Notes under the pieces: model-generated
Databases searched by the model: none
The model's input: the letters and a program-made list of their open reading frames with translations, nothing else
What the model was told of the DNA's origin: nothing
Origin: an uncultured virus (IMG/VR IMGVR_UViG_3300037743_000227)
Lineage: Duplodnaviria > Heunggongvirae > Uroviricota > Caudoviricetes
DNA: 20,000 bases
Strand: one strand, 5' to 3'
IMG/VR virus record: IMGVR_UViG_3300037743_000227
Position numbers and translations under genes: made by a program
Shown here: positions 1 to 20,000 of the stretch, piece by piece
How the letters are laid out: each line of letters begins with the position of its first letter
Numbering within the stretch: the stretch's first letter is position 1

Positions 1-1
1 C

Positions 2-268
2 TCCACCCGCGACCGGTACGCCCTCGTACAGGGCGACGTCGACATCAACGACGTCCTCTTCCGGATGCTGGAGCCCCACGAGATCGGCCGCGCAATGTCC
101 TTCGCCGACCAGTACATCGTCCTCGGCTCCAAGCGCGAACGCGTCCGCCAATACGGCAACGCCGTCACCCCCAACTGCGCCGAAGTCATCGTCTGCGCCC
201 TCGTCGAAGCCATCACCGGCGAGGACATCGAGCGGCACACCGAACCCGCCTTCGAGGCCGCCGCGTGA
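2..268 (+). CDS. DNA (cytosine-5) methyltransferase, C-terminal part (starts before window)
   Basis: Frame open from base 2; FRMLEPHEIGRAMSF and RVRQYGNAVTP match C5-MTase motifs IX and X. Confidence 0.88.
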   Translation, partial: STRDRYALVQGDVDINDVLFRMLEPHEIGRAMSFADQYIVLGSKRERVRQYGNAVTPNCAEVIVCALVEAITGEDIERHTEPAFEAAA

Positions 269-371
269 CCGCCTCCCGCCAGCCGCGCGCCGGACAACCA
301 AACGGACCAATTCCCTGACCAAAAGGTAATGCGGCCGGGGTCTGGCCAGTTCCACCGGACGCCAACACGAC

Positions 372-396
372 AAAGGCCCCGCCACACGGCGGGGCC
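372..396 (-). terminator. Intrinsic terminator hairpin
   Basis: GGCCCCGCC-acac-GGCGGGGCC (375-396), followed by TTT on the minus strand, between convergent genes. Confidence 0.7.
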
Positions 397-423
397 CGGA
401 GGAAAGGAGGAGACGTGACGCAG

Positions 424-633
424 CTAGGACTTCGGCTCGACCAGGACGCGCTCTTCGCCGAGGGCTTCAAGGGCGCGCTCGTAGAAGTCCATGCCCACGA
501 TGACGGCGACGCGCTTCCCGCGGCTGGTCATGACGGTCGTCTCGTCGAAGTAGCGGGCGCGCTCGATCGCGTCGGCGAGCGAGTTACGCACGTCCGCGAT
601 CTTCTCCTGGTGCTCCTTCTTCGGCGCGGTCAT
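424..633 (-). CDS. Phd/YefM family antitoxin-like protein, 69 aa, orphan
   Basis: IADVRNSLADAIERARYFDETTVMTSRGKRVAVIVGMDFYE fits the Phd/YefM DNA-binding pattern; ATG at 633. Confidence 0.8.
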   Translation of the reverse strand: MTAPKKEHQEKIADVRNSLADAIERARYFDETTVMTSRGKRVAVIVGMDFYERALEALGEERVLVEPKS

Positions 634-655
634 GTCCGGAGTGTACCTCACGATC

Positions 656-695
656 ATGATGTACATGAGCGCGTTGAGCGCTATGATGTACATGA
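656..695. promoter_or_regulatory. Tandem operator: ATGATGTACATGA x2 with TGTACA core
   Basis: Exact 13-bp copies at 656-668 and 683-695, each containing palindrome ATGTACAT, just upstream of the antitoxin start. Confidence 0.7.
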
Positions 696-792
696 ACCTG
701 AACGGGGTTGGCACTCGGTGCAAGACGGCCGGGAGGGCTTGGTTCCGTGCGCCCCGATTCGACAGCGGACGCATGACGACCAGGGAGGGCCC

Positions 793-1347
793 TTGCTAGG
801 AGATCTGAACGACCCGTGGTGGCTCGACAAGATCAAGTTCGGTTCTGGTGTCGCAAAGGCCATAGCGCGACGAATCCAAGCCAGCGCCGGCGGCAGCCAG
901 GCGTGGCCCCTCGACTACGAAGAGATGGCCGACGAGTTCGAGTTCAGCATTCAGGAACTCCAAGACGCAGTCGCACTCATGACCGCCAGCGGGCACGCGC
1001 GCGTCGAACACAACTACCCAGGCCTCAACGGCACGTGGCTCTTGCTGCACACGCCTGAGCGGCTAATGACGGAAGCCGCCGCCGCGGAAGCCGAGCGAAA
1101 GAAGGCGGCTGCACGCGCGGCCAAGATCGCCCTGCGCGGTGGCCAGGTCCACCGCACGCCAATCCCGGAGGAGATCAAAACCTTCGTTTTCGAGCGCGAC
1201 GGCCACGCCTGCCTCCGATGCGGCGCCACCGAGGACTTGACCCTCGACCACGTCCATCCGTGGTCCATCGGCGGCGCCGACACCCCGGACAACCTGCAGG
1301 TCCTCTGTCGCCCCTGCAACAGCAGTAAGGGCGACCGGGTCGCCTGA
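793..1347 (+). CDS. HNH endonuclease with N-terminal putative wHTH region
   Basis: VFERDGHACLRCG..LTLDHVHPWSIGGADTPDNLQVLCRPCNSSKG; GGAGG before TTG at 793 (start inferred). Confidence 0.85.
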   Translation: MLGDLNDPWWLDKIKFGSGVAKAIARRIQASAGGSQAWPLDYEEMADEFEFSIQELQDAVALMTASGHARVEHNYPGLNGTWLLLHTPERLMTEAAAAEAERKKAAARAAKIALRGGQVHRTPIPEEIKTFVFERDGHACLRCGATEDLTLDHVHPWSIGGADTPDNLQVLCRPCNSSKGDRVA

Positions 1348-1388
1348 CCTGCCGCCACTCCGTGTAGTTCCGATTGAGAAGAGGGCTC

Positions 1389-2186
1389 GTGAGCCTCGAC
1401 GCGCAGGACTGGGTTTGGGAGCACTCCGCTTCCAAGGGCACGGCACGCCTCGTGCTGCTCGCGATCGCCGACAAGGCGTCCGGACCGGAGTGCTCGGCGT
1501 ATGCCGGCACGACCCTGCTCGTGAAGAGGTCGAAGGCTGCCCGCTCCTCCGTCGTGGTCGCCGTCGACAAGCTCGTCGCATCTGGAGAACTGAAGGTCAT
1601 CAAGGGGCGCACGGGACCCCGCGGCGAGACCTGGTATTGCCTTCCGAAGGCCGTCGGCCACCGTCGCGAAGGGGGTCCGAAATCCGGACCGGTCCGGAAT
1701 CCGGACCCCTCCGAAATCGAGACCCCCACCGGTCCGGAATCCGGACCCCAGGGGTCCGAAATCGAGACCCCCACCGGTCCGGAATCCGGACCCCAGAACA
1801 CAAGGAACACAGACACACAACAGAACACCCATAAAGAAGATCGCGACGAGAGCCGACAGGTCGACGACGAACGCGACTACCAGTGGCCCCGCTTCGGCGA
1901 CTTCTGGCTCATGTACCCGCGGAGCAAGCAGATCGAGAAGGCCAAGACCGCCTGGCGCGAGGCCCTCGACCGCGGCGCCGACCCGGACCTGATCGTCAAA
2001 GCCGCCACCGCCTACGCCCATGAACGGCACGGCCAAGACGCCAAGTACACGCCGTACCCCGCCACATGGCTGAACAACGGCAGCTACGAAGACCAGCCCG
2101 ACCCCGACCGACCAGCCGGCCAGGACGATTCCGGCCCTCACCGCAATCCCGAAGACCCTTCCGACTACCACCAGGACTGGAACTGA
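1389..2186 (+). CDS. Phage replication initiator (N-terminal HTH, lambda O-like organisation)
   Basis: N-term WVWEHS..ARLVLLAIAD, C-term FGDFWLMYPR..YPATWLN, internal iterons, upstream of DnaC-like and DnaB genes. Confidence 0.8.
   Translation: MSLDAQDWVWEHSASKGTARLVLLAIADKASGPECSAYAGTTLLVKRSKAARSSVVVAVDKLVASGELKVIKGRTGPRGETWYCLPKAVGHRREGGPKSGPVRNPDPSEIETPTGPESGPQGSEIETPTGPESGPQNTRNTDTQQNTHKEDRDESRQVDDERDYQWPRFGDFWLMYPRSKQIEKAKTAWREALDRGADPDLIVKAATAYAHERHGQDAKYTPYPATWLNNGSYEDQPDPDRPAGQDDSGPHRNPEDPSDYHQDWN
1674..1796. repeat. Iteron array, putative replication origin
   Basis: Six 17-bp units related to palindrome GGTCCGGA-A-TCCGGACC at 1674, 1691, 1708, 1731, 1753, 1776; exact 42-bp repeat at 1710-1751 and 1755-1796. 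Confidence 0.8.
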
Positions 2187-2188
2187 CC

Positions 2189-2902
2189 ATGCAGTGGACC
2201 CCGCCAATCAACCCGAAGCGGTACCACCTCGAGGAGCTGCTCGCCGCACGCGGCGTCGACCCGGTCTGGCTGAACTCCGGCGACACCGACCCGCACTGCC
2301 CCGCCAACGTCGCCCGCTTCTCCCTCGTCGCCGCCAGCAAGGTCATTCCCTTCCACTACCGCGACGCCATCACCGACAGCCCCGAGATCCTCGCCTGGCT
2401 CCAGGAGCTCACCGGCCAGGCCCGCGAAACCCAGGCCGAACGCGGCGCCCCCGTCGCCTCCGTCAACCACGGCCGCTCTCTGCTGCTGCTCGGCCCGACC
2501 GGCACCGGCAAAACCCACCAGGCCTACGGTGCGATCCGCGACCTTGCCCTCGCTGGCGTCGCCGCCTCATGGGTCATCACCACCGCCGCCGACCTGTACG
2601 CCGCCCTGCGCCCGCGCCACGGCATCGACTCCGAAGCCGAGTTCCGCCGCTACCGCGACGCATCCGTGCTCCTCCTCGACGACCTCGGCGCGGAACGGAA
2701 GCCCACCGAGTTCACCGAAGAGATCAACTTCCGGCTCATCAACTGGCGCTACGAGAACCACAAGCCCACGCTGATCACCTCCAACCTGGTGCCGAAGGAG
2801 ATCAGCGCCCGCCTCGGCGACCGTGTCACCAGCCGGCTCATCGAAATGTGCCAGCGCGTCGTGTTCAAGGGCCCCGACCGCCGCCGGGGTGAAGCCGCGT
2901 GA
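2189..2902 (+). CDS. DnaC/IstB-like AAA+ ATPase (helicase loader)
   Basis: Walker A GPTGTGKT, Walker B LLLDDLGAE, TLITSN, GDRVTSRL. Confidence 0.92.
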   Translation: MQWTPPINPKRYHLEELLAARGVDPVWLNSGDTDPHCPANVARFSLVAASKVIPFHYRDAITDSPEILAWLQELTGQARETQAERGAPVASVNHGRSLLLLGPTGTGKTHQAYGAIRDLALAGVAASWVITTAADLYAALRPRHGIDSEAEFRRYRDASVLLLDDLGAERKPTEFTEEINFRLINWRYENHKPTLITSNLVPKEISARLGDRVTSRLIEMCQRVVFKGPDRRRGEAA

Positions 2903-3293
2903 CGCGAGGAGCTGGCCGCAGCCGCGGCTACCGACCCCAGGACAACGAACTCCGCCCCGGCAAGGTCGTCGTCCCGTTCGGCGAGAAGACGACGATCTGC
3001 CCGGCCTGCCGCCAGCACAAGCACCACGCCTGCTGGGCGCACACCGCAGCCCTCGGTATCGGCGGAGAGCCCGGATGCCCCTGCGGCTGCCACGTTCCGC
3101 TCGACGAGCCGCTGATGACCGACGAAGCGATCGACGACATGGCCGCCCACGGGACGCTCGCCGACCACGTCAAGTTCCAGAAGTCGTGGGCGCTCGGCTC
3201 CGGATCCATCCACTTCGCCGACCCCTGCCGCCGCTGCGCCGCCATCGAGGCCGCGCGCACCGGCGCCCAGACCGAACTGCCGCTGGAGAGCAA

Positions 3294-3297
<4 letters not shown>
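2899..3297 (+). CDS. Hypothetical Cys/His-rich protein
   Basis: GTGA overlaps at both ends; CPAC, CPCGCH and CRRC motifs. Confidence 0.7.
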
Positions 3298-4678
<1,381 letters not shown>

Positions 4679-4682
<4 letters not shown>

Positions 4683-4963
4683 ACCAGCCCACCGCCGAGG
4701 ACATCGCCGCCCTGCGTGCCGACGGCGACCTCCACGACTACCTGCTCGCCCTCACCGGCCGCACCCCCGCCCCCAAGCCGGCCCCGCTCGCTGCGGCTCC
4801 GGATCCCGGCTATCGGATCGCGCACACCGGCGGCTGGCCCATCGGCACCGCCGCCACCGGGCCGACCCCGACGCACGGCCGCTGCACCTGCCCGAAGTGC
4901 GCGCAAGCCGACGTCGTCCAACTGCCCCAGCAGCACCAGCACCAGACAGGAGAAGCCGCATGA
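4679..4963 (+). CDS. Hypothetical protein
   Basis: ATGA coupling at both ends; CTCPKC motif. Confidence 0.7.
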
Positions 4964-6414
4964 CCAGCATCGAATGGACCGAGCAAACCTGGAACCCGAC
5001 CACCGGCTGCGACCGCATCAGCCCCGGCTGCGATAACTGCTACGCCCTGACGATGGCCAAGCGGCTGAAGGGCATGGGGCAGGCCAAGTACCAGAACGAC
5101 GGCGACGCCCGCACCTCCGGACCCGGCTTCGGACTCACCGTCCACCCCGACGTCCTCACGGATCCGCTGCGCTGGAAGAAGCCCCGCCGGATCTTTGTGA
5201 ATTCAATGTCCGACCTGTTCCATGCCCGGGTACCGGACGAGTTCATCGCCCGCGTGTGGCAGGTCATGGGAGTCACTCCCCAGCACACTTTCCAGATCCT
5301 CACCAAGCGTGCCAAGCGTATGGAGTCCTGGACGAACCGCTGGTACTCCGGTGAGATCCCCGAGCCCTACGACGTCCGCTCGATCCCCGGATACGAGGGC
5401 TACAGCGTGACGACCCACGGGGAAGTCCTCGGTAAGCGCTCCGACACCCGCGGCGGCTTGAAGCTCGACGCCGGCGAGCAGGGGCACCTCCGCGCGCCGC
5501 TCTACCGAGCCGCAGGGCACTCGCCGAAGCGCGAACTCGTGCACCGCCTCGTTCTCACAGCCTTCGTCCGGCCGCCCCGCCTGGGAGAGCAGGCGTGCCA
5601 CCGGAACGGTGACCCGTCCGATAACCGCCTCTCCAACCTCTACTGGGGCACCCAGGGCGACAACTGGCGCGACCGCCTGACCCACGGGAACGGCCGGTCG
5701 TACCAGAAGCTCTCCGAGCAACAGGTCTCGCAGATAAGGGAGCGCCACGCAGCGGGCCAATCCGCCTACTCCATGGCCAAGGACTACGGAGTCTCGGACA
5801 CCCAGATCCGAAACATCGTGATGAATCGCCAGTGGGCGACCGCGCACCTGGTCAAAGTGCCGACCCCGGCTCCGGCCCGCGTCGTGCTGGACAACTGCTG
5901 GTTGGGCACGAGCGTCGAGAGCCAGAAGTACGCCGACATCCGTATACCCGCCCTGCTGGGGGCCCCGGCCGCCGTCCGTTTCCTGTCGTGCGAACCCCTC
6001 CTCGGCCCGGTCCGCCTCACCCATCAGGACCACACGGACCACGAGCGGGACTGGGACGGCGACTGGATCTGCCTCGGCTGCTCCACGGACGAGGAGCATG
6101 TCCCCTGGCGGACCGTTGACCGCCCCAGTCTCGACATCGACTGGGTCATCATCGGCGGCGAATCCGGTCCCGGCGCCCGGCCGTTCGATCCCGAGTGGGC
6201 GGCCGACCTGATCAGCGACGCCCGCCGAGTCGGCGCGGCCCCGTTCGTGAAGCAGCTCGGATCGGCTTGGGCCCGCGACTACACCGTGGCCGGGAAGAGC
6301 GTGGCCGCCCATGGCGACACCAAGGGCGGCAAACCCGAGCACTGGCCGGCCGACCTCCGAGTCCGCGAGTACCCCGTCACCGCTGGAACCGGGCTCCGAG
6401 GTGAGGCCGCCTGA
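4960..6414 (+). CDS. DUF5131 / phage Gp37/Gp68 family protein with in-frame HNH endonuclease insertion
   Basis: [71 protein letters not shown]; insertion between LTKR and NxWLG motifs. Confidence 0.9.
5365..5850 (+). mobile_element. NUMOD4-like + HNH + HTH homing-endonuclease-like module within DUF5131 (boundaries approximate)
   Basis: [74 protein letters not shown]. Confidence 0.8.
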
Positions 6415-6632
6415 TGTCGCCCGTTGATCCGCGACCGCGCTGCCAGGAGTGCCATCGCCCGCTGCGGCGCCCGTCCCGGTCGGGTTACGGCCCGGTGTGT
6501 GAGCGGCGCCGCAACGCCCGCCCCACACCCCCGCCAGCCGCGCGCAACCCGCCCGCTGCCGCAGCCCCGGCCATCCCGGGGCAGGTCGCCCTCCCGCTTC
6601 AGCCCTTCCAACCCACCCTGGAGAGCCTCTGA
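6414..6632 (+). CDS. Small zinc-ribbon protein (DUF6011-like)
   Basis: RCQECHRPL..SGYGPVC; TGATG coupling. Confidence 0.7.
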   Translation: MSPVDPRPRCQECHRPLRRPSRSGYGPVCERRRNARPTPPPAARNPPAAAAPAIPGQVALPLQPFQPTLESL

Positions 6633-7069
6633 TGACCACCCGAACCCACACCCCCGACCGCGCCAACGACGACGGCTCCACCACCATCCACGTCAAGCGC
6701 GCCTGCAACGGCTGCGGCCACCTGCTCGGCGACGTCGACAACCGGGACATCACCGACCACGGCGGCCTCACCGACGTCCGCGCCGAATGCGGGCACTGCG
6801 CGCCGCTCGTCGCCTTGGAGGCCGCGGGCTGCCGCACCTGGCAGCTCACCGAGCGCAGCTACCCGCGCGTCGACCACGAGATCGACCGGCTCGGCGTCTT
6901 CGCCAAGCAGTTCACCGAGATGGTCGACGGCAAGGTCACCACCGTCGGCATGCGCATCGGCGTCAAGCCCGGCCACGTCGTTGCCTGCTTCGGTGACTGG
7001 ATCATCCGCCACCCCGACGGCCGCTGGTCAGTCCACCCGGCGCCCGCCGCGAAGGAGGCGCAGCGATGA
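6632..7069 (+). CDS. Hypothetical protein with two CxxC motifs
   Basis: CNGC and CGHC; coupled at both ends; high GC3. Confidence 0.75.
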   Translation: MTTRTHTPDRANDDGSTTIHVKRACNGCGHLLGDVDNRDITDHGGLTDVRAECGHCAPLVALEAAGCRTWQLTERSYPRVDHEIDRLGVFAKQFTEMVDGKVTTVGMRIGVKPGHVVACFGDWIIRHPDGRWSVHPAPAAKEAQR

Positions 7070-7431
7070 GCGCCCCGGTGATCTGCCGTCCGCCGTCGTT
7101 CCCGATCCGCCGGATCCTCAACTGCCCGACCTGCAAGCAGCGCCGCCGCATGGCCGGGATCGACGGAGGGCCCTGGTACGGGCCGACGCTCACCTGCCTC
7201 GGATGCGGCGACTCCTGGTCGTGCGGCGAGATGCACGACCGTCCGTTCGTCCGAGGCTGGCGGCCCAAGAGCATCGCCGCGGCCAAGCGGGCGTGGAGCG
7301 AGGCGGGCCGCTACAGCCGCGGCGACCACAAGCAGTGGCTCGCCGAAGAACTTGCCGCCACGACAGCCGACTACGGCAGTGCGGTCGAGGACAACGAACT
7401 ACCCGCCCCCGCCCGCGCCGCCGCCGTCTGA
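7066..7431 (+). CDS. Hypothetical zinc-ribbon protein
   Basis: AAGGAGG RBS; CPTC and CLGC; ATGA overlap. Confidence 0.75.
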   Translation: MSAPVICRPPSFPIRRILNCPTCKQRRRMAGIDGGPWYGPTLTCLGCGDSWSCGEMHDRPFVRGWRPKSIAAAKRAWSEAGRYSRGDHKQWLAEELAATTADYGSAVEDNELPAPARAAAV

Positions 7432-7468
7432 GCGTCCACCCCCGCACACCCACCGAAGGAGCAGCACC

Positions 7469-7660
7469 GTGACCTACATCGCCCCGGCGTTCATGACCCA
7501 CGCCGCGCCCGAAGCCATCGAGTCCGCCATCCGCGAAGCCGAAGCCACTCGCGACCGGTACGCGAAGAAGGCCAGCGTCCTGCGCGGGTTGCTCGCCACC
7601 CGCCACGACCAGATCGCCGCCGGAACGTGGCCGCCCGCCTACGACGAGACCCCCGCCTGA
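7469..7660 (+). CDS. Hypothetical protein, 63 aa
   Basis: AAGGAG RBS, GTG at 7469, high GC3. Confidence 0.7.
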   Translation: MTYIAPAFMTHAAPEAIESAIREAEATRDRYAKKASVLRGLLATRHDQIAAGTWPPAYDETPA

Positions 7661-7668
7661 GTCCGGTT

Positions 7669-8310
7669 CCGTCCGGCCCGCACACACCCAGCCCCGCTGT
7701 CAGTGCCACCCCCTACCGTCCCAACACACCACAAACCAGGAGGAAATGACCATGGCCAACCCGCTGCCCCACGACCCGTACATCACCGCCGTCTGCGACG
7801 CCCTCACCGCCGCCGAACTGGAACTCACCGACCACTGCTGGACCGACGACGGGGAGACCCGCGGCACGTACTGCTACCTCAACGCCGTCATCACCCTCGA
7901 CCCGAGCGGCACCATCGCGGCCGACGAACAGCCCGACGGCGGGGCCGACTGGCCGCACGGGCTGCTGCTGATCTGGGAGTGGCACACCGGCATCGAAGCC
8001 GACCAGGGCGAGCCCGCGCGCGGCCCGCAGTGGTCGTTCGCTGAGCTGAAGAGCGACGGCTCGAATGAGTACCCGACCGGCCTGCCCGTGTACGGCTACG
8101 CCTCCCCGGCCGCGGTCGTCGAGGCCGCCCGCAAGGTCATCGACCGCAGCATCGGCGCGGGCAGCTTTTACGGCTCCGGTCTGGCCAAGTGGGACGGCGG
8201 GATCATCGGCGACTCGTGGGAGCACGCCGACGAGCTGGACGCGGCGTGTGAGGCGTGGGGTGCGGATGAAAGCGCCGAGTAAGCACACCGTCCGGCCCGC
8301 ACACACCCAG
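7669..8310 (+). repeat. 23-bp direct repeat flanking one gene
   Basis: CCGTCCGGCCCGCACACACCCAG at 7669-7691 and 8288-8310. Confidence 0.85.
7746..8282 (+). CDS. Hypothetical acidic, Trp-rich protein
   Basis: AGGAGG RBS; 178-aa ORF with high GC3. Confidence 0.8.
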   Translation: MTMANPLPHDPYITAVCDALTAAELELTDHCWTDDGETRGTYCYLNAVITLDPSGTIAADEQPDGGADWPHGLLLIWEWHTGIEADQGEPARGPQWSFAELKSDGSNEYPTGLPVYGYASPAAVVEAARKVIDRSIGAGSFYGSGLAKWDGGIIGDSWEHADELDAACEAWGADESAE

Positions 8311-8318
8311 GAGCAGCA

Positions 8319-8624
8319 ATGACCGCCGTCGACCTCCCAGCCCCCGTGATCGTGACCCGCCACCAGTGCCCGTTCTGCCGCCGCCACACCCGCGCCGACG
8401 TCAAGGCCGTCGAGTCCCACATGACGCGCTGCTGGAAGAACCCGGCCCTGCGGAACTGCAAGACGTGCGAGCACCACCTGCCCGCCGTCCAAGGCACCGA
8501 GTCGTGCAACCCGGGCGAGTGGTGCGCCTGCGGCGACTACCCGGAGTCCTGCGACATCTCGGCCGACCCCGAGGGCGCCACGTTCCCGATCAGCCACTGC
8601 CCGCAATGGCAGCCCACCCCGTGA
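8319..8624 (+). CDS. Hypothetical Cys-rich zinc-finger protein
   Basis: AGGAG RBS; CPFC..H, CKTC and further Cys residues. Confidence 0.75.
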   Translation: MTAVDLPAPVIVTRHQCPFCRRHTRADVKAVESHMTRCWKNPALRNCKTCEHHLPAVQGTESCNPGEWCACGDYPESCDISADPEGATFPISHCPQWQPTP

Positions 8625-8635
8625 CCACGCACGAA

Positions 8636-8670
8636 CCGGCAGCCCCGCGTTGCAGCCGCGGGGCTGCCGG
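8636..8670. terminator. Intergenic 14-bp stem-loop (terminator or processing site)
   Basis: CCGGCAGCCCCGCG-N7-CGCGGGGCTGCCGG; no U-tract. Confidence 0.5.
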
Positions 8671-8704
8671 CCCGCCCGATTCTCCCCGATCAAGGAGCCA
8701 CACC

Positions 8705-9457
8705 GTGACCATCGACCCGACACCCGAGACTGCCCGCGCGTTGCTGTACCGGCACGGCCTGCCGGAGGACATCATCGACGGGGCGCTATGCCTGCACGCC
8801 CAGGAGCTGGCCGCCTTGCAGCGGCTCCGCATGGACGAGCTGGATCTGGCGGGTCAGAAGGCCCGCATCGTCGGGCGCATTGTCGACCTGATCGATCCGA
8901 CGAAGACCGCTGCTGCCGTGCCTGCGCCTGCCACAGACCGGGCCGACCTCCGCGCCCGATTGTTCGCACTGATCGCTTCCATCCCCGGTTCCGGGACCTT
9001 CGACTGGTGCAGCCCGGCACGCGCCTTGCTCGACGAGTACGCCGCCGCCGTGCTGCCCGCAAGCCTCGACCGGGCCGCCGTGCGCGCCGCAGCACTCCAC
9101 GAAGCTGCCGATGCCGTGAGGAACGGCGCCTTCGCGGACACGCTGCGTCGCATGGCCGACGAGACGCCACAGGAACACCCGCTCGCCGCGATGCTCGAAG
9201 GGTTCGCCCGACTCCTCGCCACCAGCAGCCGCGACTGGGGCCAGTACGCGCCCGACGCCTGGCTGTACGCCGTCATCTGCGGCTGGGACTGCGAGGAGAC
9301 CACCCACGATGAGACGTGCACGCACGGCGCGATGGAGGAGATTGCCGAGCGGCACGGCTGGGACGACGACGCGGTGGCGAAGGCGCGCCGGTACCGGGCG
9401 ATGGTGCACGCGATCACGGAGCCCGCTGTTGTGGCGCAGCCCGACGAGGAGGCCTGA
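8705..9457 (+). CDS. Hypothetical mosaic phage protein
   Basis: AAGGAG RBS, GTG at 8705. Confidence 0.75.
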   Translation: MTIDPTPETARALLYRHGLPEDIIDGALCLHAQELAALQRLRMDELDLAGQKARIVGRIVDLIDPTKTAAAVPAPATDRADLRARLFALIASIPGSGTFDWCSPARALLDEYAAAVLPASLDRAAVRAAALHEAADAVRNGAFADTLRRMADETPQEHPLAAMLEGFARLLATSSRDWGQYAPDAWLYAVICGWDCEETTHDETCTHGAMEEIAERHGWDDDAVAKARRYRAMVHAITEPAVVAQPDEEA

Positions 9458-9458
9458 C

Positions 9459-9704
9459 ATGGCTGACGACCTCGCCCGCCGCATGGCCGCCCGACAGATC
9501 CAGATGGCCGCCGACGACCTGACCCGGGACGCCGAACGCCTCGCCGTGGCTGCCCGCCAGTACGCCGACGACCTCGCGGCAGGCCGCCACGGCAGCGCCC
9601 ACCGTCTCGCGCAGGACGCCGCCGATCTCGCTCTGACGGAGCGTCGTCTTGCCGGGATGCGGGAGATCGAGGCGCTCATGGGCGAGACCGAGGACCCGTC
9701 GTGA
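9459..9704 (+). CDS. Hypothetical helical protein
   Basis: GGAGG RBS, ATG at 9459. Confidence 0.75.
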   Translation: MADDLARRMAARQIQMAADDLTRDAERLAVAARQYADDLAAGRHGSAHRLAQDAADLALTERRLAGMREIEALMGETEDPS

Positions 9705-9829
9705 TCGTCGACCTGCACGAGGCCATCGACCGCACGCTGTTCCTCGGCATGGCGGCGGGCATCGCGTGGGCGTGGCGTGCCCTCAGGAAGCGGCTCAGGC
9801 GCTTACGCGACTACGACACCGCCGCCTAA
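9701..9829 (+). CDS. Small membrane peptide, 42 aa, with a TTA codon
   Basis: GTGA overlap; MIVDLHEAIDRTLFLGMAAGIAWAWRALRKRLRRLRDYDTAA; TTA in frame at 9803. Confidence 0.55.
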   Translation: MIVDLHEAIDRTLFLGMAAGIAWAWRALRKRLRRLRDYDTAA

Positions 9830-9945
9830 CAGAAGTTACCCGTCAGTTAACTCCCAGAGGCGTTCGACCCCCTCGGCGGCACCGAGCGCCAAGCGCGTCC
9901 TCAGCGCCAGCCACAGCCCGCACAGCGCACCGAGAAGGGGCACAA

Positions 9946-10185
9946 ATGACGACCACCGAAGATGCCAGTCCGGAAAACCACTGGAACCCCACCCGCCGCA
10001 TCCCCGCCCACCGACGCGAAACCGGCGGCCTCACCCCCGAGCAACTCGCCCTCGCCGACGACCTCCACACCCGCGCACTCGCCCTCCGGGCAGCCTCGGA
10101 GGAGGGCCTGTCGATCCGCGAAGCCGTCGCCCTGGCCGCCGTACAGCTCGGCCTCGAACCGCCACGCGACGAGGCGCAGCGGTGA
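9946..10185 (+). CDS. Hypothetical protein
   Basis: ATG at 9946 after GAAGGGG; coupled to next ORF. Confidence 0.7.
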   Translation: MTTTEDASPENHWNPTRRIPAHRRETGGLTPEQLALADDLHTRALALRAASEEGLSIREAVALAAVQLGLEPPRDEAQR

Positions 10186-10307
10186 ACCCCGGCTACGGGC
10201 TCGGTGTCGGCATCGTCTGCGCCCCGTTCATCTCCGCCATCCTGCTCGCCCTCCGCTGGGCAGGCCGCACCCTCTACCACCACACACGCGCCTGGAGAAC
10301 CCGATGA
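10182..10307 (+). CDS. Small membrane peptide, 41 aa
   Basis: Coupled at both ends; hydrophobic GLGVGIVCAPFISAILLAL. Confidence 0.55.
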   Translation: MNPGYGLGVGIVCAPFISAILLALRWAGRTLYHHTRAWRTR

Positions 10308-10537
10308 CAGACGAGCCCCAACCCACCGCCCACCAACGCCTCATCCGCACCGGCCTCTCCCACGCCTTCGCCGACCTCGTCCTCAACCAGCACGCCCACC
10401 AACTCGCCGAGCAGCAGCGGAACCACTTCGGCGTCGGTGACGCACCCGTGCTGCGGGCGCACTGTGATCCCGACTGCGACTTCTGCCAAGGCGTGACCAG
10501 CGCCGCCGACCTCATCGACCCGGAACGGCAGTCGTGA
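10304..10537 (+). CDS. Hypothetical protein
   Basis: GGAG RBS, ATGA overlap; resembles N-terminus of the 8705 ORF. Confidence 0.7.
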   Translation: MTDEPQPTAHQRLIRTGLSHAFADLVLNQHAHQLAEQQRNHFGVGDAPVLRAHCDPDCDFCQGVTSAADLIDPERQS

Positions 10538-10598
10538 TCCCGTACCTGATCCTCACCGCCACCCTCACCGGATCCGCCGACCCCAGGAGCAATGCCGC

Positions 10599-11597
10599 GT
10601 GAACCACGAACCCGCCGCGCTCGACCGCCGCGCGGCCGAAGCCCAGCCACACCCACCCGCCCGACTGAAGCTGGACGAACTGACCAGCGACCAACTCGAC
10701 CGGCTGTACGCCGAACTCGAAGACCAGCGCGGCGCCAAGCAGACCGCCGCCGGAGCAGCCGACCGGTTCCGCGACATCCTCTGCGAAGCCCTCAACCACG
10801 ACGACGACAACCCCGGCGACGATGTCCTCGTAGCCGAACTGCGCGCGCACTTCGGCAAGACCGGGCCTGAGCCGACCAACTGGCGCGTGCGACTTGCCGG
10901 ATACGGAGCCGTCCGCGACCAGATCAACGCCGCCGCCCGCGCGTCGTCCGCCCCGGCACCGGCCCAAGCGACCGACTCCACGGCCGCGCGAACCGCCCGC
11001 ATCCGCAGCCTCACGCTGCCCGCATCAGGCCGCCAACTCGACCCACACCTCAGCCGCCGACTGCCCGGGATCCTCCATCTCGGCCACCGCCCCACCAGCC
11101 TCGACATGGCGCTCATCGCCGAAGCGGCAGATGTGTCGGTGGACTGGCTGCTGCACGGCGACGCGGACGAGAGCGAGGCCACATGCAACAGCTCGTGCGC
11201 GGACGTCCCCGGAATCCGTGGCCTGCTGGAGCACGTCGGTATCGACACCCGCGGCCGGGACATCACCGTCGCTGGCCGGGCGGTCGACCCCGCCGACCAG
11301 CAGCCGGCCGCCGCGTGGACGCCGCCCCCGCCCGGCAGCACCCGCGAACAACTCCCCAACCACATCCTCGACATCGCCCGCCCACACCTGCCCGACTACC
11401 TGTCCACCGCATGCCAGACCGCCGACGTCGTCGCATGCGCCGCCTGCTACCCCAGGTCCGGCATCCCTCGCCCGCAGTACGACGAACTCCGCGCGCACGC
11501 CGAACGGCTCCACAACCGTTGCCGCCGCAATCACAAGTTCACCGGTCAACTTTGTGTCTGCGGCTGCCACCCCGACCAGCCCAAGGAACAGCAGTGA
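10599..11597 (+). CDS. Mosaic hypothetical protein with partial Xre-type HTH and Cys/His C-terminus
   Basis: AGGAG RBS; LIAEAADVSVDWLLHG; CRRNHKFTGQLCVCGCH. Confidence 0.72.
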   Translation: MNHEPAALDRRAAEAQPHPPARLKLDELTSDQLDRLYAELEDQRGAKQTAAGAADRFRDILCEALNHDDDNPGDDVLVAELRAHFGKTGPEPTNWRVRLAGYGAVRDQINAAARASSAPAPAQATDSTAARTARIRSLTLPASGRQLDPHLSRRLPGILHLGHRPTSLDMALIAEAADVSVDWLLHGDADESEATCNSSCADVPGIRGLLEHVGIDTRGRDITVAGRAVDPADQQPAAAWTPPPPGSTREQLPNHILDIARPHLPDYLSTACQTADVVACAACYPRSGIPRPQYDELRAHAERLHNRCRRNHKFTGQLCVCGCHPDQPKEQQ

Positions 11598-12385
11598 CCG
11601 ACAGCAGCGCGCTCGGCGACCGCATGAAACGCTACGAGGCCACGACTCGCACGCTCCTGCCCCGCCGCACCTTCTCCATTTGCCGAGTGGACGGCCGCGC
11701 CTTCCACTCCTACCTTCGCGGAGCAGCGAAGCCCTTCGACGAGCAGTTCATGGCAGACATGGACGCCGTCGCCGAAGCCCTCTGCACCGAGATCGCCGGA
11801 GCCCGGTTCGCCTACACCCAGTCCGACGAGATCAGCATCCTGGCCACGGACTTCGGCAGCCACAACACCGAGCCCTGGTTCGGTGGCGTCATCGCCAAGC
11901 AACTCTCCATCGCCGCATCCCTGGCGACGGCCGTCCTCAACGAACGCCGCCCCGGCCGCGCCCTGTTCGATGCCCGCGTGTTCACGATCTCCGATCCGGT
12001 GGAGGTGGCGAACTACTTTCTGTGGCGGCAGAGGGACTGCGTCCGCAACTCGATCTCGATGGCCGCGCAAGCCCACTTCTCCCACCGCCGTCTGCACGGC
12101 GTGAACAGCGGCGGCATGCAGGAACTCCTCCACGCGGAGGCTGGGGTGAACTGGAACGACTACCCCGACGGCTGCAAGCGTGGACGCGTCACCGTGCGGC
12201 GGGTCGGGGAGCGGGAGACGACGTTCACGGACAAGCGGACCAGCACGCTGAAGACCGTGGTGGCGATGCGGTCGTGGTGGGAGAGCAGCGCGGCGCCGCA
12301 CTTCACGACGGAGCCGGAGGGGTTCCTCGCCGAGATGGTGCCGCCGCTGCCCGTGCTCGGCGGCTTCACGTCCGTGGCATCCTGA
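11594..12385 (+). CDS. tRNA(His) guanylyltransferase Thg1-like protein (3'-5' nucleotidyltransferase)
   Basis: RMKRYE, RVDGRAFH, YTQSDEIS, WFGG..K, FDAR, YFLWRQRDCVRNS, GVNWNDYP..KRG; catalytic Asp residues present. Confidence 0.95.
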   Translation: MTDSSALGDRMKRYEATTRTLLPRRTFSICRVDGRAFHSYLRGAAKPFDEQFMADMDAVAEALCTEIAGARFAYTQSDEISILATDFGSHNTEPWFGGVIAKQLSIAASLATAVLNERRPGRALFDARVFTISDPVEVANYFLWRQRDCVRNSISMAAQAHFSHRRLHGVNSGGMQELLHAEAGVNWNDYPDGCKRGRVTVRRVGERETTFTDKRTSTLKTVVAMRSWWESSAAPHFTTEPEGFLAEMVPPLPVLGGFTSVAS

Positions 12386-12840
12386 ACGCGGGCGGCATGC
12401 TCCGGCGGAACCTCCGCCGACACCTGGCGGGGACGGCCGCCGCCCCACTATCCGACCCGCCCGGCGTGGCCGTCGTGGCATGCTGGGACCGCGCTCGCTG
12501 TCTGCCCGCGGGAAACCCGGGCACCCGGTGTCCCCGGGCCCAAGCCAGCGACGCAGTCTGGTCGGCACGCCGGTAAGGGCCGGGGCACAGGAGCGTGAAC
12601 ACAACCCCGGCCACCAGCACGTCTGCCGGGACCAGGCCGGGACCAGGTGACTGGACCCTCCCGCAAGCGGCGCCCCGTACCGGGGGATCACGTCGCGCGG
12701 GCGAGAGGCCCCCGGAGGCTGGGCGCCTGTTCCCCGAGAGCGGGCGCCCGTTGTCGTACCCGGGCCTCAAGCCGGGTTGAAAACCCGGGGCTGAAATTCA
12801 AGATTCGGGCCGGTTACTTGAATTCGACCGCCGCCCCGCG

Positions 12841-12863
12841 TTGTCGTACCTGGCGGATAGGCT
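12841..12863 (+). promoter_or_regulatory. Putative RecA-NDp-type DNA-damage promoter
   Basis: TTGTCGTAC-N8-TAGGCT has the spacing of actinobacterial tTGTCRgtg-N8-TAnnnT; second TTGTCGTACC at 12751. Confidence 0.5.
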
Positions 12864-12933
12864 CGGCCCGCGGGCGGCTTCCATGGCTGGGCCCCCGCGC
12901 CGCTACCGCCCGCGTCGCTTCACGGGCAAGCGA

Positions 12934-12962
12934 AAGCCCCCGCCGATCTTCGGCGGGGGCTT
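12934..12962. terminator. Bidirectional intrinsic terminator
   Basis: AAGCCCCCGCCGA-tct-TCGGCGGGGGCTT between convergent units. Confidence 0.85.
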
Positions 12963-12974
12963 CGTCACGCGTGG

Positions 12975-13154
12975 TTACCCGTTCGGCGCGCCCGGCTCCG
13001 GCAACTCCGCCCACACCTGCGCCGCCAACAAATCCGCATCCTCCCGCGACGTGCCCGCCTTCACCAAGACAATCCCGCGAGAACCGTCCGGGAACGTCAC
13101 CTCCCGCGCCTCCGTACCCAACGGACCCGGCGTCGGCCCCTCCGACTCCGACAT
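12975..13154 (-). CDS. Hypothetical protein, 59 aa
   Basis: GGAG RBS, ATG at 13154, ends just before terminator. Confidence 0.65.
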   Translation of the reverse strand: MSESEGPTPGPLGTEAREVTFPDGSRGIVLVKAGTSREDADLLAAQVWAELPEPGAPNG

Positions 13155-13194
13155 GGCGGCTCCAATCGTCGGCGAGACAGTCACCGTAACGAGA

Positions 13195-13222
13195 AGCGCC
13201 CCCGCCAGACGGCAGGGGCGCT
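13195..13222 (-). terminator. Terminator-like hairpin
   Basis: AGCGCCCC-c-GCC-agac-GGC-a-GGGGCGCT downstream of the minus-strand operon. Confidence 0.6.
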
Positions 13223-13237
13223 ATCGCGTTCGGGTGA

Positions 13238-13372
13238 TCAAAGCTCCGTCAGTCGGTACGGCGAGGGCAGCGGTGGCAGGGGCACGCCGAGCGCATCACC
13301 CAGCAGGGCGCGCGCCACGGCCTCACGCTCCCACACCGGCCGGCCGGGCGGCATCGACAGCAGGGCGGTCAG
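13238..13372 (-). pseudogene. Probable 3' gene remnant directly after the HNH gene
   Basis: High-GC3 frame LTALLSMPPGRPVWEREAVARALLGDALGVPLPPLPSPYRLTEL* lacking a clear RBS. Confidence 0.45.
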
Positions 13373-14073
13373 GTGCCGCCCTCTCGTTTCTCTCGCCAAT
13401 ACTTTTGGCGGTCTCGTTCGCGCCTACACTCGCGGCAATGGCGCCTGTTTCCGTACTGGTAGGTATTCTCCGCCGTGAAGCGGTGGCCGTTCTTGCAGAC
13501 TTCGATTGGGAGTCGGGGTGACGTCTTACGCTCTCTCTGCTGCTCCCTCGCCCGGATGCACTCTCTACAGTGCCTGCCCTTTCCGTCGGGGCGCAGGTAG
13601 GTATTTTCCTCCGTGAAAGGGTGGCCGTGAACGCATGCCGCCTTGGACGCGGCGGTTAGATGTGAGCGATGCTGGTTCTCACGCGGCGTGACGGGCTCCA
13701 GGTGCTGCGGGTTGACGCAACGGCGGTGCAAGCAGGTGCTGCCGCCCAGGCAGGACGTGTCACCGTTGTGGCATGCGTGATCGATCCAGGCGCCTTCGGG
13801 TATCGGCCCGAAGGCAATCTCGTATGCCACGCGGTGGATGGGCTTCGAGGCTCCCTTTACGCTGACGTAGCCATACCCCTCCTTTGAGATTCGCCCAGTC
13901 CAATGGATGCAGCCGTTAGGCTGCGGAGCCATCTTCGCTTGCATGCGCTTTAGCACTGAAGCCTTTTGTTGATCCCACCAGTCCTCGTAGCAGCGCGGGC
14001 AGCGACCACGGTTGAGCTTCGGTCGGTGTTCGCCACAGTCGCTGCAATATCCCGGAGTAGCGGGCCTAGCCAT
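13369..14073 (-). CDS. HNH homing-type endonuclease with Zn-binding repeats
   Basis: GCIHWTG..GYG..IHRVAYE..IDHAC..CVNPQHLEPVTPREN; two CxxGHxFTxENTY..CREC repeats; visibly more AT-rich codons. Confidence 0.9.
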   Translation of the reverse strand: MARPATPGYCSDCGEHRPKLNRGRCPRCYEDWWDQQKASVLKRMQAKMAPQPNGCIHWTGRISKEGYGYVSVKGASKPIHRVAYEIAFGPIPEGAWIDHACHNGDTSCLGGSTCLHRRCVNPQHLEPVTPRENQHRSHLTAASKAACVHGHPFTEENTYLRPDGKGRHCRECIRAREQQRERKTSPRLPIEVCKNGHRFTAENTYQYGNRRHCRECRRERDRQKYWREKREGGT

Positions 14074-14539
14074 GCTGGCCGCTTACCCGGAAGCGATACT
14101 CGGCGCGCACCTCGACGAGTCGGCGGTGTGTCTCCCGCATCTGCTTCAGACGGCCGGCCAGCGTGGTGATGAGCGTCTCCAGACCGTCGGGATCGAGACC
14201 GTCGATGAAGTGGTCGTCCACCAGCTCGACGACCGCGAACGGCAGCCGCTCCGCGAGCTTCGAGGACCACGGCTCGACCTTGATGACGGTGGAGAGAACA
14301 CGGAACTCTTCCGGTGAGCCGTTCTCGTTGACCGGCAGAGTCAGGTCCTCGCTCCAGAACCAGCACCAGATGTCCTCGGGGAAAACTTCGCGGCCCATCT
14401 CGTGGCTGTGGTCGAGGGTGCAGCCGTCCATGCAGGTGTATGTGACCGGCTGGCCCGTGTGGCGGTTGATGAAGGACCAGGTGCGGGGCGTGACGGACGC
14501 CGCAGGAGCGGGGGCGGGTGCAGGTACTACAGTGGTCAC
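14066..14539 (-). CDS. DUF6907-like hypothetical protein
   Basis: GTG at 14539 after AGAGG; TCMDGCTLDH..EDIWC..LDPDGL pattern (family recalled, not searched). Confidence 0.7.
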   Translation of the reverse strand: MTTVVPAPAPAPAASVTPRTWSFINRHTGQPVTYTCMDGCTLDHSHEMGREVFPEDIWCWFWSEDLTLPVNENGSPEEFRVLSTVIKVEPWSSKLAERLPFAVVELVDDHFIDGLDPDGLETLITTLAGRLKQMRETHRRLVEVRAEYRFRVSGQHG

Positions 14540-14638
14540 GGAACTGCCTCTCTTGCAGGGAGTGGGTTTCGTTGATCGGCGAGGTGCAACTCGCTGGTCG
14601 AAATGGCCGGGCGGGTGCAACCGCTCGGCCTTTCGTGT
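14540..14638 (+). ncRNA. Putative antisense RNA with twin GUGCAA-loop hairpins
   Basis: Hairpins 14574-14599 and 14605-14630 with identical loops and G-U pairs on + strand; TTTCGTGTT tail; TACAGT -10 at 14528-14533. Confidence 0.55.
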
Positions 14639-14648
14639 TCTACGGGGC

Positions 14649-15131
14649 CTACTTCGGCACTCTGAAGTGCTGGTGCCGCTTGGCGAGGGCACCTTCGCGG
14701 ACCAGTTCGCTGAGGGCATGGAATGCGGTGAGTGGTGAGACGCCGAACTGTTGCGCGACTTTGGCGCTTGGAAGGTAGGTGTCGGGCTTGTAGTCGCCTC
14801 GCGCGAGTGCTGAGCGCATAGCCTCTCGAACCGCTTCCCGCTCGGCCGTGTCGTCGTACCTACGCGCCTTCTGTGGCCATCCTCGCCCGAGTTGGTGGTA
14901 GCCGTTGTATAGCGGGCGCTCGTCCTTCATGGCTGCGGCTTCGGCCTTCAGGGCGTCGTCGCGACTGTCGAGCCAGGTGATCTCGCGGCGCGTGACGTGA
15001 TGCCACCAAGCCTTGTCGCCCGCATGCTCCTTGAAGCGCTCGTTCGGGTAGGTGCTTATGCCGACATAGAGCAAGGTGCCCTTGTCGCTGTAGAGGCGGT
15101 AGAGCGCGGTGCGTTCGGGTGCTTCGGGCAT
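14649..15131 (-). CDS. GIY-YIG nuclease-like domain fused to GntR-type wHTH
   Basis: TALYRLY..LLYVGIS..RFKEH..AEAAAMKDERPLYN, then GDYKPDTYLPS..VAQQFGVS..ALSELVREG; AGGAG RBS. Confidence 0.85.
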   Translation of the reverse strand: MPEAPERTALYRLYSDKGTLLYVGISTYPNERFKEHAGDKAWWHHVTRREITWLDSRDDALKAEAAAMKDERPLYNGYHQLGRGWPQKARRYDDTAEREAVREAMRSALARGDYKPDTYLPSAKVAQQFGVSPLTAFHALSELVREGALAKRHQHFRVPK

Positions 15132-15228
15132 GCCGCTCCTAACTGAGCGTGTGGCGGCGACCACTCTCACTTGCTCGCAACTGTATTAGTAAATCCGCAC
15201 AGTGGCTAGTCCGTCACGGCGCCACGAA

Positions 15229-15254
15229 GCCCCCGACTCGTCCGAGCCGGGGGC
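15229..15254 (-). terminator. Terminator-like hairpin after GntR gene
   Basis: GCCCCCG..CTCG-tc-CGAG..CGGGGGC about 15 bp past the stop. Confidence 0.6.
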
Positions 15255-15268
15255 AGATTGGGTGGCGC

Positions 15269-16030
15269 CTAGAAGTCGTACTGCAGCTCGTACATGTGGC
15301 CAGCCTTCGCCATGATCTCTGCTTGGATCGGACGGTCGTCGGTGCTGAACGTGATGCGGAACGTGCGCAGGACCGGGAGCTTGGTCGGCATCTGGAGGGC
15401 CGAGTACTGCTCCGGCGTCGGCAACTGTGCCGAAACTCTGTCCTCGCAGCGGATGCTCGGGTAGCCGAGGTCTTCCAGCACCCGGCCTGATCCGCCTCGA
15501 AGGAGGTGGTTGTTCATCAACTTCGTGCCTGCCGCAATGTCGAGTGGGAGGTACACCTCGACAAGTTCGCACGGCTCGCCGTCGAGTGAGAGCACTTGTC
15601 GGCGCAGTAGCGCGAGTTCGCTCTTGTCGAGCTGGAAGGCCTCCCGCACGGCGGCTGGCGGAACGACCTTGCCCACATGCAGCAACTTCGCCTTCGCGGT
15701 CATGCCGCGCTTCTCGTTCTCCGCCAGCCACTGGTACTTCTCGCCCCGTAGCGCCGGGTTCTTGTAGGCGGCCGGGCGCATGGTCAACTGCCGGTGGTGG
15801 CGCACGATCACGCCGCGCCCCTGCTCGGCGATCACCAGGCGCTCGCTCGTGAGCGTCGCGATTGCGGCCCGGACGGTGTTCGATGCGACGCCGAACTGCG
15901 ACACGAGCTGCCGCAGGGACGGCAACTTCTCGCCCGGTTCAAAGTCGCCGTTGATGATCCGGTCGCGGATGTAGGCGGCGATCTGCTCCTGAGAGGACCA
16001 GACACTGCCGTCGGGTCGTTCATCTGCCAT
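15269..16030 (-). CDS. GntR (HutC/UTRA) transcriptional repressor, KorSA-like
   Basis: QIAAYIRDRIINGDFEPGEKLPS..FGVASNTVRAAI..QGRGVIV plus C-terminal UTRA domain. Confidence 0.92.
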   Translation of the reverse strand: MADERPDGSVWSSQEQIAAYIRDRIINGDFEPGEKLPSLRQLVSQFGVASNTVRAAIATLTSERLVIAEQGRGVIVRHHRQLTMRPAAYKNPALRGEKYQWLAENEKRGMTAKAKLLHVGKVVPPAAVREAFQLDKSELALLRRQVLSLDGEPCELVEVYLPLDIAAGTKLMNNHLLRGGSGRVLEDLGYPSIRCEDRVSAQLPTPEQYSALQMPTKLPVLRTFRITFSTDDRPIQAEIMAKAGHMYELQYDF

Positions 16031-16032
16031 GG

Positions 16033-16569
16033 TCAGCTCACCTTCATCGAGTAGTTGAGCTGCCCGATGCGGCCGGGGGCCACGCTGACGAACACCTCGT
16101 AGGGCTGGCCGGAGCCGTCTTTGATTGTTCGGCGGAGAGTGAGCACCCACTCGCTGGAGCCTTCGATCGCGAGAGCCTCCCGCTCCGCGCCTGTGCCCGG
16201 ACGCGTCCGAACGTTCTCGATGACTTCCGCTGGCTCGTATCCCAGGCTTGCGAGCAGCGTCGGTGCACCGCCCTTCACCTTGCCCGGGGCGGCCAGCGCC
16301 GTGCCGGCGGCCACGGCCGGCGGCCAGTAGGAGTCCGCGAGCTCGACGGGGATGTCGTCGAGGAGGATCAGCCGGCGTCGCAAAATCACGGGCTGGCCTT
16401 CGGGTAGGTCCAGTGCGGAGGCCACCTCGTCGGGAGCGGCGGTTTCGCCCGCGAACAGGATTCGCTGCGTTCCGGTGCGCCCCTGCGTCGCAGCCTCTTT
16501 GCCCCAGGCGTCACCCTGGTTGGGGCGGATGTAGGGCGCTGAGGCGCCAGTCCAGTGGGCGTCCGTCAC
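16033..16569 (-). CDS. Stand-alone UTRA-domain protein (no HTH)
   Basis: VILRRRLILLDDIPVELADSYWP..GGAPTLLASLGY..ENVRTRP; GGAGG RBS before GTG at 16569. Confidence 0.85.
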   Translation of the reverse strand: MTDAHWTGASAPYIRPNQGDAWGKEAATQGRTGTQRILFAGETAAPDEVASALDLPEGQPVILRRRLILLDDIPVELADSYWPPAVAAGTALAAPGKVKGGAPTLLASLGYEPAEVIENVRTRPGTGAEREALAIEGSSEWVLTLRRTIKDGSGQPYEVFVSVAPGRIGQLNYSMKVS

Positions 16570-16683
16570 GCGCACCTCCGTCGGTCGTCGACTCCTTCAT
16601 CTGTATTGAACACCTTGCCAACGATAAGCCCAGTTCAGGTGCCTCCGGGGAGCGGATGAGAGTGATTGACGCCTGAGCAACTG

Positions 16684-16712
16684 TTGCAACTAATCGGCAC
16701 AGCTAATACAGT
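16684..16712 (+). promoter_or_regulatory. Sigma70/HrdB-type promoter of rightward operon
   Basis: TTGCAA (16684-16689), 17 bp, TACAGT (16707-16712). Confidence 0.7.
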
Positions 16713-16752
16713 CGAGGCATCGACAACCCCTACTCCTGGATTGGAGAGCCCG

Positions 16753-16971
16753 ATGCTGCCTGCGGCTCAAAAGCTGCTAACCGCAGGAGAGGCCGCAGTC
16801 GCGCTGCGGGTCTCCAAGCCGACGATCTACCGGTGGATCGACGCCGGATATCTGCCTGCCATCCGCTACGGACAGCCCCGGGCGGAAGGCGACACGAGGC
16901 GTGGGGGAGCCATCCGAATTCCCGAGGCCGCCGTCCTGGCGCACCTCACTCCTACCGAGGAGGCGGCATGA
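16753..16971 (+). CDS. Excisionase-like HTH_17 DNA-binding protein
   Basis: LLTAGEAAVALRVSKPTIYRWIDAGYLPAIR..GAIRIP; GGAG RBS. Confidence 0.88.
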   Translation: MLPAAQKLLTAGEAAVALRVSKPTIYRWIDAGYLPAIRYGQPRAEGDTRRGGAIRIPEAAVLAHLTPTEEAA

Positions 16972-17282
16972 CCACCACATTCCCCCGCCCCACCGCCCCG
17001 CTTCCGCCGCTCGCCGCCCCGGCCGTCGTCCGGGCGGTGACCCGCTTCGAGGTCGCCTCCGCCCGTACCGCCGAGCTGTCGGCGCTGATGGACACTCGCG
17101 ACCTGTCCGGGGTTGAGTTCGACGCGTTCGAGTTCGCCCAGGACGTGATGCGCGAGTCGGTCGCCGCGCTCGCCGGCGCCGGGATGCTGCACCTCGTGGC
17201 CGCCGAGCACGAGAAGACGAAGGACGAGCTCCCGAAGCGTCCGCGTGGCCCGCACCCGCAGTATGCGAAGGCGGTGGCGTGA
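16968..17282 (+). CDS. Hypothetical protein
   Basis: GGAGG RBS, ATGA overlap. Confidence 0.75.
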   Translation: MTTTFPRPTAPLPPLAAPAVVRAVTRFEVASARTAELSALMDTRDLSGVEFDAFEFAQDVMRESVAALAGAGMLHLVAAEHEKTKDELPKRPRGPHPQYAKAVA

Positions 17283-17596
17283 TGGTCGGCCGTTGTCCTG
17301 CAGCCCACCCGGAGGACCCGACGCCGTGTGACGGGCCGGTTGTTGTGACCGTGCTGGACGCGACGAATGCGGGCTCGGACGGGTGCGAGCACCACGGCGC
17401 CCGGCTGTTGGCCTCCCTCGACGGGGGCCGCGTCTACCCCCTGCCGGACGCCCCTGAGAGCGCCGCGATCCGTGTTTTCAAGGCCGCTGACGGCATCCGT
17501 CCGTTCCCCTGGCTGACCGACGCGCCGCGCACTCGGGCGGACCAGCTCAGCCGACTGGAGAACCGCCGCGACGACGAGGCGGGTGAGCGGCCGTGA
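17279..17596 (+). CDS. Hypothetical Cys/His protein
   Basis: CPAAHPEDPTPC..GCEHHGARLLASL; coupled to neighbours. Confidence 0.75.
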   Translation: MMVGRCPAAHPEDPTPCDGPVVVTVLDATNAGSDGCEHHGARLLASLDGGRVYPLPDAPESAAIRVFKAADGIRPFPWLTDAPRTRADQLSRLENRRDDEAGERP

Positions 17597-17673
17597 CGGA
17601 TGCCGAGCGGAAGAAGCTGTCCGAGAAGGTCCGTGAGGTCAACAAGCGCAGCGAGTCCCGGCCGCGCGGTTAG
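17593..17673 (+). CDS. Small basic peptide, 26 aa
   Basis: GTGA overlap; MTDAERKKLSEKVREVNKRSESRPRG; high GC3. Confidence 0.45.
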   Translation: MTDAERKKLSEKVREVNKRSESRPRG

Positions 17674-17685
17674 CCCCCCCCATGC

Positions 17686-17735
17686 GCCGCGGGCTGGCGG
17701 ATGTTCCGGTTCCCCCCGTCCCGCCAGCCCGCGGC
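17686..17735. terminator. 15-bp perfect inverted repeat (attenuator or processing hairpin)
   Basis: GCCGCGGGCTGGCGG-N20-CCGCCAGCCCGCGGC. Confidence 0.55.
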
Positions 17736-17794
17736 TTCCCACCCCTGCTTCACCCCCACCAGTTCCTGTGACCTTGAAAGGGTCTGTGATCCAC

Positions 17795-18004
17795 ATGTCT
17801 CCGTTTCTGCTCTCTGCCGACCACGCCACCGTGACGGGCGGCGTGGACCGCGCCTTGACTCTGGTCCCGACGGCGCTGTCGATCTCAGACCTGTTCGCCG
17901 AGTACGCCGCCGCGAGCAGGGCCCGGCGGGCGGAGATCCGCCTCGCCGCTGACCCGGAGCTGCTGGCCGAGTTGGACGGCTTCGACTACCCGGCCGCCGC
18001 CTGA
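17795..18004 (+). CDS. Hypothetical protein, 69 aa
   Basis: GAAAGG upstream, ATG at 17795. Confidence 0.65.
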   Translation: MSPFLLSADHATVTGGVDRALTLVPTALSISDLFAEYAAASRARRAEIRLAADPELLAELDGFDYPAAA

Positions 18005-18056
18005 CCCCCGATCGGCCGTGGCGGCGGCACATCCCCCAGTCGCCCCCACGGCGCCA

Positions 18057-18104
18057 GCCCCGGCATCCAGCCGCAAGGGCGCGGGATCGACTCCCGCCCG
18101 GGGC
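18057..18104 (+). ncRNA. tRNA-like mini-structure (acceptor stem + T-arm only)
   Basis: 7-bp stem GCCCCGG/CCGGGGC stacked on GCGGG-ATCGACT-CCCGC. Confidence 0.5.
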
Positions 18105-18142
18105 GCGCACCACACCATCCACCGAACTGAGAGGAGCCCGAC

Positions 18143-18346
18143 ATGGGCTGGAAGAAGACCGCCGAGGAGAAGGCCGCGATCGCCGACATGAAGGCCGCGG
18201 ACAAGGCGCTCAACGACAACAGCGACCGCGAGTTCAAGGCCGGGATCCGGGACGAGACCCCGGAGTACCAGCGTCTGAACACGGCCGCGAACGAGGCTGC
18301 CGCGAAGGTCGGCTTCTGGCGTGGCGGCACCAAGAAGAAGCGCTGA
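18143..18346 (+). CDS. Hypothetical protein
   Basis: GAGGAG RBS, high GC3. Confidence 0.8.
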   Translation: MGWKKTAEEKAAIADMKAADKALNDNSDREFKAGIRDETPEYQRLNTAANEAAAKVGFWRGGTKKKR

Positions 18347-18382
18347 CCGGCTGACCACCCCGACCCCCGTGAGGAGCCCGTT

Positions 18383-18679
18383 GTGCACGCCTATCTGATC
18401 ACTGCGAAGCCTGGCCGGTGGCAGCGTGCCGCCTGCTGGGTGGGCCGGTGGGCGCTGCGGGCCCTCGCCCTGGCCGTCATGTGCTCGCTCGGGGCGGTCG
18501 TGTTCGCCGTCCGCTGCACGCGCCCGGTCGTCAACTACCTGGCCTCCCGGGCGGCGTGGCTGGAGCTGTGGGCCGCTTCGGTGACCGGGATCGGCCCGGT
18601 CGGGGCGGCTGTGGGCTCTGGTCTGACCGACGAGTTTGTCCGCGAATTCCACAAGGCGCGCACCGGCGCGCCCGCCTGA
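18383..18679 (+). CDS. Hypothetical membrane protein
   Basis: GAGGAG RBS; hydrophobic ALALAVMCSLGAVVFAV. Confidence 0.75.
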   Translation: MHAYLITAKPGRWQRAACWVGRWALRALALAVMCSLGAVVFAVRCTRPVVNYLASRAAWLELWAASVTGIGPVGAAVGSGLTDEFVREFHKARTGAPA

Positions 18680-18691
18680 GAGGAGCCCGCC

Positions 18692-18925
18692 ATGGGCCTG
18701 TTCACCCCCAAGTATCCGAAGTCCGACACCCCCGGAGCCGCCCCCGCTCCGGCACCGCACGGCATGACCGACAGCCAGATCCGCAGCCTCGCAAGGCAGT
18801 CCGGAGTCACTGTCGACATCCGCGACAACACCGCCAAGGTCACCGTCGACGAATGGGATACGGACGCCCGCATCACCAGCCAGGTCTACGTCAAGCAGTC
18901 CGACGGCAGTTGGGCGGCGGGCTGA
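18692..18925 (+). CDS. Hypothetical protein
   Basis: GAGGAG RBS; coupled to next gene. Confidence 0.75.
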   Translation: MGLFTPKYPKSDTPGAAPAPAPHGMTDSQIRSLARQSGVTVDIRDNTAKVTVDEWDTDARITSQVYVKQSDGSWAAG

Positions 18926-19128
18926 TGCCGATCACGTTCCGTAAGAGCTTCCGGATCCTGCCCGGGGTCCGCCTCAACATCAACCGGCGCTCCTGGTCGG
19001 TGACGTTGGGCGGCCGGAACGGGCCGAAGTACACGCGCAGTTCCACCGGCCGCGACACCACCTCCATGGATCTACCCGGCCCGTTCGGCTGGCGATCCAC
19101 CCGCACACGGCGACGGGCGGGGGAGTGA
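18925..19128 (+). CDS. DUF4236 domain protein
   Basis: MPITFRKSFRILPGVRLNINRRSWSVTLG..TRSSTGR..DLPGPFGWR. Confidence 0.8.
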   Translation: MPITFRKSFRILPGVRLNINRRSWSVTLGGRNGPKYTRSSTGRDTTSMDLPGPFGWRSTRTRRRAGE

Positions 19129-19129
19129 C

Positions 19130-19330
19130 ATGCGAACCGTTGCCGCGATCGCGTGGCTGATGGCCGCCGACCTGGCGCTTGCGATCTACACCCGCAGCCC
19201 TGGCGCCACCGACAAGACCCTGCTCTTCCGCTGCCTCAACTCGGCGGTCGCCCGAGCCGACGCCAACCCCCACCTGCCCGCCCGATACCGCGACCCCCGC
19301 GACGTAGCCGACACCGCCCGCGGCATCTGA
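19130..19330 (+). CDS. Hypothetical protein with hydrophobic N-terminus
   Basis: GGGAG RBS, ATG at 19130. Confidence 0.6.
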   Translation: MRTVAAIAWLMAADLALAIYTRSPGATDKTLLFRCLNSAVARADANPHLPARYRDPRDVADTARGI

Positions 19331-19349
19331 ACCGAAAGGACCGAACGTC

Positions 19350-20000
19350 ATGACCGCCAGCCCGCCCCAGGTCAACGGCAGCACCCGGCCGCCCATGCCC
19401 GTCTTTGGGGAATGGCGGCCCATCACCCCCGACCCTGAGCCCGTCGAGGAGGAGCGCAGCCCTGAGCCGGCCGCCGTCGAGATGCCGGACGAGGTCGCCA
19501 AGGCGCAGGCTGAGGCGATCCGAGCCCAGGCCTGGGTCGACGCTGAGGCCAAGCGCATCGCCGCAGAGGCCGCAGCGAAGGCCGACCTCGTCAAGGCCGA
19601 GGAGGAAGCACGCAGGCTGCGCCTCGCCAACGACCGGCAGGAGCGCAAGGACCGCGAAGCCGCCGCCGCATCCGAGGCGAAGATCGCCGAGTCCAACCGG
19701 CAGCGCGACGAAGCCGACCGCGGTCGCCAGAAGGATCAGCAGCAGGCGGACGAGCAGCAGCAGAGCGAAGCAGCAACCGCGAAGGAGATCGCCGACGCCG
19801 ACGACAAGTGGCGGGCCTACGCGATCCGTTTCGCCGTCGTCTGTGGCATCGTCTCGCTGCCCGTTCAGATGTCGTTCTTCTGGAACCCGCAGGCGCCGTG
19901 GATGGCAGCCGCTCCGGTGATGCTGGAAGGTGCCGCCTGGGTCGTCCACCGCGGGGCCCGCGCCGCCGCCGTGAGTAAGCGGCCGGTGTGGCACTACCGG
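19350..20000 (+). CDS. Coiled-coil + multi-TM protein, SpdB/DUF2637-like (runs off window)
   Basis: GAAAGGA RBS; open from ATG at 19350 to the end; long Ala/Glu coiled coil, then WRAYAIRFAVVCGIVSLPVQMSFFW..AAAPVMLEGAAWVV. Confidence 0.7.
   Translation, partial: MTASPPQVNGSTRPPMPVFGEWRPITPDPEPVEEERSPEPAAVEMPDEVAKAQAEAIRAQAWVDAEAKRIAAEAAAKADLVKAEEEARRLRLANDRQERKDREAAAASEAKIAESNRQRDEADRGRQKDQQQADEQQQSEAATAKEIADADDKWRAYAIRFAVVCGIVSLPVQMSFFWNPQAPWMAAAPVMLEGAAWVVHRGARAAAVSKRPVWHYR

Follow-up and report, generated by a model that had tools for sequence, protein, structure and literature searches.

The window analysed here, a 20,000-nucleotide stretch of an uncultured virus record that comprises 76,160 bases at 68% GC, carries on its plus strand an open reading frame that begins with ATG at 4960, ends with a stop codon at 6412-6414 and forms a single uninterrupted frame of 484 amino acids (aa). 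The gene lies in the phage replication region, after DnaC-like and DnaB genes. Pfam matches DUF5131 in two stretches of the protein, on either side of an insert (E = 4.8e-81). A preliminary description of this DNA had proposed an in-frame module within the variable loop of a DUF5131 protein, which is borne out by the open 484-aa frame and by the splitting of DUF5131 around HNH_3 and HTH_38. The features of the gene are listed below; homologues that lack the insert are termed empty alleles, and those that have it are termed carriers, of types A to C as defined with the scored set.

4960..6414, plus strand: DUF5131 gene (Gp37/Gp68, radical-SAM superfamily) with in-frame endonuclease; 484 aa; AlphaFold pLDDT 89.7, pTM 0.85
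4960..5232, plus strand: N-terminal host part of the recipient type (aa 1-91), with Cx6CxxC and DLFH
5233..5310, plus strand: putatively co-converted left host flank, aa 92-117, with QILTKR at its end; the left crossover probably lies around aa 92-99
5311..5898, plus strand: 196-aa cassette replacing the variable loop (aa 118-313); type A length is 193-197 aa; 85% identical to carrier P0003
5359..5535, plus strand: NUMOD4-like beta module (aa 134-192), alignable with the N-terminus of I-HmuI; Y148 and G154 invariant
5536..5673, plus strand: HNH nuclease core (aa 193-238), HNH_3; six residues invariant in 67 of 67 type A/B carriers
5704..5835, plus strand: helix-turn-helix (HTH), aa 249-292, modelled as three helices; its recognition helix is SDTQIRN
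5893..5907, plus strand: predicted target in altered form, N-C-W-L-G in place of the N-V-W-L-G of empty alleles

The host part is a member of DUF5131: the 484-aa protein scores 272 bits against PF07505, above the cut-off, and both the three-Cys motif and the barrel fold are present. DUF5131 is a radical-SAM group in RadicalSAM.org, according to the accessible portion of its description (PMC9477430), and the literature searched gave no function for it. The cysteines of Cx6CxxC (C17, C24 and C27) are invariant, and DLFH, GGESG and KQ are also kept in the fusion, in agreement with the earlier statement that the host motifs are retained. The distance from LTKR to the W of WLG is 196 aa in the window gene vs 13-77 aa (median 42) in 299 empty alleles; as read from this alignment, which had been suggested as a way to fix the boundaries, the cassette is a replacement of the recipient's loop and not an addition to it. 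A contig from a separate study is identical over 5074-6138, both junctions included (0 differences), and the fusion is therefore not an assembly artefact. The nearest named empty alleles come from Streptomyces, which makes a Streptomyces phage the likely source.

The insert contains an intact I-HmuI-like NUMOD4-HNH-HTH module that spans aa ~134-292, and the domain content first noticed from the letters alone reappears in family and structure searches. HNH_3 matches aa 193-235 with 24.3 bits, slightly below the Pfam cut-off of 24.8, HTH_38 matches aa 247-279 weakly, and the PHROGs HNH endonuclease phrog_59 matches with E = 7e-35. Pfam NUMOD4 itself matches just 3 of 65 aligned members; the NUMOD4-like reading is supported by I-HmuI (PDB 1U3E), the closest solved relative of the insert both by sequence (E = 6.8e-7) and by fold (E = 2.3e-7).

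In the AlphaFold model of the fusion, the linker at aa 295-303 is of low confidence, and the strands and helices that flank the loop agree with those in the model of an empty allele, so that the insertion appears, in these predictions, to be structurally tolerated by the DUF5131 fold. The best structural match of the empty-allele model is spore photoproduct lyase (Z 8.4, marginal; rmsd 3.8; 186 aligned); the host barrel has no clear Foldseek match. These models lend something to one alternative, a domesticated fusion in which a DNA-binding or nicking domain serves the host enzyme and has spread by ordinary recombination, with the changes at the 3' junction as interface adaptation: a pTM of 0.85 suggests a defined domain arrangement, and the best fold match is to a DNA-acting radical-SAM enzyme; DUF5131 may itself act on DNA.

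Other genes of the window include a replication-initiator-like gene at 1374-2186, in which positions 1670-1796 have iteron-like 42-nt direct repeats and palindromes and which precedes the DnaC-like and DnaB genes; two more HNH proteins, at 415-1347 on the plus strand and 13369-14073 on the minus strand, in positions unrelated to the fused HNH; a phage-encoded Thg1-like tRNA-His guanylyltransferase at ~11684-12385 on the plus strand, in a 76-kb record in which ARAGORN finds no tRNA genes; and a GIY-YIG domain fused to a GntR HTH at 14649-16575 on the minus strand, adjoining a GntR-UTRA regulator and a stand-alone UTRA gene.

Splicing and alternative expression

It is assumed that a homing endonuclease within a gene must be carried by an intron or intein if the host protein is to be spared. 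Intein families were absent from 65 members searched with Pfam and from NCBIfam results; neither family nor fold searches matched a HINT domain, the loop being filled by the I-HmuI-like fold; none of 67 carriers has a His-Asn-nucleophile junction, and no N-terminal nucleophile at the insert start is conserved among them. The insert was rejected as an intein on these grounds. It was also rejected as a group I/II intron: Rfam intron models gave no match at E <= 5, the insert shows no folding excess (z -1.3 to +1.7), and the whole insert is coding, with third positions that vary freely at both junctions. These model searches, proposed in the preliminary description, uphold its view that the insert lacks both a HINT domain and the marks of an intron.

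Two further routes by which the module could be expressed apart from the host protein were considered and set aside. Translation of a free nuclease from an internal start would call for signals that are missing here, as no ribosome-binding site with a start codon is conserved across carriers and no stop follows the module. A hidden reading frame in another sense frame is interrupted by stops in both such frames in every carrier, with 6 and 4 in the window gene.

Removal of the insert from RNA or protein by an unrecognised mechanism could be argued from the 3' junction, where Cys, Ser or Thr occupies the N or V position of the bordering motif in 51 of 67 carriers and recalls the +1 residue of inteins. 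However, Asn or Gln precedes such a residue in only 18 of the 67, and Cys would be a natural replacement of Val that changes the first two bases of the codon. Together with the lack of His-Asn-nucleophile junctions, a conserved N-terminal nucleophile, HINT and intron-model matches and folding excess reported above, and with the free third positions at both junctions, this makes cryptic splicing very improbable.

The family of fusions and its history

We found more than 100 DUF5131-endonuclease fusions, with source labels from three bacterial phyla (Actinomycetes, Myxococcales and Clostridia). With aa 125-312 as the query, we obtained 62 proteins out of 497 candidates, every one a DUF5131 fusion (one being the window's own cluster), and short free-standing relatives of the nuclease are merely 26-57% identical. 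The corresponding search with aa 1-125 gave 7,989 relatives, and the best 120 of these comprise 117 empty alleles, 2 carriers and 1 unscorable protein. A DNA pattern of HNH plus helix identified 25 loci, which divide into 20 DUF5131 fusions with open frames (several of them duplicates, some cut at contig ends) and 5 chance matches in a Bacteroidota gene. After deduplication the scored set held 39 type A carriers (window-like, loop of 193-197 aa), 28 of type B (195-245 aa), 2 of type C (a different helix) and 299 empty alleles, these last sampled by similarity to three carriers; rows in which a script could not detect the anchors, amounting to 22 loci and a few proteins, were left out. A later exhaustive search yielded 52 further fusions among 143 new proteins.

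Conservation of the nuclease across this set is pronounced at the residues expected to matter. H195, H214, N222, N226, W229 and N235 are invariant in all 67 type A/B carriers, and the recognition-helix residues S279, T281, Q282 and N285 occur in all 39 type A carriers and in 26-27 of the 28 type B carriers, the pattern S-x-T-Q-x-x-N being fixed in the former and nearly so in the latter. The same helix pattern is found in 49 of 52 fusions vs 4 of 91 non-fusion matches and 0 of 68 short free-standing relatives. An invariant DNA-reading surface in phages of unrelated hosts would imply a common target, most obviously the DUF5131 gene. The position aligned with an Asp of I-HmuI, which we take to be a metal ligand, is Cys or Arg in the fusions, as it also is in 35 of the 68 free-standing relatives; the nuclease of the fusions is thus likely, but not certain, to be active. 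Between the window gene and its nearest DNA carrier, pN is 0.06 and pS 0.64, and over ten DNA copies the HNH mean is pS 0.70 and pN 0.21; since pS is about 0.6 even between the closest DNA carriers, near saturation, no very recent transfer has been caught. A few copies have decayed, by clean in-frame loss of the HTH (P0062, P0063 and P0184) or by truncation after it (P0326 and P0299), as would be expected from a homing life cycle.

Near-saturated synonymous distances, the Cys or Arg at one presumed metal-ligand position and a high background of mosaicism would also suit a former homing element that is now mostly passive, hitchhiking by background recombination while the nuclease fold is kept for folding of the loop. 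A passive element, however, would not be expected to keep surface catalytic and DNA-reading residues invariant across hosts, nor to have a bordering motif that almost never reverts though NVWL is the family norm, and we regard this explanation as decidedly unlikely.

Two peculiarities of individual carriers were seen in passing. Many type B copies (e.g. P0043, P0046, L003 and L091) have a ~40-aa CxxC...YCSxxC zinc-finger-like module within the NUMOD4 part, and at L088:78-665 the DUF5131 N-terminus is present as a short second copy, directly upstream of the carrier gene and in a different frame.

In the window gene, aa 1-91 are 96% identical to the empty allele P0064 and 58% to P0003, the carrier with the closest insert (85% identical), while aa 92-104 are identical to P0003 at 12 of 13 positions vs 4-7 of 13 for the five closest empty alleles shown. 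WQ at aa 100-101 occurs in 36 of 39 type A carriers vs 7 of 299 empty alleles. The sequence is again recipient-like from aa 317 (aa 317-345 match empty alleles at 26 of 29 positions), and the right crossover likely falls at aa 314-316. The mobile unit is asymmetric, taking ~20 host codons on the left and ending almost at once on the right, and the insert has no terminal repeats or target-site duplication. A co-conversion tract in the flank had been proposed earlier from A/T-ending codons; the tract finds support in the protein sequence (WQ), while the codon argument did not hold. GC3 in aa 77-127 is 41/51 vs 225/252 in the remaining host part (Fisher p = 0.10), the insert itself has a host-like GC3 (160/181), and the loop falls below the GC3 of its own host in 14 of 17 carriers but also in 113 of 184 empty alleles. 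We rejected codon bias as a sign of a foreign tract.

The insert tree unites the type A carriers in a single clade (support 99), yet the host tree, built from the distal host parts of 362 rows, requires 30 changes to accommodate them. A single clade is rejected for 16 type A carriers among 23 nearest empty alleles (AU p = 1e-10; 0 of 200 bootstrap trees), and insert identities do not correlate with N-terminal identities (rho 0.07). The N and C halves of DUF5131 are themselves only weakly correlated (rho 0.15); these genes recombine freely regardless, so tree incongruence alone is no proof of drive. The comparison of host and insert trees does speak against an ancestral fusion with congruent trees, as the trees disagree and empty alleles are abundant. 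A patchy distribution, incongruence with the host gene and the presence of empty alleles are the marks by which an I-HmuI-like homing endonuclease is recognised, and all are present here. One joint in run X2 that might have been an empty allele in the window's own phage population derives from another, more distant gene and was discarded.

Carrier loci do not share a neighbourhood that would suggest a common role for the fusion: the 64 ORFs scanned (of 93 candidates) at 18 carrier loci contain no common neighbour and include assorted replication and methylase genes. This and the HTH-less or truncated copies count against domestication, to which the intact frames of all DNA copies seen and the upstream WQ.MG change, which could be an interface, would be congenial. 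The second reading offered in the preliminary description, a domesticated fusion, has accordingly lost ground to its first, a homing element tolerated as a loop.

The motif bordering the insert

To describe the 3' junction, we scored a motif directly 3' of the loop as N-[VAILM]-[WH]-[LIMV]. It is intact in 281 of 299 empty alleles vs 0 of 67 type A/B carriers; among 18 left-out empty alleles 10 are canonical by eye, which lowers the share of empty alleles with the motif from 94% to about 92%, and about 6-8% of them also lack it. The motif is the strongest outlier of 192 four-column host windows; the host protein shows no general decay, as 72 conserved columns have a median retention of 0.94. 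At the DNA level, AAYGTN(TGG|CAY)NTNGG is found in 142 of 184 empty alleles vs 0 of 18 type A/B carriers, and the form of this predicted site with the W codon is absent from the phage's own 76 kb.

Because the motif was defined ahead of the results of the exhaustive search, the new fusions provide an out-of-sample test, in which it is kept in 2 of 49. These 49 are the 52 further fusions less 2 exact duplicates and 1 without the segment; 47 were scored by script and 2 by eye, one of the script readings had a wrong anchor but is non-canonical either way, and 2 of the 49 are >80% identical to earlier rows. The exceptions are P0273, which reads NLWV with a Leu codon that cannot match the DNA consensus, and P0367, which reads NVWL and has a diverged helix. 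In all there are 50 distinct motif variants, 84 of 114 with a single departure, and carriers that retain N alter V, W or L, and vice versa. If the positions changed independently, ~22 intact copies would be expected among the 114, compared with the 2 seen, in a count that ignores relatedness. The changes in the motif did not all arise independently; on the insert tree there are ~7 changes per motif position, with 3 supported independent pairs only, which leaves the sign test underpowered (p = 0.25).

Judged from the sequences, motif loss is the pattern predicted by self-immunity of a homing nuclease. As the motif borders the insert, a structural cause of the changes is possible, and in a domesticated fusion they would be adaptation at the domain interface. 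An interface, however, would favour one solution, and what is found instead is 50 variants in which at least one position is hit; type C fusions, which occupy the same loop, retain NVWL. For these reasons, and those given above, we consider domestication unlikely, and we return to the homing element as the preferred reading, for which empty alleles, incongruent histories, the conserved nuclease and the apparent target escape at the 3' junction argue together.

The type C fusions (n = 2; P0101 and L186:1501-2925) have another helix, keep the motif and read LSKR upstream, where LTKR stands in 295 of 299 empty alleles, which hints at a candidate second target at this place. In P0101, L186:1501-2925 and P0367, the same DUF5131 loop holds HNH nucleases of other lineages, whose recognition helices differ, and NVWL is kept in all three.

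A proposed homing cycle and related systems

What sits in the variable loop is an intact I-HmuI-like HNH endonuclease in the frame of the host gene, and we think it probable that it acts as a homing endonuclease that is never spliced out. We propose that the fusion is translated whole, with the host barrel folding around the loop and the nuclease folding as its own domain, as in the AlphaFold model. When a carrier and a phage with an empty allele share one cell, the fused HNH would nick the empty allele within or next to the codons AAY GTN TGG NTN GG (N-V-W-L-G), of which it would recognise mostly the first two positions of each codon, and repair would copy the cassette from the carrier. The right crossover would be immediate, in WLG, and the left one would skip the recipient's non-homologous loop and land in the conserved DLFH-LTKR block, so that the recipient loop is replaced and ~20 upstream codons are co-converted. 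The predicted target lies beside the insert and is uninterrupted by it, and a carrier would therefore be safe only with N, V, W or L changed. Tolerance of wobble positions is described for I-AniI in the available part of PMC3943268, and it would mean that escape needs an amino-acid change; silent changes giving no protection, many different substitutions in an otherwise conserved motif would result.

The wider claim, to which we incline by only a little, is that such an endonuclease spreads from one bacterial phylum to another as a lasting domain of the protein it targets, without splicing or a separate ORF, replacing the loop and forcing the loss of N-V-W-L, that the loop is a hotspot for at least two nuclease lineages with different targets, and that the cut site can be predicted from sequence.

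Known systems share parts of this cycle. The ShiLan domain and the Pacc40 insertion in mycobacteriophage DNA methylases (PMC11855218) place an HNH homing element in a dispensable phage gene whose frame stays open, with no detectable splicing and a patchy distribution, as the window fusion seems to do from its sequence. There, however, the HNH has an out-of-frame ORF of its own, and what the host frame gains is a floppy loop whose fixed site lies between two codons, whereas the DUF5131 nuclease is in the host frame, is predicted to fold as a domain and replaces a variable loop, and its predicted target is escaped by substitution and not interrupted. A hidden HNH of the ShiLan type was rejected for the window gene, since the HNH is in the host frame and the other two sense frames are those with 6 and 4 stops. 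Methylases of F-cluster phages such as Taj_79, in the text available from PMC9957025, have a lone in-frame LAGLIDADG without intein or intron that is predicted to be a separate domain, as here; nine sequences are treated, one clan is not rejected and inheritance is apparently vertical. The DUF5131 fusions differ in being HNH, in numbering more than 100, in rejecting monophyly and in their target-escape signature.

The T4 endonucleases MobE and Seg, in the accessible parts of PMC2790892 and PMC2988022, resemble the proposed cycle in having a cleavage site apart from the insertion site, immunity by polymorphism in conserved coding sequence and co-conversion of flanks; for MobE, immunity by polymorphism beside a conserved codon block was proposed (PMC2790892). 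Their genes are free-standing and lie hundreds to thousands of bases away from the cut, whereas the fused endonuclease would sit within the gene predicted to be its target, at a distance of ~20 codons from the site. The HNH nickase I-HmuI shares the NUMOD4-HNH-HTH architecture of the insert, but its gene lies in a group I intron and its product is a free protein. Inteins with HNH, in the consulted portion of bioRxiv 10.1101/2025.01.02.630785, also place HNH in frame in a phage protein, and the DUF5131 fusion differs from them in having neither a HINT splicing domain nor splice-junction residues. No published description of HNH in DUF5131 was found in the literature searched, largely open-access papers, and nothing resembling the element appeared in the consulted portions of PMC10448857 and the intein preprint.

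Published splice-free exceptions are thus few, namely the out-of-frame HNH and the apparently vertical in-frame LAGLIDADG, and the DUF5131 family seems to home between distant phages in the form of a fused domain. If so, a selfish element would drive amino-acid change at conserved positions of a host enzyme and leave a target scar that can be read from sequence (NVWL vs NCWL). Such fusion would be a route for DNA-binding and nuclease domains into enzymes, and, as a warning, it can be mistaken for a functional partnership.

Some free-standing HNH genes were also recorded. L067 and the Gordonia hit H1 proved to be coincidental neighbours and not split genes. A scan for the surroundings of P0343 and P0359 gave 35 more distant loci, and no DUF5131 was found among the ORFs tested there. 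P0343, P0359 and P0265 are free-standing HNH proteins near the fused clade, two of them with the S-D-T-Q helix, and are possible sources or external homers. The Gordonia phage EnalisNailo (L001, MK820641.1, genes 63 and 66) has an empty DUF5131 with NVWL intact and a free-standing HNH ~325 bp downstream.

What the first reader, a model, noticed from the sequence alone, without database searches (positions are those of the whole stretch)
14525..14640. Twin-hairpin antisense RNA / pseudoknot switch in the leader of the DUF6907-like gene
Seen: two adjacent 10-bp hairpins with the same GTGCAA loop, a T-rich tail on +, and a TACAGT -10 inside the first codons (rare ACT GTA GTA) of the opposite-strand gene. 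On the mRNA the loops read UUGCAC, and a complementary UGCAA lies right before the RBS (CCCUGCAAGAGAGG). Known analogy: IncI repZ activation by a loop-to-pre-SD pseudoknot blocked by Inc antisense RNA; phage antirepressor control by antisense RNAs. Inference: an RNA-level switch controlling this gene and the downstream HNH.
Basis: partly seen in the sequence, partly recalled or inferred. Interest (0 to 1): 0.72.

Follow-up and report, generated by a model that had tools for sequence, protein, structure and literature searches.

The report
Conserved antisense RNA over DUF6907 leader
A small structured RNA, probably made from the strand opposite the start of a gene of unknown function in Streptomyces prophage-like elements, most likely keeps that gene silent, and it appears to be an undescribed RNA family.

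Summary
The window holds two 10-bp hairpins (14574-14599, 14605-14630) with identical GTGCAA loops, a T-rich tail, and TACAGT (14528-14533) inside codons 2-4 of the opposite-strand DUF6907 gene.

The element recurs in 35 copies. A sampled search found it in 14 of 151 Streptomyces genomes and in 0 of 150 other genomes of the same class.

Three results point to a roughly 100-nt plus-strand RNA, antisense to the DUF6907 5'UTR and Shine-Dalgarno:
- **Structure:** 24 of 31 base pairs show compensatory changes.
- **Strand:** 72 G·U pairs against 3 A·C pairs.
- **Promoter and end:** TAnnnT is present in 35 of 35 copies, built from rare GTA/TTA codons, and the T-tail is strand-specific.

The RNA has three hairpins: SL0, which carries the anti-SD, SL1, and the terminator SL2.

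The proposed loop-to-pre-SD pseudoknot (IncI repZ-like) is not supported. The complementarity is at chance level and is not conserved.

No RNA data could be obtained, so transcription and repression are inferred. Rfam has no match.

Unexplained: the SL1 and SL2 loops are identical within 7 of 35 elements, in four different loop types.

Verdict: a new member of a known kind, the cis-antisense sRNA.

The parts
14528..14533 (+). -10 promoter hexamer TACAGT of the antisense RNA, lying in codons 3-4 (ACT GTA) of the DUF6907 gene
   Evidence: TAnnnT with T1, A2 and T6 invariant in 35 of 35 elements, while the middle bases vary (CAG, AAG, AGG, CGC, CGA, GAC and others). G sits two bases upstream in 22 of 35. 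The hexamer is built from rare codons: GTA is 19 of 20 Val codons at codons 2-5 against 8 of 298 elsewhere.
14538..14542 (+). Predicted transcription start of the antisense RNA (inferred, about 6-8 nt after the hexamer; G14540 is most likely)
   Evidence: Inference from the usual -10-to-start spacing in actinobacteria, which is recalled knowledge. No RNA data are available.
14540..14570 (+). SL0, the 5' hairpin whose 5' arm is the CU-rich anti-Shine-Dalgarno (CCUCUCU, 14547-14553)
   Evidence: Folds in the window and in each of 33 elements. After realignment with model R2, all 8 pairs show changes on both sides and 82.3% of cells are paired. Stability is modest: mean -10.1 kcal/mol, mean z -1.17, against -6.0 and -0.58 for the mRNA strand.
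14574..14599 (+). SL1, a 10-bp hairpin with loop GTGCAA
   Evidence: 5 of 8 modelled pairs have compensatory changes and 98.9% of cells are paired across 35 elements.
14600..14640 (+). SL2, the intrinsic-terminator-like hairpin. The stem is 14605-14630 with loop GTGCAA. An outer helix pairs GAAA (14600-14603) with UUUC (14631-14634). The T-rich tail runs to 14640.
   Evidence: Terminator scan, plus strand only. 6 of 10 inner pairs and 5 of 5 outer pairs show compensatory changes. Four or more T in the 10 nt after the stem occur in 31 of 35 elements, against 5 of 35 for the mRNA direction.
14537..14553 (-). Translation initiation region of the DUF6907 mRNA (SD GAGAGG 14553-14548, GTG start 14539-14537). 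It is fully complementary to the 5' part of the antisense RNA.
   Evidence: start codon and purine-rich SD aligned across homologues.
14066..14539 (-). DUF6907 gene (157 aa), the presumed target
   Evidence: Pfam PF21848, E 2e-19. 235 homologues at E <= 1e-5; every organism named by a source is Streptomyces. No fold match.
14649..15170 (-). Upstream GIY-YIG + GntR-type winged-helix fusion gene. Its stop codon (14651-14649) abuts the SL2 tail.
   Evidence: Pfam GIY-YIG and GntR. The same kind of gene lies upstream of the element in many loci.
15269..16150 (-). GntR/UTRA (HutC-type) regulator gene further upstream on the same strand
   Evidence: Pfam GntR 5.6e-21 and UTRA 1.2e-18. GntR, UTRA or GIY-YIG genes lie within about 1.5 kb upstream in 20 of 32 loci examined.

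Best explanation
The region encodes a cis-antisense small RNA of about 100 nt on the window's plus strand. Transcription starts from a -10-only promoter (GnTAnnnT) that sits inside codons 2-4 of the minus-strand DUF6907 gene. The start is about at the complement of the start codon (~14540). The transcript runs through three hairpins (SL0 with a CU-rich anti-SD arm, SL1, SL2) and ends at SL2, an intrinsic terminator (~14640). Because it is perfectly complementary to the whole 5' leader and Shine-Dalgarno of the DUF6907 mRNA, it most likely pairs with that leader, possibly starting by loop-loop contacts at SL1 and SL2. Pairing would block ribosome binding and create a long duplex for RNase III. 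This would uncouple DUF6907 from the upstream GntR-type regulator genes, with which it appears to be co-transcribed. What is shown: conserved structure, strand polarity, and a conserved promoter-like and terminator-like anatomy. What is inferred: that the RNA is made, that it represses, and by which route.
For: (1) Conservation. Covariance model R1 finds full-length copies only at homologous loci (81-130 bits; the best unrelated hit among 87 sources is 25.8 bits). It hits 14 of 151 sampled Streptomyces genomes.
(2) Structure. Across 33 elements, 95.9% of cells pair and 16 of 23 pairs have changes on both sides; 0 of 500 shuffles reach this, and slid controls give 35-50% paired. With SL0 added (35 elements), 24 of 31 pairs covary.
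(3) Strand. There are 72 G.U against 3 A.C cells in the plus orientation. RNAalifold gives -36.9 kcal/mol (plus) against -25.0 (mRNA strand). The MFE is lower for the plus orientation in 31 of 33 elements (mean difference -9.6 kcal/mol); control segments of the same loci give +3.5 +/- 9.0, negative in 44 of 132.
(4) Promoter. TAnnnT is present in 35 of 35 elements at a fixed place with a variable interior. It is made from codons that are otherwise rare: GTA 19/20 against 8/298, TTA 5/9 against 4/294, A/T-ending codons 49% against 12.6%. It is kept even where the downstream protein is not DUF6907.
(5) Terminator. The scan lists SL2 on the plus strand only, and T-tail polarity is 31/35 against 5/35.
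(6) The window's predicted transcript folds with z = -5.24. The mRNA-strand stretch 14520-14660, which contains the complement of that transcript, folds with z = -1.72.
Against: There is no transcript evidence of any kind: no RNA run was listed. The simple sigma-70 scan finds no promoter here, because there is no -35 match. The alignments used for pair counts were fitted to the models, which leans the counts towards the structure, and the sequences are related, so the shuffle controls overstate significance. Part of the T-tail pairs with an upstream GAAA, which could weaken termination. Four DUF6907 homologues (L010, L011, L013, L015) lack the element, so the gene does not require it. Six of the 35 elements have no convincing downstream ORF. 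The direction of regulation is untested. The identical SL1 and SL2 loops are not explained by simple cis-antisense pairing.
Confidence: 0.65

Rival explanations
1. The RNA is made from the plus strand as described, but its main role is in trans. It could be a protein-binding or sponge RNA whose two identical loops bind one (dimeric) partner, or a CU-rich anti-SD sRNA acting on other mRNAs. Its overlap with the DUF6907 leader would then be secondary.
For: The SL1 and SL2 loops, together with their closing G-C pair, are identical within 7 of 35 elements, in four different loop types (GTGCAA, GTGCGAA, GTACGAA, GTGATGA), although the adjoining stem bases differ. Permuting loops among elements gives a mean of 0.88 identical pairs and at most 5 in 10,000 trials. 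Six of the 35 elements have no clear downstream ORF. The anti-SD arm ACCUUCUCUCUGG is conserved beyond what an SD needs.
Against: Loop identity holds in only 7 of 35 elements. The loop 8-mer GGTGCAAC has no other copy on either strand of the 20-kb window, and the 7-mer is at chance level (5 against 3.4 expected). The same loop type (GTGATGA) occurs with very different downstream proteins. The position over a start codon and SD is kept in 29 of 35 elements.
Confidence: 0.12
2. The function lies on the mRNA strand. The hairpins would be the terminator or attenuator of the upstream GntR-type gene, plus a structured 5' leader of DUF6907. The plus-strand -10-like hexamer would be incidental, for example A/T-rich early codons that ease translation initiation.
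For: SL2 starts within a few bases of the upstream gene's stop codon (window 14649; L007 2991 against the element at 2986). Helix 2 (GAAA/UUUC) gives the hairpin a short U-run in the mRNA direction too (AUUUC). No sense-strand promoter is visible between SL2 and the start codon, so read-through control would matter.
Against: G.U against A.C is 72:3 in favour of the other strand. The mRNA-strand fold is weaker in 31 of 33 elements and unremarkable in the window (z -1.72). A T-tail is present in 5 of 35 for this direction against 31 of 35 for the other. The terminator scan lists no minus-strand site here. General A/T-richness would not fix T, A and T at exact spacing in 35 of 35 elements.
Confidence: 0.1
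3. One reading: an IncI repZ-like switch. A loop of the mRNA hairpins (UUGCAC) would pair with UGCAA just upstream of the SD to form an activating pseudoknot, and the antisense RNA would block this.
For: In the window the 5-nt complementarity exists, and both loops carry it.
Against: The own-leader complementarity (mean 3.36 nt; 5 nt or more in 3 of 33) does not exceed that between loops and leaders of different elements (mean 3.58; 12.2%). L007 and L008 have UUGCAC in at least one loop, and L004 has UUCGCAC in both, yet all three have CCAGAGAG- or GCAGAGAG-type pre-SD sequences without the complement. L138 has the window's pre-SD sequence but different loops. No conserved leader ORF is seen in the aligned leaders.
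Confidence: 0.03
4. DNA-level element: the two inverted repeats are operator sites for the neighbouring GntR-family proteins. The loop cores resemble the GT-N3/4-AC pattern that I recall for GntR operators.
For: GntR/UTRA and GIY-YIG-GntR genes lie next to the element in 20 of 32 loci. Identical cores at two sites about 31 bp apart that differ between elements would fit a co-evolving repressor.
Against: The arms of the two repeats differ from each other within one element, which is the opposite of what a shared protein would require. The mismatches are almost all G.T on one strand (72:3), which double-stranded DNA recognition would not produce. The GGT..ACC symmetry axis is offset from the stem axis (read). 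The core does not recur in the likely regulatory regions at 15171-15268 or 16576-16665. It does not resemble the motif reported for the KorSA homologue SCO3932 (passages of PMC8584621).
Confidence: 0.05

Closest known systems
sar RNA of Salmonella phage P22 (cis-antisense RNA against the ant ribosome-binding site); recalled from the literature, not fetched here
   Same: A short phage-encoded RNA is made from a promoter inside the target region. It is complementary to the target's ribosome-binding site and ends at a terminator hairpin. The target gene lies downstream of regulator genes in the same operon.
   Different: This element differs in host clade and sequence. It has three hairpins and is about 100 nt long. 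Its promoter is embedded in the first codons of the target, and the target is a DUF6907 protein of unknown role. No experimental evidence exists here.
SymR/SymE and RalA/RalR type I toxin-antitoxin pairs (cis-antisense RNA over the 5' end or RBS of a protein-toxin gene); recalled
   Same: A constitutive-looking small antisense RNA covers the translation initiation region of a mid-sized protein gene on a mobile element.
   Different: There is no evidence that DUF6907 is toxic. It has no PADLOC or NCBIfam match and no fold match.
   Same: A stem-loop antisense RNA is complementary to the leader of the regulated gene.
   Different: The defining loop-to-pre-SD pseudoknot was tested and is not conserved. 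No leader peptide was seen. There are three hairpins rather than one.
kor-pif-pra regulatory module of actinomycete integrative and conjugative elements such as pSAM2 (passages of PMC2440964 and PMC8584621)
   Same: The gene neighbourhood is similar: a GntR-family repressor (KorSA-like), often a Nudix gene (Pif-like), followed by a small gene whose product is kept off.
   Different: No antisense RNA is mentioned in the AICE review ('antisense' occurs 0 times). DUF6907 has no tblastn match in the plasmid collection, so homology to Pra is not shown. The window looks like a prophage, with DnaB, DnaC-like and RepO-like genes.

Membership tests
Any Rfam 15 family | Covariance-model score at or above the family's gathering threshold | tested here: not met
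   The whole window at E <= 1 gives 5 weak hits, none in 14500-14660. The region alone at E <= 10 gives SorX as best hit, 17.7 bits against a gathering score of 46.6.
Cis-encoded antisense sRNA (general kind) | Own promoter on the strand opposite the target gene | tested here: met
   TAnnnT in 35 of 35 elements at a fixed position, and G at -14 in 22 of 35. This is sequence evidence only; activity is not shown.
Cis-encoded antisense sRNA (general kind) | Conserved secondary structure on the antisense strand, ending in an intrinsic terminator | tested here: met
   The terminator scan lists the plus strand only.
Cis-encoded antisense sRNA (general kind) | A detectable transcript of the predicted size and strand | not testable with these tools
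   No RNA holder was listed for the window sequence.
IncI/IncB Inc RNA-repZ pseudoknot switch | Conserved complementarity between the target-hairpin loop and a sequence just upstream of the SD | tested here: not met
   Own mean 3.36 nt against cross-element mean 3.58 nt; 5 nt or more in 3 of 33 against 12.2%.
IncI/IncB Inc RNA-repZ pseudoknot switch | Leader peptide whose translation is coupled to the regulated gene | tested here: inconclusive
   No conserved start codon is seen in the aligned leaders. The reading frame is open for variable lengths upstream. No dedicated small-ORF analysis was done.
Type I toxin-antitoxin system | The protein is toxic when the antisense RNA is absent | not testable with these tools
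   DUF6907 has no hit in PADLOC and no informative fold match.
Type III toxin-antitoxin (tandem RNA repeats upstream of the toxin on the same strand) | Functional RNA on the same strand as the protein gene | tested here: not met
   The strand tests favour the opposite strand.

The most novel reading that the evidence does not exclude
The antisense RNA is the RNA half of a specificity system of Streptomyces prophage- or AICE-like elements. The two loops, kept identical to each other yet differing between elements, would be recognition determinants. They could serve kissing with the twin loops of the element's own mRNA, or binding of a dimeric element-encoded protein. Each element would then silence only its own DUF6907-type 'go' gene. 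This would be an RNA-level immunity or kil-override layer on top of the KorSA-like GntR repressor.
Probability: 0.15. Interest if true: 0.75.

Novelty: new member of a known kind. Interest (0 to 1): 0.55.

Why it matters
If transcribed as predicted, this is an undescribed, covariation-supported small-RNA family. It was found in about one in eleven sampled Streptomyces species. It sits at a conserved junction between KorSA-like GntR regulators and a widespread gene of unknown function (DUF6907) on prophage-like elements. It offers a handle on what DUF6907 does and on how these elements keep a gene silent while expressing its upstream neighbours. It is also a clear example of a promoter written into the first codons of a high-GC gene with rare GTA and TTA codons. 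In some variants this puts a TTA codon at position 3, which in Streptomyces would make translation depend on the bldA tRNA (recalled knowledge). The same comparison shows that an attractive pseudoknot analogy drawn from one sequence does not survive comparison with homologues.

Tried and rejected
- **RNA evidence:** The look-up of sequencing runs for window:13900-15200, kind rna. No RNA holder was listed.
- **Window genome:** none is held.
- **Known phages and plasmids:** blastn of 13300-15300 against phages gave no match. tblastn of DUF6907 against phages and plasmids gave no match.
- **Collection scans with degenerate hairpin patterns:** After filtering with R1, the first scan yielded 4 new elements and the second none.
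- **DUF6907 function:** the AlphaFold2 model has pLDDT 77.3. The best Foldseek PDB hit is E 0.6. The best VIA-align wide hit is Z 4.5. PADLOC and NCBIfam gave no hit. The protein atlas gave no named neighbour. The Pfam family rings in 0 of 14 control genomes.
- **Loop motif as an operator:** KTGCAAC gives 5 matches against 3.4 expected. The repeat search found no further copy of the hairpins in 13000-17200.
- **SL0 by plain RNAalifold on the unfitted sub-alignment:** no consensus. It was supported only after model-guided realignment.
- **Earlier findings of this scan:** nothing by place, sequence or words.
- **Literature:** 'DUF6907' occurs in 0 papers. The searches 'Streptomyces + antisense RNA + prophage' (listing only), 'pSAM2/KorSA/pra' and 'Streptomyces cis-antisense RBS RNase III' (listing only) showed nothing on this element. 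PMC7157519 was checked by passages and is unrelated. PMC94408 is not held.

Full report
**1. What is in the window**

The window is high-GC DNA (65-72%). No whole genome is held for it.

Around the finding, four genes lie on the minus strand:
- a GntR/UTRA regulator (15269-16150),
- a GIY-YIG + GntR winged-helix fusion (14649-15170),
- a DUF6907 gene (14066-14539, GTG start, Pfam E 2e-19),
- an HNH endonuclease gene (13369-14073) that overlaps the DUF6907 stop.

To the left, the plus strand carries phage-type replication genes: RepO-like, DnaC-like, DnaB, DUF5131 and Thg1-like. To the right, a Xis/HTH_17 gene diverges from the minus-strand block.

- SL1 at 14574-14599 and SL2 at 14605-14630, each a 10-bp stem with loop GTGCAA;
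- the tail TTTCGTGTTC;
- TACAGT at 14528-14533 inside GTG ACC ACT GTA GTA.

All non-Watson-Crick pairs in the two stems are G-U on the plus strand, so they are A.C mismatches on the mRNA.

**2. Is it more than chance?**

Within the window alone, the repeated 8-mer is not significant.

The predicted plus-strand transcript 14540-14645 folds at -57.3 kcal/mol, z = -5.24. The mRNA-strand stretch 14520-14660, which contains its complement, gives z = -1.72. The terminator-like scan lists SL2 on the plus strand only.

The decisive evidence is comparative. Relatives of the DUF6907 protein were found in IMG/VR contigs and in Streptomyces chromosomes. The exact SL2 sequence occurs in two further viral contigs. 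Of 15 leaders aligned (two of them identical), 11 carry the twin hairpins and 4 do not (L010, L011, L013, L015).

A covariance model built on the plus orientation (R1) separated true elements (81-130 bits) from 80 unrelated GC-rich hairpin loci (25.8 bits or less). It found the element in 14 of 151 sampled Streptomyces species genomes, counting the centre genome. It found none in 150 other genomes sampled across the class. These are samples, so the element is 'not found in those searched', not 'absent'.

**3. Structure**

| Set | Cells paired | Pairs with changes on both sides | Shuffles reaching this |
|---|---|---|---|
| 19 elements | 96.7% | 9 of 23 | 0 of 500 |
| 33 elements | 95.9% | 16 of 23 | 0 of 500 |

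For the 33-element set, slid controls give 35-50% paired.

An outer helix (GAAM...KTTC) around SL2 also covaries, C-G to A-U. Part of the 'T-tail' is therefore paired.

A third, 5' hairpin (SL0) folds in every element. Its 5' arm is the CU-rich complement of the Shine-Dalgarno. After I built model R2 with SL0 included and realigned 35 elements, all 8 SL0 pairs showed two-sided changes, with 82.3% of cells paired. Overall, 24 of 31 pairs covary.

Caveats: these alignments are fitted to the models, the sequences are related, and SL0 alone is only modestly stable (mean z -1.17).

**4. Which strand?**

Four independent measures agree on the plus strand, which is antisense to DUF6907:

| Measure | Plus strand (antisense) | mRNA strand or control |
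|---|---|---|
| Non-Watson-Crick cells in modelled pairs | 72 G.U | 3 A.C |
| Same count on 19 elements | 43 | 1 |
| RNAalifold consensus energy | -36.9 kcal/mol | -25.0 kcal/mol |
| Per-sequence MFE lower for plus | 31 of 33 elements, mean -9.6 kcal/mol | controls +3.5 +/- 9.0, 44 of 132 negative |
| Four or more T in the 10 nt after SL2 | 31 of 35 | 5 of 35 |

**5. Promoter**

Every one of the 35 elements has TAnnnT at the same place, 0-6 nt from the complement of the start codon. T1, A2 and T6 are invariant, while the interior varies: TACAGT, TACGCT, TACGAT, TAAGGT, TAAAGT, TAGACT and others. G lies two bases upstream in 22 of 35. There is no -35 match, which is why the two-hexamer scan is blank.

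The hexamer is written with codons that these genes otherwise avoid (25 downstream ORFs):

| Codon measure | Codons 2-5 | Rest of the gene |
|---|---|---|
| GTA among Val codons | 19 of 20 | 8 of 298 |
| TTA among Leu codons | 5 of 9 | 4 of 294 |
| A/T-ending codons | 49% | 12.6% |

The hexamer is kept even where the downstream protein is not a recognisable DUF6907. Downstream genes break down as follows: DUF6907 in 20 of 35 elements, small ORFs without a Pfam match in 9, and no convincing ORF in 6. This points to a nucleotide-level constraint rather than a protein-level one.

I take the -10 consensus TAnnnT and the usual spacing to the start site in actinobacteria from recalled knowledge.

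**6. Most likely mechanism**

The anatomy is that of a cis-antisense sRNA: promoter, then a start at about the anti-start-codon, then SL0 (anti-SD), SL1 and the terminator SL2. It is perfectly complementary to the whole DUF6907 leader.

No sense-strand promoter is visible between SL2 and the start codon, and SL2 abuts the upstream gene's stop. DUF6907 is therefore probably transcribed by read-through from the GntR-type genes. The A.C mismatches would weaken the hairpins for that read-through.

I infer that the RNA pairs with the leader, occludes the SD and creates an RNase III substrate. This would silence DUF6907 while its upstream neighbours stay expressed. The steps 'is transcribed', 'represses' and 'by this route' are all inferences, because no RNA run could be listed.

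**7. The pseudoknot idea**

Loop sequences are not conserved. L007 and L008 have the window's loop in at least one hairpin, and L004 has UUCGCAC in both, yet all three lack UGCAA before the SD. L138 has the window's pre-SD sequence but different loops.

Across 33 elements, the longest Watson-Crick match between a loop and its own leader averages 3.36 nt, and it reaches 5 nt in 3 of 33. Against leaders of other elements it averages 3.58 nt and reaches 5 nt in 12.2%. The window's 5-nt match is therefore at chance level, and this defining feature of the IncI repZ system is not met.

**8. An unexplained regularity**

In 7 of 35 elements, the SL1 and SL2 loops with their closing G-C pair are identical to each other, although the neighbouring stem bases differ. 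This happens in four different loop types: GTGCAA, GTGCGAA, GTACGAA and GTGATGA. Several more elements are near-identical. Permuting loops among elements gives a mean of 0.88 identical pairs and never more than 5 in 10,000 trials.

Simple cis pairing does not require this. It may reflect a shared partner or loop-loop specificity.

- The same loop type occurs with very different downstream proteins, so DUF6907 itself is an unlikely partner.
- A DNA-operator reading is disfavoured by the differing arms and by the one-strand G.T bias. The loop core also does not recur in the likely regulatory regions.

**9. Context and comparison**

Upstream of the element lie GntR, UTRA or GIY-YIG(-GntR) genes in 20 of 32 loci examined. 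Nudix genes lie there in 4, and other genes in 8. L001 and L092 were not examined.

This resembles the KorSA (GntR) / Pif (Nudix) / Pra arrangement of actinomycete integrative elements (passages of PMC2440964 and PMC8584621). The review does not contain the word 'antisense', and homology of DUF6907 to Pra is not shown.

DUF6907 remains of unknown function:
- 235 homologues, and every organism named by a source is Streptomyces;
- invariant C36, C40 and H44;
- a beta-rich N-terminal domain plus a long C-terminal helix;
- no fold, defence-system or NCBIfam match.

Functionally, the closest known systems, all recalled, are P22 sar RNA and the SymR/SymE or RalA/RalR type of antisense control over a ribosome-binding site.

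Rfam 15 has no family for this RNA. 'DUF6907' appears in no held paper, and three further searches showed nothing on it (listings only).

**10. Verdict**

The antisense-RNA interpretation is supported by strong comparative evidence but not yet by transcript evidence. The pseudoknot switch is rejected.

This is a new member of a well-known kind, the cis-antisense sRNA. Two details deserve attention: a promoter encoded by rare codons at the very start of the target gene, and concerted evolution of the two loops.

Noticed in passing
L137:2013-2144 (minus strand of the locus): A second, weaker copy of the element (27.1 bits with R1, 38.9 bits with R2) lies just downstream of the DUF6907 gene of the same locus. 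It has TATGGT next to an ATG and an SL1 loop of GTGATGA. Only a 17-codon ORF follows it.
   Followed up: partly
L003, L008, L009, L146, L137 (codon 3 or 4 of the DUF6907 genes): In these homologues the -10 hexamer is supplied by a TTA leucine codon, the rarest codon here (4 of 294 Leu codons elsewhere). In Streptomyces, TTA codons make translation depend on the bldA tRNA (recalled). These variants may therefore be developmentally gated as well.
   Followed up: no
window 14649-15170 (-) and the equivalent genes in L008, L016, L223, L148, L149: A GIY-YIG nuclease domain fused to a GntR-type winged helix recurs directly upstream of the element. It therefore looks like a conserved part of the module rather than a stray homing endonuclease.
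   Followed up: partly
window 15153-15202 and 16650-16702: The AT-richer stretches upstream of the GIY-YIG-GntR gene and in the divergent GntR / HTH_17 intergenic region share a repeat (GCAACTGT...; repeats D9 and I1). They also share the words ACTGTATTAG and CTAATACAGT, and the second stretch holds the palindrome GTTGCAAC. These are candidate operators for the GntR proteins.
   Followed up: no
window 4897-6414 (+): A DUF5131 protein of 505 aa matches its family in two stretches, with an HNH_3 domain (residues 214-256) in between. This looks like an endonuclease or intein-like insertion in a phage gene.
   Followed up: no
window 15269-16575 (-): Two overlapping ORFs match the same family: a UTRA-only ORF (16033-16575) and a full GntR/UTRA ORF (15269-16150). 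L003 shows the same pair. This could be a tandem pair of genes or a frameshift.
   Followed up: no
window 14066-14431 (-), protein P0006: The public collection holds this window's DUF6907 protein only as a 121-aa form starting at residue 37. The homologue alignment and SD support the GTG at 14539 instead. Under the shorter gene call, the antisense promoter would look intergenic.
   Followed up: partly
L280, L282, L288 (Streptomyces genomes): Three related elements keep TACGAT, SL0, SL1 and SL2 (SL2 loop TCTCTACA), but no start codon sits beside the hexamer and only very short ORFs follow. They may be decayed targets or free-standing RNA genes.
   Followed up: no
window 11183-12385 (+): A Thg1-like tRNA-His guanylyltransferase homologue (Pfam Thg1 1.2e-19, phrog_4717 6.8e-70) lies in the prophage-like region.
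   Followed up: no
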